Shown here: piece by piece, positions 1 through 64,000 of the stretch
How positions within the stretch are numbered: position 1 is the stretch's first letter
Layout: the number at the start of each line of letters is the position of its first letter
Assembly (NCBI GenBank): GCA_021792955.1
Contig: JAJYTP010000001.1
Location: 3,044 to 67,043, forward strand
Length of the DNA: 64,000 nucleotides
Reading direction: 5' to 3'
From: an archaeon
Lineage (GTDB): Archaea; Thermoproteota; Nitrososphaeria; Conexivisphaerales; UBA164
Translations under genes and position numbers: made by a program
Notes under the pieces: model-generated
What the model was told of the DNA's origin: nothing
What the model saw: only the letters and a program-made list of their open reading frames with translations
The model's database searches: none

Positions 1-2
1 TT

Positions 3-1016
3 GACATTTCCGTGAGCACATCCATGGGCGCTCCCCCGTACACTATCACATATTACCTTGATGGGGTGCCCGTTGGGAATATTGTACCCGTTGCATCAGG
101 CTCCGGCACTCATCAGGTCTATGCGCAGCTCACCGATTCCGCCGGATACAAAGTTGATTCAAATATCTTATCCTTCACCGTGAATCCTGATCCTACTATC
201 TCCATATCCGTCCCGGTTGACATCTACGACGTTGGGCAATCATTACACATAGCTACAAGCACATCTGAGGGTACCCCCCCTTATACCATCACATACTACC
301 TGAGTGGTGCAACCCTTAACGGGCCCACGAATAAGCTGCCAGAGGCAGGCACTTACCAACTATCTGCGCAGCTTACTGACTCTCTTGGATACCAAGTGGA
401 TTCTCCCGTCATATCGATAACCGTGAACACTGACCCCTCTCTTAGCGCTACTTCCAGTGTCAGGTCCGACAATTTCTTCTATTTAAATAATATCGACTCG
501 ATGGGTGTTATTACGAGCGGTGGGACATCCCCCTTCACCTATACCTGGTACCTAAACGGCCAGGAAGTGGCTAATACTACTTCTTCGACATATACTTACC
601 AACTGACAAAGATGGGCCTGAACACATTGAACGTAACTGCGACGGACGCGACAGGGTATTCGGTGCAGGCCTCCCTCACCGTTAACTACACTTACAACTA
701 TACCAACATAGCCATAATAGTGATAGTGATAGCGGCCATAATCACTGGAGCTGCGCTCGCGTTAAGGCGCAGGGGCAACAGGAAGGGCCCGATTACACAG
801 CAGCCGGAAAACAGGCCGGAGGCGCCATCGCAGCCAGACAACAAACCGGAAAGCAAGCCGGAGGCCAAGCCGGAGGCACCTCCACCAGGCGTTTATTCCC
901 TGGGCATGTCAACTGTATTCAACATAGAATCGAAGAGCGGTATGGGCAATTTCGTCAGAATCCTCGCTTTCCATGTTCTCTGCAAGGTGTATGCTGACAG
1001 GCAGGGGATGAGATGA
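3..1016 (+). CDS. Cell-surface protein, 5'-partial. It has three tandem Ig/PKD-like repeats of about 80-85 aa, a C-terminal TM anchor and a Pro/Lys/Glu-rich tail.
   Basis: The frame is open to the window edge. The repeat signature PPYTITYYL(D/S)G occurs at aa 8 and 89, and SPFTYTWYLNG at aa 173 of the listed ORF. The hydrophobic stretch IAIIVIVIAAIITGAALAL is followed by RRRGNRK, and the tail reads KPESKPEAKPEAPPP. Confidence 0.6.
   Translation, partial: DISVSTSMGAPPYTITYYLDGVPVGNIVPVASGSGTHQVYAQLTDSAGYKVDSNILSFTVNPDPTISISVPVDIYDVGQSLHIATSTSEGTPPYTITYYLSGATLNGPTNKLPEAGTYQLSAQLTDSLGYQVDSPVISITVNTDPSLSATSSVRSDNFFYLNNIDSMGVITSGGTSPFTYTWYLNGQEVANTTSSTYTYQLTKMGLNTLNVTATDATGYSVQASLTVNYTYNYTNIAIIVIVIAAIITGAALALRRRGNRKGPITQQPENRPEAPSQPDNKPESKPEAKPEAPPPGVYSLGMSTVFNIESKSGMGNFVRILAFHVLCKVYADRQGMR
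832..951. repeat. Direct repeat copy A. It covers the 3' end of the surface-protein gene and carries one extra 12-nt KPEA unit relative to copy B.
   Basis: The sequence agccagacaacaaaccggaaagcaagccggagg...cgaagagcggt recurs at 1893-1990. It is identical by eye except for a 12-nt indel (ccaagccggagg). Confidence 0.85.
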
Positions 1017-1019
1017 AAT

Positions 1020-1184
1020 TTGGCAGACGATGATTCAGTCGCGGGCGCTATTTTGGGCATACTCCTAGGGCTGGCTGGAATAGCAATTATTGCTTCAATT
1101 TTTTCTCCGCGCAAATGCCCTTATTGTGGGAAAGAGATTCCGAAGGACGCCAAAACTTGTCCATATTGCATGAGGCCACTATAA
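1020..1184 (+). CDS. Small membrane protein with a C-terminal CxxC-x9-CxxC zinc ribbon (about 54 aa, TTG start)
   Basis: Hand translation gives (L)ADDDSVAGAILGILLGLAGIAIIASIFSPRKCPYCGKEIPKDAKTCPYCMRPL*. It has no ATG start. Its stop overlaps the ATG of the next ORF (TAATG). Confidence 0.35.
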   Translation: MADDDSVAGAILGILLGLAGIAIIASIFSPRKCPYCGKEIPKDAKTCPYCMRPL

Positions 1185-1519
1185 TGACTAAATTTCATCT
1201 CAGCGAAATCTTTTACGGTAATGCGTTCCGCTTTGCAACAGGCCAACTCTTTGTAATAGGGATAGTAACTTTATTATGGGTAGTACAATCACCCTTTATT
1301 CCGGCTAGCGTGGGGCATCTTGCTGTCATATTACTTCTAATCAACGCTCTTGCTTCGCCATATACTGCAAAATTGCGGTCTATGCCCAACGCACCATCAG
1401 ATGCATTAAAATGTAGCTATTGTAACACACCTATGATTCCAACTGAGTCAGAATGCCCCCAATGCCATGCAAAGCTAACACGCCCAATTTCAGAGGAGGC
1501 TAAATCAGGTATAGATTAA
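1184..1519 (+). CDS. Small membrane protein with a C-terminal zinc ribbon
   Basis: MTKFHLSEIF... contains two hydrophobic segments followed by CSYCNTPMIPTESECPQCH. The ATG at 1184 is preferred over the track start at 1115. Confidence 0.45.
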   Translation: MTKFHLSEIFYGNAFRFATGQLFVIGIVTLLWVVQSPFIPASVGHLAVILLLINALASPYTAKLRSMPNAPSDALKCSYCNTPMIPTESECPQCHAKLTRPISEEAKSGID

Positions 1520-1563
1520 AGTGGATAAGACATCGTACAGGTGAAAATAAGTAGGCCTAGGCT

Positions 1564-1860
1564 TTGGATAATTCAGATTCAAGAGGCAAGGAAAATCAGA
1601 GATTGGAGGACTTCCTATTTGGCGCATTATTCGCAATATTAGTGACAGGATTTTATCAGATAGTAAAAATCTCTTTAGCCTCTCTTTCAAGCACATTGGC
1701 TATCCTTTGGGCAATGTCTTTAACATTTATCCTACTTGTTATACTAATTTGTTTCAATAGGAAGTACGACATATCTCCACGTAAAGCAAAGCTAGTTAGT
1801 ATAGCATTTATTGTTATATTCATTCTAACGTTAACAATTATAACATATTTCTTTCGCTAG
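1564..1860 (+). CDS. Small hypothetical membrane protein (TTG start)
   Basis: The ORF has three predicted hydrophobic helices and lies in an AT-rich region. No motif was recognised. Confidence 0.3.
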   Translation: MDNSDSRGKENQRLEDFLFGALFAILVTGFYQIVKISLASLSSTLAILWAMSLTFILLVILICFNRKYDISPRKAKLVSIAFIVIFILTLTIITYFFR

Positions 1861-1892
1861 GTAGTACAGTACTCCTAATAATGCAATATCGT

Positions 1893-1990
1893 AGCCAGAC
1901 AACAAACCGGAAAGCAAGCCGGAGGCACCTCCACCAGGCGTTTATTCCCTGGGCATGTCAACTGTATTCAACATAGAATCGAAGAGCGGT
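1893..1990. repeat. Direct repeat copy B, a duplicate of the surface-protein 3' end
   Basis: It matches 832-951 and diverges after ...cgaagagcggt. In frame it would encode an alternative C-terminus, ...ESKSGGNVLPLSTLACIFYPAYG. Confidence 0.85.
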
Positions 1991-2078
1991 GGGAATGTTC
2001 TTCCTCTTTCTACGCTGGCATGCATCTTTTATCCTGCTTATGGCATAAACTGCCCGCTATATGGTTTATCAGACTAAT

Positions 2079-2194
2079 GGTATAACATTGACTTAAGGTA
2101 TAACTTTCATTTCATATTATGCCATTAAACCATGGTTTTGTTGTTTATGGTATAACTGCCAAAGTTTAAATAGTTATACCGCGATAAGTATAAC
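2079..2194 (+). promoter_or_regulatory. Cluster of GGTATAAC iterons directly upstream of the methyltransferase start codon
   Basis: ggtataac occurs at 2079, 2097 and 2149, and gtataac at 2188. The inverted copy gttatacc is at 2173-2180. The last copy ends 1 nt before the ATG at 2196. Confidence 0.5.
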
Positions 2195-2195
2195 G

Positions 2196-3404
2196 ATGTC
2201 TATTACGAAGAAGACCGTTAAAGGCGATAATAAATACCTCTATTTTACATATTATGACCCAAAAGAGAAAAGAAAGAAAGAAGAATATTGCGGGCCAGCC
2301 GATGATCCTAAAGCCAAAGAGATGGCTGAGACCCTTAGAAAAAATTACATAAAAAACCAAATAACTATGTTGGAGAACCAACTCTCTGGATTCAACCTCC
2401 GAGTTGACTCACCAGAAAACCGTTTGAGGCTGGTTAAACCAAGCACAAGAGTGCAAACCAGGCTTAATCCACAAACGAAAGAGGCTTTAGATATCCTAAG
2501 GCATGCTCGAGTGTATGAGCCTGAAATATTTTACAAATCAAGTGAGAATATGTCCGAGGTTCCAAATGAGTCTGTCCAACTAATAGTCACATCACCTCCC
2601 TACAATGTGGGGAAAGAATACGGTAAGCATGATGATAAAATGGATGTAGAAGCATATTACTCACTATTGAACCGCGTGTGGGTAGAATGCAAGCGAGTAC
2701 TCTGCAAAGGGGGAAGGATAGCTGTGAATGTCGCAAATACGGGTCGGCAGCCATACATTCCGCTTAACTCTATTATAATCAACCAACTCTTAAGTTTAGG
2801 TTTTCATATGAGAGGTGAAATCATCTGGGATAAAGGGGCAAGCGTAGGCATTTCAACCGCATGGGGTAGTTGGCGTAAAGCCTCTAACCCCACACTTAGG
2901 GATGTTAACGAATTTATTATGTTATTCACAAAAGATGAGATACCACTTGTTGAAAGCGAACACGAACATATCGTAGTATTCTCCAAGGATGCATACCGGC
3001 TAAGCAGTAGGAATAATATATCGACTATAACGGCCAATGAATTTACTGAATATACCAAATCCATTTGGCGGTTCCCAACATCTAATCCCATAAACGGTCA
3101 TCCTGCACCATTTCCAGAGGAATTACCAAAAAGACTAATTCAGCTCTATACATTCCTTGGGGATACCGTTCTTGACCCATTTCTTGGGTCTGGTACAACC
3201 TGTAAAGTAGCCAAAGCATGGGGCCGAAAGTCCATAGGCTATGAAATCGACGAGAGCTATAGGCCAATCATCGAAAAAAGGATAGCTGAAGCCGAACAGT
3301 TAGCTATACCGTTGGAAACGTTCATGACTAACAACGGTCAAAACATTGACGATTATGAACCATTTGACACTCTTCGTAATTCAGAAACAAATGCATCTAG
3401 CTGA
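2196..3404 (+). CDS. DNA methyltransferase, beta-class N4-cytosine/N6-adenine family (motif IV precedes motif I)
   Basis: Motif IV is IVTSPPYNVGKEY. Motif I, DPFLGSGTT, lies near the C-terminus. This order is typical of the N6_N4 MTase family, and SPPY is more common in N4-cytosine enzymes. Confidence 0.85.
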   Translation: MSITKKTVKGDNKYLYFTYYDPKEKRKKEEYCGPADDPKAKEMAETLRKNYIKNQITMLENQLSGFNLRVDSPENRLRLVKPSTRVQTRLNPQTKEALDILRHARVYEPEIFYKSSENMSEVPNESVQLIVTSPPYNVGKEYGKHDDKMDVEAYYSLLNRVWVECKRVLCKGGRIAVNVANTGRQPYIPLNSIIINQLLSLGFHMRGEIIWDKGASVGISTAWGSWRKASNPTLRDVNEFIMLFTKDEIPLVESEHEHIVVFSKDAYRLSSRNNISTITANEFTEYTKSIWRFPTSNPINGHPAPFPEELPKRLIQLYTFLGDTVLDPFLGSGTTCKVAKAWGRKSIGYEIDESYRPIIEKRIAEAEQLAIPLETFMTNNGQNIDDYEPFDTLRNSETNASS

Positions 3405-4039
3405 TTCTTCTTTGTAATGTCGTAGATTCCTGTCACGGCGTTATCATGATATGCGATTAAATTATTGGGCAGGGAGTTTGTGATTATATAAAATTGCCCA
3501 TTGGGTACACGTTTTCTCCATTCTACAGCATTCGCGAAGGCTTTCTTTTTTGTATCTGACCTGCTCATGCCTGCCCTTCCTAACTTTGAACTACTACCGT
3601 CGGGGTTGAGTACAGATAAAGCCGACCCCTTTGCCTCTATTACTATATCGTGCGAAACTTCTAAATCATAAAGCCGTGTAGTTTGTGAGGTCGACTTTAT
3701 TTTGAATTTGAAGCTTTCATTAAGGAGGTATAGAGAAGCATACATAAACATGTCACCTGTATATGATGCTCTACCCTGAAATGTAGCTACCTGATAAACA
3801 TGCATATGACAGGTAGGACAATTTTTTGGTTTATTACCCCACCCATACATTGGTTTGCCTAAAGCAAAACAAGCTGGGCATACCCACATCGAAAAGAAAT
3901 TAGATGTCCTTAATATATTACTAAAGCAATCATTGAAATAACGTGACAGGGAGGTGTTTGTTATCCCTGACTTATTAATATCTTTATAATTATTTTCAAT
4001 GATTTTCAAGTAAGTAGAAGGGATTGTTGTATCATACAT
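3353..4039 (-). CDS. Candidate Type II restriction endonuclease: zinc ribbon plus PD-(D/E)xK-like core
   Basis: It is convergent with the MTase, and the 3' ends overlap by 52 nt. It carries CPACFALG...CPTCH, then YDLEVSHDIVIEAKG (D...ExK). No family was recognised. Confidence 0.45.
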   Translation of the reverse strand: MYDTTIPSTYLKIIENNYKDINKSGITNTSLSRYFNDCFSNILRTSNFFSMWVCPACFALGKPMYGWGNKPKNCPTCHMHVYQVATFQGRASYTGDMFMYASLYLLNESFKFKIKSTSQTTRLYDLEVSHDIVIEAKGSALSVLNPDGSSSKLGRAGMSRSDTKKKAFANAVEWRKRVPNGQFYIITNSLPNNLIAYHDNAVTGIYDITKKNQLDAFVSELRRVSNGS

Positions 4040-4170
4040 AACATAATATTATAATTTAATAGTTAATTAATATTTCTTATGAAATGTTGTCAATACCGTC
4101 GGTTTATAGGTTATAATCAGCTAAACGAGCAAAACTACCCACTCCGGTCACAATTAAATGTATAAGCCAC

Positions 4171-4662
4171 TCAAACCCTTTCCGTTTTGCCTTCGACCAT
4201 CATCCTCAGTTCGCTGATGATCCTCTCCGTCTCCTCCTGCCTTTTTTCTAGGTCCCCAAGCTCGGCAAGCTTTTTCTTCAGCGACTCGATCTCGATTGAG
4301 GACTGCTCTCTGTCCTTTTCAAGCTCCCTCTGTTTCTTTTTGCTCTCGAGGACCTGCAGCCTGAGCTCTGTCATGTCCTTCCTGTTCTGGCCCTGTTCTG
4401 CCTCAAGCTGCTTCTCCAGAACCATCACCTTCCGATAGGCCTCGGAAATAGAAAGGTAGGGCATGGCCCTGAGGTACTGCTCAATAGCAGGCTTCGGGAG
4501 GTGCCTGTCATAATGCTCCTTCGTTCCGGTGTTGTGGCCCATCAGTTTCTCGACATACGGCTCATCCATATAGTCCTTGGCCACGTTGTCATAGAACTTG
4601 CGAAAGCCATGGGCTATCATCACCTCATGCCTCTTCTTTTCTTTTCTTAAGCCGGTTAATGA
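4171..4662 (-). pseudogene. Tyrosine recombinase/integrase fragment. Only the C-terminal catalytic part remains, with a coiled-coil tail of about 90 aa.
   Basis: AHGFRKF...LMGHNTGTKEHYDRH matches the HxxR...H...Y catalytic signature. An in-frame stop lies 13 codons upstream of the Met, so the N-terminal two thirds are absent. The tail is rich in E/K/L heptads. Confidence 0.6.
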
Positions 4663-4720
4663 TCATGAACCTACAAACGAAAAGACTCTATAAACTGCTT
4701 TTACTTCCTGAGGAATAAAT

Positions 4721-5494
4721 ATGTCGGACGCACAACCTGAACGCCATAAGCGTGGTTTTTACGCATCCAAGTATGCGGCGATCCCGCCGGGGGACCCCCA
4801 GGAGCTCACCATATTCCAGTTCTACCGGGTGACGCTGCGAAATATAAGGAAGTTAAGGGACCTGAAGGTAAAGCTAGGCTTCCGCTCCCTGGACGGCGTA
4901 ATAGGCTTCCTGGTCAATACGGTTGAAAGGGAGGGGGTTATTCCGCTGGCCACCTATACTATGGCCTTCAAGAAAGCGGGCACCAGGCCGGTGATCATCA
5001 CGGGAGAATCGGGATCCGGCAAGACAACGACGATAAGGTCCCTGCTATCGACATTCTTTCAGGAGCGGGATGACGCCCTTGACATGAACAGCAGGCAGGC
5101 CCCGCGCAACTGCTTTATCATGGACGTGGGGGACGAATATACGGACTACAGGAAGGTTGACCTGGGCCATTTCTTCAGCATAAAGTGGGAGCAGGCGAGC
5201 GGGGAAAGGCTTCGTTTCGTGCCCAACCCCAACGTCCAGATATCACAGGCCGAGGCGGCCACAATATTCTCACATCTTAACTTCGTCAAGAACTCCGGGG
5301 CGCTGAAGAACTGGGTTATCGTTATAGAGGAGGGGCACCGTTTCAAGGACGACACAAACTTGCGGGCTTTGCTGATTGAGGCAAGGAAGTTCGTCAGGAA
5401 GCTGCTCATAGTGACTACGGACTGGAAGGTTTACCAGGACATAACGATGGTCCTGAAGCCTGCACCTTTCACGGAGGAGACAGCCAGGGAGTAG
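4721..5494 (+). CDS. P-loop NTPase typical of mobile elements (FtsK/HerA/VirB4-like core)
   Basis: Walker A is ITGESGSGKTTT and Walker B-like is WVIVIEEGHRF. It sits between the integrase remnant and the Xis-like gene. Confidence 0.55.
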   Translation: MSDAQPERHKRGFYASKYAAIPPGDPQELTIFQFYRVTLRNIRKLRDLKVKLGFRSLDGVIGFLVNTVEREGVIPLATYTMAFKKAGTRPVIITGESGSGKTTTIRSLLSTFFQERDDALDMNSRQAPRNCFIMDVGDEYTDYRKVDLGHFFSIKWEQASGERLRFVPNPNVQISQAEAATIFSHLNFVKNSGALKNWVIVIEEGHRFKDDTNLRALLIEARKFVRKLLIVTTDWKVYQDITMVLKPAPFTEETARE

Positions 5495-5505
5495 TCCTGG
5501 CCGTT

Positions 5506-5775
5506 CTATGTATGGCTGTCCTGTGGTATTTCGGATCCTGACTTCAGTGTCTCAAGCTCCTCCTCAAGCTCCGTAATTCTGTCTGCCTTCTGTTGGTCAA
5601 AGACACCATCGATTACGCTCATGACGTAGCTGTCATCCACCAGCTTGTCCATTACTTCAATTGCGTCAAGGCCATAATTTATGACTTCATCAATCGTTTC
5701 AAATTTGTGCACATCGCTCTTGAGCTTGCGCGCCAGGCGGTCCTGAGTCACTCTCCTTAGCTCTAGCAGGACCAT
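5506..5775 (-). CDS. Small hypothetical protein, possibly ribbon-helix-helix, translationally coupled to the upstream HTH gene
   Basis: The start MVLLELRRVTQDRLARKL overlaps the upstream stop (TGATG). The first 30 codons of the track ORF belong to a different gene in another frame. Confidence 0.4.
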   Translation of the reverse strand: MVLLELRRVTQDRLARKLKSDVHKFETIDEVINYGLDAIEVMDKLVDDSYVMSVIDGVFDQQKADRITELEEELETLKSGSEIPQDSHT

Positions 5776-5936
5776 CACTTCATCATCTCCCTTACGGCAT
5801 CCTGGGGGATCCGCCAGTCCCCGTTGGGCAGCTTGACGCCTTTGAGCTTCCCATCCTTCAGCCACTTCCTAATAGTCGTCTCCGGCACCTTCAGCGTTGT
5901 CGCCACTTCCTCCACGGTGAGCAAGTTGGATATCAT
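5775..5936 (-). CDS. Excisionase/MerR-type helix-turn-helix DNA-binding protein (53 aa, not in the ORF track)
   Basis: Hand translation gives MISNLLTVEEVATTLKVPETTIRKWLKDGKLKGVKLPNGDWRIPQDAVREMMK*. This is the classic Xis-family HTH_17 pattern. Confidence 0.65.
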   Translation of the reverse strand: MISNLLTVEEVATTLKVPETTIRKWLKDGKLKGVKLPNGDWRIPQDAVREMMK

Positions 5937-6188
5937 GTCATATAATAAAAGACAGATTGATATAACGGGCTATTTGCAGGGCGCACAGTCACCCATACGC
6001 ACAATACCGCAAACCTAATATGTCCGGCTGCCGCATTTATTCTTACAAATATGATTTTCGCCTTTGATTATACACCCTTTATGGCGACATGCCGCAATCC
6101 TTAAGCTTGACTGGATTTTGGATCTCTGTATTCAGATCAATTTTACTTAAAATAAAAAGTGTTAAATATTCCCACCATTAGAAGCTTG

Positions 6189-6308
6189 GTAGCCGGCCAT
6201 AGCGGTAGGGTTCCACCCGGTCTCATCCGAACCCGGAAGTTAAACCTATCGACGCCGTTGTGCTAGCAAAGTGCGCGAGCCTTTGTGAAGCAACGGTGCC
6301 GGCGATCA
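6189..6308 (+). rRNA. rrf: 5S ribosomal RNA, stand-alone
   Basis: gccggccatagcggtagggttccacccggtctcatccgaacccggaagttaaac...ggtgccggc carries the conserved 5S loop-A/helix motifs (CCAC...CCGAAC..GGAAGTTAA). The GCCGGC termini pair with each other. Confidence 0.85.
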
Positions 6309-6793
6309 TTCTAACCCTCTAAAGATATTAGTGATTTGTGGTAGGAGCTGTGAAATTAGAGTTAGCACGGGCTGCGTGGACAACCCGGCAATGATAACAC
6401 CCTTGAAATGCATTCAACCAAGGTTATATATGCTTACCATGTTAGGTTCAGACTCTAGCCAAGCGTTTAACAGGAAAAGACTCGGCAAATAGCTTGAAAT
6501 CTACAAAGGGCTTGGGCTGCACTGGCTAAACTAACGCGTTACCAAAAGGAAATCAAAAGGACTAGATATGCTGCAATTCATATGTATATGCGCAAAAATG
6601 CCTCGAAGAAGGTCGACATGGCGTTCATAACCTTCTTTGAAAGGAAGACAGAATATCCGCTCCTCAAGAAGCATGTTACAACCTTATGCGCCAGTAGGCA
6701 AAACAGAAATGAATATGCAAGAATTGTGTTTAGCATAAGAGGATTTCATATATCCTTTACCGCTAATCTTTAAAGACAGGGGCTGTAACACAT

Positions 6794-7558
6794 ATGTACA
6801 TGAAAATAGGAATTATAGGAATAGGTGAGCTAGGTTCGTCGCTGTTGAAAGGGCTCATTAACTCTGGGGTAAATACCGCTGAATTAGTTATTTATGACAA
6901 GAACGCGAACAAGACGGCAGCATATTCGCGAACTGGTATTTGTATAGCCAAGGACGCCGGCGAAGTTGTGGAGGATTCCACCATAATAATGCTGGCGGTG
7001 AAACCAGTGGATTATGGTGCCGTGTTAAGTGAAATTGAAAATAAACTTGATAATGCGAAAATTATAATTTCCTTCATGGCAGGAGTGAGCCTCAATGAAC
7101 TTAATTCGCTTGCCAAAGCGAGATTGTTCAGGGCAATGCCCAACATAACATGCGCACAGAACGAATCACCAATCCTTCTTTCATCCAGATCAGGCCAAGA
7201 TCCCAAGCAGGCGATAGATGTGCTCTCTAAGCTCGGTAAGGTGGTCATAATAAATGAACAATTAATGGATGGATTAACGGTGCTTATAGGTAGTGGGCCA
7301 GCGCTCATAGCTAATATAATGGAATCATTCTATAGATTCGGAGTGATGAAAGGATTGACCCCCACCGATTCAAAGCTTCTTGTCAATCAATTATTCCTTG
7401 GCACCAGTAAATTGGCCCTTGAGATACCATATGGCGATATATTGGAAAAAATATCCACCCCAGGTGGCATTACTGCACGGGCACTGTTTGAGATGGAGAA
7501 AAGGGGGATAGGTGGGTCGATAATGGACTCAATGGATTCAACTTCAAATAAACGATAG
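6794..7558 (+). CDS. proC: Pyrroline-5-carboxylate reductase
   Basis: The N-terminal Rossmann motif is KIGIIGIGELGSSL. The C-terminal STPGGITARAL motif and the length of about 250 aa also fit. Confidence 0.8.
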   Translation: MYMKIGIIGIGELGSSLLKGLINSGVNTAELVIYDKNANKTAAYSRTGICIAKDAGEVVEDSTIIMLAVKPVDYGAVLSEIENKLDNAKIIISFMAGVSLNELNSLAKARLFRAMPNITCAQNESPILLSSRSGQDPKQAIDVLSKLGKVVIINEQLMDGLTVLIGSGPALIANIMESFYRFGVMKGLTPTDSKLLVNQLFLGTSKLALEIPYGDILEKISTPGGITARALFEMEKRGIGGSIMDSMDSTSNKR

Positions 7559-7598
7559 CTATTTGAATTTTGATCATTGCCATTAAACAAACAGTGAT

Positions 7599-7612
7599 AA
7601 TATTTATAAATT
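7599..7612 (+). promoter_or_regulatory. TATA-box-like element upstream of the thermosome gene. An SD-like AGGTGAT lies at 7637-7643.
   Basis: aatatttataaatt lies about 45-55 nt upstream of the ATG at 7654. aggtgat lies 11 nt before the ATG and complements the archaeal 16S 3' end. Confidence 0.35.
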
Positions 7613-7653
7613 CCCCATTAAATGGTACTGACATCTCAGGTGATTAAATAAAA

Positions 7654-9327
7654 ATGTCTGCAGTACAAACTCCATATGGACCGGTTTTACTTTTGAAGGA
7701 AGGAACTAGTGAAACGAAGGGGCACGATGCCATTCGAAACAACATACAGGCGGCGAAGATAATAACCGATATAATAAAATCATCGCTAGGGCCTCGCGGT
7801 ATGGACAAGATGCTCGTGGATTCGATGGGTGACGTGACAATAACTAATGATGGAGCTACTATGTTAAAGCAGCTCGACGTTCAGCACCCGGCTGGTAAGA
7901 TACTAGTTGAGATAGCCAAAGCCACTGATAACGAAGTTGGCGATGGGACCACCAGTGCAGTAGTTTTAGCGGGGGCCTTGCTAGAGCAGGCCGAAAAGCT
8001 TCTGGACAAGGGCATTCATCCTTCACAAATAGTTGATGGCTACAATTATGCTTCCACGCTGGCCCTGGAACAACTGAGCAAGTTGCAGATCAAGATCCAG
8101 CCCACGGACAGGGAATGGTTGCTTAAGCTGGCTAAAACCAGCATGCGGTCCAAGCTTATCAGCGAAGATAGCGAAGAGCTGGCGGCCGTAGTCGTGGATG
8201 CAGTAATGCAGGTAGCTACCAAGTCTGGTACAGCCTATAAGGTGGATATAGATAACGTTGGCACCATCAAGAAACAGGGAGCTTCAATAGCGGAGACAAC
8301 CCTGATAAAGGGGCTTATAATCGATAAGGAAGTTGTTCACGGTGGTATGCCGAAGTCCATAAAGGAAGCAAAGATAGCGCTTTTGAATTCTCCGCTTGAA
8401 ATCGAGAAAACCGAGATCAGCGCAGAAATAAGGATATCCGACCCCACCAAGATGAAGGCATTCCTCGACGAGGAGTCCCACATGTTAAAGGAGATGGTGG
8501 ACAAATTGTCCAAGGTTGGTGCTAACGTAATCATGTGCCAGAAGGGGATAGATGATCTGGCCCAACACTATTTGGCTAAGGCCGGGATGTTGGCAGTAAG
8601 GAGGGTAAAGGAAAGCGATTTGACTCGATTGGCAAAGGCTACTGGCGGTAGGATTATCACTAATTTGGATGACCTTTCACCGGCCGATCTGGGGTATGCC
8701 GGTATCGTTGAAGAGAGAAAAATCGAAGATGACAAATGGGTGTTCGTAGAAAAGTGCAAAGAGCCTAAGGCCGTATCGATACTGATAAGGGGAGGCAGCC
8801 AGAGGGTGGTCGATGAAGCTGAAAGATCGCTCCACGATGCGATAATGGTTGTAAAGGACGCTATTGAAAAGCCATCTGTAGTGGCTGGAGGCGGTGCACC
8901 CGAACAGGAACTGTCAATAAGGATCAAGGAGGAGTCAAAGAAAAGGGCAGGGCGTGAGCAGCTAGCGGCATCCGCATTCGCCGATGCTATGGAGTCTATT
9001 CCGCTGATGTTAGCTCAGAACGCTGGGATGGATCCCCTTGACACTCAGGTGGAATTGAGAGCGCAGCATGCAAAGGGAAGCATATGGGCAGGCGTAGATG
9101 TATATAACAATCGAATATTCGATATGGAAAAACTAGATGTATTTGAACCATTATCGGTGAAGGAACAGATCATCAAGGCAGCCACTGAGGCCGCAATAAT
9201 GATACTGCGCATCGATGACGTTATAGCATCCAAGGGTATGAAGATGCCACCTCCGGGAGCCGGTGGGGCACCCGGTGGATATGGAGGAATGCCCGGCGGC
9301 ATGGGCGGCATGCCAGGCATGGAATAA
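7654..9327 (+). CDS. ths: Thermosome subunit (group II chaperonin)
   Basis: It carries ITNDGATMLKQLDVQHPAGK, the ATP-binding motif VGDGTTS, and VVAGGGAPE. The C-terminal tail is rich in GGM. Confidence 0.97.
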   Translation: MSAVQTPYGPVLLLKEGTSETKGHDAIRNNIQAAKIITDIIKSSLGPRGMDKMLVDSMGDVTITNDGATMLKQLDVQHPAGKILVEIAKATDNEVGDGTTSAVVLAGALLEQAEKLLDKGIHPSQIVDGYNYASTLALEQLSKLQIKIQPTDREWLLKLAKTSMRSKLISEDSEELAAVVVDAVMQVATKSGTAYKVDIDNVGTIKKQGASIAETTLIKGLIIDKEVVHGGMPKSIKEAKIALLNSPLEIEKTEISAEIRISDPTKMKAFLDEESHMLKEMVDKLSKVGANVIMCQKGIDDLAQHYLAKAGMLAVRRVKESDLTRLAKATGGRIITNLDDLSPADLGYAGIVEERKIEDDKWVFVEKCKEPKAVSILIRGGSQRVVDEAERSLHDAIMVVKDAIEKPSVVAGGGAPEQELSIRIKEESKKRAGREQLAASAFADAMESIPLMLAQNAGMDPLDTQVELRAQHAKGSIWAGVDVYNNRIFDMEKLDVFEPLSVKEQIIKAATEAAIMILRIDDVIASKGMKMPPPGAGGAPGGYGGMPGGMGGMPGME

Positions 9328-9754
9328 ACCGATAGCTTTCCACCACCTTATTTTTATTTTCCAAAATATATTTATTATATTGGAGAGCTAATTTGATAAT
9401 TTCTGATTCCATTTTATCATTTTAATTATCATTTGATCTATTTATGATGCTCAGTTCCTTAGAGGATGGGTATATGCCCAACTCGGCTGGACCTTTAAAA
9501 GGTAGCTGCCCGGACGTATCATGAACTACCACCAGCCATCTATATAGATGGCAGCAATCTGATAAAACTTCACCGGTCGAGCCTATTTGAGAATAAAGAT
9601 GTTACCATAGCCATCAGTTGATTATCATATCACTGCCATTTGGCAGCCCAGGTATGTAAGCGTAAGGTTCTGAGCTGAAACATGGAGAGCCATCCACCAT
9701 GGCAGAACATCATATAGAAAGATTTAATAATGGATTTCAAGCACGCGTATAGAA

Positions 9755-12031
9755 ATGAAAGGAGGAGCTGTCGGCAGCGGTAACGGCCCTAAAAAAAATG
9801 CTCAGTTTAGAATGGGCTTTGGAACTGCCGTCGCTATTATAGGAGTCGCCATTATGATAGCTCTCACCATAATTATCAGGCTAATACCTGGCCGTTTCGG
9901 TTTTTATCTTAACGAATTTGACCCATATTCCCATTATTATGCGACGAACATCATAGTACAGGATGTACTGACGCACGGTTGGGGTGCATTTTTTAATTAC
10001 TTTCATACCATAAGCTACAACTTCTGGTATCCGTACGGAAGGAATTGGGCCCTTACTGAATATTCTGGCTTGGACTATCTGACAGCTGTACTGTACATTT
10101 TATTAAACTATGCGCACTTATCCCTATCAGTATATCAGTTTGTAGCCATATTCCCTGTAATCATAGGCGCTCTGTTTGTAATCCCGATCTACTTTATTAT
10201 CAAGGAGCTGACGGGCAATAAATATATAGGCATCCTAGGAGGCTTCCTGATAGCTACCCTGCCCGGGTTGGTACTGAGGACCGATTTTGGATGGTACACC
10301 GGTGATGGGTTTGCTCTGCTCTTCACGACAACCGCAATCATGTTCATAATTTTTGCATTTAACAGGCACAGCACCCGTTCCTACATCTACGCCATCCTGG
10401 CCGGTCTATTTGCTGGCTATGCAGAGACGATGTGGGGTGGCGCGATAAACCCGATTGGCGTTATAGCATTGGCTATGCTTGTTTCACCGTTTTTAGTGAG
10501 CCCCAGCAGGGAACTGCTTACAAAGCAAATAGGATATACGATACCTACGCTACTGGCAGCTATATTCCCGGTCCCTGGGATAACATGGTTACACAACCCA
10601 GTAGAGCTTATCATGTATCTTTCAATAGTGGTTTCAGCTATCCTCTACATAAACGTCAGGTATTTCAATATAAAGGCCGGGAGCTTCACAAAGTACAGGA
10701 TTGAGTATAGGATAGCCATGGCGGTTGGTATAATACTGGTCCTGGCTGGGATCGCATACATAATTCCCCATTACGTAAACGGCAGGTACCTTCAGGCACT
10801 GGAGTTCTGGCTCAGGCTAAGCCCCTCAGCAGTATCGACGGTTGCCGAGCAGACGAGCGTTTCTGGCGTCCAGCTGCTCTATACCTATGGGATAGCGGCA
10901 TTACTTGCAATAGTTGGGGGATATTACACGCTAAAGGCAAAGCGCGTTGGGTCGGTCCTGCTCACCATCTTTCTGCTGTGGTCGGTGTATACTGCGAGCT
11001 CCTTCGCAGAGCTTGAGACATATCTATCTGTAGCATTCGCTATAATGGCGCCGATCGGGTTATACTATGTTGTAACTAACATAAAAATGCCGGACTGGGC
11101 ATGGAAGTCAAAGGAAAGGAAGACTAACGTGCGTGGGTTCAAGAGGCATGAACGCATAATTACATATCAAAAGGTGGCGCTGATAGTGGTGGTGATAGCG
11201 TTGATAGCCTTCCCAGCTTATGCAATGTGGATTCCTCAGAACGATGCTCCTACGACCGTCGTGACGTCATCCACCATACTTAACGGCAATGTACCGTCAT
11301 GGATAGATGCGCTCCAATGGATGGCTAATTCCTCCAATACCCCCCCTAATTCTGTGATGGTATCTTGGTGGGATTATGGTTACTGGATATCAGTGCTGGG
11401 TAACAGAACTACCGTAAATGATGGCGCCACAACAAATACCACGCAGATGGCCGTCGTGGCTTCCCTATTTCTCTCCAATGTTACTACAGCGGCTAAAATA
11501 ATGGAAGCGCTCGGAGGGAACTACGTAGTAGTATTTGCGACAGGGATAGATCCTTATTATTATTACCGAGACCAATACTTATACGGTTATCAGTTAAGCG
11601 GAAGCCTGCTGGGGGTTGGGGGCGATGAAAGCAAGGTGCCGGCTATGATCACTATAGCGGAGTCTCAGGAGCCCTTGAAGATAGGTAACATGGTCATCGA
11701 TAATATCAATCAATCTTTGTACATCAGCAACACGACGGGCACGCTGACCCCTTACTTCTATAATGATACCCTCCTAGGTCAACTCCTTCCATTACAATGG
11801 GTAGGCTGGGGATCCATAGATACAAGCAACGGACAGCTTATAGGCATTTCACCAACTTATCAGCCAGGTTCGCCTTATTTCCAGCTGCCGCTAACCCAGT
11901 ACGGGATAACCTATAATACAAACAGCACTGGCCCGTTTACCTTGGCATACTCCTCCCCCATGTCTGAGGCGTCGGATGGAATCTGGGCTCAGGTGTTAAT
12001 ATATCATTTCAATTCCTCTGCGGTTGCTTAA
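9755..12031 (+). CDS. aglB: Archaeal oligosaccharyltransferase AglB (STT3 family)
   Basis: The N-terminal half is multi-TM. The WWDYGYW motif (VSWWDYGYWISV) is present. The length is about 760 aa. Confidence 0.92.
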   Translation: MKGGAVGSGNGPKKNAQFRMGFGTAVAIIGVAIMIALTIIIRLIPGRFGFYLNEFDPYSHYYATNIIVQDVLTHGWGAFFNYFHTISYNFWYPYGRNWALTEYSGLDYLTAVLYILLNYAHLSLSVYQFVAIFPVIIGALFVIPIYFIIKELTGNKYIGILGGFLIATLPGLVLRTDFGWYTGDGFALLFTTTAIMFIIFAFNRHSTRSYIYAILAGLFAGYAETMWGGAINPIGVIALAMLVSPFLVSPSRELLTKQIGYTIPTLLAAIFPVPGITWLHNPVELIMYLSIVVSAILYINVRYFNIKAGSFTKYRIEYRIAMAVGIILVLAGIAYIIPHYVNGRYLQALEFWLRLSPSAVSTVAEQTSVSGVQLLYTYGIAALLAIVGGYYTLKAKRVGSVLLTIFLLWSVYTASSFAELETYLSVAFAIMAPIGLYYVVTNIKMPDWAWKSKERKTNVRGFKRHERIITYQKVALIVVVIALIAFPAYAMWIPQNDAPTTVVTSSTILNGNVPSWIDALQWMANSSNTPPNSVMVSWWDYGYWISVLGNRTTVNDGATTNTTQMAVVASLFLSNVTTAAKIMEALGGNYVVVFATGIDPYYYYRDQYLYGYQLSGSLLGVGGDESKVPAMITIAESQEPLKIGNMVIDNINQSLYISNTTGTLTPYFYNDTLLGQLLPLQWVGWGSIDTSNGQLIGISPTYQPGSPYFQLPLTQYGITYNTNSTGPFTLAYSSPMSEASDGIWAQVLIYHFNSSAVA

Positions 12032-12292
12032 TTCGTATATCATTCCCATCTACATTATCATATCGTGCCAAGGGAAATAAAGGCCGGGATGGTGGTCCTG
12101 TAACGCGCCATAAAAGAGGTCGGGATGGAAATATCGGAAATCACAGCCGTGGAGACGCCCACGGTGATGCATCAGAAGGCGTGAGCCCTATGAAGTTAAA
12201 TCAAGTTCCACGCTGGCTGACGAACCAAAATGGGATAGCCCTCATGAAGGCCAATACACATTAGCGTTGAGATGATGCCGTGATAGGCCTAA

Positions 12293-12367
12293 CGGGCCCG
12301 GTGGGATTTGAACCCACGACCGCCGGCTCCGAAGGCCAGCGCCCTATCCATCCTAGGCCACGGGCCC
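12293..12367 (-). tRNA. tRNA-Arg (anticodon TCG)
   Basis: The cloverleaf was folded by hand. The acceptor stem is gggcccg/cgggccc, the anticodon arm is ctggc-CTTCGGA-gccgg, and the T arm is gtggg-ttcaaat-cccac. Confidence 0.85.
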
Positions 12368-12415
12368 ATTTTACTGGATTTATAATATCTATCTATCGAG
12401 TTACCATCCAGCTAT

Positions 12416-13402
12416 TTAACTTGACGTTCCGATTTTGTTTATGGCCTTGAATGGAGGCTTCAAAACCCCCTTTTCAGTTATAAACGCCGTAATCAAATCC
12501 GGGGGGGTTATATCGAAGGCTGGGTTAAATGTCTTGATCCCTCGCGGGGCCACCCTTTTTCCCCTTATATATTCAAGTTCAACCGATCCCCTTTCTTCAA
12601 TCTTGGTGGTAGCTTCACTCCCCTCAAGATCTAGGGTTGACAGCGGCAAGGCCACATAAAATGGAATGCCGAACCGCTTTGCTAGGGTGGCTACCTGAAA
12701 GGTGCCTATCTTGTTTATGGTGTGGCCATCGTTAAATACGCGGTCAGCTCCTACGATGACCTTCTTGATCATCCCCCTTGACATAGTGTATCCCACCGCC
12801 GTGTCAGCTATCAGCGTCACATCAAATCCATCCTTTAGGAGTTCATAGGCGGTCAGGCGGGAACCCTGCATTACTGGCCTGGTTTCAGTTGCAAAAACCC
12901 TGAACTTCTTGCCTTTATCCTTTGCTATCCTCAGTGGGGCTAAGGCCGTCCCGTAATCCACGGTAGCCAGGGCCCCTGCATTGCAGTGAGTTAGCACGGC
13001 GTCACCTTCGGATATGAGCGGTTCACCGTTAACGCCTATAAGCCTGGCGTTATTCAACTCTTCATCGAAAATATTTTTCGCTTCCTGTAATGCAGCTCCT
13101 CTCGAGCCGCCAAGGGATGCCCGAAGGACCCTGTCTATGGCCCATGCCAGGTTAATGGCCGTAGGCCTAGCGCCCTTGAGCTTTTCCGCGGTCAAACGGT
13201 CGTCTTGGCTATTCCCGGTTATGTTCTGTGCTAACCCATACGCGCCCACTACGCCTATCAGGGGGGCCCCCCTAACCTTCAGCTCCCGTATAGCTGAAAA
13301 GGCATCATCTACTGACCTGACCTTTATCCACACTTCACGGGTAGGTAAAAGCCTCTGATCGAGGACCGCTATGCTGTCCCCTTCAATTCTGATTGGCCTC
13401 AT
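12416..13402 (-). CDS. eIF-2B alpha/delta-like isomerase (methylthioribose-1-phosphate or ribose-1,5-bisphosphate isomerase family)
   Basis: It carries LDQRLLP...VRGAPLIGV, TATALAPL-like segments, and the C-terminal NPAFDITPPDLI motif of the family. Confidence 0.8.
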   Translation of the reverse strand: MRPIRIEGDSIAVLDQRLLPTREVWIKVRSVDDAFSAIRELKVRGAPLIGVVGAYGLAQNITGNSQDDRLTAEKLKGARPTAINLAWAIDRVLRASLGGSRGAALQEAKNIFDEELNNARLIGVNGEPLISEGDAVLTHCNAGALATVDYGTALAPLRIAKDKGKKFRVFATETRPVMQGSRLTAYELLKDGFDVTLIADTAVGYTMSRGMIKKVIVGADRVFNDGHTINKIGTFQVATLAKRFGIPFYVALPLSTLDLEGSEATTKIEERGSVELEYIRGKRVAPRGIKTFNPAFDITPPDLITAFITEKGVLKPPFKAINKIGTSS

Positions 13403-13497
13403 ACTGCCTTTAATACCGGATACGGTGGTAAATATGCCTTTTTGTACAAGTCAAACATAGATATACAGATAAATGGCGGCCCAGTTATCTTAGACCG

Positions 13498-14469
13498 ATG
13501 TCGGTCAACCAAAGGGAATTCCTACAGAGCGCGTTCAGATGGTATTATTTTAATAGGCAGGCCGAAATCAAAATCCCTACTAGGTTCAGGGAACGAGAAT
13601 TTGGATTCAGGGACTTCGATGGTAACATGAAAAGGCATATTTCGATAGCCGAAGAAAGGGAGTTGACCGCCCTGATAATACAAACCATACCTCGCTCAAT
13701 TTATTCTTCATCTTCATATTACAGGTTTCCCGCGGCCCCTATGGATCAAAAGGGCTGGATCGAAGGGGACCTTATATTCGATCTTGATCTAAAGGAAGTT
13801 AACGCCCGCTGTAAAGCCAAACATGATTTTTGGATATGCGACGATTGTAAACTGGTTGGCAGGCTGCCGCCCCCTCTAACATGTTCAAGGTGCGGTTCAA
13901 AGCGCATATCCAAGGTCGAATGGATCTGCGATGAGTGCCTTGGTAAGATCAAGGGGCAGACCGTTTCTCTGATCCAGATGCTTCATGACGATTTTGGTAT
14001 CAGGCACGATGAGCTTTCGGCATATTTTTCCGGGAACCACGGTTATCACATTTCTGTTAGTTCGGCCCTATACAGCGGCCTATCGTCCAGGGAACGTACA
14101 GAAATAGTTGATTACATAAGGTTAAACGGGTTTACGGGCGTTGGGCAGAGAGCTCCATCTTCGGCCCTAGCCATAAAGGTTGATCCATCTGTCTCCATGG
14201 ATGTGCACAGAATATTCAGGCTCCCCGGATCGCTGCACGATAAGAGCGGCCTGTCAAAGAAGGAGTGTGATGAACAGCTATCTGATGATCCGTTTGATTC
14301 GGCGGTGGCCTTGCGTGAAGATCCGGTTAAGATCAGGATAACATACGCGCCTCAGATTAAACTAAAGGGTCAGGTTTTCGGGCCGTACAAGGATGAATCA
14401 AAAACTATCCCCACATATGCTGCGGTATACCTGATGCTAAAGGGGCTTGCTGTTGTTGAAGCTACATAA
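13498..14469 (+). CDS. priS: DNA primase small (catalytic) subunit PriS
   Basis: The catalytic motif is DLIFDLDLK. The zinc knuckle is CDDCK...CSRCGS...CDEC. FSGNHGYHI and RIFRLPGSLH are also present. Confidence 0.9.
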   Translation: MSVNQREFLQSAFRWYYFNRQAEIKIPTRFREREFGFRDFDGNMKRHISIAEERELTALIIQTIPRSIYSSSSYYRFPAAPMDQKGWIEGDLIFDLDLKEVNARCKAKHDFWICDDCKLVGRLPPPLTCSRCGSKRISKVEWICDECLGKIKGQTVSLIQMLHDDFGIRHDELSAYFSGNHGYHISVSSALYSGLSSRERTEIVDYIRLNGFTGVGQRAPSSALAIKVDPSVSMDVHRIFRLPGSLHDKSGLSKKECDEQLSDDPFDSAVALREDPVKIRITYAPQIKLKGQVFGPYKDESKTIPTYAAVYLMLKGLAVVEAT

Positions 14470-14506
14470 GGTAAGTTTTTAAGAACAACATCCCATTATA
14501 ACTGGC

Positions 14507-15067
14507 ATGAATGATATAATAGATGTGATGATAAACATACTCAACCGCGAGCTAGCCGATGGCGGTTTAGGTGAAATCCCTCCCGACTTTTATGAAGCAT
14601 TATCCATTAAGGTAAAGGAGCTTGTACTGCTGGAGACTACCAGCCCTTCAAGCGAAGGGGCGGAGTCCGTAACGGTATATCGCGACCTGGTCAACGGGCT
14701 GATGGAGGACCTGGTGGATATAAGGGTGAGGAAGGCGTTAAACCAAGCGATTTCAGGAAAGGATATTGTCAACCTGACAGAGGAGGAGAAGAGGGTAATT
14801 GAGCCAGTATACGAGCTGATCAGGCGGTCCCGCCTGTTAAAGGATGACATCAGACACGGGCTTACCGAGAGCCTGAGGGTGGCGCACTCCAAGCAGGAGC
14901 CTCATTATAGGCTAGTAAGGTTCATCGAGGCAACCGACAAGTTCATAGGGGCAGACCTTAAAGTTTATGGCCCATTTGATAGGTCTGATGTGGCCGACGT
15001 GCCTAGGGATAACGCAAAAGTATTAATAGACAAAAATATAGCGATAGACGTCAGTGTATTGGAATGA
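14507..15067 (+). CDS. Probable GINS subunit (Gins51/Gins15-like)
   Basis: The size is about 186 aa with a helical N-domain. Its position immediately after priS matches the conserved archaeal priS-gins arrangement. No diagnostic motif was seen. Confidence 0.45.
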   Translation: MNDIIDVMINILNRELADGGLGEIPPDFYEALSIKVKELVLLETTSPSSEGAESVTVYRDLVNGLMEDLVDIRVRKALNQAISGKDIVNLTEEEKRVIEPVYELIRRSRLLKDDIRHGLTESLRVAHSKQEPHYRLVRFIEATDKFIGADLKVYGPFDRSDVADVPRDNAKVLIDKNIAIDVSVLE

Positions 15068-15345
15068 AATTACCAAAGGTTATAGTTACATATTGCCCAA
15101 GGTGCAAAGCCCACACGGAGCACACCCCCTCGATCTATAAGAAGGGGAAGGACAGAAAGACTTCCATGGGTGCAAGGTATCATGAAGAAATTAAACACGG
15201 TTACGGCGGCCAGAAGTATCCTGAACTGGTCAGGACATCGAAGACCACTAAAAAGCAGGCCATTAAATTGAAGTGTAAGAAATGTGGCTACACAGTCGTT
15301 AGGCCAGGCATAAGGATGCGCAAGATAGAGATAGTTGAAAAGTGA
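15064..15345 (+). CDS. rpl44e: 50S ribosomal protein L44e (eL42)
   Basis: YCPRCKAHTEH...KGKDR...GYGGQ...KCKKCGY is the zinc-ribbon L44e pattern. Confidence 0.92.
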   Translation: MKLPKVIVTYCPRCKAHTEHTPSIYKKGKDRKTSMGARYHEEIKHGYGGQKYPELVRTSKTTKKQAIKLKCKKCGYTVVRPGIRMRKIEIVEK

Positions 15346-15349
15346 TAAT

Positions 15350-15547
15350 ATGAAAAAATCAAAGTCCCTTATCGTCAGCCCGAAAAGCTCGTACCTATTG
15401 ATAAGATGTAAAAAGTGCGCAACAGAAAGGATAGTATTTTCCAATTCAACTACAGCCATAAAGTGTGATGGGTGTGGTGAAGAACTGGTGGTCCCTAGCG
15501 GCGGCATGGCATCGATTAATGCAGATATAGTCAAGAGGCTTGATTAG
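15350..15547 (+). CDS. rps27e: 30S ribosomal protein S27e (eS27)
   Basis: LIRCKKCATERIVFSNSTTAIKCDGCGEELVVPSGG is the C4 zinc-ribbon S27e pattern. The ATG at 15350 follows the L44e stop. Confidence 0.9.
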   Translation: MKKSKSLIVSPKSSYLLIRCKKCATERIVFSNSTTAIKCDGCGEELVVPSGGMASINADIVKRLD

Positions 15548-15550
15548 GCC

Positions 15551-16318
15551 ATGGAGCCCCCCAGTTTTCCCGATGTCGGGGAAATAGTGGTGGTCACAGT
15601 AAGGAAGATAACGCAATTTGGCGCCTATCTTTCCCTAGATGAATATAATAACATGGAGGGGTTCTTACACATAAGCGAAATATCCACGGGGCTGATTAAG
15701 AACATAGACAGGTACATAAAGGAGAACCAGAAGCTACCTCTAAAGGTTATACGGGTTAACAGGGCAAAGGGGGAAATAGATCTGTCGCTGAAACAGATGA
15801 CCAACGAAGAAAGAAAGGCCAAGCTGATGGAACTGAAAAAGGCGAAGAAGGCGGAAAGCATATTTTCCATGGTGAAAGCCAAGCTAGGGCTCAGCTCTGA
15901 TGCCCAGCAGCTCAGGGTCATAGAGGACAACTTCGAAGGTCTATACGTGGCGCTGATGAAGCTAATAAAGGATGGACCGACTGCATGGACTTCGATCGGT
16001 GTGGACCAGCCGTACGCGGAAGCCGCATATGAAATAGCTATGGAACGGATAAAACCTTCCCTGGTGGAAGTCGATACAATTATGGAAGTCTCAAGTTCGA
16101 AACCAAACGGGATGGAAGTGGTTAAGAAGGCATTGCTGAATACACAGGGGCAGATTGGGAAGAATAACCTCCTTATCAAATATTTAGGAGCGCCGAAGTA
16201 CAAAGTTGTTGCATTTGGGGACAACTATAAGGAAGCTGAGAAAAGGTTGAACAGGACCTTGGCCATCATGGAAAAGGAGATCAAGGGTAATGGACAGGTC
16301 AAATTTATTACGAAATGA
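15551..16318 (+). CDS. eif2a: Translation initiation factor aIF-2 alpha subunit
   Basis: The N-terminal S1 domain reads PDVGEIVVVTVRKITQFGAYLSLDEYNNMEGFLHISE. The conserved operon position also supports the call. Confidence 0.92.
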   Translation: MEPPSFPDVGEIVVVTVRKITQFGAYLSLDEYNNMEGFLHISEISTGLIKNIDRYIKENQKLPLKVIRVNRAKGEIDLSLKQMTNEERKAKLMELKKAKKAESIFSMVKAKLGLSSDAQQLRVIEDNFEGLYVALMKLIKDGPTAWTSIGVDQPYAEAAYEIAMERIKPSLVEVDTIMEVSSSKPNGMEVVKKALLNTQGQIGKNNLLIKYLGAPKYKVVAFGDNYKEAEKRLNRTLAIMEKEIKGNGQVKFITK

Positions 16319-16352
16319 GTGACTAGAGGGTAGTTGCGCGGTGGTTTTATTT

Positions 16353-16499
16353 ATGATAAAATATCTTAAGGTGTGCCCATCCTGCCGAACATACACCATG
16401 AAAGATATCTGCCCCAAGTGTGGCTCCAGGACCGTCTCAGCCCATCCGCCGCCATTCTCCCCAGACGATAAATACTATCTGCTGCGTAAGAGGGATTGA
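16353..16499 (+). CDS. nop10: H/ACA RNP protein Nop10 (48 aa, not in the ORF track)
   Basis: Hand translation gives MIKYLKVCPSCRTYTMKDICPKCGSRTVSAHPPPFSPDDKYYLLRKRD*. The canonical Nop10 zinc ribbon and the PxxFSPxDKY motif are both present. Confidence 0.88.
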   Translation: MIKYLKVCPSCRTYTMKDICPKCGSRTVSAHPPPFSPDDKYYLLRKRD

Positions 16500-17183
16500 C
16501 TAAGAACTGGAAAGTCGCTTGGAAGCGTTGATCAACCTTGTTATCGCATCGAACGCCCTTCCGGCGTCTTCATCCTTTACTATGAGAACCGTGTCCGTAT
16601 AGCAGCTCGTAGTATCTTCTACGTTTATCTTGGCGTTGGAGACGGATGAATAAATGGATTCGAGACAGCCGGGGGTCCTTATTATAGCAGCGGGGCTGTG
16701 GACCGTTATCGCGGTCAGTTCCCCCTTTTTGTCGACTATGTTGGCCGTTCTGAGGGCGGCCTTGATACGCTCATATATCGATACATCAAAAATTATGGTT
16801 GTGTTGTTCAGCGTCTTTGACAGGATCACCAGGTCCTCGTCATACCTCTTAAGGCTCTCCAGCAACGACCCCATGTCCTCCACCCCCTTTCCAAGCACCA
16901 CCTTTGCTACGCTGGTCCTCAGCATGACAGAGCTCTTCGATAGTACTTGATAAACCGGCTCCCTCTCGGCGGAGGCCCTGATTTTATACCGTTTTAGGGC
17001 TGAAACTATGGCCTCAACGGAGGCTTCAGGCCTAGTCCCTGATAGTCGTTCCCTTATAAGGCGAGCCACTCCGCTGAGGTTCGCATATCCGCCTATTATG
17101 GACGCTTCTATGGCGTCATCAGATGATACCACCTCCCCGACCAATTTATTGATAGATTGGTCATTTTTGGTCATTTTAATCAT
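16500..17183 (-). CDS. ACT-domain protein, a predicted amino-acid-metabolism regulator (COG2150-like)
   Basis: The C-terminal ACT-like segment reads TPGCLESIYSSVSNAKINVEDTTSCYTDTVLIVKDEDAGRAFDAITRL. It is divergent from argG. Confidence 0.4.
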   Translation of the reverse strand: MIKMTKNDQSINKLVGEVVSSDDAIEASIIGGYANLSGVARLIRERLSGTRPEASVEAIVSALKRYKIRASAEREPVYQVLSKSSVMLRTSVAKVVLGKGVEDMGSLLESLKRYDEDLVILSKTLNNTTIIFDVSIYERIKAALRTANIVDKKGELTAITVHSPAAIIRTPGCLESIYSSVSNAKINVEDTTSCYTDTVLIVKDEDAGRAFDAITRLINASKRLSSS

Positions 17184-17240
17184 ATTTGGACAGATTTAGG
17201 CCAAAAACTATTTAAACATTTCTTAAGGAGCGAAACTGAA

Positions 17241-18434
17241 ATGGTAAAGAAAATTGTGCTCGCCTATTCGGGCGGGCTGGACACATCCGTGGCGATCAAG
17301 TGGCTGGCGGAGGAGTATTCCTCTTCGGTCATTACGGTGACCGTCAACCTGGGCCAGTTTGAAGACCTTGAGGAGATAGGCAAAAGGGCCTATAAAACTG
17401 GGGCCATAAAGCATTATAGCATAGACGCGCTCGACGAATTCTCCATGGATTTTATAGCTCCTGAGATAGCATCAAATGGGCTATATGAAGGAAAGTATCC
17501 GCTGGCCACTGCGCTGGCGAGGCCCCTCATAGCAAAGAAGATGGTGGAAGTTGCTAAGAAGGAGGGTGCTGATATGGTGGCGCACGGCAGCACCGGAAAG
17601 GGCAATGACCAGGTACGCTTTGACGTAACCATCAAGGCGCTAGCACCAAACATAAAGGTCATCGCGCCCGTTAGGGAGTGGGATATGAACCGCAGCATGG
17701 AAATCGAGTACGCTAAGAAAAAGGAGATACCTGTTTCCATAAAGAAGAGTGAGTTTAGCATCGACGAAAACCTGTGGGGCAGGTCTGCGGAAAGCGGTAG
17801 GCTTGAGGATCCAATGACCGAGCCGCCCGAGGAAGCGTTTGGGTGGACGAAGTCGCCTCTTGACGCGCCGGATAAGCCTGCATATATCGATTTGGAGTTC
17901 AAGGGTGGGCTGCCAGTCGCGATGAACGGAAAGGCGATGAAACTTTCAAGCTTGATCACTGCATTGAACAGGTTGGCTGGAGATCACGGTATAGGTAGGA
18001 TAGATCATATAGAGGATAGGCTCGTGGGCATCAAGTCGAGGGAGGTCTACGAAGCACCAGCTGCATCCGTGATCCTTGAAGCTCATAGGGACCTTGAAAA
18101 ACTGACCCTTCCCAAGTCCATACTAAACTTTAAGGCTATAGTGGATAATACGTGGGCCAAGCTCATATATGAAGGGTTATGGGTTGATCCGCTTAGACAA
18201 TCCTTGGAGGCCTTTACCAAGAGCACGCAGCAATATGTGAACGGAATTGTAAGGACAAAGTTGTACAAGGGGGGGATGAGGGTGGTTGGACGTTCCTCTA
18301 AGAACTCCCTTTATCTCAGCAACCTTGCGACGTATGGCACCGGTTCCACCTTCGACCAGAAGGCCGCCATTGGTTTCATAGAGATCTGGGGGCTGCAGGC
18401 GCGCACTGCCAAGTTGATAATGGATGGACAGTAA
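17241..18434 (+). CDS. argG: Argininosuccinate synthase
   Basis: MVKKIVLAYSGGLDTSV is the PP-loop motif. GSTGKGNDQVRF is present. AAGGAG lies 10 nt upstream of the ATG at 17241. Confidence 0.95.
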   Translation: MVKKIVLAYSGGLDTSVAIKWLAEEYSSSVITVTVNLGQFEDLEEIGKRAYKTGAIKHYSIDALDEFSMDFIAPEIASNGLYEGKYPLATALARPLIAKKMVEVAKKEGADMVAHGSTGKGNDQVRFDVTIKALAPNIKVIAPVREWDMNRSMEIEYAKKKEIPVSIKKSEFSIDENLWGRSAESGRLEDPMTEPPEEAFGWTKSPLDAPDKPAYIDLEFKGGLPVAMNGKAMKLSSLITALNRLAGDHGIGRIDHIEDRLVGIKSREVYEAPAASVILEAHRDLEKLTLPKSILNFKAIVDNTWAKLIYEGLWVDPLRQSLEAFTKSTQQYVNGIVRTKLYKGGMRVVGRSSKNSLYLSNLATYGTGSTFDQKAAIGFIEIWGLQARTAKLIMDGQ

Positions 18435-19884
18435 CAAGGACCTTCTACGGGGGGATAGGCTGGCAGGGATGGACGATCTAGCCCTGCGGCTCACTTCGTC
18501 AGTCCAGTCAGACCCGAAAATAGCTAAGGCCATAGTGCTGATAAACCTGGCTCATGTATCGCTTCTCGAAAGATCTGGGGCTATAGATCGAGAAACGCGC
18601 GCAATAATAAGCGAAGCGCTTTCAAAGGCATATAATGGCTACAGGATTGATTATCGACTGGAGGACGTTCATATGAACCTTGAAATGGCTGTCAAGGAGT
18701 CGGTTGGCGAAAAGGCCGGGTTCCTGGGGCTGGGAAAGAGCAGAAACGACCAGGTGGTCACAGCCATTCGCATGGTGGTCAAGGAGGAGCTGTTGGAAAC
18801 CGCCAGGGAATTGGGCTCCCTCATATCTAGTTTACTGGATACTTCTGCGTTAAACAAAAATACGTTCATGATTGGGATGACGCATTTGCAGCCGGCCCAG
18901 CCTAGCACCGTCGCACATTGGCTGTTGTGTTACACAGGCGCCCTTCTAAGGGACCTTAGGAGGCTCAGGGAAGCATATCACAGCTCTGATGCTTCCCCCA
19001 TGGGGGCGGCAGCTCTGGCCGGTTCTACGGTGTATATCGACAGAGCAGCGGAAGCGCTAATGTTAGGGTTTTCAGGCCTGGTGGAAAACACCATGGATTC
19101 CGTGAGTTCACGGGATTTTATAGCTGACGCGCTTTATGCGCTAGCGTCAACCGCGGTGGACATCAGCAGGGTAGCCTCTGATGTTATGTATTTGTCTTCG
19201 ACGGGCCTTATAAGGATAGCCGACGAATATGTTTCTACAAGCAGCATAATGCCACAGAAGAGAAACGCAGTCGTTGCTGAGATCATCAGGGCAAAGACCG
19301 CCGTTATAATGTCCAATCTGGAGTCCTCCATGGAGATAATGCGTGGCCTCAATCAGACGTATAATCTGGACCTTCAGGAGATAACCCCTCGTCTTTGGGC
19401 GTCCATGGAAGAAATCAAGCCCATCATAAAGGTGGTTGGGCCCATGATGGCTTCTATCAAGTATGATGAAGCAGCGATGATCAGCGCGGCATCAGCATCA
19501 CAGGTAACTGCCAGCGATGTCGCAGAATGGTTGTCGACGAGGTATGGTATCCCATTCAGGTCCGCTCACCAGCTTGTCGGGAAGGCAATAAGGGAAACGG
19601 AGGATGGTGGCTTAGGCCTCCAGGGGCTGGTGGTGAAGTATTCCAAACAGGATCTGGGCCTGGACATAGATGCAGTAGAACTGGCTAAAAGGTTTGACGT
19701 AGTTGAGAGCATAAAGCTGAGGCTTACAGAAGGAGGTCCGAATCCCATGGAATCTGATAATATAATAAGGAAGCATAGACAAACTTTACTGGAGGAGGGC
19801 GCCTGGGTTAAGGTTGAAAGCGATAGGATTAAAAAAGCTTATCAATCGTTATTAGGTGAGTCATTGAGGGATAAGGAGGTATAA
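18424..19884 (+). CDS. argH: Argininosuccinate lyase
   Basis: It belongs to the fumarate-lyase family, with GKSRNDQV, MTHLQPAQP and the signature SSIMPQKRN. It overlaps the end of argG. Confidence 0.93.
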   Translation: MDSNKDLLRGDRLAGMDDLALRLTSSVQSDPKIAKAIVLINLAHVSLLERSGAIDRETRAIISEALSKAYNGYRIDYRLEDVHMNLEMAVKESVGEKAGFLGLGKSRNDQVVTAIRMVVKEELLETARELGSLISSLLDTSALNKNTFMIGMTHLQPAQPSTVAHWLLCYTGALLRDLRRLREAYHSSDASPMGAAALAGSTVYIDRAAEALMLGFSGLVENTMDSVSSRDFIADALYALASTAVDISRVASDVMYLSSTGLIRIADEYVSTSSIMPQKRNAVVAEIIRAKTAVIMSNLESSMEIMRGLNQTYNLDLQEITPRLWASMEEIKPIIKVVGPMMASIKYDEAAMISAASASQVTASDVAEWLSTRYGIPFRSAHQLVGKAIRETEDGGLGLQGLVVKYSKQDLGLDIDAVELAKRFDVVESIKLRLTEGGPNPMESDNIIRKHRQTLLEEGAWVKVESDRIKKAYQSLLGESLRDKEV

Positions 19885-19890
19885 TAGATA

Positions 19891-20064
19891 ATGAAGATCA
19901 ACTGCCAGGAATGTGGGGCTGAAATGGACATCCCCGCCGATTCCATTCCGGGGGAAATAATAAGCTGCCCAGACTGCGGCGTGGAGTACGAAATAGTTTC
20001 CATTTCTGCCGACAAAGTAGAAGTAAAGCCCGCTGAAGAAGTGGGCGAAGATTGGGGAGAATAA
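19891..20064 (+). CDS. lysW: Amino-group carrier protein LysW (57 aa, not in the ORF track)
   Basis: Hand translation gives MKINCQECGAEMDIPADSIPGEIISCPDCGVEYEI...EEVGEDWGE*. It has the zinc ribbon and the diagnostic C-terminal EDWGE. AAGGAGGT lies upstream. Confidence 0.9.
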   Translation: MKINCQECGAEMDIPADSIPGEIISCPDCGVEYEIVSISADKVEVKPAEEVGEDWGE

Positions 20065-20930
20065 CTTCAGAATTGGCCAAATTAAGCATAGTGTTCGATC
20101 GCCTTAGATGGGAAGAAAAGGAATTATTTGAAAGGGCTAAAGAAGAGGGCCTGGAGGTCAACCTTGTGGATGCCAAATCCATGCCGCTCGATCTGACTTC
20201 TTCGAGCGTGCCTTCATCCATAGCCGACCTTGTCCTGCAGCGAACCATAAGTCATTACCGGGGGCTGTACTATGCGGCCATACTCGAAAGATGGGGCTAC
20301 AGGGTCATAAATTCTTACAAATCATCTCATCTTTGTGGAAACAAGTTGCTGACTACGCTTCTGCTTTCCCAGAACGGCATACCGACGCCGCATACCTTCA
20401 TCGCTTTCTCAAGGGATTCAGCGCTTCAGATCATGGACAAGATGGGTTATCCTGTGGTCATAAAGCCGATAACCGGTAGCTGGGGGAGGATGATAGCCAA
20501 GGTGAGGGATAGGGATGAAGCTGAGGCCCTGCTGGAAACAAGGGAAATGCTGCCGGACCCACAGCAACAGATTTACTACGTGCAGGAATACATAAACAGG
20601 CCACCGCGGGACATCAGGAGCGTAGTGGTGGGGGACAGGGTGGTGGCGACCATATACAGGTATCAGCCGGATGACGACTGGAAGACCAACATAGCAAGGG
20701 GGGGCAAGGCGGAGCTGCTGAAACCAGATAGTGAACTGGAGGAACTGATGCTCAAGGCCGCAAAGGTAGTCGGTGGAGAAATCCTCGGAATAGATGCCAT
20801 GGAGTCGTCGAACGGTTATGTGCTCCACGAAATCAACAACAACGTAGAGTTCAAGGGCGCGTCCTCGGTCAGCGAAAAAAATATAGCATCTGAAATTATA
20901 AAATATGTAAAGGGTAGTGAATCAAAATGA
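20052..20930 (+). CDS. lysX: RimK-type ATP-grasp ligase that loads LysW (LysX or ArgX paralog 1)
   Basis: It carries SIVFDRLRWEEKEL, GYPVVIKPITGSWGR and EINNNVEF. The start codon is ambiguous: TTG at 20052, TTG at 20073, or a GTG further downstream. It lies directly after lysW. Confidence 0.85.
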   Translation: MGRITSELAKLSIVFDRLRWEEKELFERAKEEGLEVNLVDAKSMPLDLTSSSVPSSIADLVLQRTISHYRGLYYAAILERWGYRVINSYKSSHLCGNKLLTTLLLSQNGIPTPHTFIAFSRDSALQIMDKMGYPVVIKPITGSWGRMIAKVRDRDEAEALLETREMLPDPQQQIYYVQEYINRPPRDIRSVVVGDRVVATIYRYQPDDDWKTNIARGGKAELLKPDSELEELMLKAAKVVGGEILGIDAMESSNGYVLHEINNNVEFKGASSVSEKNIASEIIKYVKGSESK

Positions 20931-21976
20931 GCATTAAGGTAGTCGTGCTGGGGGGCTCTGGATATGTTGGAGGGGAACTGTTGCGTATTCTGGCGAATCA
21001 TCCGGATGTGACGATAACTGCGGCTGGCTCAGTTCATTATGCTGGTGAATACCTGCACAGGGTGCACCCAAATTTAAAGGGTGTACTTGATTTGAAATTC
21101 AGCGGTGAAGATCCGCTCAAGTTGGGCGCTGCAGCCGATGTTATCTTCTGCGCCCTGCCGCATGGGTCCTCGCTTAAGGTGGTTCCCAAGCTGATGGATA
21201 TGGGGGTGAGGATCGTAGATATGAGCGCCGATTTCAGGCTTACCAACGCTGAATCGTATAAGACATGGTATGGTTATGAGCATCCATACCCGGACCTCCT
21301 CAAAAAATTCGTATATGGCTTGGCTGAGCTTCACAGGGAGCAGATCAAGGGAAGCAGGTACATAGCTGCCCCTGGTTGTATGGCCGCTGCGGCCATTTTG
21401 GCCCTTGCGCCCATAGCAAAGGGGATGGATATAGAAGGGCCTATAGTGGTCGACGCCAAAATAGGTTCATCCGGAGCCGGCGGTAAGCCGTCCCTGGCTA
21501 CCCACTTTTCCGAGAGGTTTGGCGTGGTGAGGCCATACAAGCCCGTTGGTCACCGCCATACCGGTGAGATAGAACAGGAAATCAAGTTTGTATCAGGAAA
21601 GGATTACAGGGTCGCAATGAGCGCCCACGCCGTCAACATGGTAAGGGGAATTCTAGCAACTTCCCATGTATTTACGAAGACCGACGCAGCAGCGGTATGG
21701 AAGGCCTTGAGATCATTCTATATATCGGAGCCGTTCATAAGGTTCATAAGGGACAAGGCCGGCCTATACAGGTATCCTGATCCCAAGATAGTCATAGGGT
21801 CAAACTTTGCGGATATAGGATTTGAAGTTGACCCTCATTTAAACAGGCTGGTGATGCTTTCAGCGATAGACAACCTGATCAAAGGGGCTGCGGGAAGCGC
21901 GGTCCAGTCAATGAACCTGTCCTTGGGGCTCAATGAGAAGGCCGGACTGGGAATGGCGGCCTTGCATCCAGTATAG
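20927..21976 (+). CDS. lysY: [LysW]-aminoadipyl/glutamyl-phosphate reductase (ArgC/LysY)
   Basis: The NAD motif is VVVLGGSGYVGGELLR, and the catalytic Cys context is APGCMAAA. It overlaps lysX by ATGA. Confidence 0.9.
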   Translation: MSIKVVVLGGSGYVGGELLRILANHPDVTITAAGSVHYAGEYLHRVHPNLKGVLDLKFSGEDPLKLGAAADVIFCALPHGSSLKVVPKLMDMGVRIVDMSADFRLTNAESYKTWYGYEHPYPDLLKKFVYGLAELHREQIKGSRYIAAPGCMAAAAILALAPIAKGMDIEGPIVVDAKIGSSGAGGKPSLATHFSERFGVVRPYKPVGHRHTGEIEQEIKFVSGKDYRVAMSAHAVNMVRGILATSHVFTKTDAAAVWKALRSFYISEPFIRFIRDKAGLYRYPDPKIVIGSNFADIGFEVDPHLNRLVMLSAIDNLIKGAAGSAVQSMNLSLGLNEKAGLGMAALHPV

Positions 21977-21989
21977 GTGGCTGGTTACT

Positions 21990-22796
21990 ATGATGACGGT
22001 GATCAAGATCGGAGGGAGCCTCATTGCAAGCGGCCCTGTGGAAAATATGCTCGGGGATATAGCTAGGCTACTTACCACGGAATCCGAGAAGATCATCTTG
22101 GTTCATGGGGGTGGCAAGATAATTACAGAATACTCTGAAAGGCTCGGGGTCAAGCCCACCTTCATATTTTCCCCCGAGGGAATAAGGAGCAGATACACTG
22201 ACAAGGAGACGGCCGATATATATAATATGGTGATGGGTAAGATAAATTCGCAGCTGGTTTTAGGGCTTGCCATCAAAGGGATCAGGGCCTTTGGCCTGTC
22301 AGGAATCGATGGATGGACGATCAGGGCAGAAAGAAAGAAAAGGCTTCTTATAATAGACGAAAAAGGGAGGAAGAGGGCCATAGAGGGAGGTTATACCGGA
22401 AAGGTCAAAGAAGTGAACACGGGGGCCCTGTCGGCCCTCATCTCTGCCGGTTATCTTCCTGTAATTTCACCTGTAGCCATGGGATTTGAAGGGGAGGCAT
22501 TGAATATAGATGGCGACCGGACAGCGGCTGCCATAGCGGCCGCGCTTAAGGCTGACAGGCTGGTTATATTTACCGATGTTGATGGGCTCCTGATGGACGG
22601 CAAGCTCGTCGAACACATGGATAGAGGAGAAGCCAAGGAGACCCTTAGGAAGGTAGGACCAGGGATGGATAAGAAGGTAATGGCCTGTATAGAGGCGCTT
22701 GAAGGTGGCGTTAGGGAGAGCGTAATCTCCAGCGGGCTGGTCCAGCATCCACTGGAGAACGCTCTTGAAGGGCAACACAGGACGGTGATAGTTTGA
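21990..22796 (+). CDS. lysZ: [LysW]-aminoadipate/glutamate kinase (ArgB/LysZ)
   Basis: MMTVIKIGGSLI, VHGGG and NIDGD are amino-acid kinase family motifs. The ATG at 21990 is preferred over the track start. Confidence 0.88.
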   Translation: MMTVIKIGGSLIASGPVENMLGDIARLLTTESEKIILVHGGGKIITEYSERLGVKPTFIFSPEGIRSRYTDKETADIYNMVMGKINSQLVLGLAIKGIRAFGLSGIDGWTIRAERKKRLLIIDEKGRKRAIEGGYTGKVKEVNTGALSALISAGYLPVISPVAMGFEGEALNIDGDRTAAAIAAALKADRLVIFTDVDGLLMDGKLVEHMDRGEAKETLRKVGPGMDKKVMACIEALEGGVRESVISSGLVQHPLENALEGQHRTVIV

Positions 22797-24016
22797 TGGA
22801 TGCTAATAATGGCGTTGGTTTCAATTTCAGGGAGATCGAAGACAGAAGGCTCTTCAGCACCTATCAGAAGTATGATTTAGACCTGTCCAGAGGCCTAGGG
22901 GCTAGGGTCTGGGATACGGCCGGAAGGGAATACCTGGACTTTATGGCCGGATACGGGGTAGCCATAATGGGGCACAGGCATCCGGAGATAGTAAAGGCGC
23001 TCAAGGACCAATTAGACAAGCTCATGATATGCCATGGCTCGGTATATAATGAAGCAAGGGCGAAATTCCTTGATGAGCTATTCAGGGTGGCGCCGCCCCA
23101 GATGAGCAGGGTTTTTCTATCCAACAGTGGAGCGGAGGCCGTTGAAGTAGCCCTCAAGCTGGCACGCAAGTACACCGGCAAAAAGGAATTCATAGCATTT
23201 ACCGGCGCGTATCATGGAAAGACGCTCGGCGCGCTTTCGGTCACTCATGCGCCTAAATATAGGGGGAGCTTTGCACCGCTGCTGCAGAATGTAAGATTCG
23301 CCAGCTTTGGGGATATAGCCAGCCTGGAGGCGCTAGATGGCTCGGACGTGGCCGCAATAATAGTGGAGCCGGTACAGGGGGAGGGGGGAGTGAACATCCC
23401 CAGTGATGATTTCCTGCCTGCGGTTGAGGATAAGGCAAGGCGCCTGGGCGCCCTCTTCATAGTTGATGAAATCCAATCTGGGTTGGGTAGGACGGGGAAA
23501 TGGTGGGCCCATCAACACTGGAAGGTGGAGCCGGATATAATGACGCTTGGCAAGGGAATAGGCGGTGGGATACCGATGGGCGCCACCCTTGCTAGGGAAG
23601 ATGTGGCAAACTCCTTGAAGATCGGTGAACAGTCTACAACCATGGGCGGCAATCCACTAGCGTCCGTGGGGGGAACCAGCACGTTGAAGCTCATAGGGCC
23701 CATGCTTGACGACATAAATACAAAGGGGGCGGCCCTGCTCCAAGGCTTAAGGAAGATAGGTGAAGAAAGCAGGCTGGTAAAGGAGGTGAGGGGAAAGGGG
23801 TTGATGCTCGCCATAGAATTGAGGGTAAGGTTTCAGGATACGCTGTTCGAAATGCTGAATGAGGGCATGATTTCACTTTATTCAGGGCACACCGCTCTGA
23901 GATTCCTCCCCCCTTATGTAATAACCCAGAGGGATATCGATGACGCGCTGAGGATAACCGGCAGCTCAATACGAAAATCCGAGAGCAACGCGCTATCCCA
24001 TCAGGCCTTGACTTGA
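22793..24016 (+). CDS. lysJ: Class-III aminotransferase (ArgD/LysJ)
   Basis: It carries LSNSGAEAVE, DEIQSGLGRTG and the PLP-Lys context MTLGKGIGGG. Confidence 0.9.
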   Translation: MMDANNGVGFNFREIEDRRLFSTYQKYDLDLSRGLGARVWDTAGREYLDFMAGYGVAIMGHRHPEIVKALKDQLDKLMICHGSVYNEARAKFLDELFRVAPPQMSRVFLSNSGAEAVEVALKLARKYTGKKEFIAFTGAYHGKTLGALSVTHAPKYRGSFAPLLQNVRFASFGDIASLEALDGSDVAAIIVEPVQGEGGVNIPSDDFLPAVEDKARRLGALFIVDEIQSGLGRTGKWWAHQHWKVEPDIMTLGKGIGGGIPMGATLAREDVANSLKIGEQSTTMGGNPLASVGGTSTLKLIGPMLDDINTKGAALLQGLRKIGEESRLVKEVRGKGLMLAIELRVRFQDTLFEMLNEGMISLYSGHTALRFLPPYVITQRDIDDALRITGSSIRKSESNALSHQALT

Positions 24017-24170
24017 ACACCCCCATGCATCTGCTACCGCCCTCCCTCATCCATAATCTGCATGGGTGAGCGCTCTGTTCCGGTAATTTGCACAGGATCA
24101 TCAAACGAAGCCGAATACCTTCATTTATTGTCCGAAAAACGTTTTTAAGAGGGGGTTATAACGGCATAAC

Positions 24171-24581
24171 ATGGATGATAAGGATAGAAAGCTCATAGAT
24201 ATGCTGAAGTCCGACGGCAGAGCGTCATATGTCGCCCTGGGACATGAACTGGGGCTATCAGAAGCGGCGGTCAGGCGCAGGATCAAGGCCCTTATGGAGA
24301 AGGGGATTATAGAACGGTTCACGGTGGAGATAAGGGAGGAGGAAAAGGCTAAGGCGCTTACGTTAATATCCGTAAACCCCTCTGCCACAACTTCACAGGT
24401 GGCTGAGAAGCTGATTAAGATACAAAATGTGGATAAGATCTACGAGATAACCGGTGAATATGATATAGTGGCCCTGATATCAGCTTCTAATATCGTCGAA
24501 GCTAACGCCTGTATTGACGATATTCGGAAATCAGAAGGGGTAACCAATACGAATACCATCATTATTTTGAAAGAAATATGA
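24171..24581 (+). CDS. Lrp/AsnC-family transcriptional regulator
   Basis: The N-terminal HTH reads DRKLIDMLKSDGRASYVALGHELGLSEAAVRRRIKALMEKGII. A RAM domain follows. Confidence 0.88.
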   Translation: MDDKDRKLIDMLKSDGRASYVALGHELGLSEAAVRRRIKALMEKGIIERFTVEIREEEKAKALTLISVNPSATTSQVAEKLIKIQNVDKIYEITGEYDIVALISASNIVEANACIDDIRKSEGVTNTNTIIILKEI

Positions 24582-24629
24582 TGTTTAAGAACGATAAACG
24601 TTAATAACCCATTACGGTCAACGGTTAGC

Positions 24630-25820
24630 ATGCAGAATACCGAAGAATTCGATGATGTGGACAGAATCGGCCATTCAATTGAATTTAACGGCCGGCCGGA
24701 CACAACGCCCAGGCCCGTTAAAATATTGGATACTACCCTTAGGGAGGGAGAACAGTCGCCAAATGTGTCCCTAACCATGCGCCAAAGGCTACAGATAGCC
24801 TGGATGCTGGATTATTTCGGCGTTGACGCCATAGAAATAAGCCCAATCATATCAGAGGATTATAGGGAGTCGTGCAAAAAGCTGTTGAATGCCGGCCTTT
24901 CGGCTAAGATAGTTGCTCACGGGCGTGCCCTTAAAGAGGATATAGATATTTCGATGTCGTGTGGTGCTGACTATGTAGCAATGTACCATTCGGTATCCGA
25001 TATCCATCTGAAGTACAAACTAAAGGTTAACAGGGAGGAAGCGTTGAGGAGGGCCACAGAAGCGGTTCAGTACGCCAAATCCCACGGTCTCTACGTTCGC
25101 ATGACCTTAGAGGATGCCTGCAGGGCGGACCCGGAATATATGGTGCAATTTGCAAAGGAGATGGAAAAGGCGGGGGCGGACAGGCTTAGCATTCCTGATA
25201 CTGTGGGTATAATGAGGCCAATCGGCATGTATAGGCTGGTGTCCCTTATAAGATCTAATGTTAAGGTACCACTTGATGTTCATTGCCACAATGACATGGG
25301 GCTCGCACTGGCTAACGCACTGGCTTCATATGAAGCGGGGGCGGATCAAATTCACGCCACAATAGGGGGGGTGGGGGAGAGGGTCGGGATAACCGACCTA
25401 GCCCAGCTCGTGATATCGCTGCTGGTGCTGTACAGGCTGAAGTTAAATGTACGCTATGACATGCTGGCCGAACTTTCTGGTCTCCTGGCAACATATGCCA
25501 ACTATCAGACACCATCAAATTCGCCGCTGGTTGGCGCAAACGCCTATAAGCATAAGGCGGGTACCCATATAGCTGCGATATTGAAAAGCCCAAACGCCTA
25601 TGAGATAGTTCCACCAAGCACCGTAGGAAACAGGAGGAGCCTTGTATTTGGCGAGCTTCTAGGCAAGAACGGCTCGGCCTTCTTCCTTAAATTGCTCGGG
25701 ATGAAAGTTGATGATACGGCGATAAAATCCTTCTCTAAGGGGATGAAGGATCTGCGGCGGGGGGACCTGTTCGAGCTGGAACTTACTAAGGAAATGGAGA
25801 GGGCAATACTATCAGAATAG
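24630..25820 (+). CDS. Homocitrate synthase-like enzyme, a short-form member of the HMGL/IPMS family
   Basis: It carries ILDTTLREGEQSP and HCHNDMGLALAN and lacks a LeuA regulatory domain. The lysX/lysK context favours homocitrate synthase over IPMS or citramalate synthase. Confidence 0.6.
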   Translation: MQNTEEFDDVDRIGHSIEFNGRPDTTPRPVKILDTTLREGEQSPNVSLTMRQRLQIAWMLDYFGVDAIEISPIISEDYRESCKKLLNAGLSAKIVAHGRALKEDIDISMSCGADYVAMYHSVSDIHLKYKLKVNREEALRRATEAVQYAKSHGLYVRMTLEDACRADPEYMVQFAKEMEKAGADRLSIPDTVGIMRPIGMYRLVSLIRSNVKVPLDVHCHNDMGLALANALASYEAGADQIHATIGGVGERVGITDLAQLVISLLVLYRLKLNVRYDMLAELSGLLATYANYQTPSNSPLVGANAYKHKAGTHIAAILKSPNAYEIVPPSTVGNRRSLVFGELLGKNGSAFFLKLLGMKVDDTAIKSFSKGMKDLRRGDLFELELTKEMERAILSE

Positions 25821-25830
25821 GTGAGCGTCA

Positions 25831-26682
25831 ATGAAGGTATCGATGCTATACGATATAATAAGGTGGGAGGAAAAGGCCCTTTACGAAGCATCAAAAAAGC
25901 GTAATATAGATATGAAGATGCTTGATGTCAGGGAGGAAATATTTGACACGTCGGACGGCAGGGCCGAAAGGTTTGGCGATATCTCCCTACAGCGGTGCGT
26001 TGGCCATTACAGGAACCTGCACACAACGGCATTTGTTGAGGGGCAGGGGGTTAAGGTCGTCAATGACCTAAGAAGCAGTGAGCTAACCGGAAACAAGCTC
26101 TTCACTATACTGGCGCTTAAAAAGGCCGGCGTTCCGGTCCCCCGTACGATAGTCTCCTTCAGTCAGGAAAAGGCATACCAATCGTTCAGGGAGCTCGGGA
26201 ACAAGGCCGTGATCAAGCCCGTAACGGGTTCGTGGGGGAGGATGATAGGGCTGCTTGAAAGCGATTCCGCCGCGCGGGCGGTTCTAGAGGATAGGGAGTA
26301 TATGTATCCACTCTATCAGGTATATTACATGCAGGAATATGTCAAGAGGCCCCCCAGGGACATAAGGGCGTTCGTAGCTGGGGACAGGGTTATAGCGGCC
26401 ATATACAGGTTGCAGCCCCCTGATGACTGGCGTACCAACACGGCCAGAGGCGGTAAGGCGATCAACTGCCCTATTACCAAAGAACTGGAGGATATCGCGC
26501 TCAAGGCCACATCCACGGTTGGCGATGGCATATTCGGCGTGGACCTGATGGAATCAGAAGCCGGAATGGTGGTTCACGAAATAAACGGCACCACTGAATT
26601 CAAGAACTCTGTACCTGCCACCGGAATAGATATACCCGGCTTAATGCTCGACTATATCATTGAAAGACATGGAAGAAGTTGA
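25831..26682 (+). CDS. Second RimK-type ATP-grasp LysW ligase (LysX/ArgX paralog 2)
   Basis: It carries MLYDIIRWEEKAL, KAVIKPVTGSWGR and EINGTTEF. It is clearly paralogous to 20052-20930. Confidence 0.85.
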   Translation: MKVSMLYDIIRWEEKALYEASKKRNIDMKMLDVREEIFDTSDGRAERFGDISLQRCVGHYRNLHTTAFVEGQGVKVVNDLRSSELTGNKLFTILALKKAGVPVPRTIVSFSQEKAYQSFRELGNKAVIKPVTGSWGRMIGLLESDSAARAVLEDREYMYPLYQVYYMQEYVKRPPRDIRAFVAGDRVIAAIYRLQPPDDWRTNTARGGKAINCPITKELEDIALKATSTVGDGIFGVDLMESEAGMVVHEINGTTEFKNSVPATGIDIPGLMLDYIIERHGRS

Positions 26683-27772
26683 ATTTCTTAGCAGGCTGAT
26701 CGGGATATATTCGCCCAGCGATCATGAGGCTGAAATTTCTGACTTCATATATGATCATTTGAAAGGGGTCGTTGGCTTCAGCAGCGTGGAAAGGGACGAC
26801 GTAGCTAACGTGATCGCGCATGTGAAAGAGGGAAGGCCAATGGTATATCTGTTCGGCCATATGGATACAGTTGAAGGCAATTTGCGCGCTTCGATTGATG
26901 AACGGTACATAAGGGGTAGGGGGGCAGTGGATGCCAAGGGTCCGCTCGGCGCGCTCGTTTACGGCGCGCGCGGCGCGCTCGACGCGGGGGCCAAGTGCGG
27001 AATAACCCTGGCGCTTTTAGTCGATGAAGAGGGTATGAACAGGGGAATAAAACGCTTTATTGAAACTAGGGATGAGCCCGACTTCGCCATATTTGGAGAG
27101 CCAAGCGGGGTTAATCAGGTCGCGATAGGCTATAAGGGGCGCCTTCTTCTCAAAGTGGATATTGAATCGCGTCCGTATCACGCAGCATCACCGTGGTTGG
27201 GCTCCAACAGCATAGACATCGCAATGGAAACAATAAATTCAATTAACGGGAAACTGGCTGATATCAACCGCGGCGCTGAAGGCTATTTTGATAAGGTTAC
27301 AGCGGTCGTGACGAAGTTCGTAGCTGGTGATTCGCTTAACAGGGCGCCGGCCCTTTCCCAGTTCTTTCTGGACATAAGGTATCCACCGGGGTTATCAAGG
27401 TCTGATATCATTGATAAATTGAACTTGCGGGGTCCGAATTTGAAATATGAGGTGATGGACCTGATAGAGCCTACCCTTACGAGGCCATCAAACGAGCTAT
27501 GCAGGGCATTTTCAAGGTCCATATACAAGGTTACGGGCTCCAAGGGGGCTTTCGTTAAAAAGACCGGAACCAGTGACGGAAACGTATTTTATTCTAAATA
27601 TAAGGTGCCGTTGGTCGCATACGGCCCTGGAGATTCTAGGCTAGCGCATACAGATGATGAAGTTCTGGCGATAGATGAATATATGGCATCCATAGCCGTG
27701 GTCAAGGAAACCCTTATCGAGCTGGGCAAAATTACGAACGGGCCGACCTTATCCCATGAAATTTCCCCTTAG
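26669..27772 (+). CDS. lysK: M20 metallopeptidase, [LysW]-lysine/ornithine hydrolase (ArgE/LysK)
   Basis: It carries LFGHMDTV, GRGAVDAKG and VDEEG. It overlaps the end of the preceding ligase. Confidence 0.85.
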   Translation: MEEVEFLSRLIGIYSPSDHEAEISDFIYDHLKGVVGFSSVERDDVANVIAHVKEGRPMVYLFGHMDTVEGNLRASIDERYIRGRGAVDAKGPLGALVYGARGALDAGAKCGITLALLVDEEGMNRGIKRFIETRDEPDFAIFGEPSGVNQVAIGYKGRLLLKVDIESRPYHAASPWLGSNSIDIAMETINSINGKLADINRGAEGYFDKVTAVVTKFVAGDSLNRAPALSQFFLDIRYPPGLSRSDIIDKLNLRGPNLKYEVMDLIEPTLTRPSNELCRAFSRSIYKVTGSKGAFVKKTGTSDGNVFYSKYKVPLVAYGPGDSRLAHTDDEVLAIDEYMASIAVVKETLIELGKITNGPTLSHEISP

Positions 27773-27852
27773 GTCAATCCCCCGGTAACGGGAGGCTTTG
27801 AAATGGCTGATAAGAGTTAAATATAGAAGCTTCCCTAGTGAACGTGATAGAT

Positions 27853-28083
27853 ATGGTCAAGGGTTGTGTCCTGATGAGGACAGAAAGGGGAAGATATGCT
27901 TCTGTACTGGATGAAATAAGGAAGATACCCGGTGTCACTGGGGCTTACCCGGTGCTTGGACGCTTTGATGTAGTTGCATATGTATCGGCAAAGGATCCAT
28001 CATCGATGGGCTCCAGCATAATGAGGATGAGCAGGATGAGCGGAGTGGTCTTTACAGAATCCCTTATCGAGGTGACGGAATAA
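27853..28083 (+). CDS. Stand-alone RAM (Lrp/AsnC ligand-binding) domain protein
   Basis: It is about 76 aa, reads VLDEIRKIPGVTGAYPVLGRFDVVAYVSAKD, and has no HTH. Confidence 0.65.
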   Translation: MVKGCVLMRTERGRYASVLDEIRKIPGVTGAYPVLGRFDVVAYVSAKDPSSMGSSIMRMSRMSGVVFTESLIEVTE

Positions 28084-28307
28084 TGCCCCAGGCGACTTTG
28101 CTCATAAAGGTCATACCCACAAAGCTTAGGGAAGCGCTCAAATCAATCAAGGAGATCAGAGGCGTTAATGATGCGTTCATCGTCTATGGGCGATTTGATC
28201 TGGTTGTATCCATAGGGGCCATCAACTATGAAGAGATGATAAGGCTAACGGCCGAGATAAACAAGATCGAAGGCATCAGGAGCACAGAAACGCTGCTGGA
28301 AGCCTAG
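28083..28307 (+). CDS. Stand-alone RAM (Lrp/AsnC ligand-binding) domain protein, second copy
   Basis: It is 74 aa and reads ALKSIKEIRGVNDAFIVYGRFDLVVSIGAINYEEM. Its start overlaps the previous stop (TAATG). Confidence 0.65.
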   Translation: MPQATLLIKVIPTKLREALKSIKEIRGVNDAFIVYGRFDLVVSIGAINYEEMIRLTAEINKIEGIRSTETLLEA

Positions 28308-28333
28308 TCCAGCGTTATTTAAAAATCGCAGGC

Positions 28334-28897
28334 TTGACACTGATATTCTCCTGTACTAAGGACGACCTCTACAGGGTTTCATCGATGCTAAGCCTGGGCG
28401 GTTCTGTAATACTTGACATCGGAGAAATGTACATTTTTGGGTTCGCAAGGAGCAACTTCAAGCCCGTTAAGGCCGGATGCCTGACGCCGCCGCCGATCCT
28501 ATTGACCGATGACGTGAAGGTTATGCAAGGCTATACCTCCAATAAGCTTGCGAGGTTTCTCCTCGAGAAATTCATAGATAAGGGGCTGGCCGTCGTTGAT
28601 TCGAATCCAGCGGCCGGGTATGAGGGATTTGGGCTGAGCCTGACCAATCATCACGGCTTCAGCAGCCTAATGATGATGTTAAAGGAGGCTGTCATCGGAT
28701 TTCAGATCGACCCCAGGGTGGAGCTGCATGACGCCATCGTTCAGCTGAACCCCGATGCGGTTGTCATGGATTTGCCAGAAGGTGGTCCGAAACTGTTGAC
28801 CACGTTAAAAACGAGCGGTTACTCCTTAGAGCTTGTAAGGGAGGGCAGTTTAAAATTGGAAACCATCGAGGAATCCCTTAAGGGGTTATACAGTTGA
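28334..28897 (+). CDS. Hypothetical protein (TTG start)
   Basis: This is a long ORF with no competing frame. No motif was recognised. Confidence 0.35.
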   Translation: MTLIFSCTKDDLYRVSSMLSLGGSVILDIGEMYIFGFARSNFKPVKAGCLTPPPILLTDDVKVMQGYTSNKLARFLLEKFIDKGLAVVDSNPAAGYEGFGLSLTNHHGFSSLMMMLKEAVIGFQIDPRVELHDAIVQLNPDAVVMDLPEGGPKLLTTLKTSGYSLELVREGSLKLETIEESLKGLYS

Positions 28898-29851
28898 ATC
28901 GAAGTGCACCCACCCCGTATCATGGACTGGCACCCACCTTTGGCCCTCGTAGAAGAAAACACCTTCCCCTTCCTCGACTCGGCCTAGATGCCTAAGCGTT
29001 ATCCCAAGTGAGCGTGCTATTTCCCTGAGCGCGGTTATGCTGCTTGGATCGCAGGTAAACACTATCTGATATTCTTCACCCCCGTAGAAGACGGCAGAAT
29101 ACACATCATTGTTAGAATTTCTGAGGAAGTTGGCCATGGCATGGTCTATCGGAAGCTCTTCGATCATATATTTTACATGACCTTGTTTTGACATCTCATG
29201 AAGGGTTATAGCTAGGCCATCACTCGAGTCCATCGAAGACGTGAAAAGGCCTGCCTCTACGGCCCGGACTCCGAAAAGGAGCGGGGGGCTCTGTTCCAGA
29301 GCGGCGTGCACGCATACATCCTTCATTTTTCCATCTGGCAACCCGGAACCCTTTAGAAGGAAGTCCAGTCCGGCCTTGCTTGGCCCGAATTCACCTGTAA
29401 CAAATATCAGGTCCCCGGGTCTAGCTCCCCCCCTGCTGACCCGCCTTTTCGCCCTGCCGTAAAGCACACAATCGATCACTAGATCCTTTGACTCATTGAC
29501 ATCCCCACCAAGCAGCTCTACACCGAACTCGATGGAGGCATCCTTGAAACCATTTATGATCCCCTTTATGAGCTCCTCCTTATACCCCCGTGGAAGTCCT
29601 ATGGACAGCAGGGCGCCGTCCGGTGAAACCCCCTTGGCAGCGAAGTCCGAAACCGCCGCCACTAGCGCCTTCCTCCCTATCTGTTGTGGGGTCATGCTGG
29701 GGGGGACATCCGTAGAGCCTACCAGCATGTCCACCTTCAGCACCAGAAATCCATCGTCATCATTTACGTAAGCTACATCATCATTGAGTTCGAACGATAA
29801 ATTTTTGCCGAATACATTCCTTATATAATTTATGATGTCCTTTTCATCCAA
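28886..29851 (-). CDS. thiL: Thiamine-monophosphate kinase
   Basis: It belongs to the AIR-synthase-related family, with DDVAY, LKVDMLVGSTDVP, GGDVN and the length typical of ThiL. Confidence 0.8.
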   Translation of the reverse strand: MDEKDIINYIRNVFGKNLSFELNDDVAYVNDDDGFLVLKVDMLVGSTDVPPSMTPQQIGRKALVAAVSDFAAKGVSPDGALLSIGLPRGYKEELIKGIINGFKDASIEFGVELLGGDVNESKDLVIDCVLYGRAKRRVSRGGARPGDLIFVTGEFGPSKAGLDFLLKGSGLPDGKMKDVCVHAALEQSPPLLFGVRAVEAGLFTSSMDSSDGLAITLHEMSKQGHVKYMIEELPIDHAMANFLRNSNNDVYSAVFYGGEEYQIVFTCDPSSITALREIARSLGITLRHLGRVEEGEGVFFYEGQRWVPVHDTGWVHFDSTV

Positions 29852-29867
29852 TTACGTTCATCCAGAC

Positions 29868-30431
29868 CTATCGTACAAATAGATAGACCTGCTGTTCTGA
29901 GATGATCTCACTAAGAACTCTTTCGGCTACCCGCCTGCCGGGGTCCTTTAGCCCTATTCTCTTCTGTATATCTTCGAAGCTGGTGAACGGCCTCTTTTCT
30001 CTTTCCTCGAGCATCTGTCGCATAAGCGTTTTACCTATCCCCGGTATAAGCTCCAGGGCGTTAAGCCTGGGCGTTATGGGTTGTGACTGGTTGAAAAAGG
30101 CCACGAACCTAGCCTCGTTGTCCATCACAGATTTTTCAACTGCGGCCGGTAGCTCGTTCTTAGCCACAGATGATAGATCGCTGTACTTCATTCGTCCCAG
30201 AACGCTCGCGATCTTGTTACGCTTTTCCTTGCTGATGTATACCTTTTCCTGAATTCCAAAGGTCGTGTTCGGATTAGCCAGAAGTTCGAGGATCATGAAA
30301 AATTCCCCCCCTAAGGCTTCTACAACCGTACCGCCCTTATTCTTAAGTATCTTAGATACGGAGTTTTGCCTGAAATCCAATACATAGCCGTATGTTTCGT
30401 ATCTCTTCTGGGTTTCTCCTTGCAATATCAA
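29868..30431 (-). CDS. DUF655-family protein (OB fold plus helix-hairpin-helix)
   Basis: YGYVLDF at the N-terminus and LELIPGIGKTLMRQMLEERE (HhH) are present. The position downstream of rpl21e-rpoF is conserved in archaea. Confidence 0.7.
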   Translation of the reverse strand: MILQGETQKRYETYGYVLDFRQNSVSKILKNKGGTVVEALGGEFFMILELLANPNTTFGIQEKVYISKEKRNKIASVLGRMKYSDLSSVAKNELPAAVEKSVMDNEARFVAFFNQSQPITPRLNALELIPGIGKTLMRQMLEEREKRPFTSFEDIQKRIGLKDPGRRVAERVLSEIISEQQVYLFVR

Positions 30432-30631
30432 TCGGTAGCGTTTTAGGTGATGGGTTATAAAAACATTTCAATTGAAGCCCTCGCGGATCAAATCCCATCA
30501 CGAAGTGGTTAAACCTGGGACCATTTGTTAGAAAGCACCTACTATCATGGCAATCCATTCAAAATTACATGTTGCACTTAATTATGGAAACCACCATCCG
30601 GATTAAATGACGCGTTGGCCGGACGCCTAAA

Positions 30632-30958
30632 TTATGCCTTTGATTGCAATATAGATACGATCTTCGTTACAACATCGGATGTCAATAACTTCTTCCAGCC
30701 CACCAGAAGCGCCCTCACTTCTTCCATGGTCTTTGGCATTATATTGACAAGTTGAATTGCCAAGTCCTCCTCAAGTGAACACTCCGTTACGATCCTATTG
30801 ACGAGGTCCCTGCCCCTTTTACCATCTATAGTCGAAAATTCGCTTATGTAGCCAGCTGTCTTCTGTTGAATCTGATCCATGGATTCGCTCCCTATCTGTG
30901 AGAGCAAATCCTTTGCTTCATGGATGGTGATCTTTCTGGCGCTTTTAACCTTTGGCAA
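30632..30958 (-). CDS. rpoF: DNA-directed RNA polymerase subunit F (Rpo4)
   Basis: It is about 108 aa with the Rpb4-like pattern EAKDLL...IVNIMPKTMEEVRAL. It is adjacent to rpl21e. Confidence 0.75.
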   Translation of the reverse strand: MPKVKSARKITIHEAKDLLSQIGSESMDQIQQKTAGYISEFSTIDGKRGRDLVNRIVTECSLEEDLAIQLVNIMPKTMEEVRALLVGWKKLLTSDVVTKIVSILQSKA

Positions 30959-31247
30959 CTACTTCTTCACCACGTAAAGGCTTTACATGTTCCAGCCTGA
31001 CCATTAACTGTTTTAGCTTCTTGCCGACTTGGACGTCTACCACCAGGGAGCGCTTTCTTACTTCATTTATTACCCCTACCCTGCCGTTAAACCTTCTATG
31101 TGGCATTCCCTTTGGTTGGGTAGGGTCCAATTTAACTATGACTTTATCCCCGACGTTATAACTTTGCAGCAAATAGGATAACCCCTTTCTCTTTTCCAGC
31201 GTTAAAAGGGCCCTTGTCTTTCTCCTGTAGCCTTTACTCTTCGGCAT
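30945..31247 (-). CDS. rpl21e: 50S ribosomal protein L21e
   Basis: It reads MPKSKGYRRKTR...YNVGDKVIVKLDPTQPKGMPHRRFNGRVGVI. Confidence 0.93.
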   Translation of the reverse strand: MPKSKGYRRKTRALLTLEKRKGLSYLLQSYNVGDKVIVKLDPTQPKGMPHRRFNGRVGVINEVRKRSLVVDVQVGKKLKQLMVRLEHVKPLRGEEVVAKG

Positions 31248-31293
31248 TCCCTGCGCCTCTATTCCAGCATTCCCATATAAAAATCGATCTATT

Positions 31294-32436
31294 TCAGAAG
31301 AGCCCTTTGAGCCTGGCGATGGCCAATCGCGGTATTATCGAGGAAATAAGCGAAGCCCCAACCTTACTGGTCAACAGCTTCCTTATAATATAAGAATGGA
31401 AATCGAAGTCCGCAGAATCCATTTCTATGTTTTCATCCTTAATGAGGTCCATCAAACCCTTCAATTGCTTATCATTCAACATCTTATACACTTGCGCAAG
31501 AGTGAGCTGTCTCGCCAGTTCTTTTCCGTATACATCATCGTAAAGGGCGGTATAACCATTAAAGTCCCCTTTTTCGAGAGCATTACGGGCTACTCTACCT
31601 GCTATGGCACCACCCACGCCCCCTGTAATTATCCCTCCAGCTGTAGTGGGCTTGGTCTGCCCTGCCGCATCACCAACTGATAACATCCTCCCTCCGTCCC
31701 GTCTCACGTATCCGCCCACAACCAGTGACGCGTTTATACGCTTGATCACCTGATATCTGATCCCCAGTGCTTGAAGTGCGGACTCAAAGTAATGGTCAGC
31801 CTCCTGGCCGCCAGTTCGGCCTCCGGCGCCTATCTTAGCAAAACCATCATCCAGCGGTATATACCATCCGAAGAAATCTCCAATCCTGATCTTATCTATA
31901 AACACTAGAATCCCATCATAAAATCCATCCTTTACAGCGATCAGATTTTGAAATGCTGGGATAAGCCCTCGTTTGTTGGGGTAATAACCGGCACCCATGG
32001 CGTTTATCATCAACTTGGACGACGTCTGTCTCTTGTTGGTTCTTATTGTTACGCCCTCATCTTCCATCTGTACGCTTTCAATCCTTTCACCTATGGAAAT
32101 CCTTGCGCCAGCCCTAACAGCCAGCGACGCCAGCTCCTTATCAAATTCGCTTCTATTAAGGACCACTAGACCAGCCTTCTTCAGATTAAATTCATAGCTT
32201 GATGCATCAGACAGCACCACCTTTCCTTCCTTGATAGTATTAAGGAGGACCTTTCTTGTAGGGGCTATGCCTAGCTTGGTAAGACCATCAACTGAAATAA
32301 GACCGCCACACTTTTCCGGCATCCCTATTTCCATGTCGTTTTCTATTACCTCAACGTCAATCCCCAATGCCGCGGCTTCCCTGGCGGCCGATAGTCCAGC
32401 TACACTTCCTCCTCCTATGGCCACCTCTGCCGTCAT
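31294..32436 (-). CDS. Geranylgeranyl reductase-family FAD-dependent oxidoreductase
   Basis: The N-terminal dinucleotide fold reads VAIGGGSVAGLSAAREAAALG, and VGDAAG is also present. The length is about 380 aa. Confidence 0.75.
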   Translation of the reverse strand: MTAEVAIGGGSVAGLSAAREAAALGIDVEVIENDMEIGMPEKCGGLISVDGLTKLGIAPTRKVLLNTIKEGKVVLSDASSYEFNLKKAGLVVLNRSEFDKELASLAVRAGARISIGERIESVQMEDEGVTIRTNKRQTSSKLMINAMGAGYYPNKRGLIPAFQNLIAVKDGFYDGILVFIDKIRIGDFFGWYIPLDDGFAKIGAGGRTGGQEADHYFESALQALGIRYQVIKRINASLVVGGYVRRDGGRMLSVGDAAGQTKPTTAGGIITGGVGGAIAGRVARNALEKGDFNGYTALYDDVYGKELARQLTLAQVYKMLNDKQLKGLMDLIKDENIEMDSADFDFHSYIIRKLLTSKVGASLISSIIPRLAIARLKGLF

Positions 32437-32559
32437 ACGCGATGTGGGGTTCAGCTTTAATTTAACCGTTTAGGATTTTTTGGAGCATGTCAGGACGCCA
32501 TATATCGTAAATGCATATGTTAAATATCTGAGGAACCTTACCGTGCAGAGGGGGTCCTG

Positions 32560-35061
32560 GTGAAACTAAGTGAGCTGGTGAATTCTATAAGAAGCAAAAG
32601 GCTGGACCCTGATAACCGCGGCATAGTAATAAGGAAAACCCCGGTGGAACTGCTTGAGCGCGCTTCCAGAGCTATGCGGTTTGACAAGGTCCCCAGTACC
32701 ATGGATCTCCTGTCAGGGTTGTACAAGGGAGAGCGCCTTGGCCATGCACTGCGCTTGTATTTTGCTTCAGAATATTACCGAATTCCCCCTAGGATTATCA
32801 GCTTCAACGGGCATTCGGCTGTAATTCAAAGCGCCAATGTTCGGAGGTACAGCACTAACCGGGCTATGGCAGAACGCATAATGACGATTACAAACTCGGC
32901 GCTCTTAGCCAGCGGCTATACTATATCTTCAAATGGAGGACCAACGGGCGCGGACTATGGGCGTGATGTAGCAGGCCAAAAGTTTCGGCATCATGTTGAC
33001 GGTATCAATACACCAGCGCTGTTCCTTAAGATGGGCTTTACTGGAGGCGGTTTTCGCCTTCGCTTCTACCAGGGGTCGCAATTTTCCCGTATGGTGATCG
33101 CACACCAGGCCGCAGCCGAATTGTATGGCTTGTCATCCACATCCTATGCATGCCATATAACGGGCCTAGGAGAAAAATTATTCCTGTATTTTTCCGACGA
33201 GGTAGCTCCGCCAAGCACGCTGCCGAACCCCGACCCCAAGGCCGCTGATGCCGCCGGGCCTAAACTGCTTGATATGGGTGAACTTCTAGCGCCATCGTGG
33301 GTGCTTGACGCGATGATGGAGAGGGGACTGTTCAACTACAGTTATAAATTCACCAGCGTGCCTATGAATGTAAATCAAGCGCTTGAACAGGCAAGAACTA
33401 GCGGCTTCCTGCATCCAAACTTTTCACTGCCACTACACGCGCTTTCCTTCGACAAGCTTAAATCGCTGAAAGAGGGATTTATTGGAGTCCTCAATGGAAC
33501 TGCGCATTTTAGGGCCGCAGCCACCAGCGCGTTAATGGATATGGGTATCCTGACCGGATATGAAAATGGAACGCTACTGGTAGGTGGATATCCTGGTGAA
33601 GTCCTGGGCAACATCCTTGAGGGGCTTGATGTCAAAGGCCTGACCTCGATGGACGCCCTTGAAACTGATTGTGGATTTAAGATGGTCTCTGCAGGTCAGC
33701 CGGTAACCCTTGTAATCCCCTTAAAACAAAACGAAGCCAAGCCTGTTAAGACTGCCCACGGAATATTTCCTTCAATGAACGGAAACCTGTTGGATGATGA
33801 CAGGGTCGCCGTCAGATCGCCTCTGCGCTACTGCGTTCACTGTATGACTGAAACGCCATACCGAATTTGCCCTGCATGTGGGGAGATCACGGAACCGGTA
33901 TACACCTGCACACACTGTAAAAAGCGCCTCACTTCGGCCACCTGCCCTTACTGCGGTCATTTGACGGTACGGGAATATAGCAACGAAATTTCCGTACGCC
34001 CTCTGTTGCAATATGAATCACATAAGGTCTCCCTAAAGCCATTGGAACCCCTAAAGGGGATTACGCCCGTAGATAATACTGAGCTGGAGAATTTGGGTAA
34101 GGCGCTGGTTAGACAGTATCACTCACTGATGGCACAAAGGACTGGGATAGTTACTGTCAAGGTGGATATGCAATTGGCTACAGACAATTGGGATAAGAAT
34201 ATGATGGTGACATATACTAATAAATCTGGCCAGGCACTGAAGGTCGACGAAATAATGTTACCTGTAAGGGCGGCGAACGCGCTCCTGGAAGCCTCCAGGT
34301 ACATAGATGATGAGCTGGAGAGAGTGTATGGGCTGGAGCCATACTACAAATTACAATCGGTAAGCGATTTATTGGGCCGATCGATAGTTGGGTTGGATGC
34401 CGGCTCACGAATTGGATTATTGGGCCGAGTCGTTGGAATACTTCAGGGAGAGTCAGGCCTTGCTAGGGACGAATGGGTTTTTACAATCAACAGGGCAGCG
34501 CCTAGCCTCTCCGTAAATATAATTCTGCTTGGTGATCTCCTTTTGAACTTTTCGGGTCTATATGTACACCCTGAACGAAAGCTGGTTTTATTCAAGCATC
34601 CAGCCATATCTCATCCGTCTATGATTCCAATAAACGTCGGCAGGCCGCGCAACCTTCTTAATGCAGAACAGATTGATGACCCGTTCTATTTAGCCGGGTT
34701 ACAGCTTGATGCTATAAATAGGATGGCGACTACATTTGATAACCGCTTAAATGTAATGGTAAGGGAGGTTGTATTACCGCTCCTTAGCGGTCTGGAGCAG
34801 CTTCTATCCACATGGGGGCTGACCTGTGCGTCATGCGGCGCTCCAGCAGGCGTTGCTGGACTGAGAAATGTGTGCGCTGTGTGTGGAGGCAAGCTTGAGC
34901 CTTCATATTCGATCGAAAAGCTCAAAACCATAATCAACAAGGCCAATCTCCTGACCGGTAAATTAGAGGGCGGCACCTTAGATGAATTAAACATAAGCAT
35001 AGAAGCGCTTAGATCGCTAGTCAAGTCAAAGAAGCAGTTTTCACTTTCTGAGTACACCTGA
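32560..35061 (+). CDS. PolD large-subunit (DP2)-like protein, truncated and lacking the catalytic Asp triad (GTG start)
   Basis: Blocks shared with canonical DP2 are GGGFRLRF, a double CxxC zinc cluster followed by LKGI, YIDDELERVYGLEPYY..GLDAGSRIGLLGRVVGI, LLGDLLLNFS, and the C-terminal CxxC..CxxCGGKL. The NCDGDED position reads AAPSLSV. Confidence 0.7.
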   Translation: MKLSELVNSIRSKRLDPDNRGIVIRKTPVELLERASRAMRFDKVPSTMDLLSGLYKGERLGHALRLYFASEYYRIPPRIISFNGHSAVIQSANVRRYSTNRAMAERIMTITNSALLASGYTISSNGGPTGADYGRDVAGQKFRHHVDGINTPALFLKMGFTGGGFRLRFYQGSQFSRMVIAHQAAAELYGLSSTSYACHITGLGEKLFLYFSDEVAPPSTLPNPDPKAADAAGPKLLDMGELLAPSWVLDAMMERGLFNYSYKFTSVPMNVNQALEQARTSGFLHPNFSLPLHALSFDKLKSLKEGFIGVLNGTAHFRAAATSALMDMGILTGYENGTLLVGGYPGEVLGNILEGLDVKGLTSMDALETDCGFKMVSAGQPVTLVIPLKQNEAKPVKTAHGIFPSMNGNLLDDDRVAVRSPLRYCVHCMTETPYRICPACGEITEPVYTCTHCKKRLTSATCPYCGHLTVREYSNEISVRPLLQYESHKVSLKPLEPLKGITPVDNTELENLGKALVRQYHSLMAQRTGIVTVKVDMQLATDNWDKNMMVTYTNKSGQALKVDEIMLPVRAANALLEASRYIDDELERVYGLEPYYKLQSVSDLLGRSIVGLDAGSRIGLLGRVVGILQGESGLARDEWVFTINRAAPSLSVNIILLGDLLLNFSGLYVHPERKLVLFKHPAISHPSMIPINVGRPRNLLNAEQIDDPFYLAGLQLDAINRMATTFDNRLNVMVREVVLPLLSGLEQLLSTWGLTCASCGAPAGVAGLRNVCAVCGGKLEPSYSIEKLKTIINKANLLTGKLEGGTLDELNISIEALRSLVKSKKQFSLSEYT

Positions 35062-35141
35062 ACGCGTGTATCATCCGGTCACATGAGCTGGGCCATCGAT
35101 TTTCGATATTGATGGTTATATTTAGAATTTGAACGCTTTCA

Positions 35142-36467
35142 CTATTTTCTCAGCGTTATATATGAGTATGCATCTTGCTGGTTATCGAATGCATAGCTCA
35201 CCTTTGGGAACTTCCTTTTAAGCGCGCTTATCTCTGACCTTATCCTTTCATGATCATCCTTTTTTACTACAGTCCTATATATCAGATCGCCTATATATTC
35301 CATTTCTGACCGTCCCATGCCCAGCCTGGTCAGTTCCTGGGTGCCCATCCTTATTCCACCAGGGTCCTTAAAGTGCCTTCCCTCCTTTATATCGCTAGGT
35401 ATCATGTTCCTATTCAGGATGATATTCGCATCCTCAAGTTCCCTTTCAACACCCCATCCTCCTCCTTGGGCAGTTACATCAACCAAAACCTGGTGTGATT
35501 CCGTAAATCCATTTCTTCCTCCGATCACCTTCAGGCCTCTGGCGGACAGTGCCTCGGCAAGCGATTGGGCATTCCTGATCACATTTGTAGCATAATCCTT
35601 GCCAAATGCAAGCATCTCTGCAAAGACTACGGCCTTAGCGGCCATATGGTGTAAATGGTGGTTGGAGGTATTGCTTGGAAATACCGATCCCTTGATCTTG
35701 TCCGAGAACTTGTTGAAGCTAACCACGATCCCGCCCTGGGGGCCTGGCATGGTTTTATGGGTGCTCCCAGTCATAAAATCAGCCCCCTCTCTAAGTGGGT
35801 CCTGGAATTGGCCTCCCGCTATCAATCCAAGGACGTGCGCCCCATCATACATCGTAAGAATTTCGTTCGACTTCAGGTAATCTGATAGCTCCTTAAGCGG
35901 GTGCGGAAATAGAAAGACCGAGCCGCCAAACACGATCATCTTCGGTTTCTTTCCTTCCTTGATCATCGATTCTATCTTCTGCTTTGTCCTGTCAACATCT
36001 ATATTCATTTCTTCGTCGTCAAATGGAATATTTTCCACGACCAGGCCGTGAACAGCCCCGGCCGTACCACCGAGCTCTTTCTTGCCATATGTTATATGTC
36101 CTCCGTTCGGAATGGAAAGTGAAAGTATACGGTCTCCAGGGTCGGTGAACGCCGTATATATAACTAAATTTGAATTAACGCCCGCTATGGGCCTAACATC
36201 AACAAACTCTGCCCCGAATAACTCCTTGCCCAGGTTCTGCGCAGCTATTTCAACCTGATCTATGTATTTGCATCCGGCGTATACGCGTTCTCCCGGCCAT
36301 CCCTCTGCATACCTATTACCAAAGTCGGAAAGAATCGCCTCCCTTACCGCTGGGCTCGGCACGTTCTCCGAAGCTATCAGCGTTATCGATTCGCTAATCC
36401 ATTTCTGGTGTTCCTTTAGGAGCTCAAACAAGTGGTCATATTGCCTTTTAACATCCTGTCCTTGCAT
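35142..36467 (-). CDS. glyA: Serine hydroxymethyltransferase
   Basis: It carries LIASENVPSPAVREA and the PLP-Lys motif TGSTHKTMPGPQGG. Confidence 0.95.
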   Translation of the reverse strand: MQGQDVKRQYDHLFELLKEHQKWISESITLIASENVPSPAVREAILSDFGNRYAEGWPGERVYAGCKYIDQVEIAAQNLGKELFGAEFVDVRPIAGVNSNLVIYTAFTDPGDRILSLSIPNGGHITYGKKELGGTAGAVHGLVVENIPFDDEEMNIDVDRTKQKIESMIKEGKKPKMIVFGGSVFLFPHPLKELSDYLKSNEILTMYDGAHVLGLIAGGQFQDPLREGADFMTGSTHKTMPGPQGGIVVSFNKFSDKIKGSVFPSNTSNHHLHHMAAKAVVFAEMLAFGKDYATNVIRNAQSLAEALSARGLKVIGGRNGFTESHQVLVDVTAQGGGWGVERELEDANIILNRNMIPSDIKEGRHFKDPGGIRMGTQELTRLGMGRSEMEYIGDLIYRTVVKKDDHERIRSEISALKRKFPKVSYAFDNQQDAYSYITLRK

Positions 36468-36570
36468 ACTGGCGTTTACTTGACCATGCTATTTATACTT
36501 TAAAGCGGCCCCGGCCTCTAGTTTGCTGGCAACGATATCCTTTAATATAAATGTTGTAAATAATCGTATC

Positions 36571-36993
36571 ATGCGCAGGCAGCCTAGTTTTGGTTTTCTG
36601 ACAAGTAGGCAGCTCGATGTGCTAAAGCTACGGAAGAGCGGAATGTCATATGAAGATATAGCGGAAAGATATGGAACCACGCGTGAGAACGTCCTCATAT
36701 TGGAAAAGAGGGCCCTGAGGAACCTGAAGATGGCGGAGGCTACGATCGAGGCGGCGTTACATGAAGGTGTAGCGTACAAGGTCAGGATACCTGTAAACAC
36801 TAGGCTTATCGATATACCTAGCTTAGTCGTAGACTTCGCCGATCATAATGCGATAAGGTTGAGGGCGAATTTCACCAAGATATTTGATGATATAAGATAT
36901 AATCTTCCAAGCGCTGTCAACAGCTCCACAACTATCAAACCGATAGACATGTACATAATGATGGATGGTTCGCTGTTCTATATGGCAGCATGA
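36571..36993 (+). CDS. tfx: Tfx-family DNA-binding protein (LuxR/sigma-70 region-4-like HTH)
   Basis: It reads FLTSRQLDVLKLRKSGMSYEDIAERYGTTRENVLILEKRALRNLK. The internal ATG at 36571 is preferred as the start. Confidence 0.7.
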   Translation: MRRQPSFGFLTSRQLDVLKLRKSGMSYEDIAERYGTTRENVLILEKRALRNLKMAEATIEAALHEGVAYKVRIPVNTRLIDIPSLVVDFADHNAIRLRANFTKIFDDIRYNLPSAVNSSTTIKPIDMYIMMDGSLFYMAA

Positions 36994-37055
36994 TTCCAGG
37001 AATAGTGTCAGTTGCTCAAATGCTGAGCTGGTGACCAGTCAGCGCGCGCTAGAAC

Positions 37056-38750
37056 TCATATTAAAAGTAGCGACATTAGAAAGTATAAAACCATTATTCC
37101 TATAATTGCATCGAAATAGCGCATACCCTTCCTTTCTGCCTTCTTCAGGTTATCAAGCGGATCTTGGCCCATTAGTTTTATATTGCCCTCCCAGACGAGC
37201 AGGGAGATTTCCACCCTTTTCATGACACCCTCAGAGACCCGTTTTAGGTGATCTATGATGTTTTGAGCCGGGGTTATATCTCCTAGCGCCCAGTAGCCTT
37301 TGCCATTGAGCGCATGAGATGCATTAAAATGGGTATCGGTAGTTACAGCCCACGAATTGTCCCCAAGAGCCTCGCGGACCCTCTGCGCTACGCCCGGCAC
37401 GATGTTGTTAGAATCAAATATTAATAGATCAAGGCTGGTTTTTTCATCTACCATATGCAGTTTTTTGATACCAAGCCTGCCGATCTCTAGAGGGAATGGA
37501 TTGCCAAGGCTTTGGGCGCTTAAGGAAATATTACATTGGGCCGTGTTATCGCTGACTATACGCTTCACCTGACCTTCTATCTCTTCGGTGATGACTTGGT
37601 AATTTCCGGTGGCCAGATTGTTGTGCCCATCAGCCAGAAGGAGCGCCTTACCGGTCTCCTCTTCCATCTTGTATACTCTATCAAGATAGTTTGGGGGGAA
37701 GTCATCGCTAGGCCTCTTTGGCGATATTATTATGAGAGAAGCCTTATCCGATGAAAGGCCGCTATAAAAGTAGTTAACGCTCTCCGAGTTGACAAGATGT
37801 GCGTTGGACAGTTTTATCACGGTGGGCTTTGTATACTTTAATGAACTCAAATACTCAGCCATCGATTTACGTGATGGCGCATTAGAATCATGGTTGGTCG
37901 TTGAGTGAAGTACTATACAATCGTTAAAGCCCATCCCCGTGAATACCCTATTTATCTCCTCCGGTAGATTATAGCTTCCAACCCCCTTGAAGGGGCCAGG
38001 GTGCATGGGCGGCACGACCACGCAAGCCCTATCGGTTCCATCGGAGAAGGTCAGCGCATAGGTCCTGACCTTTTTTTCCTTGGATCTGGAGTCAAAATAT
38101 TCCTCTAAGGATGTGGTTGAACCTGATAGCCACGCATCCAGCGCAGCTCGCAGGAGCAACGTTGTCCTTATCCCCAATTCCTTTGTGCCCATTCCATCCA
38201 ACCGGTTTATTGTATAAATCAAGATAATGAAGAAGCCAACAAATAATAGGATGGTGACATAGCTCGTATCGAGGATAATCGGTCTGACTACAGGTAATAC
38301 CGCTATCAGGAAGAAGAACAACGTAAACGCTGTAGATTTAGGTATATTGTCTACAAACTCGCCATTCAGAACAAAAAAGGAAAAGAGAAAGAGAACACCC
38401 AAAAATCCTTCAAATATGTTTACGCCCAGAAGGTCTCTCACAAGAACGGACACTAACATTGAAATGATCCCTATGATCATGATAACCGAAAGCATAGCGA
38501 ATAGGCGCCTGACTGTAACATATGATATCGTCCGGTTAGTTGAATACTTGACGCCAAGGCCAAAGGCCGCAAGTAGTAGCAGCTGTAACAGAAAGAATGG
38601 CGCATTGAATCCAACGCCATAATAGTAGAGGAGCCCTCCCTCAAACACCGAGAATATCGCTGCAGTCAAGATAAAGGATATTATCCTTGACCTGGGAAAT
38701 CTGAGAAATATACTTACCTTTCCGTTAAGGGTCTCATTGGCATTGAGCAT
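37056..38750 (-). CDS. Archaeal integral membrane protein, DUF2070-like
   Basis: The N-terminal 200 aa or so are multi-TM, followed by a large soluble domain. The size and architecture fit DUF2070, but this was not verified. Confidence 0.45.
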   Translation of the reverse strand: MLNANETLNGKVSIFLRFPRSRIISFILTAAIFSVFEGGLLYYYGVGFNAPFFLLQLLLLAAFGLGVKYSTNRTISYVTVRRLFAMLSVIMIIGIISMLVSVLVRDLLGVNIFEGFLGVLFLFSFFVLNGEFVDNIPKSTAFTLFFFLIAVLPVVRPIILDTSYVTILLFVGFFIILIYTINRLDGMGTKELGIRTTLLLRAALDAWLSGSTTSLEEYFDSRSKEKKVRTYALTFSDGTDRACVVVPPMHPGPFKGVGSYNLPEEINRVFTGMGFNDCIVLHSTTNHDSNAPSRKSMAEYLSSLKYTKPTVIKLSNAHLVNSESVNYFYSGLSSDKASLIIISPKRPSDDFPPNYLDRVYKMEEETGKALLLADGHNNLATGNYQVITEEIEGQVKRIVSDNTAQCNISLSAQSLGNPFPLEIGRLGIKKLHMVDEKTSLDLLIFDSNNIVPGVAQRVREALGDNSWAVTTDTHFNASHALNGKGYWALGDITPAQNIIDHLKRVSEGVMKRVEISLLVWEGNIKLMGQDPLDNLKKAERKGMRYFDAIIGIMVLYFLMSLLLI

Positions 38751-38769
38751 TTAATATTACCAACCAGTG

Positions 38770-38931
38770 CTATTTTATTATGGGCAAAATAACGGTCAAT
38801 GTTATGAACACTATGGTTGCTATAACAACTATTTCTGGTCTGAGCTTCAGCCCTGGCTCATCGGTTTCGTAAAACCGAAGCAGACCAGCACTCGACGCCG
38901 GTAGCGCCGACGCCTTCTTTTTGGAACTCAT
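38770..38931 (-). CDS. secG: Preprotein translocase subunit Sec61-beta (53 aa, not in the ORF track)
   Basis: Hand translation gives MSSKKKASALPASSAGLLRFYETDEPGLKLRPEIVVIATIVFITLTVILPIIK*. It has the SAGLxRFY motif and a C-terminal TM segment. Confidence 0.8.
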   Translation of the reverse strand: MSSKKKASALPASSAGLLRFYETDEPGLKLRPEIVVIATIVFITLTVILPIIK

Positions 38932-39092
38932 AACACCCGATAATTAGCTAGCATATTTAAATTAATCGATAAGTCTGCCGTTCCTCCGCCGGACGCCCTT
39001 TAAGGTTCAGTCGTGTAATAGTTGAAGCTGGAGGCAAAAGATGAGCACCAGGTCAACAATGTTATCATATAAATATTTATAAACACGCCTCC

Positions 39093-40235
39093 ATGGTCTT
39101 TAAATCGATGCTAAATCCACTCTCACTGTTCGGTTTCTTTACGCCTACGGGCTCTACGGAGTATACCATATACTTGATTATAGTGTGGATACCGTTCTTG
39201 CTATTCATAGTATATGGCCAGAAGCTACAGGGATGGGCAATACAGGGGGATGTGGTGCGTGGTCTGGCTCGCTTAAAGGCGGATTCCGATAGATCGAAGG
39301 CCGCGTTTACAAGTTTTCTTCAAAAAATGGGAGTGGCCCTGGATGGCCAGAATAGGGTTAATGAAATGGTTGAAATGGCCACGATCATGCCGGTGAACCT
39401 GGACCCGGTTGGGGTTGTAAGCAAGATGGACCATATAATGTCCACCCAGAACGAACAGATAAAGAGGGACATAAAGAACATAATGTCAAGCGCATCAGAT
39501 TTGAATAGAAGCGTCGCATCCAACATGCTGGAGATCGTTTCGTCCATAAATCTGGTGTACAAGATAGTACGGCACTATATGCTCATAAGCAAAAAATCTT
39601 CAAACAACATCTACCTTCTGGCCCAACTGCAGATGATATTACCCATCATCCTTAGGCAGACTGAAGCGCTGCTGGGTGCGATGGGCGCTCTGGAGCATGG
39701 ACAACCCATAGGTGATGGTGCCGGTCCTCTGGTGACTTCACAACTGTTGATGGGCGTCCAAAAGGTTGACTTTGACGATGAAACGGTATATGGTGAAATG
39801 GATTATAATAACAGGAGGATCGCCATAATAAAGGCGAAGGGCCCGACGGCCTTCGTGGGGCACGTAGACGACGCCCTTATCAAACTGCTTAAGGGCCCAT
39901 ATTCAGATTCTTCCGCTATAATCATGATAGACGCCGCCCTCAAGCTTGAAGGAGAGGACACAGGCAGCGTTGCACAGGGAATAGGCGCCGCAATAGGTGG
40001 AATGGGGGTAGAAAGGTTCAAAATAGAAGAGATATCCACCGCAAACAATATACCTGTCTACGCCGTAATTGTCAAGGAATCCCTTATAGAGGCTATATCC
40101 ATAATGAGGAAGGAGATAACCGATTCCATGGATGAAACAAGGTCGACCATATTAAAGCTGGTCGAGGAAGTCATTCCCGAACACGGGAAGGGGATCATAA
40201 TAGGTGTTGGGAATACGTTAGGCATAGCCCAGTGA
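39093..40235 (+). CDS. Archaeal membrane-anchored protein, DUF1512-like
   Basis: It has one N-terminal TM segment and a soluble domain of about 350 aa. The TATA-like aaatatttataaa lies just upstream. The family assignment is from memory only. Confidence 0.4.
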   Translation: MVFKSMLNPLSLFGFFTPTGSTEYTIYLIIVWIPFLLFIVYGQKLQGWAIQGDVVRGLARLKADSDRSKAAFTSFLQKMGVALDGQNRVNEMVEMATIMPVNLDPVGVVSKMDHIMSTQNEQIKRDIKNIMSSASDLNRSVASNMLEIVSSINLVYKIVRHYMLISKKSSNNIYLLAQLQMILPIILRQTEALLGAMGALEHGQPIGDGAGPLVTSQLLMGVQKVDFDDETVYGEMDYNNRRIAIIKAKGPTAFVGHVDDALIKLLKGPYSDSSAIIMIDAALKLEGEDTGSVAQGIGAAIGGMGVERFKIEEISTANNIPVYAVIVKESLIEAISIMRKEITDSMDETRSTILKLVEEVIPEHGKGIIIGVGNTLGIAQ

Positions 40236-40241
40236 TGGAAT

Positions 40242-40427
40242 ATGGCGAATCCAAAGAACAGCAAGCTAGACAGGGTTTACACGGTTGAGGAATGTGCGAT
40301 ATGCGGATATAAACTGAAGCGGGATTTCAAGGACGGGGATTACGTCCTCAAGGAATCTGGCGTCTGTCCAAAGTGCAATAAGGCTATGGTTATCAAGTAC
40401 ATATTTGCGGAGTCCCCTCCCAAGTAA
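40242..40427 (+). CDS. Small zinc-ribbon protein
   Basis: CAICGYK...CPKCNK in 61 aa. Confidence 0.5.
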   Translation: MANPKNSKLDRVYTVEECAICGYKLKRDFKDGDYVLKESGVCPKCNKAMVIKYIFAESPPK

Positions 40428-40431
40428 AATC

Positions 40432-41325
40432 CTATCTTTCGCTGGTGACTACGGCGCCATCTTCGGTGATGAACACGGTATGTTCGAACTGTGAAACATA
40501 TCCTCCCTTGGCTTCCAATAGCGTTGGATATTCCATCAATGCGTTGATCCTTATTAGCTCTTGAAGTTTTTTAAGGACCCCTTCTCCGTGATCGCGCACC
40601 AGCCATCTTGAAGCAAATGGCAATCCCCTGTATTTCTTCCATATGTCATGAGTGAGTTCATCCAGTTCCTTCACCTTATTCCTTCGGGGATTTATTAGGC
40701 TCATTATATTGCTCCCATTTCCGTCTACGACAAACCCGGATTCATTTCGCTCTACCAGGAACGGCTCAATAGCATATGCAGTATTCGGTTTGAATTCATT
40801 CCTGATCGGCGTCCTGATCATGGGAATCGATTCGTTTGCATGCAATATGTACTGATCTAACCTATGGCCAGAAAGGTTTTCTATCATCCCAAAGCCCATT
40901 TCCCTGGCCCTGTCCTCTATTAGCCCGCCTAATTCACTGAATTTTAAGCCAGGCCGGAGAGTCCTCAATGCCTCTGACAGTATTTCGTTGTTTGACTTGA
41001 CAAGCCGGTCATATTTACTGTTAAAGGAAATGGTAATGGCCGTGTCGGCGATAAATCCATCTAAGTGGGTCCCTATATCCACCTTTACCACGGAATTGTC
41101 CTTTATCTTCTTAGTGTCATTGTAGGAGGCAGTGTAGTGAGCAGCTTCATTATCCTGGGCTACGTTTACCGGAAATGATATTTGGACGCCCAGTTGCAGG
41201 ATCATGTCTTCAATTTTTTCGCAGAGGTCAAGCACAGGCATCCCTTCCTGTATTATTGAGGGGACCCTTTTAAGCACTTCAGCAGCCGATTTCCCAGCCT
41301 TAAGGTAACTTTCAAATTCGCTCAT
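40432..41325 (-). CDS. map: Methionine aminopeptidase, type 2
   Basis: It carries AHYTA and DIGTHLDGFIADTA (metal ligands), HTVFITEDG, and the length typical of archaeal MetAP. Confidence 0.9.
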   Translation of the reverse strand: MSEFESYLKAGKSAAEVLKRVPSIIQEGMPVLDLCEKIEDMILQLGVQISFPVNVAQDNEAAHYTASYNDTKKIKDNSVVKVDIGTHLDGFIADTAITISFNSKYDRLVKSNNEILSEALRTLRPGLKFSELGGLIEDRAREMGFGMIENLSGHRLDQYILHANESIPMIRTPIRNEFKPNTAYAIEPFLVERNESGFVVDGNGSNIMSLINPRRNKVKELDELTHDIWKKYRGLPFASRWLVRDHGEGVLKKLQELIRINALMEYPTLLEAKGGYVSQFEHTVFITEDGAVVTSER

Positions 41326-41432
41326 ATTTTAGATGCTATCTAGGGCCCCTATTAAATGTTCATGGCTGACAGGCCACCTGCGGTATGGTAATGTTCATTT
41401 CCCTGGCCTGGCTTCTTTAGCCCTCATTTCTC

Positions 41433-42464
41433 CTAGGGGCTAACCATTGGGCTCAACCCGGCTACAATTCCGATAAGCGTATCGGTGCCTGATGTGGCGC
41501 CGAATTGAGTCATCATGTTAAGCGCCGATGCGCGCATCCCTGGTATGTCCCCATCAGCTATAGAATTCATTATATCGGTTATCAATTTGCTAAACTGTCC
41601 TCTGGATGCCCAGTACAGTAATTCTTCACTGAGCAGGGTAGTGCGGCCGCAAAAGAGGGGGAACTCACTTCGAAAGGCATCAAGGTATATGTCCGTTGCA
41701 TCAGATGCGCTATTTAAAAACGTCCGTGCAGCCAGAAACCCCATTAACACATCATCCCCTGAAGGGGTTAGACCAGGCCCAAGGCCAATTAACCCTACTA
41801 TTCCATCAAATATAGAAGATGCTTGACAGCGCATCAGTTTTCTAAGGGGTTCATAATAAGTTCTAACCGGTTTTGGGACGCTCTCCGGTGATGGATAATA
41901 ATCTTCTTTCATAATATAATCTATGACAGGGCCAGCTCCTTCCATCCTCCCATTTTCCTTGATGAGCGTTTTCAGGGCGTGAACCGAAGGTATCAACTTG
42001 AGTGCATCGACATATCCGTGCAATGGCTCAGAAACCCAAAGGTTAGACTCGTCATAGCTTACGAAGATTTTCTGGGCTATAACTAGATCGTCATTCGATA
42101 TCAACACTTTATCACCAAAATTGGTCAGGCGCTTAAAATCTACTTCAAGGTCGGTTACAATGGTTATCGGGTTCGGTTGTATCCTTGCTGAAGCAATTCC
42201 AATTAGGAAGCCAAAGGCCTTGACATTTACCACATCTCGGAACGCCGCAAACACCCTCCCCTCAACAGGTTCCACCATTAGGTCTCTGAGCCAGAACGGT
42301 ACGTGAACCCCGTGCCCGTGTACTGCAAAACCATTGCTCTTGGCCCCTTGATATCCCTGCAATATTGGGAGTAAATGGAAGCTGGCGATATAAATATTGG
42401 CCATGGTCCAGCGCTCAAAGTTATTTAAAGCAACATATGACATCCTTAAATGGCTGAAGCGCAT
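41433..42464 (-). CDS. Hypothetical protein with a GLGPGLTPSGDD motif (DUF2877/AllH-like?)
   Basis: LIGLGPGLTPSGDDVLMGFLAA and GATSGTDTLIGI resemble DUF2877. The start may instead be the internal Met at 42404. Confidence 0.35.
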   Translation of the reverse strand: MRFSHLRMSYVALNNFERWTMANIYIASFHLLPILQGYQGAKSNGFAVHGHGVHVPFWLRDLMVEPVEGRVFAAFRDVVNVKAFGFLIGIASARIQPNPITIVTDLEVDFKRLTNFGDKVLISNDDLVIAQKIFVSYDESNLWVSEPLHGYVDALKLIPSVHALKTLIKENGRMEGAGPVIDYIMKEDYYPSPESVPKPVRTYYEPLRKLMRCQASSIFDGIVGLIGLGPGLTPSGDDVLMGFLAARTFLNSASDATDIYLDAFRSEFPLFCGRTTLLSEELLYWASRGQFSKLITDIMNSIADGDIPGMRASALNMMTQFGATSGTDTLIGIVAGLSPMVSP

Positions 42465-42608
42465 GGGAGGATGTCACTTTTACAAATGGCATCCCAAGGC
42501 TTTAATAGTTGTAAGAGGGAGGCCCGTATGCCCCTCTGCGCTAAGGCTTCATAGTTTTACCGTTACCCCCAACATATTTATAAGGAAATAAAATCAAAGC
42601 GGAACAAA

Positions 42609-43190
42609 TTGATCAACGATAAGCTGACAGGCAATTTGCTGGTGCTTGAACTAGCTACCATGGTGATTGCCATAGCTTTAGCCTTTAACGCAGAAAGCCT
42701 GGTAGCTTCAGACCTAGTGAGCATAATCAGGTTTATCGTGATAACAGCCCTGGTAGTCTGGTTCTGGTGGATCTATGTCGCCGATAGGCTCGAATTTCCG
42801 CCCAAGACCATGGCATTTCCACTTATAGATGTGCTGATCCTGATCCTTATAGCTATCATCCCAGTGATAATAAGGCAGGGAATAACTGCAATTTCGGTCT
42901 TCTTCGCTGTGTTGCTGCTGCTATGGGGCAGGCTGATAAAGCATATGATATTTGAATATAACGAATCGATCAGTGATAAGCGCAGGAGAGATCTACGAAG
43001 GGAGGAGTTGCTGAGATACGCGTTTGGAACTCTATTAGTGGTAAACGCCATAGTAGGGATCATAAGCCCACCTGCTGGTGAGTTTATCTTCTACACGCTT
43101 ATAGTTGTGCTCCTGCTGCTGTATATACTGACTAGGTTTAGTAGGCTACCATTATCTCATATAAGGCAAAACAGAGATGCAAACGTTTAA
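42609..43190 (+). CDS. Hypothetical integral membrane protein (TTG start)
   Basis: It has five or six hydrophobic helices. No motif was recognised. Confidence 0.4.
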   Translation: MINDKLTGNLLVLELATMVIAIALAFNAESLVASDLVSIIRFIVITALVVWFWWIYVADRLEFPPKTMAFPLIDVLILILIAIIPVIIRQGITAISVFFAVLLLLWGRLIKHMIFEYNESISDKRRRDLRREELLRYAFGTLLVVNAIVGIISPPAGEFIFYTLIVVLLLLYILTRFSRLPLSHIRQNRDANV

Positions 43191-43228
43191 AATATAACAC
43201 AGAAGTAGTTTTAACACGGAAAGATCTT

Positions 43229-43304
43229 GATCCCGTAGCTCAGCATGGATTAGAGCGCTGGCCCTCTAAGCCGGAGGTCGTGGGTTCGAATCCCACCGGG
43301 ATCG
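43229..43304 (+). tRNA. tRNA-Arg (anticodon TCT by canonical numbering)
   Basis: The acceptor stem is gatcccg/cgggatc, the D arm gctc/gagc, the anticodon arm ctggc-CCTCTAA-gccgg, and the T arm gtggg-ttcgaat-cccac. Position 33 reads C in my fold. Confidence 0.75.
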
Positions 43305-43533
43305 CGTCTATAACATCTATATACTGGATTCGAACATTTAATGGTGTAAAAATTATCTATCAGTGGGAGGTTTGTAGAGTCAAGTTTCGAGAGTTATATA
43401 TAGGCGTATGTACGTTATTCTTATGTTTCTCATAAAGGGGGATTGGCGCGCATCTCTGTTGGCACGTCTACTCACTCAAACATGATCGTCTAAACGCTCA
43501 AAAGCGCATTTCCATCTCCGCGCATTCCCCCAT

Positions 43534-44469
43534 CTAATGTAACTTAAGCAAAATTTCAAAACCGCTGTGTATCCTTTTTACGGCTGTTCCGTACCTTTCA
43601 ATGAAAGAGTTTACCACCCTCTCACCTGTGCAGTGACCGAGATATAGCTTAGTTCCTTCAAGTGAATTTATTGTAAAATCCACCCTTCCCTTGTTGGCAT
43701 TGATCAAGTGCAGGCCACCTAGGATGTATTTCACCTTTTTTCCCAGCAGCTTTTCAGCATAATCCCTTATATTAACAATGCCTGCATGCGAACAGCCGGA
43801 TATAAGGAATAATGAATCACCCAGATCTATATAGAGGGAGGTATCATCCATCATGGGGTCTTGAACCACCTTTCCATTATCTATGGTATACAGGTCTTCT
43901 ACATTTTCAAATTTGTTCACCCTAGGTATTTCTCCTGATGTCCACACGCCGGGAAATATTTCCATGGGGTCCTTTGTAAAAACAAAGTTATTCTTATTTT
44001 TTAGGTCCTTGATATCTTCCTTGGGTATTCCAACATAGGAATAGGGCAGAGTAAAATTCTCCTTGAATATAGTAGGATGTGCAAATACGGGCGCATTTAT
44101 TATATTCAGGAGCTCCAGTAGGCCTCCACCGTGATCGTAATGACCATGGGAAATCGTCACGGCATCTATTTTTTTAATGTCAATGTTAAAAAGTGATGTA
44201 TTGTAACTTATTACATTATACGAAGAACCCGTATCAAAAAGGAGGTTCTTTTCATCGCCCTTATACTTAATTTTAATATAATATGAAACACCGTGCTGCG
44301 CAAGAGCCAGCGTGTGAAATTGTGCTAGATCATCGCAGAGCACCCTAATGTTCAATTCCTTAATCATGGAAAGATCGGTTCTATTCAATTGCTTGTTAAT
44401 CATGTTATGAACACCATTGATTAGCTGATCCATGAATATAAATATTATAGAGCACCTCATAGATGTCAT
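43534..44469 (-). CDS. Metallo-beta-lactamase-fold protein (COG1237-like)
   Basis: It carries ISHGHYDHGGG (the HxHxDH motif) and a downstream SGCSHAG. The N-terminal start is uncertain. Confidence 0.7.
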   Translation of the reverse strand: MTSMRCSIIFIFMDQLINGVHNMINKQLNRTDLSMIKELNIRVLCDDLAQFHTLALAQHGVSYYIKIKYKGDEKNLLFDTGSSYNVISYNTSLFNIDIKKIDAVTISHGHYDHGGGLLELLNIINAPVFAHPTIFKENFTLPYSYVGIPKEDIKDLKNKNNFVFTKDPMEIFPGVWTSGEIPRVNKFENVEDLYTIDNGKVVQDPMMDDTSLYIDLGDSLFLISGCSHAGIVNIRDYAEKLLGKKVKYILGGLHLINANKGRVDFTINSLEGTKLYLGHCTGERVVNSFIERYGTAVKRIHSGFEILLKLH

Positions 44470-44589
44470 TTCTAATGTACCTGATCAATACTATGTACAT
44501 GCATTCTCCACCCTTACATGCATGAATGAGCCCCTTGTGCTTGCACCTATTTGAAACTTCCCAGCCTTTCTATCATCTCAGATATGTAC

Positions 44590-44747
44590 GGAACGTTCCT
44601 TCCCTGAACGGCAAGTTTTGCAAGCTTGGCGATCAATATTGAGTTTTTCCTTATGAACTCAGTAGTATCTACATAATTACTGATAACGCCATATTTTACC
44701 AGCAAGAACGGCAGGTACGTTCCTCATCGTTCCTGATGGTTCCTAAT
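44590..44747 (+). promoter_or_regulatory. CGTTCC-core motif cluster: one perfect 10-bp palindrome plus three phased 10-bp tandem repeats upstream of the surface-protein gene
   Basis: The palindrome ggaacgttcc is at 44590-44599. The tandem repeats are cgttcctcat, cgttcctgat and ggttcctaat at 44718-44747. They end 39 nt before the ATG at 44786. Confidence 0.45.
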
Positions 44748-44785
44748 CGCCCCTTATTACAGTCATGATATAAGGGATATCTGAT

Positions 44786-46171
44786 ATGACAAGCAAAAAA
44801 ATTCTGACTGCAGCAATCATAATGGCAATAGTAATAGTAGGTGGCATGGCTTGGTACGGGTTATCCTATCCAGCTGCCAATGCGCAGAAGGAAACATACT
44901 ATATCCAGCTAACGGATCCACCAACGGTTCCAACGGGGACCAGCGCGCTGACGCTCAACTACAGCGCAATAGCCCTGCATGTTGAAGGAACCGGGTGGAT
45001 TAACATCAACGCTTCGGGCAGCCTGAACCTCATGGCACTACTGAACGTAAGTGAACTGATAGGAATGGCGCAGGTACCCAACGGGTCCGTAATAAATCAG
45101 GTAAGATTCGTCATCAACTCCTCGAGCATAACGGTGAACGGCACTACATACAACGTGGTTCTGGCTAACAAGATGCTGGAGGTCCCGGTGTTGGGTGCGA
45201 GCAAGGCGTCTACAGCCGCTATCCTGCAACTCTCCCCCGTAGTAGTGCAGACGTTCGTGGGTACCACCCCCGTCTTCTTCATGGTGCCTTCGGCCACGGC
45301 AGTTACAGTACAGAATGGCATTAACCAGAACACGAAGGTCGCCTTAGGAGACATGTACAACATCAGCAATAGAACGAGGTATGACCTCGAGAATGCACAG
45401 GGCAATGTATCTGTAGTGGCTGCAAGCCTTACATCATCTGGAAACAGAACCCTCCTTAGCCTGACGCTTAAGAACAACGGAAACACATCCATATCGCTCG
45501 AGTCGGTGGCCCTTAACGGCTGGTTTACCCTAACGGTTCCACCAGTAGTCGTATCAGGGCGGACGTTCAATGGAACCATATTGGTTGAGAACGCATCCAT
45601 TCGCACCGATGCCTTGTTCTTGGTTAACAACACCAACCTAGTCCCAATAGCCACAATGTTACCTCATGAATTCAGGCCGATGGGGATAATAGCTTCAGGC
45701 GATGGACGGTTCAACTTCATCAATAAATTCAGCATAGGGCAGGGCCTATCAGGCGGATTTAATACAGAATCATTCATTCAGGGCAATGAGAACGGGAAGG
45801 GAAACGGAAACGACCAAGGCAATATGAATGGCCAAAATAACAGGAATATGGGAATAGGCAATTCGGTGGTAGCCCTAGACCAAAACGGGGGTGGCGACAC
45901 AGGCGGTGAACAATTCCAGTTCGGAGTTGAGCCTGCGAACGTGTCGTTCAACTCAGGCTATATAATAAAGGCTAACCAGATAGCTACCTTTACATTCAAT
46001 GGCACACTTACATTCCTTACACCAGGGCCAATAGGAGCAGGTTTCAATGACAACATACCCATTACGCTGATGAGTTCGGCCTACTTGACGCCAATAAGCG
46101 GGTTCAACTACACACTGCTTGCTGCACTAACTCAACGTACAAAGGTGGTCACAACTGTGACCGCCGCCTAA
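44786..46171 (+). CDS. Secreted or membrane-anchored surface protein (DUF4382-like N-domain, Asn/Gly-rich low-complexity segment, many N-x-S/T sequons)
   Basis: The N-terminal anchor is ILTAAIIMAIVIVGGMAW. YYIQLTDPP...LNYSAIALHV resembles DUF4382. The low-complexity segment reads GNENGKGNGNDQGNMNGQNNRN. Confidence 0.55.
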   Translation: MTSKKILTAAIIMAIVIVGGMAWYGLSYPAANAQKETYYIQLTDPPTVPTGTSALTLNYSAIALHVEGTGWININASGSLNLMALLNVSELIGMAQVPNGSVINQVRFVINSSSITVNGTTYNVVLANKMLEVPVLGASKASTAAILQLSPVVVQTFVGTTPVFFMVPSATAVTVQNGINQNTKVALGDMYNISNRTRYDLENAQGNVSVVAASLTSSGNRTLLSLTLKNNGNTSISLESVALNGWFTLTVPPVVVSGRTFNGTILVENASIRTDALFLVNNTNLVPIATMLPHEFRPMGIIASGDGRFNFINKFSIGQGLSGGFNTESFIQGNENGKGNGNDQGNMNGQNNRNMGIGNSVVALDQNGGGDTGGEQFQFGVEPANVSFNSGYIIKANQIATFTFNGTLTFLTPGPIGAGFNDNIPITLMSSAYLTPISGFNYTLLAALTQRTKVVTTVTAA

Positions 46172-46200
46172 ATTTTTTCTTTTTTTATATATATATATTT
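46172..46200. terminator. Oligo-T/AT-rich intergenic terminator region between convergent genes
   Basis: aaattttttctttttttatatatatatat lies immediately after the stop at 46171. Archaeal termination typically uses T-tracts. Confidence 0.4.
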
Positions 46201-46261
46201 ATTTATTATACTAAAATTTTATTTTGTATTATTCGCTAATAAAATTACATTTGATATCAGG

Positions 46262-47557
46262 TTAAACCTTGCTTAACCGCATGAAGATAACGCCTATTAT
46301 CAAACTCACAATGGATAACCCCACATATATGGTAAATCCAAGGGAGTACCCTCGGTATCCGAACAGGTTAACAAATGCCCCCAATAAAATCGTAATTATA
46401 AGCCCGCCGAATACGCCGAGCCCACTGACCCAGCCGGTGGCCCCGCCTATATTTGATTTAGAGTACTTGGGCACTAGCTTGAAGGTCGCAGCGCTGTTTA
46501 CACCGACTCCTATCCCCAGTATAATTTCGCCAGCAACATCCAAGGCAAAGCCATTGATCAGAAAGATGATCGAACCAGCCAGCATTAAAAGCGAACTATA
46601 GAACAGGATGGCCTCACCACCATATCTATCGCTCAGTGAACCTGCTGGCACTCTGATTATGGTGCCAAGGATGATGAACCCGATAGACGCTATGATCCCA
46701 GCATCTATTATTCCAACGCCATGGTCAAGCGCCCAGTAAGTGGGCAGCCAGGTGGTAAGGGCTACGTATCCGCCAAAGGCTGTCGTATTGGCTACTACGA
46801 GTCCCCAGTTCTTCAGGTTACTTAGAGGAGCCCTCAGCGACCTGAACGCGTTATAGGAAGGCACCAGCTCCTGCCCATTGTCCTTCGCTATGGCCGCGGC
46901 CCGTTCCCTATCCACTCCCTTCTTTAAAAGCTGGAAGAAGAATGCGTCCTTGGCTATCAGGAAATAGACCAAGAGTACAGCTAGTGAGAGTATAAGCCAT
47001 ATCAGGTAAGCATATGCAGGACCAGTGAAGGTCAGAAGAGGCGGAAGGGCAAGTGTGATTAAGCCGGGCGCCAAGCCTCCGATGCCCGAATAGATTCCCA
47101 GCACATACCCCTGTCTGTTCAACGGATACCAGTACGATGCCTGGGGAACACCGATAGAAAAGGCGGCCGCACCAACGCCGACAAGGCATCCAAGGAGGAG
47201 GAAAAGGGGGAAAAGGCTGTGCGTTAGCCTCATCGGATAATCAAGAAAAAGGATGATGGTGATGGCGGCCATCGAAACGCTGGATACACCAAGGACTATT
47301 AGCATCGGGCTCCTGCCACCGGCAGAATCTGCCCAGGCTCCAAATGGAACCCTTAGGAGTGACCCGGCTACGACGGGGATGGAGACCAGCAGAGCCACCT
47401 CTATAGGAGAAAGGATCATGGCCCTCTGGAACACCACCGCGGTCGGTCCAAACAGGGAGATCGTAGCAAGGCCCATGAATTGGCCCATGGTGGCCGATGT
47501 AAGGCCAATCCTCCTACTGCCGGTAAGGCCATAATCCGCTGTCCCCGGCGGTTTCAT
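46262..47557 (-). CDS. Major facilitator superfamily transporter
   Basis: It has about 12 hydrophobic segments, and the loop motif GAWADSAGGR resembles the MFS D-R-x-G-R-R loop. Confidence 0.7.
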   Translation of the reverse strand: MKPPGTADYGLTGSRRIGLTSATMGQFMGLATISLFGPTAVVFQRAMILSPIEVALLVSIPVVAGSLLRVPFGAWADSAGGRSPMLIVLGVSSVSMAAITIILFLDYPMRLTHSLFPLFLLLGCLVGVGAAAFSIGVPQASYWYPLNRQGYVLGIYSGIGGLAPGLITLALPPLLTFTGPAYAYLIWLILSLAVLLVYFLIAKDAFFFQLLKKGVDRERAAAIAKDNGQELVPSYNAFRSLRAPLSNLKNWGLVVANTTAFGGYVALTTWLPTYWALDHGVGIIDAGIIASIGFIILGTIIRVPAGSLSDRYGGEAILFYSSLLMLAGSIIFLINGFALDVAGEIILGIGVGVNSAATFKLVPKYSKSNIGGATGWVSGLGVFGGLIITILLGAFVNLFGYRGYSLGFTIYVGLSIVSLIIGVIFMRLSKV

Positions 47558-47708
47558 TTACCTTCGGTTAGCCACAGTGCTCTAATAACCTTTTTTTTGA
47601 AAATCAGCTGGCCTTTTGACTGGCTAGCCCCTGCATGAAAATGAAATAGGGCCCAGAATATGGGGTAGGAACGCAAGCCTTTTATCGTTCCGCACCGGCA
47701 GTTACATA

Positions 47709-48524
47709 TTGTTGAATATAATCAAAAGGGATGGACGCAGGGAACCCTACAGGCGGGACAAGCTGTTCGCCGGCATCCTAAGATGCTCGAATTATGCAAT
47801 AGCGGATAAGGTGGTTCGCATTGTGGAAAACAGGATCCAGGCTACAGGCGGTAACGCAGATATTACGGCCGACGAACTGCATAACATGGCGCTCGAAGTG
47901 CTCCGGGTTGAATCCCCTCCATCAGCGCTTCGCTATGATCTGCGGAGATCGATTATGAAGCTGGGTCCAAACGGTTTCGCCTTTGAAGACTTCATAGCGG
48001 ATATGCTCAGGTTGGAAGGAAAGGATGTGCTGGTGAGGGTCAAGGAGCGAGGAAAGTGCGCCCTGCACGAACTTGATATAACATATGAAGAGGAGGGAGG
48101 CAGGCATTTCATAGAATGCAAGTATCATAACGAATATGGGATATATACGGGGCTCAAGGAGGCCATGTACACTTATATGAGGTTGCTAGACCTAAGGGAC
48201 AATGGTTTAGGTTACACAAACTGCACCCTGGTAACAAACACGAAGGTATCATGGGAAGCGGTCGACTTTTCATCCTGTAAGCACATGAACGTCATAGGTT
48301 GGAACTTCCCACCGGGCCATGGGCTTGAAAGGACCCTCGAGAGGCTAAATATGTACCCCGTCACAGTATTGGAGAAACAGCTACAGCCGGAGCAGGTATA
48401 CCACCTCCTTAATGAGCACATAGTCACGCTCAGAGATCTGATAGCGGCCTATGATGGTGGCAGGCTTGACAAAGGCTTTGAGAGTTCGGTTAACCTGTCC
48501 AGGGAAACCGTTTCAAACGGTTGA
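47709..48524 (+). CDS. ATP-cone domain protein fused to a PD-(D/E)xK (Mrr-like) nuclease domain (TTG start)
   Basis: The N-terminus IIKRDGRREPYRRDKLFAGILR is an ATP-cone. The central segment reads FEDFIADMLR...HELDITYEEEGGRHFIECKY (D...ExK). Confidence 0.6.
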   Translation: MLNIIKRDGRREPYRRDKLFAGILRCSNYAIADKVVRIVENRIQATGGNADITADELHNMALEVLRVESPPSALRYDLRRSIMKLGPNGFAFEDFIADMLRLEGKDVLVRVKERGKCALHELDITYEEEGGRHFIECKYHNEYGIYTGLKEAMYTYMRLLDLRDNGLGYTNCTLVTNTKVSWEAVDFSSCKHMNVIGWNFPPGHGLERTLERLNMYPVTVLEKQLQPEQVYHLLNEHIVTLRDLIAAYDGGRLDKGFESSVNLSRETVSNG

Positions 48525-48564
48525 ATTTGAGATATCAATGCATCGAGCCGTCCATGGACCGTCC

Positions 48565-49224
48565 CTATGGTAAATCCTTCCATTGTACAAGGAAGTTCGC
48601 CCTTTCGTCAAAGTCCCTCAATGATATGCGGTCCACCTCATCTATTTCCTCCACGGACATGAACAGAACGCTTTCAAGTTCCATGGGCAACCCCTTAACG
48701 TCGAAGGAGTTCCTGCCTATGAGCGAATCACAGGCCTTACTGAGCCTTCCAGTTCGATATATGGCATGAATGACCTCAGGTTGTCCGTCCGGCCAGATCG
48801 GTATGACGGCCGCGAAGTCGGTGGATGATATCCTTCGATATAGGTGTTCAATGAATCCGAGCGTTATGAACGGGGAATCGGCCGGAACCACCACCGTATA
48901 ATCATATTTGGCCTTGCCTACTGCGGAGGCCGTGCCTATTAGAGGGGAGTATTCTTGACGCCCATCTATGGCGACCGTCACGTCGCTGGAGATATTCCAG
49001 CCACCCAGCTGCTGCTTATCCTTGATCGAAATTATTACATCATCTGAGGCCTGGGTCGCTATATCGACCACCCACTGAAACATGGGTTTAGAGCCCAGCA
49101 TGAACATCTGTTTTCTCCCCCCAAACCTCCTTGATTCTCCGCCGGAGAGGACGATTATGGATACCGGTATCACGTAGTCCAAGGCCAAGGTGTGGCTATT
49201 AAGCGTTATCGACGGATAGGCCAT
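48565..49224 (-). CDS. mobA: Molybdenum cofactor guanylyltransferase-like (MobA family)
   Basis: It carries IIVLSGGESRRFGGRKQ. The length of about 200 aa fits the NTP_transf_3 fold. Confidence 0.65.
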   Translation of the reverse strand: MAYPSITLNSHTLALDYVIPVSIIVLSGGESRRFGGRKQMFMLGSKPMFQWVVDIATQASDDVIISIKDKQQLGGWNISSDVTVAIDGRQEYSPLIGTASAVGKAKYDYTVVVPADSPFITLGFIEHLYRRISSTDFAAVIPIWPDGQPEVIHAIYRTGRLSKACDSLIGRNSFDVKGLPMELESVLFMSVEEIDEVDRISLRDFDERANFLVQWKDLP

Positions 49225-49321
49225 GGATGACCATTTAAAACGCTAGCGCCTGACGGTAAGTCAAATATGGGGTCAGCAGCTAGCCAATTTGCCGCCCTCG
49301 GTTCCAGCTTCGGCCTTCAAG

Positions 49322-49396
49322 AGCCTCGAGCGGGAATTGAACCCGCGACCTTCGCCTTACCAAGGCGACGCTCTAACCAATCTGAGCTATCGAGGC
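49322..49396 (-). tRNA. tRNA-Thr (anticodon GGT)
   Basis: The acceptor stem is gcctcga/tcgaggc, the D arm gctc/gagc, the anticodon arm tcgcc-TTGGTAA-ggcga, and the T arm gcggg-ttcaatt-cccgc. Confidence 0.85.
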
Positions 49397-51742
49397 AATA
49401 TTATGCATCGCCCGGAGGTCCCTTTCGAACGGCTTTAGTTCGTCAGGGATTTTTAAACTTATTGGGTCCTTGAGCGCAAGCTTCCTCTCCTTTTTATAGT
49501 TCCAGACATAACTATTGAACTCCAGCAGCTTATCCGTAAGATCGCTGAGGTCCTTCTCCACCGTGGGCTTTGAAGGGAACATCTCCTTATGGATGGAGGT
49601 CGAGGAATACAGCGTTGTAAATATACGGTCGGACATCATGGGTATGAACGGCGCGATCAGCAGGAGCAGGCTCCTGAGCACTAGGTGTAATGTGAACCAA
49701 GCTCCTCTAACCTCCCTTTCACTGAAGCCGGTTACCCCATATGCCCTGGGCTTCGCCAGTTCAATGTAATGGTCAGCAAACTTGTACCATGTGAAATCGC
49801 GAATCAACAGCATGGCCCTGTTTAACATATAGCTTTCATTTGAGGTCCTGACTTCGTCGATCAACTTGGCCAGCTCTGTTATGATCCACCTATCGCTGTC
49901 CAACAGTTCGTAATCATCGCTTGGGATTGGGAAGGATGAAATCAGCCTGCTTACGTTCCAGAGCTTGGTCAGAAACTTCTGATTTCCTGTCACCCTCTGC
50001 TGTGAGTACCTTATATCCCCCTCCGTTATATTGCCCTCCAAAAACGCCCAGACCCTGAACGCTTCAGCTCCGAACTGGTCCAGCACCTTGTTAGGGTCCA
50101 CCGTGTTGCCGAGGCTTTTGCTCATCTTCTCTCCCTTTTCATCTACGACATGCATATGTATCCATACATCCTTGAAGGGGGCAGCTCCGGTGATCAGATA
50201 GCTCTTCAATAGCGTAAAGTAAAGCCAGCTCCTCACTATCTCCTTTCCCTGTGGCCTTAGCGAAACAGGGAATGCCCTGCCAAACGTATGGCGATCCAGG
50301 GGGTATCCAGTTATATATAGCTCCGTGTTGCTGGAATCAAACCAGGTATCAAATATCCGGCCTTCACCCACGAAGCTTGATCCTCCGCAGGAGGGGCATC
50401 TATTGACCGGCGGATCCTCCTTCCACGGCCTGTAATATTTGCCAGGTGGCGGCGCATAGGTGGCGCCGCAGCTTTTGCAGTACCATAGGGGGATCTCTGT
50501 CCCGTAGTAACGATGTCTCGAAATCACCCAATCGGAGGACAGCCCGTTTATCCAGTCGGTGAGCAGTTTCCTGCTTTCTGGGGCAAAGAATTTCATCCCA
50601 GCTACGGCATCCAGCAACTCCTTTACAAAGGGTAGCTGTTTCAGGTAGATCTCCTTCTGTGGAATGAATTCGATGGGGGTGTGGCTCCTCCAGCAAATTG
50701 GCTGACGATGGACAATCCTTTCCTCCTTAACTACAAGGCCGGCCTTCGCCAGATCGGATGCTATCTCCTCCCTGGCCTCCTTGACCTTCAGTCCGGCGTA
50801 CTTCCCAGACAGCTTGTTCATTCGTCCATCCGGGCCCAGTAGAAAGGTAGGTGCAAGGCCCAGGTCCTTGAACACGGCTATATCCCCCTGATCGCCGTAA
50901 CTGCATATCATAACAAGCCCGCTCCCGTAGTCCGGCTTTGCATATGGATGCCCCCTAATCGGTACCTCCTGGCCAAATAGGGGCACCTTGGCCTTCCTGC
51001 CCTCATAATTCCTGTACCGCTCATCTGCAGGATTGAAGATGATGGCCTTACAGGCAGCCAAAAGTTCAGGCCTGGTGGTGGCTATGATCAAATTTCCGTC
51101 GTCGTCAGCGATTTGGAACCTGATGGAATATAACGTAGTTTCCTCCTCCCGATATTCCACCTCCGCATCGGAGAGCGATGTGCCGCATGCTATACAGTAG
51201 TTGCTTGTGCGCTCGCTTTCATATATGAGCCCCCTTTCAAACAGGTCAAGAAAGATCCTCTGAGTGAGCTTCCGGAATTCAGGATCATCAGTTTCATAGA
51301 GGCCACCCACATCGTGTCCGCGTTTATAACTGTTGAACCCTATTCCGAGTCGCCTGAATGTTTCGTGGGCGGTCTTCGTGTATCTGTTTAGCAGCTCTTC
51401 ACACTTGGCCAGGAACTCCTCGCGTGGCGTCACCCTTATATCCACCTTGTATTCCTTTTCGGTCTGCACTTCGATCGGCAGACCATTTCTGTCAAATCCG
51501 AGGGGGAACAGCACATTATTGCCGGTCATGCGCCTGTATCTTGCTATTGCGTCCATCCAGACGTAGGTATACGCCTGGCCGATATGTATCTGAGTATTTA
51601 TATATGGTGGAGGCGTATCGATGGAATAGACCGGGAGCCCTGACGACTTGTCAAATGAATATAGGTCGTCCCTTTCCCATCCGTCGATGATCGAACTTTC
51701 AATGGCCGTATCCCATCTGGTTTCCTTTATCTTTGGTTCCAT
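49373..51742 (-). CDS. valS: Valyl-tRNA synthetase
   Basis: It carries IDTPPPYINTQIHIGQAYTYVWMDAIARYRRMTGNNVLFPLGFDRNGLPIE and KMSKSLGN. The size is about 790 aa. The last 7 codons and the stop lie inside tRNA-Thr. Confidence 0.88.
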   Translation of the reverse strand: MEPKIKETRWDTAIESSIIDGWERDDLYSFDKSSGLPVYSIDTPPPYINTQIHIGQAYTYVWMDAIARYRRMTGNNVLFPLGFDRNGLPIEVQTEKEYKVDIRVTPREEFLAKCEELLNRYTKTAHETFRRLGIGFNSYKRGHDVGGLYETDDPEFRKLTQRIFLDLFERGLIYESERTSNYCIACGTSLSDAEVEYREEETTLYSIRFQIADDDGNLIIATTRPELLAACKAIIFNPADERYRNYEGRKAKVPLFGQEVPIRGHPYAKPDYGSGLVMICSYGDQGDIAVFKDLGLAPTFLLGPDGRMNKLSGKYAGLKVKEAREEIASDLAKAGLVVKEERIVHRQPICWRSHTPIEFIPQKEIYLKQLPFVKELLDAVAGMKFFAPESRKLLTDWINGLSSDWVISRHRYYGTEIPLWYCKSCGATYAPPPGKYYRPWKEDPPVNRCPSCGGSSFVGEGRIFDTWFDSSNTELYITGYPLDRHTFGRAFPVSLRPQGKEIVRSWLYFTLLKSYLITGAAPFKDVWIHMHVVDEKGEKMSKSLGNTVDPNKVLDQFGAEAFRVWAFLEGNITEGDIRYSQQRVTGNQKFLTKLWNVSRLISSFPIPSDDYELLDSDRWIITELAKLIDEVRTSNESYMLNRAMLLIRDFTWYKFADHYIELAKPRAYGVTGFSEREVRGAWFTLHLVLRSLLLLIAPFIPMMSDRIFTTLYSSTSIHKEMFPSKPTVEKDLSDLTDKLLEFNSYVWNYKKERKLALKDPISLKIPDELKPFERDLRAMHNIASIAQIG

Positions 51743-51749
51743 TTTACCA

Positions 51750-54506
51750 TCAACGCCTATAGCGCAGGAGCGCCCCTATCCCACCAAAGCTCATGAACAT
51801 TACCCCGGCCTCTGACTTGGATGAGATCACTTCAATTTTGCTGCCCACGGCCGTCCCCCTGTCATATAGGTAATCCACTAGATCCTGTGTTTCAAAGTTC
51901 CAGGTGTCCTTACCGCATGTGGGGCACCTGGCATCGCTCATCGTAGTCCTAAACGAAAACATATCGGATTCCTTGACGAAATCCTCCCTATTATATCCAC
52001 AATTTTTACATATGGTTTTTACAAATTTCATATTAAGGTCTTCCGAAATCAGGATCGTATTGGCGCTTGCATCCCTTATGCTGTCAAGCACGGGCTTCAG
52101 GCCGTATACCGCCAGCCCCTTGGGCTTTGATGCCTCCGTTATGAACTGCTCCACGAGCTTCTTCTCCTGTATCACCCTCATGTTTTCCAGAAGCCCCTGT
52201 CCTCTGGTGAGCGTTTCCCTGATCCCCTCTTCACCGGCATAGCCGGTATCGATCTCACCTATGGTCATCTTCTGCAATCTATAATCCATATATTCGCCCT
52301 TGAAAAAATCCTCCTTGGTCATGCCTGGACCGCTGATTATCAGCGCCTTTATTGGCCTATCACCCAGGAATATCTTGGTAGCATGGGCAGCTACCCTGTG
52401 GAAGTAGTCGTTTATTTCGTTCTCCCTTATCCTCTCAAACCTCCTAGCCGACTGACCTCCCTGTCTGTGCTTGCCGCCGACGCCACTGGTTATCACCTGA
52501 ATGACATCTACCCTGTCCCCGGATATAGTCCCGTAGCCCGCCTCGGAGTTGTCCATGGAAAGTATGCCTATCAATTCCTCCTCCCTTAATAATGACCTGA
52601 GGATGTCGAGATGGAAATGGTCGTCGCAATTGTGGACCATAAACCCGTTGGCAAAGAAGGAATGATCCCCTCCATCAAGCGTCAGGTCCCTTACATCGTC
52701 TAGCTCCACCAATTCAGTGGAGACTACGTTCTCCCAGAGGAGGAGCTCATCAGGCCTAACCCTTGAGGCCGCCAGCCACTCAGAATACCCAGATACGGGC
52801 GCCGTTCCTAAAATCGATGTTACAATGCCGCCAGAACTGCGAGTTTGGATCGTTCGCCCTGCAATATTTAGAGAATTGGGGACCCCTAGGATGTCACTGT
52901 CCGAACTTCCTCTGGATACATGGGTAATTTCGGCGCTTGTCGAAGAATGATAATATGCCCTGATTCTCAGATATTCACCCAGGAGCTGCGCCTTTGACGC
53001 CTTCCCTTCCGAATATCTGAATCCCACTGCATGGCATAGCTTCAGTATATTTTCTTCCGTATGATCGAATAGAAGCTCAAATTCAACAGCCCCTGTGTCA
53101 TCCATAAATGAATCCATGGGCCGCGTCATGATGTCGTAGATCTTAATTCCGAAGTTTGTAAATAGGCGCGAAACATCCCGCGCAAATTCCATGCCTTCTT
53201 TATACATTCCTTGGGGCCTGTGGAACACAGCCCTGCCTGAAACTAGATGATCTGAACCCGATATGGCTGGGGCCTGACCGTCCCCACCCATATAGGCCGC
53301 TAGGAACTCCCGCTGAACTTCAGCAGGCGCATTAAACAGCCAATCCGGCACCATAGGCATACCTCCGAGGATATGACCGCGGCCAGCGCCCAGAGCCATT
53401 AATAGCATATAGATCGCTGGGTCTACAACCCTTATGTTGATCGCATTATGGGGCCTGCCCTCAGCGTTCGAGTTACCCTCTGATGCAGTTAGTCCAACCA
53501 GCCGGGTTGCTGCTCTCAAGGACATCAAGTCGGCCCTGATATCCTCTGCGGCTGAGGAATCTTCGGCATAAATGTCAATAGAGTAAACGGGGCGCTGTTT
53601 TCCATCAGTGATCCTGGCCGCAGGGCATGAAGAGCTTTCACTAAGCATATACCCTAGAATACGCGCTACAATAGGTAATTTGGGATTATCGAACTTCAGT
53701 GGCAGAAGCGCCAGCTGTTTTAGCCTTTTAATAGCAACATCGATATCCATTGGAGGATAGTGCGCGCTTTTTATAGGCCCTTCATCAATAACTATTTTGT
53801 CGCCCCCAGGGTCCACTTTCTGGAAGTACATGTCATCTAGAGGATAGACACATACTAGGTCTCCAGGTTTTATATCTACTATATTCTTCCAGCCGGCTGG
53901 CGTAAAAAATGGGTGATCTTCAGTAGCAACTATAGTCCTCCCACTCTCGCTGGTGAGGCGGTAAACCTTCCGCCTTCCTGCCACCGTCCGAATGTAGCCT
54001 TTTATTCGGGCCCCAGTTATCTGCCGCCCATTATCCTTTGTTGACCTTATGGTTTCACGGCTCCATGACGATCCAAGTTGGCCAATGGTCCTTTGCAGCC
54101 CATTCTGCAGGAAGATCCGCGTATCTGGCGAAACGCATCTGTAGAGATATGTAGTAACCGGCTTTGGAGGGACGATTTCATAGGTTCTTATCTCCTCATC
54201 CTTTGTGCTTCCTTCCACAGGAAGCGAACCTCCAAATATGATCAGGCCAGTATCAGGTGGCTGCTTATATAGCTTCAACTTCTGCATTATGCGCGTCAAC
54301 GCGTCCTGCACATGCGTCCTGGTAGTATCGCTTTTGATATTTGACGCCGTCCCGTATTCATCCTTTAGCTCATTTACTACATCGTAAATCGGCTTTTTTG
54401 GCGGAATGTATAGGGATACCAGTTCTGTGCCGTGGCCCGAAATATTCCCTAGCTCCAGCAAAAGCCTCTTTATCTTATACGCCGCAACTGAATTATATTC
54501 ATCCAT
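51750..54506 (-). CDS. prf1: Peptide chain release factor aRF1, interrupted by an in-frame intein
   Basis: NIKS motif (TASNIKS), GGQ motif (HRQGGQSARRF). The exteins total 415 aa and re-join as ...TYLYR|CDDHFHLDIL. Confidence 0.92.
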   Translation of the reverse strand: MDEYNSVAAYKIKRLLLELGNISGHGTELVSLYIPPKKPIYDVVNELKDEYGTASNIKSDTTRTHVQDALTRIMQKLKLYKQPPDTGLIIFGGSLPVEGSTKDEEIRTYEIVPPKPVTTYLYRCVSPDTRIFLQNGLQRTIGQLGSSWSRETIRSTKDNGRQITGARIKGYIRTVAGRRKVYRLTSESGRTIVATEDHPFFTPAGWKNIVDIKPGDLVCVYPLDDMYFQKVDPGGDKIVIDEGPIKSAHYPPMDIDVAIKRLKQLALLPLKFDNPKLPIVARILGYMLSESSSCPAARITDGKQRPVYSIDIYAEDSSAAEDIRADLMSLRAATRLVGLTASEGNSNAEGRPHNAINIRVVDPAIYMLLMALGAGRGHILGGMPMVPDWLFNAPAEVQREFLAAYMGGDGQAPAISGSDHLVSGRAVFHRPQGMYKEGMEFARDVSRLFTNFGIKIYDIMTRPMDSFMDDTGAVEFELLFDHTEENILKLCHAVGFRYSEGKASKAQLLGEYLRIRAYYHSSTSAEITHVSRGSSDSDILGVPNSLNIAGRTIQTRSSGGIVTSILGTAPVSGYSEWLAASRVRPDELLLWENVVSTELVELDDVRDLTLDGGDHSFFANGFMVHNCDDHFHLDILRSLLREEELIGILSMDNSEAGYGTISGDRVDVIQVITSGVGGKHRQGGQSARRFERIRENEINDYFHRVAAHATKIFLGDRPIKALIISGPGMTKEDFFKGEYMDYRLQKMTIGEIDTGYAGEEGIRETLTRGQGLLENMRVIQEKKLVEQFITEASKPKGLAVYGLKPVLDSIRDASANTILISEDLNMKFVKTICKNCGYNREDFVKESDMFSFRTTMSDARCPTCGKDTWNFETQDLVDYLYDRGTAVGSKIEVISSKSEAGVMFMSFGGIGALLRYRR
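52629..54137 (-). mobile_element. Intein (503 aa) with a LAGLIDADG homing-endonuclease domain, inserted in aRF1
   Basis: Block A is CVSPDTRIFL. Block B is IVATEDHPFF. The LAGLIDADG-like motifs are VARILGYMLSESS and REFLAAYMGGDG. The C-terminus is FANGFMVHN, followed by the +1 Cys. Confidence 0.85.
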
Positions 54507-54559
54507 AGCTTCCAGATCACCTTAAATCTTAATTACCACCATTCGCTACCTATAGCATC

Positions 54560-55237
54560 TTGATAGCGGTAATAAAGCTTTCAGGTTCCCTGTTCAATGG
54601 CCCAGACGTTTCCGGCATTATTTCCATCGTAAACGTACTAAGGAGCTACCACGCGGCCGGTAACGAGCTCACACTGGTGGTGGGAGGGGGCCTGAGATCG
54701 CGGGAGTACATTTTACTGGGAAGAAAGCTCCATCTCAACGAAAACTACCTGGACGCTATCGGCATTGACGCTACCAGGATCAACGCCAAGCTGATGATCG
54801 GGGCTCTCGGGGAGCTGGCCTTTCCACGTGTCGGGGGGGCGCTCGAAGATGCATCATTAGCTTCCTCAATGAAGAAGATAGGCGTATTCGGCGGGCTGAT
54901 TCCAGGGCACAGCACGAACGCCGTGGCCGCCTTAGTGGCCGAGAGGCTTGGGGCTGATATTTTTGTAAACGCCACGGATGTAGCCGGCGTATTTGATAAG
55001 GATCCACGAAAGCATGGAGATTCCACGCTGCTTAGGCAAGTAAGCGTTGGGCAGCTTCAAGATATACTGAGAAACGGCGAATCCGTAGCCGGTTCGTATG
55101 AACTGATGGACTCACTGGCGTTGCTCATTATTAAACGCTCGCGCATCAGGACGTTGATAACCAGCTATAGCGCTCCAGATATAGAAAAGGCTTTAAGCGG
55201 TCAGAAGATAGGCACAGAGGTAGTATTTAATGAGTGA
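54560..55237 (+). CDS. pyrH: Uridylate kinase (archaeal type, TTG start)
   Basis: It carries IAVIKLSGSLF, VVGGG and ATDVAGVFDKDP. The length is about 225 aa. Confidence 0.85.
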   Translation: MIAVIKLSGSLFNGPDVSGIISIVNVLRSYHAAGNELTLVVGGGLRSREYILLGRKLHLNENYLDAIGIDATRINAKLMIGALGELAFPRVGGALEDASLASSMKKIGVFGGLIPGHSTNAVAALVAERLGADIFVNATDVAGVFDKDPRKHGDSTLLRQVSVGQLQDILRNGESVAGSYELMDSLALLIIKRSRIRTLITSYSAPDIEKALSGQKIGTEVVFNE

Positions 55238-55454
55238 AAAGAAGCCCTCTAAGGTCCACGCGGTGATTCCTCCCCATACCCATTGCAAGGTATGCGGAAA
55301 GGCCATACCGGAGGGACAGATATATTGTAGCAAAGCATGTCATGATAGGGATGAGGGGGCGCGTAAAAGGGAAAGGCGTACCATGTGGATATTCTACGCC
55401 ATATTCTTCGTAGTGATGATAGGGATGTTCCTCTACATCTACGTGATAAGGTAA
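55230..55454 (+). CDS. DUF2116-like zinc-ribbon protein with a C-terminal TM helix
   Basis: It carries HCKVCGKAIPEGQIYCSKACHD, a basic linker, and the hydrophobic stretch IFYAIFFVVMIGMFLYIYVI. Confidence 0.55.
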   Translation: MSEKKPSKVHAVIPPHTHCKVCGKAIPEGQIYCSKACHDRDEGARKRERRTMWIFYAIFFVVMIGMFLYIYVIR

Positions 55455-56039
55455 ACTACTGGTTATAAATGGGCAGGATATATACATGCCACTTCCCTTA
55501 TTGGGTAAAAAGGCCTAGTTTGAAATGTCTTCTTGTTGATGTACATGTTGATATCGGAGAACAGGCTTCAAGTAATAGTGCCCCGGGCGGGAGTCATGGC
55601 CTGAGGTAGAATTCTCTGACATGCCCTTCTCATGTACAATCCTGTTTACATCCTTTTATTTGCCTCCAGAGATCCCATTAAAGCCAATAAGGAATTTTCG
55701 CTGCATTACACGAATCGCCTGCAGCCCTGCACCTATCCACGCTATAAATAACAGCACAGTTTCGTTAGATGCAGCATGCCGCATGGAATACAGTTCTGGG
55801 ATGGCGCCCTCATTGATAAACGCCAAAACTGCTGGTTGAACGAATGGGTTAGGCGTGATGTGGTATGATAGTGGAACAATTTGAAAGGTCCAGGCTGCAT
55901 CAGTATATATGTCAGGCCAAGGGATGAGAAACGACATTTAACACATGGGGGTTTCCCAGGGTTCCTGCTGAGCGTAAGGTCCATTGTACTCTGCGGTGCA
56001 GGTGCCTAGCTCGTTCCCGAGCATGACCAGTACTGTGGC

Positions 56040-56830
56040 GGTGAACACGAAGTAGCTAGGAAGCTCGGGGTGTTGCAGGCAGCCGTAAGCAAGTGGCACA
56101 GCGCATATAGGGATGGTAGAGGTTATGATGCACTCAGGAGCAGGGCCACACAGGCCGCCCTTCTAAGCTGGACGATGGACGGCTGCGGGACCTGCCTTCT
56201 ATCCTGTTAAAGGGCGCTGAGCAGTACGGCTTCTCCACGGACATGTGGACGGGTGAGAGGGTGTCAAGGGTTATGGAGGAGGCATACGTGGGTGCGCTAT
56301 TCACCGTCTCAGGTCGTAAGGATACTCCATTCTCCCAACTTCTCCTGGCAGAAGCCAGAGGGGGTCGCCAGGGAACATGACGAAGAGAAGGTGAGGGAAT
56401 GGGTTAAGGACGAACTGCCAAAGATAAAAAAAAGCTGGATGAAACCGACGGCCTCCTCCTGATAGAGGATGAAACGGGCTCTCCATGATCTCTCTCATGG
56501 GCCGGACATGGGCGCCGGTCGGGAAAACACCCACAATGGAGTACAACTTCAACTGGAAGAGGCTAGCTGCCATGGGTGGAATAACGCTGGAGGGAAGAAT
56601 ATACTCCAGGGTCCATAACGTAACCATCAGGCAGGAGCAGGTAATGGATTACCTCGTACAGCTGTAAAAAACATATAAGAAATCGGCACGTTGTCCTCCT
56701 GTGGGATGGATCCCCAACTCACATGGCGAAAGCGGTGTTCTCCGAGGTATGGGAGTACGCTTACCTATCCCTCGGCAGGATGTATAAGAGGTGGCATCAG
56801 AAGGAGCATACAGGAAAATAAAGGAGTATA
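56040..56830 (+). mobile_element. IS630-family transposase remnant with several frameshifts and stops and a truncated DDE domain
   Basis: The pieces lie in three frames. They are AAVSKWHSAYRDG..YDAL, GRPSKLDDGRLRDL..LLKGAEQYGFSTDMWTGERV, VRYSPSQVVRILH..FSWQKPEGVAREHDEEKVREW, and DETGSPMISLMGRTWAPVGKTPT. Confidence 0.7.
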
Positions 56831-56974
56831 ATAAGCGCAGGAATTTCAGTCCTCAATATATGGATTAACCCTGTTCCTTACATAGTGGCACGATGAACAT
56901 CATCGGTGAGCGTAGTGCGGGAAGCCTGCACGTTCGACGAGGGGCCGCAGAGTAAGACCTGCGGTCTACTCTAT

Positions 56975-58231
56975 CTATGTGTAGTTTGGATATGGTGGGA
57001 TAATGATTTTTGAGGTAGCAAGATTTGAAGGATACACGGTGTATAATGTGCCATTTTGCCATTGGACAATTACAGGTTCAGCATCAACATTAGTTCCAAT
57101 AGAGTTAAAATGTATCTCATTTTCTGGTAAAATTCCTCCTGGGAATGTTGATGTGTGTAATGTTTCATCTATAGTAACTGGATTTGCTGAATGAGCAAGA
57201 TTTATTGCATCAGCTATCACTATAACTGCTTGATAATAAGCCCCCGCTGCTTCTGGCATAAAATAACCATATTTTTGTTCATATTGCGCGTTAACTTGCA
57301 TAGCCAAGGATTTGTTTTCATAAGCGTTATATGCTGCAGCAGTAAAGATAAGATTAGAGTAGTTACCCACTTGACTATAAAATTGGGGTAATGGAAAGCC
57401 ACCAGATCCACCTATAATAGGGATGTTTAACCCTGCTTGGCGTAGCCCTTCTACTATTAACGTTGAATCATTTAGGTATGATGCTTCCAATATTATTTGT
57501 GGTTTTGCTGCTTGGACCGCTTCTACTATTGGCCCTGCACTAGTAAAATTACTTGTAGAATATGGATCAACTGAAACTACTTGATAAAAGGGATTACTAC
57601 TCACATCTGCTTGTACTGCTTGAGCTACTCCAGCGCCATAAGCGTCATTATCATATATAATAGCTACCCTTGATGCATTAAACCCCATTGATTTCAACGT
57701 TAAAAGAAAATTGTACATTGTGTTTCCAAATACTGTTGCATTAGGTGCTATTCTGAATCCGTAGGTATAATTTAATGAAGTCGCAATATTGGAAAAAGCT
57801 ACAAATATTAAAGGAATTTGGTATTTTTGGAAAAGTGGTAAAACAGGTAGAGTTAATCCACTAGAATAAAGCCCAACGGCCGCAGATATATTTTTATGCG
57901 TTGAAAGAAAGTTCTGAACTATGCTGTAAGCTTGGGTGGAGGAGCTTGTAGTATCAACAGAAATTATAGTTATGTTTGCCCCCTTTAATCCCCCGTAATT
58001 GTTAATATTTTGTGCCGCAAGTTCTGCAGCTTGTAAGCAAGTTATTCCAAAATATGATAAGGAACCACTAAGTGGAAAGAAAGCTGCCACATAGACAGTT
58101 TTAATTGGTTTGGGCGCAGTGACACTTTTGTAATAATATCCACCACCTATTGTCGCAACGACAATTACTATTATTACAACTACAACTACAGTAATTTTAG
58201 AAATAGACCTGTGGCGATTTTTTTGGTACAT
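56975..58231 (-). CDS. ABC-transporter substrate-binding protein, LivJ/LivK (branched-chain amino acid) type, N-terminally membrane-anchored
   Basis: The TM anchor is ITVVVVVIIVIVVATIGGG. VYVAAFFPLSGSLSYFGITCLQAAELAAQNIN matches the type-1 periplasmic binding protein family. It is visibly AT-richer than its neighbours. Confidence 0.7.
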   Translation of the reverse strand: MYQKNRHRSISKITVVVVVIIVIVVATIGGGYYYKSVTAPKPIKTVYVAAFFPLSGSLSYFGITCLQAAELAAQNINNYGGLKGANITIISVDTTSSSTQAYSIVQNFLSTHKNISAAVGLYSSGLTLPVLPLFQKYQIPLIFVAFSNIATSLNYTYGFRIAPNATVFGNTMYNFLLTLKSMGFNASRVAIIYDNDAYGAGVAQAVQADVSSNPFYQVVSVDPYSTSNFTSAGPIVEAVQAAKPQIILEASYLNDSTLIVEGLRQAGLNIPIIGGSGGFPLPQFYSQVGNYSNLIFTAAAYNAYENKSLAMQVNAQYEQKYGYFMPEAAGAYYQAVIVIADAINLAHSANPVTIDETLHTSTFPGGILPENEIHFNSIGTNVDAEPVIVQWQNGTLYTVYPSNLATSKIIIPPYPNYT

Positions 58232-58374
58232 TATTTAATATTTTAAATATTGTATAATTTAAGTATATCGCTATTCGTGAGGGTGGGACACTATTTTAGC
58301 ATGCTCATCTATCAAAATTAAATAAATTGTGTCACAGGCCGATGCAAAACAGCGCACCATACCCTAGAAGAGGA

Positions 58375-58450
58375 TGCTCCGGGCGGGATTTGAACCCGCG
58401 ATCAACGGCTCGAAAGGCCGCTATGCTTAACCGAGCTACACCACCGGAGC
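58375..58450 (-). tRNA. tRNA-Glu (anticodon TTC)
   Basis: The acceptor stem is gctccgg/ccggagc, the anticodon arm gcggc-CTTTCGA-gccgt, and the T arm gcggg-ttcaaat-cccgc. No CCA is encoded. Confidence 0.85.
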
Positions 58451-58567
58451 CCAACAATGCATAGGCGCTCTGGATGAGCGGATTCTGCATCATTCGTTGA
58501 TGGTTATGGGTGTATTTATAAATATTTTTCACATATGAACTGGATGATTAGCGTATAACCGCATTAG

Positions 58568-59044
58568 CTAATTGGATTGAATTAGATGATATACACCATC
58601 GTCCGAAACATTAAACATGCCTGAGTACACGCCCCAGTCGTTCATAAGGATTTCAAGATCATGCTTTCCACCGGGCCCTTCAAAATTCATTACACTCTGT
58701 TCAGAAAGCTTGGCCTTTAAACGGTCTATGTCAAATAGGGCTAGGGACGCGGCGGTTTTAAACGGTTCAATCAGGAAGAGGGACCCCCTGATGAGCTCCT
58801 TCCTCTTTTTAAGCGTGGACCTAATGAACTCCGTTCCCTTATCGGAAATTATTATGTCGCCATCCCCAATGGTGATGAACCCCAAATCGTCAGCTGCGTA
58901 GACTATGGGCATAAAATCATCGAGGTCCACTTCGAGCCTTTTTTCAAGCTCAAAGAGATCGGTCTTACCTGCGAATTCGTTTTGTAAAATGAACAGTAAA
59001 CCCAGCAGGTCGGCCACGCGGGTGCTAGAATGCATGACAGCCAA
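58568..59044 (-). CDS. Stand-alone AAA-associated C-terminal domain protein (the NitT/TauT ABC ATPase accessory domain)
   Basis: VADLLGLLFIL...GKTDLFELEKRLEVDLDDFMPIVYAADDLGFITIGDGDIIISDKGTEFI matches my memory of the AAA_assoc_C pattern. Confidence 0.5.
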   Translation of the reverse strand: MAVMHSSTRVADLLGLLFILQNEFAGKTDLFELEKRLEVDLDDFMPIVYAADDLGFITIGDGDIIISDKGTEFIRSTLKKRKELIRGSLFLIEPFKTAASLALFDIDRLKAKLSEQSVMNFEGPGGKHDLEILMNDWGVYSGMFNVSDDGVYHLIQSN

Positions 59045-59230
59045 TTTTATATAGGCCTTGTCAGTTCCTTTTTAAAAACTTTTATGAAATGACAGCCAAT
59101 CTCTTTGGTTTAAGACATTGATTTGCTGCTTGTAAGTATAAATGAATTAACCCTAAGGTCTATCTAGGCTCGAGTTTCCCAAAATGGGGGAAACCCATAA
59201 TTTAAGGATGGGCACATAAAAAACTGGCCG

Positions 59231-60661
59231 ATGATACAACTATTTAAAAGATCAAATCAGTCGATAGTGATGTTAGTGCTCCTAGTAGCAGGCTTTTCCC
59301 TAATAGGTACTACGATATCCACCTATGCTCAACAGCCTTCCCCCACCTTAATCTATGTGAGCGCCGGCGGCAGCAATACAAGTGGAAACGGCAGCATGGC
59401 AAACCCCTACGCAACAATCCAGTACGCGGTAAATGTTGCGCCGCCTCATGCGGTCATAATTGTTGAACCGGGGACATATAATGAAATGATAAACGTCACA
59501 AAACCACTGACCATCGAATCAGCATCGCTCCAGCCAGCAAACACTGTAATTAACGCGATAGGCCAGGTTTACGGCATTGAGATCATTGGCCAGAATGCCA
59601 GCGGGACGGTCATAGATGGTCTTACAGTTGAACACGCGAATAACCACGGGATATTTGTTCAGGATTCTTCGCATGTAACCATTGAGGATAACTACGTAAT
59701 ATACAACGGGCTTAATGCATCCCAAGGAATAGCAGAAAACAAGGGAGTAGAGCTGAGCGGGACTTCGTACAGCACTGCAGTTAACAATTTTGTGGCAAAC
59801 AACATGGCTGACGGTGGCATCGGGGTGAGTGACGAAGGGGCGATTAACCCTGGAGGGCTTTCCCCCGGCATCCCGGCTCCGGCACTGGGGAACATAATAA
59901 GCGGAAATGTGGTAACAGGAAATACAGTGGGATGCGGAATAGTGGTCGCTGCATACAACCCCGGTGAAGGTGTAATTGGAAACGTGGTGAGTAACAACCT
60001 GGTATACAATGGCCTTCCTGGTGGCATAGTCGTGGCAGCGGATGTGCCGGGAACCCTTGCGGCTAACAATACCGTATCTTACAACACCGTGCTGAACAAC
60101 CTGATCCCAGGCATTATAGTTCACAGCAATACTCCAGGGGATGTAGTAACTGGAACGCAGATCATAGGGAACACGATAAGCGGCAACGCTGGCTTCGGCC
60201 CGCAACCCACAGGCATAACCATAATAGGCAATATAAATGGGGCCACCATAGCTACTGATACGGTAATTTCAGGCAACATAATACACAATGAATTCTTTGG
60301 GGTCCTGGCGTTAAATGCGACCGGCACGCAGGTCTATTCAAACAACCTGTTCGATTCCACGGTCAATGTGCCCGTGCAGGGCGCTGCATTATCGTCAGTT
60401 ACCCTTGGTAGCCTATCGTCAGAGCAAAGCAGCCTTCAGTCATCATTAAGCTCTCTGCAATCGGCGCTTAATTCACTTCAGGGCTCCAATTCACAGCTGC
60501 AGTCGACGGTAAGCTCACTCCAATCTTCAGCGGCTACGACCAGCCAGGTCAACTCACTGTCAAGCAGCTTAGGAACTACAACAGATGTAGCTTACCTTTC
60601 TCTTATAGTGGCCTTGGTCCTTGGCATAATAGCAATTGCCCTAGCATTGAGAAGAAAGTGA
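59231..60661 (+). CDS. Surface protein: signal/anchor, right-handed beta-helix (PbH1/NosD-like) repeats, Ser/Leu/Gln heptad stalk, C-terminal TM anchor
   Basis: There are repeated G-x-(I/V)-x-GN-x-(I/V) turns, for example ISGNVVTGNTVGCGIVV, ISGNAGFG and ISGNIIHNEFFG. Five SSLQSxx heptads follow, then YLSLIVALVLGIIAIALALRRK. Confidence 0.65.
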   Translation: MIQLFKRSNQSIVMLVLLVAGFSLIGTTISTYAQQPSPTLIYVSAGGSNTSGNGSMANPYATIQYAVNVAPPHAVIIVEPGTYNEMINVTKPLTIESASLQPANTVINAIGQVYGIEIIGQNASGTVIDGLTVEHANNHGIFVQDSSHVTIEDNYVIYNGLNASQGIAENKGVELSGTSYSTAVNNFVANNMADGGIGVSDEGAINPGGLSPGIPAPALGNIISGNVVTGNTVGCGIVVAAYNPGEGVIGNVVSNNLVYNGLPGGIVVAADVPGTLAANNTVSYNTVLNNLIPGIIVHSNTPGDVVTGTQIIGNTISGNAGFGPQPTGITIIGNINGATIATDTVISGNIIHNEFFGVLALNATGTQVYSNNLFDSTVNVPVQGAALSSVTLGSLSSEQSSLQSSLSSLQSALNSLQGSNSQLQSTVSSLQSSAATTSQVNSLSSSLGTTTDVAYLSLIVALVLGIIAIALALRRK

Positions 60662-61010
60662 TAAAACTCCGATAATATTTTTTATTTTATTTTTAATACT
60701 TTTTTATTTTTATTGTGGTGATTTTTGATTTGAATAGTTCTTTCGCGGATAATTTCACAATAAGGGGGTCATTAAAGGTAGGCATACCCGCACTTGTTGT
60801 CCAGGCCCTGGCGGCCGCCTTGGCTTCTCACAGCTTTCTGCTGCCGGACCGCTTGCACGTTGGCAGCGGGCTTGCATGGACCGGAAAGGGCCTATGGCAA
60901 TGGCCGGCACGCGCTTGTGTGGTAAATATGCCATTGGTTTAGCCGCCGCCCAACAGCAAATACTGAGGTTGGGTTTCCCGATTATAGGTAAACGCGATGT
61001 TTAATCTTCC

Positions 61011-61571
61011 TTGCCAAATTTGTCCTGCATGGATGGGGCTAGACAGCTGCTATCTGATAGATGGTTCTCCTTCAACGTAATGAAGATAGACAGGGCAGTG
61101 ACCATAATTTTTGGGATTATATGGGCAATAGATGGACAGTTTAAATTCTGGCCCGGATTAATCCAGGCCTTTCCAGCGATGGTGGCTGCTGCGGCACAGG
61201 GCCAGCCCGCGTTTTTAAGCGGTTGGTTCAGCTTCTGGGTAGCCAGCGCCTCCGCTAATCCGGCCCTTATAGTCTATCTGAGCGGCCTGGCGGAACTCGC
61301 GCTTGCATTCTCATTGATAGCTGGGTTTATGAGAAAGCTGTCCTACGGCGTCGGGTTCCTTTTCAGCCTTATGATATGGATGGTCCCAGAGGGGTTCGGA
61401 GGCCCTTACGGCGTCGGATCCACTGATATTGGCACCGGGATAATATACGCGACCGTGTTCCTGTTCCTTGCTATCCTTAACGCCACACATGGGGGCGAGC
61501 CATATACTCTGGACGCAAAACTGGAAGGAAAAATCAAATGGTGGAAGTTGTTAGCTGAGATCAAATATTAA
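61011..61571 (+). CDS. DoxX-like integral membrane protein (TTG start)
   Basis: It has four hydrophobic helices. The PEGFGGPYGVGSTDIG loop resembles the DoxX-like family. Support is weak. Confidence 0.35.
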   Translation: MPNLSCMDGARQLLSDRWFSFNVMKIDRAVTIIFGIIWAIDGQFKFWPGLIQAFPAMVAAAAQGQPAFLSGWFSFWVASASANPALIVYLSGLAELALAFSLIAGFMRKLSYGVGFLFSLMIWMVPEGFGGPYGVGSTDIGTGIIYATVFLFLAILNATHGGEPYTLDAKLEGKIKWWKLLAEIKY

Positions 61572-61619
61572 TTAAACAAATCCTGCCTTAGCATAGCACT
61601 GGCACAGTGACTCTGAAGG

Positions 61620-64000
61620 CTATATTAACTGCCCACAGAACACTTCCCAGTTCCTGGTATCAACATTGTCCATGCAAATGGTAACCCGATCAGCTAGAGC
61701 CGCACACCCTATCTCGATCAGGAGCTCACGTGCCTTACTCAGATACCTGTATGCCTCCTTTGGTCGCCCCCTCATGGACTCCATGGCCCCCATCCAGGCT
61801 AGCACCCTTGTGCTTGATACCCTGTCGCCCGATAAAAATTCTCCGGCACGAGAAAAGTTCTCAGCGCTTTGGACGTATTTTCCTTCTGCGGTTAAAAGTA
61901 CTGCCTTTGCCAATTCAAATACCCCCAACACGTCCTTATCCTTGATCCCTTTGATGATGTTCGCAATCTCCAGCTGATCAGCATGGGCTTCCTTTAACAG
62001 GCCCTCCTTCGTGTACAGTATCATTCTTTCAGCAGATGCGTATGCCAGCATATATATAAAGCCTGAAGCCCTGTAACTATCTATGGCCATGTCGAGGTAA
62101 TGGTGCGCATCATTCAGCCTTCCTTCAATGGCCTCAAGGACATAAGCAATATGCAGGTCGCAGTAACCTAATAGAGATCTCAGCCCCTTACCTTTGAGGG
62201 TTTCGCGAACCTCCATCAGGTCGTGGAGCGCGGCGTCAAAATTCCCCTTGAGGAAACTTATATAATCAATGTTGAGCCTGTTGACGCAGTAGCCCCGTAC
62301 ATCATGATATTTGGCATCTATCTCCATGCTCTTTGACATCCCATCGAGCGCCTGCTCCAGCTTCCCCTCTTCAAGGTACGCCTCCGCCGTATTATATAGA
62401 ATTCTGGAGACCATCAGAGGCTCAAGCCCGGGCTCGTCGAGGGCCTGCTTATAGTAAGAATGAGCCGTCTGCAATTCGCCTAGCTCCTTAAATATAATGC
62501 CCAGGCTGTTAAGGGCCATAGCCCTTACCTTGCAATCCCCGTTTTCCTCGGCATACTTGAGGGAATTTAATAACAGTTCCTTGGCTAGATCCAGATCTCC
62601 GTCAAGTGACCTTACGGCGTACCCCTTTACCATGGATATCCAGCACAGCATGCGTCCGTCGCCCACGGCGGGTGCCCCCTGTAGGATGTTCAGCAATACA
62701 TTTCCATATCCTTCATCGATAAAGTAGGCATACTGTTTGAGTATTTCAATAACCATTTCGGAATCATTGGCCCTTATAAAATGATATAACGCTTCGATCC
62801 TATCAGGCGTGTCCCTTTTTCCTAAATAATAGCCCGCCGCCTTCCTGTGTAGCTCCGCGCTGGAGGATAGCATCTTATATGCAGCCTCCCTGATAAGGGG
62901 GTGAAGCTCGAATTCATCCCCGGTCATCGTAATGATCCCCAGCCTATCCATGGATAGCAGAAAGTTCAACACGGCGCCTCTTTTCACGCCTTCATTTACG
63001 GCGTTAACGGCGGGGATGGTTATACGGCCACGATACACTGAAATCGATAGCAGCGTTGAAAGCTGCTCTTCATGCAACTTATCGAAAATGGTCTCGCCTA
63101 TAAAATCGTTCACATCAGCGTCCCCAAACTCTGAAGCCAGGTCAAGCAACAGCGGGTGTCCTCCAAGTTTTCTTATGAGTTCCTGTGAAGGCGGCCGCCC
63201 TCTGGCTTTCATCAACTGCGCTGCGTCATCATCGTTAAGGCCATTTATTTTCAATTCCCTGGCATGCAATATGGGTATTCTGTTTCTCGAAGTGACAAGG
63301 GTTGTAATCGCATTGCTATTGGCCATCGCTTCCAGGAGGTCCATAATGCCCTTATCGCCATATCTATGAAAATCATCAAAGACCACCACCGCCCGGGTGG
63401 CCGACAGCTCGCTTATCGCCAGGTCTATCAGCGCCCTTTTATCCATCGCCTTCATATCTATGGCATCTAATAGGCGCCTGTGGCCCAGCTTATTCAGGAA
63501 AATTGCTAATTTGGAGATCAAATATAGAAGGCTGTCCACCTGCATAATTTGGTGCCAAAAGACTGGCGCATTGTCTAACATGTCGTCCGCGAACTTGGCT
63601 GCGATGGTCGTCTTGCCTATACCCGGTATACCCCATATTACTATGGCCCCTTTCATACCCCTTAGATATAGCAGTTCCTTTTCCCTGCCTACAAATTCTG
63701 GGACATTCGGTATCTCCGATCTGTAGAACGGAACGGCCAGGTCCAAGCTTTCCCGGGCATACCCCTTTAGCCTGACCTGTATTCCCTTTGGGTTGAACTC
63801 CAGAAGTATGTTGCGCGCATTAAAGTGATACTGTTTTACGTTCTTAAATCCGTCGACGGTCTCGATTCGTGCCCATTTATCGGTGAGCAGGCCCGCGGCC
63901 TTTAATTTTCCCAGCCTTTCTGAGATATGCGATTCCAGCATCCCAGTCAAGTGGGCCAATTGTCTGGGATATGATGGGCCTGTCTTCAAAAGACAAAGGA
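61620..64000 (-). CDS. wHTH - STAND/AAA P-loop NTPase - TPR repeat protein, N-terminus beyond the window edge
   Basis: The ArsR-like wHTH reads SYPRQLAHLTGMLESHISERLGKLKAAGLL. Walker A is GIPGIGKTT and Walker B is VVVFDDFH. The C-terminal 400 aa or so carry TPR-like A/Y/L repeats. The frame is open upstream of the TTG at 63989. Confidence 0.7.
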   Translation of the reverse strand, partial: LCLLKTGPSYPRQLAHLTGMLESHISERLGKLKAAGLLTDKWARIETVDGFKNVKQYHFNARNILLEFNPKGIQVRLKGYARESLDLAVPFYRSEIPNVPEFVGREKELLYLRGMKGAIVIWGIPGIGKTTIAAKFADDMLDNAPVFWHQIMQVDSLLYLISKLAIFLNKLGHRRLLDAIDMKAMDKRALIDLAISELSATRAVVVFDDFHRYGDKGIMDLLEAMANSNAITTLVTSRNRIPILHARELKINGLNDDDAAQLMKARGRPPSQELIRKLGGHPLLLDLASEFGDADVNDFIGETIFDKLHEEQLSTLLSISVYRGRITIPAVNAVNEGVKRGAVLNFLLSMDRLGIITMTGDEFELHPLIREAAYKMLSSSAELHRKAAGYYLGKRDTPDRIEALYHFIRANDSEMVIEILKQYAYFIDEGYGNVLLNILQGAPAVGDGRMLCWISMVKGYAVRSLDGDLDLAKELLLNSLKYAEENGDCKVRAMALNSLGIIFKELGELQTAHSYYKQALDEPGLEPLMVSRILYNTAEAYLEEGKLEQALDGMSKSMEIDAKYHDVRGYCVNRLNIDYISFLKGNFDAALHDLMEVRETLKGKGLRSLLGYCDLHIAYVLEAIEGRLNDAHHYLDMAIDSYRASGFIYMLAYASAERMILYTKEGLLKEAHADQLEIANIIKGIKDKDVLGVFELAKAVLLTAEGKYVQSAENFSRAGEFLSGDRVSSTRVLAWMGAMESMRGRPKEAYRYLSKARELLIEIGCAALADRVTICMDNVDTRNWEVFCGQLI

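Follow-up and report, generated by a model that had tools for sequence, protein, structure and literature searches.

Identification of a DP2-like gene in Conexivisphaerales

An 833-aa open reading frame lies at positions 32560-35061 (forward strand) of the window, by which we mean the whole 64-kb stretch of DNA analyzed here, and has a GTG start and an intact frame, with the stop codon included in these coordinates. It encodes a protein collinear with DP2, the large subunit of the archaeal DNA polymerase PolD, from the N-terminal helix through to the C-terminal PIP box. The features of the locus are as follows.

32520-32527, + strand: putative TATA-like element TTAAATAT, read from the sequence
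32549-32556, + strand: putative Shine-Dalgarno-like run GAGGGGGT before the GTG start, read from the sequence
32560-35061, + strand: whole gene, catalytically dead DP2 homolog (open reading frame, DP2 homology, dN/dS)
32560-32679, + strand: N-terminal helix region, aa 1-40, keeping the DP2 motif A..AR..GxDP as SIRSKRLDPD (R11 and D16 correspond to R17 and D22 of canonical DP2)
32761-33018, + strand: remnant of the KH-like/anchor region, aa 68-153, PIRxxGGT deleted (gaps in the alignment; pLDDT <50)
33025-33294, + strand: DPBB-1-like barrel, aa 156-245 (the hhalign alignment starts here; modeled as beta strands over aa 143-245)
33043-33066, + strand: GGGFRLRF motif, aa 162-169, retained in the DPBB-1-like barrel (column comparison)
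33832-33954, + strand: Zn-I/Zn-II double zinc ribbon, C425, C428, C437, C440, C450, C453, C462 and C465 (Pfam DZR and PolC_DP2_central)
34087-34113, + strand: clamp-2 motif E510..K514..R518, canonical PExLEKGILR, retained (invariant in canonical and dead DP2s)
34231-34575, + strand: DPBB-2 core with dead active site, aa 558-672 (PolC_DP2_cat E 5.4e-21; pLDDT about 90; dN/dS 0.14)
34501-34515, + strand: former catalytic triad, P648-S-L650-S-V652 replacing D-G-D-E-D (alignment; unchanged in P0003, an ortholog 71% identical)
34663-34959, + strand: C-terminal helical bundle and Zn-III, aa 702-800 (alignment)
34825-34884, + strand: Zn-III Cys4, C756/C759/C772/C775 (alignment)
35035-35058, + strand: C-terminal PIP-like box Q826-F-S-L829-S-E-Y832-T833, QFSLSEYT (motif comparison only)

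An identical protein is present in NCBI Nitrososphaerota MAGs, where it is named hypothetical protein (JRN19_02840), and at least 12 contigs carry the gene with its frame unbroken. Scanning the genome contigs returned two loci only, L007 and L008, the latter on a contig of genus JAJZYL01 (family UBA164) that matches the window protein at 92% identity. The identical protein and the 92% match place the host in Nitrososphaeria, order Conexivisphaerales, family UBA164, genus JAJZYL01 ("Acidarchaeum"), and not in the Thermoplasmata named in an earlier reading made from the letters of the DNA without database searches (hereafter the sequence-only reading). UBA164 itself is assembly GCA_002499005. 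Members of the lineage are thermoacidophilic, non-ammonia-oxidizing archaea of acid mines.

Homology to DP2 was evident at every level examined. Pfam searches of the 833-aa protein matched PolC_DP2_cat (aa 558-672, E 5.4e-21) and PolC_DP2_central (E 7.4e-7), with no match to PolC_DP2_N, and phmmer retrieved the PDB DP2 chains 6knb_B and 6hms_B at E about 3e-17. Profile alignment with hhalign against 33 canonical DP2s gave a probability of 100 and an E-value of 2.6e-43, pairing aa 156-832 of the window protein with columns 306-1128 of the canonical profile. An AlphaFold model (pLDDT 73.4, pTM 0.67), confident from aa 156 on and poor over the N-terminal 155 residues, matched only PolD DP2 chains when compared with the PDB by Foldseek (E 4e-37 to 4e-26), the next-best match standing at E 0.13. 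The protein is therefore DP2-derived, with homology far beyond chance, and the collinearity and shortening proposed in the sequence-only reading are borne out by profile and structure comparisons alike. It has shed some 300-400 residues, the KH-like template-guiding motif being among the losses, and scores below the equivalog cut-offs of both PRK04023 (126.2 bits vs 1269) and TIGR00354 (71.2 bits vs 702). A pentatricopeptide-repeat match at aa 33-84 (E 4e-4) was discarded as low-complexity helical similarity.

Loss of the active site and of polymerization motifs

The stretch from GLDAGS to LLNFS aligns with canonical DP2s free of gaps, as had been read from the spacing, and sets INRAAPSLSV opposite KRRNCDGDED, with the three invariant catalytic Asp columns falling on P648, L650 and V652 (nt 34501-34515); the profile alignment likewise finds Pro, Leu and Val, and no Asp, in these columns. 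The MDAP block had been read as replaced by KHPAI, and here the absence of its Asp stands while the placement does not: the profile merge puts MDAP on F678-K679-H680-P681, two residues earlier. The KRR, APHTS, G..MDAP and GRPEK motifs are all gone. Among canonical columns conserved at ≥90%, 60 of 171 are kept in the window protein and 33 are deleted. Numbered by the reference P0057, the canonical residues lost comprise D931/D933/D935, K926/R927, APHTS, G957/D961, G640/R641/E643/R648, PIRxxGGT and R1106/R1107/P1109, and the invariant Lys at canonical K399 is E205. PIRxxGGT, the template-guiding motif of the KH-like region (PMC6355029), is deleted outright, with P132/I133/R134/A136/G137/G138/T139 all gaps in the window family. 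Judged from the alignment, the window protein has lost every residue class needed for polymerization.

Retained modules and the DP1-docking loop

The zinc modules are kept, as the sequence-only reading had stated: all 12 Cys of Zn-I, Zn-II and Zn-III are present. The eight of Zn-I/Zn-II do not vary among 22 dead DP2s or within the short group, a set of proteins only 20-25% identical across which all 12 Cys, E510/K514/R518, D659, Q826 and L829 are invariant. D16 in the N-terminal helix region is nearly invariant among the 22 dead DP2s. A C-terminal Qxx[LI]xx[FY] motif occurs in nearly all dead and canonical DP2s; the PIP-like box of the window protein has Thr, not an aromatic residue, as its last residue.

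The C-terminal module had been described as DP1-binding, with an x15 spacing between its Cys pairs; the four Cys are indeed there, spaced C759-x12-C772, and the docking motif is not. RRxP in Zn-III is the site of DP1 docking (PMC6355029), and in the window protein the KxRRxP loop is lost, RRxP being replaced by G764-V765-A-G767. With the docking loop gone in the window genus, the link to DP1 may have weakened or disappeared. This deprives the protein of one obvious partner and makes the scaffold idea less specific for genus JAJZYL01.

Dead relatives, gene neighborhood and orthology

Among 1.84 billion representatives, the nearest relatives of the window protein are all triad-less DP2s from MAGs of non-AOA (non-ammonia-oxidizing) Nitrososphaeria and of Conexivisphaerales, and no active sister copy was seen among them. 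The dead DP2s cluster together in a distance tree (neighbor joining on a MAFFT alignment, with long branches, used for grouping only), and across this clade there is a gradient of degeneration from 1150 aa down to 685 aa.

Gene order connects these forms. In the window the DP2-like gene is followed by SHMT, TFX and DUF2070; at a second locus (L019) DUF2070 ... PcrB precede a 701-aa short form; and in a related Conexivisphaerales MAG (L018) the order is DP1, Orc1/Cdc6 ... PcrB and then a full-length dead DP2. The DP1 of L018 is itself nuclease-dead, reading SNLNVGS, GDKDA and GHLSQ. A metagenome scan with the single protein P0064 returned 3 loci, with a 10-kb flank that ends inside an Orc1/Cdc6 gene. 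For genus JAJZYL01 no inactivated DP1 was found beside the gene. In agreement with the sequence-only reading, neither the 64-kb window nor the adjoining stretch of about 5-10 kb on each side contains a DP1 homolog, and the contigs extending past both window ends carry no DP1, PolB or Cdc6. Searching all six window frames with the L018 DP1 and Cdc6 (tblastn, phmmer) gave no match (E >0.5), and a 461-aa ORF at 44786-46171 with no Pfam match, considered as a degenerate DP1, found no support.

An inactivated DP2 in this group has a published record, whereas the sequence-only reading knew of no described family of this kind. Kazlauskas et al. (2020; NAR, PMC7544198, Fig. S16) reported inactive DP2 together with inactivated DP1 in exactly these UBA164-like Nitrososphaeria, and reported UBA160, UBA164 and one other MAG (sister MAGs 70-84% complete) to lack an active DP2; their account does not go into selection, the loss of domains or the motifs that are kept. 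The dead DP2 of this lineage was thus already noted in passing in 2020 (PMC7544198), and what the present analysis adds is a description of its anatomy, evidence that it is under selection, and its synteny.

These observations bear on the sequence-only reading of the gene as a paralog, that is, an extra inactivated copy that would regulate or scaffold a canonical PolD whose DP1 and DP2 genes lie elsewhere in the genome. With neither DP1 nor canonical DP2 near the gene, a separate PolD locus is conceivable, and the conserved Zn-III cysteines and PIP box would suit such a role. Nevertheless, the nearest relatives are uniformly dead, the microsynteny chain leads from the short forms to one full-length dead DP2 that neighbors a dead DP1, the published survey saw no active DP2 in family UBA164 (PMC7544198), and the RRxP through which such a copy would dock on DP1 is lost. 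We consider a coexisting paralog improbable. Taken together, the all-dead relatives, the microsynteny and the survey make it more likely that the window gene is a degenerate DP2 ortholog than an extra paralog.

Residue conservation and selection

Could the window protein still be an enzyme, with a non-canonical polymerase active site or a new catalysis on the two-barrel scaffold? The rewritten loop INRAAPSLSVNI is strongly conserved between the window protein and P0003, and D613 and D659 are conserved in the close family. However, the short group as a whole shares no acidic replacement, its only invariant acidic residues, E510 and D659, are both kept by canonical DP2s, and the contacts to nucleotide and template (KRR, APHTS, GRPEK, K399, PIRxxGGT) have been lost together. 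Continued catalysis is accordingly quite unlikely.

Such massive loss of conserved residues and domains, along with the gradient in length from 1150 aa to 685 aa, might equally be expected of a functionless pseudogene, a relic decaying after PolD became dispensable. The pattern of substitution argues against this. Comparison with orthologs that are 92% and 71% identical, at dS up to about 1.2, gives the window gene an overall dN/dS of 0.15-0.18, and one of 0.14 for the dead DPBB-2 region, values that indicate purifying selection across all segments of a conserved gene. No contig shows a broken reading frame, nor does the 71%-identical ortholog; proteins with no more than 20-25% identity share the twelve Cys and the PIP residues without exception, and the model is confident from aa 156 on, all of which leave decay very unlikely. 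A zinc-ribbon RNA-processing factor, as implied by the automatic names on IMG copies of cluster members ("rRNA maturation endonuclease Nob1", "Nop10") and by a weak Foldseek match to Nob1 (E 1.5), was dropped as exceedingly improbable, given that the names reflect zinc ribbons common to DP2, Nop10 and RpoP-like ribbons (PMC7544198), that the resemblance is limited to those ribbons with no Pfam match to PIN, Nob1 or Nop10 domains, and that the whole-length fold is that of DP2.

A probable non-catalytic descendant of DP2

In most archaea PolD is considered the essential replicase; Crenarchaeota have lost it altogether. We think it probable that the window gene is a degenerate, non-catalytic descendant of DP2 in Conexivisphaerales, in which PolD no longer serves as replicase and the scaffold has been kept for a structural job. 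In the UBA164 lineage PolD would have ceased to act as replicase, presumably on being replaced by family B polymerases, as we assume by analogy with Crenarchaeota, and the DP2 scaffold would have persisted as an adaptor that does not synthesize DNA. Preservation across the dead clade of the three zinc modules, of E510/K514/R518, of the two barrel scaffolds and of the putative C-terminal PCNA-interacting box makes a zinc-stabilized adaptor, tethered to PCNA and binding DNA or the replisome, the most likely form of this job.

A bolder version of this proposal, which we offer as speculative and somewhat doubtful, is that dead DP2, together with dead DP1 where present, may be an essential non-catalytic organizer of the replisome in archaea whose DNA synthesis has passed to family B polymerases, holding PCNA, perhaps along with CMG or origin factors, on DNA. 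It would be an archaeal counterpart of the essential inactive half of Pol epsilon with Dpb2. If true, dead DP2 is a living intermediate of the switch from PolD to PolB that was completed by Crenarchaeota and by the ancestors of eukaryotes, and the window genus, in which even the DP1-docking loop is missing, would represent the most advanced stage of this switch.

Importantly, a polymerase-dead DP2 under purifying selection points to a second, non-catalytic value of DP2. The dead clade offers a natural series for studying the replacement of a replicase and the remaining role of its scaffold, from dead forms of 1150 aa through forms of about 700-830 aa to forms without the DP1-docking loop. Because Conexivisphaerales has a cultured member, Conexivisphaera calida, the question is open to experiment.

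Comparison with known systems

A close parallel is the dead DP2 of UBA164, which by its published description (PMC7544198) belongs to the same family, shows the same loss of the active site and comes from a lineage without an active DP2; the window genus JAJZYL01 additionally lacks RRxP in Zn-III, and no DP1 was found near its gene. The full-length dead DP2 of L018 (GCA_038872495.1; P0037/P0189) shares the dead triad (there NYENNNT), the zinc modules and the PIP box with the window protein, to whose gene it is linked by the PcrB and DUF2070 microsynteny chain. It differs in its length of 1067 aa, in retaining PolC_DP2_N and a YRRPP docking motif, and in having DP1 and Orc1/Cdc6 within 6 kb, and is only about 22% identical to the window protein.

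Canonical DP2 of Pyrococcus abyssi (PDB 6HMS / 6T8H / 9F29) has in common with the window protein the domain order, the two-barrel scaffold, the cysteines of Zn-I/II/III, the clamp-2 E/K/R and the position of the C-terminal PIP box, whereas the Asp triad, KRR, APHTS, MDAP, GRPEK and PIRxxGGT are found only in the P. abyssi protein, and the window protein is some 350-440 aa shorter. Inactive DP2s have also been reported, alongside the Nitrososphaeria group, from Heimdall B3/LC3 (Hodarchaeales), where they co-occur with a CTD-bearing PolB (B10) (PMC7544198). Their triad is likewise disrupted (NCNGDxD, RCNGVSD), but they belong to another phylum, are full-length and in most members keep two of the three Asp.

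Beyond DP2, the C-terminal half of Pol epsilon with Dpb2 and the archaeal inactivated PolB (Rogozin et al., 2008) similarly conserve a replicative polymerase fold without catalysis, and, as Pol epsilon is with Dpb2, dead DP2 in relatives of the window genus is paired with an inactivated DP1, a B-subunit homolog. The folds are unrelated, two-barrel in DP2 and palm in Pol epsilon and PolB. By analogy, dead DP2 may nonetheless resemble these inactivated polymerase modules in function.

A DP2-derived protein without the catalytic triad

The gene encoding the window's DP2-like protein (DP2 being the large subunit of archaeal PolD) and the sequence ahead of it were read as follows:

32560-35061, + strand: DP2-like gene, intact 833-aa ORF with a GTG start
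ahead of this ORF: TATA-like TTAAATAT and a GAGGGGGT run, read from the sequence

Pfam searches matched PolC_DP2_cat to aa 558-672 of the product (E 5.4e-21) and also found PolC_DP2_central (E 7.4e-7), while phmmer matched DP2 chains of the PDB (E about 3e-17). When profiles were compared, aa 156-832 aligned to columns 306-1128 of 33 canonical DP2s (probability 100, E 2.6e-43), and a model computed with AlphaFold2 from 22 relatives (pLDDT 73.4, pTM 0.67) matched only PolD DP2 chains in the PDB (E 4e-37 to 4e-26), the next match lying at E 0.13. Taken together, these four analyses bear out the derivation from DP2 proposed in the sequence-only reading of this DNA. Against the NCBIfam equivalogs the protein scored 126 bits versus a cut-off of 1269.

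The window family was merged with 33 triad-bearing DP2s, and lost residues were numbered on the canonical reference P0057. From GLDAGS to LLNFS the protein aligns with DP2 free of gaps, placing INRAAPSLSV opposite KRRNCDGDED, so that the invariant catalytic aspartates D931, D933 and D935 are replaced by P648, L650 and V652 (nt 34501-34515). The earlier coordinates and residue assignments were thus right, with two slips in motif detail: the Zn-III spacing is x12 rather than x15, and the MDAP block was two residues out of register. Also lost are K926 and R927, G957 and D961 of the G..MDAP block, G640, R641, E643 and R648 of the GRPEK block, and K399 of the first barrel, and APHTS has become AGSR. 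The entire PIRxxGGT motif of the KH-like domain, which adjoins the first template nucleotide in P. abyssi PolD (PMC6355029), is gone, as are R1106, R1107 and P1109 of the Zn-III KxRRxP loop, the part that docks into the small subunit DP1 (PMC6355029). Among canonical columns conserved at 90% or more, 60 of 171 are kept and 33 of 171 are deleted. The alignment shows that the window protein would be incapable of polymerising DNA by the two-metal reaction known from PolD.

The features retained include the N-terminal A..AR..GxDP helix, GGFRLR(F), both barrel scaffolds, all zinc cysteines (8/8 in Zn-I/II and 4/4 in Zn-III), E510, K514 and R518 of clamp-2, D659-LLNFS, and, at the C-terminus, QFSLSEYT, a motif match to a PIP box. 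The proposal that the DP1-binding module is retained therefore stands for its cysteines and fails for its RRxP docking motif; the link to DP1 may have been weakened or lost.

Conservation and relatives of the dead DP2

Several assemblies from NCBI, ENA and Logan encode the identical protein. At least 12 contigs carry a version at 92% identity, flanked by the same genes as in the window, and a JGI metagenome supplies an ortholog at 71% identity (P0003). By the Nei-Gojobori method, dN/dS was 0.17 in comparison with the 92% forms and 0.15 with the 71% form (dS about 1.2). Individual segments all fell within 0.08-0.22, the dead DPBB-2 region giving 0.14; the rewritten catalytic loop INRAAPSLSVNI is unchanged in the 71% ortholog. 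The gene is not a pseudogene and is maintained by selection, in agreement with the first description of a dead, DP2-derived, conserved protein.

Searched exhaustively with phmmer, 1.84 billion representatives yielded 262 matches; the top-scoring ones all lack the triad and APHTS, and in a distance tree they separate from triad-bearing DP2s. They can be sorted into four sets. The short group, at 685-833 aa, comes from Nitrososphaeria MAGs (the window protein, P0003, P0030, P0042, P0077, P0051, P0139 and P0064); a second set measures 1011-1060 aa; a third comprises dead forms of full length (1075-1150 aa), part of them from Conexivisphaerales MAGs; and the fourth is made up of NCNGDxD forms from Hodarchaeales. 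Across the short group (20-25% identity) the 12 cysteines, E510/K514/R518, D659, and Q826 and L829 of the PIP box are essentially invariant, and no replacement acidic cluster is conserved, which argues against a relocated active site. RR(P) in Zn-III persists in P0064, P0139 and P0051 as well as in the dead forms of full length, has been cut down to PPL/PTI in P0030, P0042 and P0077, and is missing from the window/P0003 lineage, which makes the window genus look like the most degenerate stage of this series.

IMG copies in the P0007 and P0064 clusters are named 'rRNA maturation endonuclease Nob1' and 'rRNA maturation protein Nop10' (NCBI: 'hypothetical protein'); the IMG names appear to be misannotations driven by the zinc ribbons.

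Locus history and host lineage

In L018, a locus of the Conexivisphaerales MAG GCA_038872495.1, the gene order is ValRS, eRF1, AA-kinase, DP1, Orc1/Cdc6, ..., PcrB and a full-length dead DP2. The DP1 (456 aa, PF04042; E 2e-41 against P. abyssi DP1) has SNLNVGS for SDIHVGS, GHLSQ for GHVH, and GDKDA where the H451A-mutant structure 6HMF reads GNADA, the wild type presumably being GNHDA given that mutation. Because all three motifs are changed, this DP1 is, judging from its motifs, nuclease-dead. In a second related locus, L019, a 701-aa short form directly follows PcrB; DUF2070 lies upstream of it, and part of an Orc1/Cdc6 gene occupies the edge of the locus. DUF2070 lies 2 kb downstream of the window gene, and the ValRS, eRF1 and AA-kinase block is kept at 49.4-55.2 kb. 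These shared neighbours chain the window gene through L019 to L018 and support indirectly, through microsynteny, descent of short and long dead forms from one ancestral DP2 locus rather than the paralogy first proposed. After the window AA-kinase synteny breaks: 55240-56980, the position of DP1-Orc1/Cdc6 in L018, holds no detectable DP1 or Cdc6 remnant and consists of small ORFs (DUF2116, HTH_33) and several frame-shifted fragments, with decayed transposase-like frames at 56.0-56.8 kb.

A 461-aa ORF (44786-46171, +), its position conserved in related contigs L001 and L002, has no Pfam or PDB sequence match; it was tested as a degenerate DP1 and rejected. The window eRF1 gene (51750-54506, -; 918 aa) is split by an intein (Intein_splicing match aa 159-626) between domain 1 (aa 14-123) and domains 2-3 (aa 646-917); its syntenic counterpart in L018 is 415 aa and intein-free. 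On the contig of the 71%-identical ortholog (L009), an IS605 OrfB/TnpB-type gene (197-1444; HTH_OrfB_IS605, OrfB_IS605, Cas12f1-like_TNB) takes the place of the FAD-oxidoreductase neighbour and overlaps the DP2-like start at 1441.

The source MAGs are named 'Nitrososphaerota archaeon' and come from acid-mine-drainage sediment. The species-representative genome set held only two matching loci, one on assembly JAJZYL01; genus JAJZYL01 ('Acidarchaeum') belongs to family UBA164 (UBA164 itself being assembly GCA_002499005) of the Conexivisphaerales (2025 preprint), which corrects an initial guess of Thermoplasmata.

Nor is an inactivated DP2 undescribed, as had been supposed. Kazlauskas et al. (2020) reported an inactivated DP1 and no active DP2 for this group, naming UBA160, UBA164 and a Thaumarchaeota MAG (DP1 NAY82623, DP2 NAY82641), aligned its DP2s in Fig. 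S16 with the inactive ones of Heimdall B3/LC3 and Aenigmarchaeota, and judged conclusions premature (PMC7544198); such a DP2 was thus already reported, though uncharacterised, in exactly family UBA164. What is new here is the residue-level anatomy, the selection evidence, the extent of the clade of dead forms, and the syntenic link to a dead DP1 and Orc1/Cdc6.

Other features of the window

The sole other replication-related gene seen in the window is a 323-aa ORF (13498-14469, +) 18 kb upstream of the dead DP2, with a weak match to the DNA primase small subunit (PF01896, E 2.7e-9). Near a contig end, 2196-5494 (also L010/L011) carries an N6_N4_Mtase DNA methylase, two ORFs without Pfam match, an AAA_16/nSTAND3-like ATPase and a small HTH_17 (excisionase-like) gene, and may be an integrated element or defence island. 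At 61620-63989 (-), and again at 12390-14855 of contig L014, lies a gene for a large STAND-type ATPase of 789-821 aa that combines AAA_16/NB-ARC with TPR repeats. A 271-aa protein (47709-48524, +) unusually combines an ATP-cone (E 5e-11) with weak Mrr_cat / AF1548-like nuclease matches, and a stand-alone 5S rRNA gene (6189-6307, +; 81.6 bits) has no adjacent 16S/23S in the window.

Proposed role

We suggest that the window protein would serve a structural role, stabilised by zinc and still contacting PCNA by way of its C-terminal box, and that it may bind duplex DNA through clamp-2, the genome of this lineage presumably being replicated by another polymerase. Compared with the C-terminal half of Pol epsilon, which is inactive and pairs with Dpb2, or with the inactivated yet conserved PolBs of archaea, it would be alike in function only.

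What the first reader, a model, noticed from the sequence alone, without database searches (positions are those of the whole stretch)
52629..54137. LAGLIDADG intein inside the aRF1 (translation termination factor) gene
The 918-aa ORF is aRF1 with NIKS and GGQ motifs plus a 503-aa insertion. The insertion starts with Cys (CVSPDTRIFL). It has a TxxH-type block B (ATEDHPFF) and two LAGLIDADG-like motifs (ILGYMLSESS, LAAYMGGDG). It ends in VHN, followed by Cys. Removing it restores the conserved aRF1 sequence YLYR-CDDHFHLDIL. Inteins usually sit in replication or nucleotide-metabolism proteins, and a release-factor host is uncommon to my knowledge. The insertion lies at the boundary between the stop-codon-recognition domain and the GGQ domain. 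Unspliced precursor should therefore be non-functional, which would couple translation termination to splicing.
Basis: partly seen in the sequence, partly recalled or inferred. Interest (0 to 1): 0.6.

Follow-up and report, generated by a model that had tools for sequence, protein, structure and literature searches.

The report
Mobile intein splitting archaeal release factor aRF1
The only gene found for the stop-codon release factor aRF1 in this archaeon is interrupted, inside the motif that reads stop codons, by a standard self-splicing intein that came in by horizontal transfer; it is an ordinary kind of selfish element at a host site I found described in no paper.

Summary
Window 52629..54137 (-) encodes a 503-aa class-1 intein inside a 918-aa aRF1 ORF (51750..54506, -). 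All the splicing residues are present: Cys1, block B TxxH, blocks F and G, His-Asn, and Cys+1. Intein models score above their curated cut-offs. Removing the insert gives a 415-aa aRF1 that aligns without a break to solved aRF1 and eRF1. All 30 intein-free genes I read from sampled relatives show ..LYR|CDDHF.. uninterrupted.

It lies inside the YxCxxxF stop-codon-recognition motif, and the motif's Cys (human eRF1 C127) is the +1 nucleophile.

The same-site intein occurs in at least 69 protein clusters from Nitrososphaerota/Thaumarchaeota metagenomes. A second aRF1 site, after GGQ, is occupied in other genomes but empty here. This scan has noted GGQ-site aRF1 inteins before in other archaea, but not this site.

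The intein and host trees conflict strongly, so this genus gained the intein horizontally. Since then the splicing domain has stayed conserved. The LAGLIDADG endonuclease keeps both catalytic acids but has drifted a great deal.

A regulatory link between splicing and termination is untested. I found no paper on a natural aRF1/eRF1 intein. Verdict: a real intein, a new member of a known kind, of moderate interest.

The parts
51750..54506 (-). aRF1 precursor ORF, 918 aa plus stop codon. It is the only aRF1 gene found in the 73%-complete genome.
   Evidence: (TIGR03676 421 bits)
54138..54506 (-). N-extein, aa 1-123 (aRF1 N domain up to ..YLYR). It includes NIKS at 54330..54341.
   Evidence: (eRF1_1, aa 14-123)
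54138..54149 (-). YLYR: the first half of the YxCxxxF stop-codon-recognition motif, and the -1 side of the splice junction.
52629..54137 (-). Intein, 503 aa (protein residues 124-626).
54099..54137 (-). Intein block A (CVSPDTRIFLQNG). Cys1 is invariant in all 69 same-site inteins.
53901..53942 (-). Intein block B (GRTIVATEDHPFFT). T195 and H198 form the TxxH motif and are invariant.
53631..53675 (-). First LAGLIDADG helix (PIVARILGYMLSESS). The catalytic acid is Glu290, where the family consensus has Asp. Ser291 replaces the near-invariant Gly.
   Evidence: (helix 277-287)
53268..53318 (-). Second LAGLIDADG helix (VQREFLAAYMGGDGQAP). The catalytic Asp409 is kept.
   Evidence: (helix 395-409)
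52788..52955 (-). Degenerate segment (aa 518-573), mostly modelled at low confidence, at the place where other-lineage copies conserve an HTH-like pattern.
   Evidence: 531-569 below pLDDT 50; 37% identity to P0002 over 521-585; weak, sub-cut-off HTH_23/Sigma70_r4 match at the corresponding place in a distant family member, L078
52650..52697 (-). Intein block F (DVRDLTLDGGDHSFFA).
52629..52649 (-). Intein block G (NGFMVHN), with penultimate His625 and terminal Asn626.
   Evidence: (TIGR01443)
52614..52628 (-). CDDHF: the +1 Cys nucleophile plus the rest of the YxCxxxF motif.
51753..52628 (-). C-extein, aa 627-918: the end of the N domain plus the M and C domains.
   Evidence: eRF1_2 at 646-773, eRF1_3 at 778-917
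52449..52460 (-). GGQS: the catalytic GGQ motif. This is the second known aRF1 intein site (GGQ|S), and it is empty in this gene.

Best explanation
This is a canonical class-1 intein with an embedded double-motif LAGLIDADG homing-endonuclease domain. It sits in the only aRF1 gene found in a Nitrososphaerota (Thaumarchaeota-type) MAG, between Arg123 and the conserved Cys of the YxCxxxF stop-codon-recognition motif.

Mechanism (inferred from the residues, not assayed):
1. An N-S acyl shift at Arg123-Cys124 forms a thioester.
2. Cys627 (+1) attacks it by trans-thioesterification.
3. Asn626 cyclises, helped by His625, and releases the 503-aa intein.
4. An S-N shift rebuilds the peptide bond. The product is a 415-aa aRF1 with YLYR-CDDHF restored.

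The precursor carries 503 aa inside the decoding motif, so it is presumably inactive. Because no other aRF1 gene was found in any of the three genomes of the genus, splicing must be efficient.

History: the element belongs to a family that occupies this same site in many Nitrososphaerota aRF1 genes. An ancestor of the window's genus acquired it horizontally, by homing, from a different aRF1-intein-bearing lineage. Since then it has been inherited vertically and is present in every sampled member of the genus. The splicing (Hint) module remains under strong constraint. The endonuclease part is relaxed and has diverged heavily. It is probably weakened or retargeted, and whether it is still active is unknown.
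For: **Identity.** Intein and aRF1 HMMs score above their curated cut-offs. The insert shows sequence similarity to solved DnaB mini-inteins in both splicing halves. In the AF2 model of the precursor most of the intein is modelled at pLDDT of about 80-90, with two alpha-beta-beta-alpha-beta-beta-alpha subdomains. Foldseek matches it to TliVMA 7qss (E 8e-14), PhoVMA 7qst, PI-PfuI 1dq3 and PI-SceI 1vde, and matches the exteins to 4af1 and eRF1 structures.

**Splicing residues.** C1, T..H, H-N and C+1 are invariant across 46 aligned full-length homologues and 69 same-site inteins.

**Empty sites.** Thirty of 30 intein-free genes read from relatives show ..LYR|CDDHF... In total, 35 of 38 sampled relatives with an aRF1 match have an uninterrupted gene.

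**Site.** The junction maps to eRF1 Y125-x-C127-xxx-F131. The role of this motif in stop-codon decoding is described in PMC3632111 and PMC4381064.

**Sole copy.** The own genome has one aRF1 plus a pelota-like gene. The two congeners show the same picture.

**Horizontal gain.** In the extein tree the genus nests (99*) among intein-free relatives of its own family. In the intein tree, rooted on RtcB, RpoB and Trx inteins, it nests (99*) inside clade A of another lineage. AU tests reject 'the other 56 inteins form one clade' (p 2.5e-6). They also reject 'hosts of the partner inteins plus this genus form one clade' (p 2e-43) and 'all intein-bearing aRF1 form one clade' (p 0.002).

**Gradient of constraint.** Against P0002, dN/dS is 0.015-0.035 for the exteins, about 0.10 for Hint, and 0.21 for the HEN core. 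The 521-585 segment has saturated synonymous change and only 37% identity, so no ratio could be computed. Against the congeners, dN/dS is 0.03-0.05 for the exteins and 0.30 for the intein.

**Conserved-column test.** Among columns at least 90% conserved in the other lineage, this copy departs at 2 of 43 Hint columns but at 30 of 80 HEN columns. The HEN departures include D290E and G291S in LAGLIDADG-1 and several basic residues.
Against: - No splicing or cleavage experiment exists for this or any aRF1 intein that I could find.
- Pfam LAGLIDADG_3 matches only weakly (13.5 bits against a cut-off of 22.5).
- The genome is 73% complete, so a second, intein-free aRF1 cannot be excluded.
- The AU-tested groups were named after I had seen the trees, and both trees come from the 'quick' search.
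- dS against P0002 is near saturation.
- Part of the HEN divergence could reflect retargeting to this lineage's own DNA sequence and not decay. A dN/dS of 0.2-0.3 shows the HEN is not evolving freely.
Confidence: 0.88

Rival explanations
1. The endonuclease is still fully active, and the intein is currently mobile in present-day populations. It would then not be a fixed element with a decaying nuclease.
For: Both catalytic acids are kept (E290, D409). The ORF is intact and full length in at least four diverged assemblies. HEN-core dN/dS is 0.2-0.3, clearly below 1. The family as a whole has moved between lineages.
Against: Thirty of 80 otherwise conserved HEN columns are changed, including Gly291 to Ser in the first LAGLIDADG motif and several conserved basic residues. 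The HTH-like module is modelled at low confidence and has only 37% identity to P0002. All sampled genomes of the genus already carry the intein, so no empty target is visible on which selection could maintain homing.
Confidence: 0.35
2. The intein is a conditional (environment-sensing) splicing switch that tunes the supply of active release factor. One possible form is a Cys1/Cys+1 disulfide or a temperature dependence, as reported for other archaeal inteins.
For: The insert lies in a functionally critical motif of an essential, apparently single-copy factor. Both junction nucleophiles are Cys. Conditional splicing is documented for other archaeal inteins (review PMC10663303). The Hint domain is strongly conserved.
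Against: There is no direct evidence. Placement in a conserved motif is the usual consequence of homing-site selection. Sister genera and 35 sampled relatives manage without the intein. The patchy, horizontally acquired distribution fits a selfish element. Conservation of the Hint domain is expected simply because failure to splice would destroy aRF1.
Confidence: 0.07
3. The 503 aa are a lineage-specific aRF1 domain that is not spliced out, or else an assembly or binning chimera.
For: None beyond the absence of protein-level data.
Against: All splicing blocks are present and invariant. Intein HMMs score above their cut-offs. The fold matches solved inteins. The insert would break the YxCxxxF motif. 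The same gene with the same neighbours (AA_kinase, aRF1-intein, class-I aaRS) appears in independent assemblies from GenBank MAGs, JGI and Logan.
Confidence: 0.01

Closest known systems
RtcB (Hyp-2) inteins of archaea, as modelled by NCBIfam NF038162 'intein-containing RtcB family protein'
   Same: They belong to the same large (about 500 aa) intein family. The whole 503 aa aligns to the intein part of that model (165 bits). RtcB inteins in Nitrososphaeria and many other phyla are 22-29% identical over the full length. They share Hint blocks, two LAGLIDADG motifs and the position of the HTH-like segment.
   Different: The host protein and insertion site differ (RtcB GYDIN|CGVRL against aRF1 YLYR|CDDHF). 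Identity is low. The window's copy has a degenerate HTH-like segment.
Structurally solved homing-endonuclease inteins: TliVMA/PhoVMA (7qss, 7qst), PI-PfuI (1dq3) and PI-SceI (1vde, 1lws)
   Same: The architecture is the same: a Hint splicing domain interrupted by a double LAGLIDADG endonuclease. The Foldseek hits range from E 8e-14 to 2e-8. Cys1 and the His-Asn end are the same; the +1 residues of the solved inteins were not compared.
   Different: Sequence identity is only 11-14%. The hosts differ (V-ATPase, RNR). Activity has been shown experimentally for those inteins and not for this one.
   Same: The host protein is the same, and the logic is the same: insertion into a catalytic or decoding motif, with the next residue serving as nucleophile. 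Some proteins carry both inteins (about 1450 aa).
   Different: The site differs (after GGQ, with Ser+1). The intein lineage differs (HTH_3 plus LAGLIDADG_3 Pfam matches). That site is empty in the window's gene.
Canonical aRF1/eRF1 (TIGR03676; 4af1, 1dt9)
   Same: The spliced product has NIKS, YxCxxxF and GGQ and all three domains. It aligns end to end with these proteins.
   Different: The gene is interrupted by the intein. In this lineage the C domain carries an invariant four-Cys cluster.

Membership tests
Class-1 intein (Hint superfamily) | Cys, Ser or Thr nucleophile at intein position 1 | tested here: met
   Cys124. It is Cys in all 69 same-site inteins.
Class-1 intein (Hint superfamily) | Block B TxxH motif | tested here: met
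   T195-E-D-H198. T and H are invariant in 46 sequences.
Class-1 intein (Hint superfamily) | C-terminal His-Asn followed by a Cys, Ser or Thr +1 residue | tested here: met
   H625-N626|C627, invariant. TIGR01443 scores 26.2 bits against a cut-off of 15.6.
Class-1 intein (Hint superfamily) | Profile matches above curated thresholds | tested here: met
   PF14890 scores 42.3 against 35.8. TIGR01445 scores 44.6 against 24.5.
Class-1 intein (Hint superfamily) | Removal restores a contiguous host protein, and orthologues with an empty site exist | tested here: met
   The extein aligns continuously to 4af1 and eRF1. Thirty of 30 intein-free relatives read ..LYR|CDDHF...
Class-1 intein (Hint superfamily) | Hint fold | tested here: met
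   In the AF2 model the Hint parts have pLDDT of about 80-90. Foldseek hits solved inteins. Both are predictions only.
Class-1 intein (Hint superfamily) | Protein splicing demonstrated | not testable with these tools
   This needs expression or proteomics. It is inferred from the intein sitting in the sole aRF1 copy of three genomes.
LAGLIDADG homing endonuclease (double-motif, intein-embedded) | Two LAGLIDADG helices at the subdomain interface | tested here: met
   ILGYMLSES lies at the end of model helix 277-287, and LAAYMGGDG lies in model helix 395-409.
LAGLIDADG homing endonuclease (double-motif, intein-embedded) | Acidic catalytic residue at the end of each motif | tested here: met
   E290 (family consensus Asp) and D409. 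The neighbouring Gly291 is Ser in this copy.
LAGLIDADG homing endonuclease (double-motif, intein-embedded) | Profile match above threshold | tested here: not met
   PF14528 LAGLIDADG_3 scores 13.5 bits against a cut-off of 22.5. Fold-level similarity to PI-PfuI, PI-SceI and TliVMA partly compensates.
LAGLIDADG homing endonuclease (double-motif, intein-embedded) | Site-specific DNA cleavage or evidence of mobility | tested here: inconclusive
   Past mobility of the family is shown by the conflict between the intein and host trees. Present activity of this copy is untested, and 30 of 80 conserved HEN columns are changed.
aRF1/eRF1 class-I release factor (TIGR03676) | Equivalog score above cut-off, three domains, and the NIKS, YxCxxxF and GGQ motifs | tested here: met
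   421 bits against 234.7. eRF1_1, eRF1_2 and eRF1_3 all match. The motifs are located.

The most novel reading that the evidence does not exclude
The intein acts as a post-translational gate on translation termination. Because it splits the stop-codon-reading motif of the only release factor found, any condition that slows splicing (oxidation of the Cys1/Cys+1 pair, temperature, metal ions) would lower active aRF1 and raise stop-codon read-through or ribosome pausing across the whole proteome. Together with the same family's presence in uS12, RtcB and RpoB, this would amount to an intein-based layer of control over gene expression in Nitrososphaerota.
Probability: 0.07. Interest if true: 0.75.

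Novelty: new member of a known kind. Interest (0 to 1): 0.38.

Why it matters
Surveys of inteins stress replication, repair and nucleotide-metabolism proteins. Novikova et al. 2016 (PMC4760082) state that core translation components carry few inteins, and their main text names no release factor.

This finding gives aRF1 a documented intein site inside its stop-codon-decoding motif. Together with the GGQ site, both hallmark functional motifs of the archaeal release factor turn out to be intein targets.

The locus also gives a clean natural example of the homing cycle. The intein was gained horizontally and then fixed in one genus. Its splicing domain is conserved while its endonuclease drifts.

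In practice, annotation pipelines name these roughly 920-aa proteins simply 'aRF-1'. Unless the intein is removed first, it will distort alignments and marker-gene trees that include aRF1.

The family (same site, about 60 full-length and 8 mini versions) also offers new Cys1/Cys+1 inteins for protein-engineering screens.

Tried and rejected
**Literature.** Eight full-text searches found no natural aRF1/eRF1 intein. Two of them served other purposes: one retrieved the Novikova survey and one confirmed the YxCxxxF motif. The pairings tried were intein with aRF1, eRF1, 'peptide chain release factor', Thaumarchaeota, Nitrososphaer* and 'ribosomal protein S12'. The aRF1 hits were the ARF1 GTPase, and the eRF1 hits were genetic-code-expansion papers. 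The Bodo saltans virus paper mentions eRF1 and inteins separately, not together. The supplements of Novikova 2016 are not held, so their full host list could not be checked. The Anaeramoeba intein paper does not mention eRF1.

**Earlier scan notes.** A look-up by sequence found no look-alike of this intein. A look-up by words found only GGQ-site cases.

**Foreign origin from base composition.** GC is 0.50 in the intein and 0.49 in the extein, which is uninformative. GC3 differs (0.50 against 0.59), but this may reflect codon bias in the host gene.

**A second, intein-free aRF1 in the genome.** Only a pelota-like match was found.

**An RNA gene in the ORF-poor stretch at 55.5-57.0 kb.** There is no Rfam match. 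The stretch holds transposase remnants instead.
Full report
**1. Observation**

The minus-strand ORF at 51750..54506 encodes 918 aa. The peptide CVSPDTRIFL begins at residue 124 and ..FMVHN ends at residue 626.

The whole protein matches the aRF1 equivalog TIGR03676 at 421 bits (cut-off 234.7) and all three eRF1 Pfam domains. The eRF1_1 match stops at residue 123 and the eRF1_2 match starts at 646.

The insert matches several intein models above their curated cut-offs:
- Pfam Intein_splicing: 42.3 bits against 35.8.
- TIGR01445 (intein N-terminus): 44.6 against 24.5.
- TIGR01443 (intein C-terminus): 26.2 against 15.6.

Over its full length the insert aligns to the intein segment of NF038162, the intein-containing RtcB model, at 165 bits. 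Both splicing halves resemble the solved DnaB mini-inteins 1mi8 and 4o1r.

**2. Anatomy**

The splicing blocks are complete:
- Block A: Cys124.
- Block B: T195-E-D-H198.
- Block F: DVRDLTLDGGDHSFFA.
- Block G: NGFMVHN, followed by Cys627.

Across 46 aligned full-length homologues, C124, T195, D197, H198, H625, N626 and C627 are invariant.

I modelled the precursor with AlphaFold2 using that alignment (mean pLDDT 72). Most of the intein is modelled at about 80-90. It shows two alpha-beta-beta-alpha-beta-beta-alpha subdomains, whose leading helices (277-287 and 395-409) correspond to the two LAGLIDADG-like motifs. Residues 531-569 are modelled at very low confidence. The interrupted aRF1 N domain is modelled poorly, at about 50.

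Foldseek against the PDB returns two groups of hits:
- For the exteins: aRF1/eRF1 structures (4af1, 3jag, 1dt9 and others; E 1e-19 to 1e-13).
- For the insert: homing-endonuclease inteins, namely TliVMA 7qss (8e-14), PhoVMA 7qst (8e-11), PI-PfuI 1dq3 (2e-9) and PI-SceI 1vde (2e-8).

**3. The site**

The joined exteins (415 aa) align end to end with Halobacterium aRF1 (4af1, E 5e-72) and with mammalian eRF1 (E 2e-67). There is no gap at the junction. The window's ..TTYLYR|CDDHFHLDIL.. lies over eRF1's ..TSLYLCDNKFHTEAL...

Allowing for the 6-residue offset of that chain, Y122, C124 and F128 of the spliced product correspond to human Y125, C127 and F131. This is the YxCxxxF motif, which is implicated in stop-codon recognition (PMC3632111, PMC4381064).

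The intein therefore sits inside the decoding motif and uses the motif's Cys as its +1 nucleophile.

**4. Empty sites and copy number**

I sampled 41 genomes: the window's own and 40 relatives from the same genus, family, order and class.
- 38 have an aRF1 match above the cut-off.
- 35 of these have one uninterrupted match.
- Only the three genomes of the window's genus have the split match, in a 923-codon open frame.

I read 30 of the uninterrupted genes. All encode ..(Y/F/S/N)LYR|CDDHF.. contiguously.

The intein itself is 89% identical in the two congeners and has no close homologue in the other 38 genomes.

The own genome (1.17 Mb, 70 contigs, 73% complete) has no second aRF1, only a pelota-like gene. 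The congeners (82% and 74% complete) look the same. Splicing competence is therefore inferred from necessity. It has not been shown directly.

**5. Distribution**

A search of the 5.8-billion-protein collection returned 96 clusters. Where a source names them, the names are Nitrososphaerales or Thaumarchaeota MAGs. JGI labels several 'peptide subunit release factor 1 (eRF1)/intein/homing endonuclease'.

Junction parsing gave the following:
- 69 clusters carry an intein at this same site. All have Cys1 and ..HN|CDDH.
- 61 of these are full length (488-513 aa).
- 8 are shortened (186-251 aa).

A second site lies directly after GGQ (..HN|SARRYER..). It holds a different intein that has HTH_3 and LAGLIDADG_3 Pfam matches. 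Proteins of about 1450 aa carry both inteins. In the window's gene that second site is empty (GGQSARRF).

A scan of GTDB species genomes found the site-a intein in about a dozen species (L055-L063, L065, L093, L104). Their titles read Thaumarchaeota, Nitrososphaerota, Nitrosopumilales or Nitrososphaerales MAGs. The two congeners are 'archaeon TL1-5.bin24' and 'Nitrososphaerota archaeon FK4_bin.88'.

More distant members of the same intein family (22-32% identity, full length) occupy other hosts in many archaeal and some bacterial phyla:
- RtcB, at three different sites.
- RpoB.
- Ribosomal protein uS12.
- Thioredoxin, at its CGPC active site.
- A ThDP enzyme.
- A DUF362 protein.

**6. History**

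I built an aRF1 (extein-only) tree of 59 intein-bearing and 30 intein-free genes. It places the window's genus, with 99% SH-aLRT support, beside 12 intein-free genes from its own family. The other 56 intein-bearing genes form a separate clade.

In the intein tree, rooted on RtcB, RpoB and Trx inteins, the genus's inteins instead nest with 99% support inside a 13-member subclade of that other lineage.

AU tests reject three hypotheses:
- The 56 other inteins form one clade (p 2.5e-6).
- The genus plus the hosts of its intein partners form one host clade (p 2e-43).
- All intein-bearing hosts form one clade (p 0.002).

Two caveats apply. The groups were defined after I had seen the trees, and the trees come from quick searches. 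With those caveats, the simplest reading is a horizontal gain by the ancestor of this genus, as expected for homing.

**7. Present state**

Against the congeners, dS is similar in intein and exteins (0.17 against 0.13-0.16). This fits co-inheritance since they diverged. dN/dS is 0.03-0.05 in the exteins and 0.30 in the intein.

I also compared the window's gene with a more distant carrier, P0002, using DNA from L135. That gene has the same neighbours. Its exteins are 95% identical to the window's and its intein 59% identical. The values by region are:

| Region | dN/dS |
|---|---|
| Exteins | 0.015-0.035 |
| Hint N and Hint C | about 0.10 |
| HEN core | 0.21 |
| Residues 521-585 | not computable: synonymous changes saturated, 37% identity |

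I then took the columns that are at least 90% conserved in the 43 sequences of the other lineage and counted where the window's protein departs from them:
- 37 of 171 extein columns. This is the background level of divergence between the lineages.
- 2 of 43 Hint columns, both conservative changes.
- 30 of 80 HEN columns. These include D290E and G291S in the first LAGLIDADG motif and several conserved basic residues (for example R300, R349, R361, K379, K468, R479).

Both catalytic acids (E290, D409) remain. I read this as a splicing module kept by selection and an endonuclease that is relaxed. The endonuclease may be retargeted, weakened or on the way to loss. Its current activity cannot be settled by computation.

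**8. Regulation**

The precursor should be unable to decode stop codons, both nucleophiles are Cys, and conditional splicing is known elsewhere (PMC10663303). However, nothing here supports regulation over plain parasitism. Close relatives lack the intein, and its distribution is patchy and horizontal. I give this reading about 7%.

**9. Novelty**

I found no paper describing a natural intein in aRF1 or eRF1. Automated annotation already recognises some of these proteins as intein-containing.

Earlier notes of this scan report many aRF1 inteins at the GGQ site, mainly in DPANN archaea, and those agents also found no paper. None of those notes concerns the YxCxxxF site, and none resembles this sequence.

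This is therefore a new member of a known kind: a new host site, with a well-resolved history of horizontal gain followed by relaxation of the endonuclease. It is not a new mechanism.

**10. Limits**

There are no protein-level data.

Noticed in passing
L050:1270-3252 (+) and L051 (genomes G051 and G066, same class as the window): Ribosomal protein uS12 (Pfam S12/S23, 140 bits) is split by a roughly 500-aa intein of the same family at ..PNSAIRK|C..GN|CVRVQL.., in the conserved decoding-centre loop. A full-text search for intein plus 'ribosomal protein S12' found no paper describing this.
   Followed up: partly
L069, L070 and L079 (Nanoarchaeota and Micrarchaeota MAGs): Thioredoxin is interrupted by a full-length intein of this family exactly at its CGPC active site (..W|C..HN|CGPC..). 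The redox-active Cys would then also be the +1 splicing nucleophile.
   Followed up: partly
P0003, P0007, P0015 and others (about 1450 aa); P0072-P0091 (about 943 aa): Other Nitrososphaerota aRF1 genes carry a second, unrelated intein (HTH_3 plus LAGLIDADG_3) directly after GGQ (..HN|SARRYER..). Some carry both inteins, so both hallmark motifs of aRF1 are intein sites.
   Followed up: partly
G000:C13:70536-70919 (L004) and G000:C21:73990-74289 (L005): The same genome has two more inteins, both short, with no room for an endonuclease domain. One is in family-B DNA polymerase at the YGD|..|TDS motif. The other is in V-ATPase subunit A at the P-loop GTGK|C..HN|T. Both are classical intein sites.
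   Followed up: partly
window 51912..52010 (-), aRF1 residues 833-865: The aRF1 C domain contains a four-Cys cluster (CxxC...CxxC) that is invariant in all 46 aligned Nitrososphaerota aRF1 sequences. It looks like a zinc ribbon. Halobacterium aRF1 (4af1) has only part of it in the alignment.
   Followed up: no
window about 55460..56970, especially 56253..56667 (+): This 1.5-kb stretch has no intact gene. Broken frames match HTH_33 (44.6 bits) and DDE_3 (20.7 bits), which suggests remnants of a transposase with HTH_33 and DDE_3 domains. There is no Rfam match.
   Followed up: partly
window 56975..58231 (-): A gene for a periplasmic-binding-protein type solute receptor (Peripla_BP_6) has clearly lower GC (about 0.36) than its surroundings (about 0.50). 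It may have been acquired recently.
   Followed up: no
window 49373..51742 (-) and 54560..55454 (+): The neighbourhood is conserved. The aRF1 stop codon is followed 7 nt later by a class-I aminoacyl-tRNA synthetase gene (789 aa). An AA_kinase (uridylate-kinase-like) gene and a DUF2116 gene are transcribed divergently. The same order appears on the contigs that carry P0002.
   Followed up: partly
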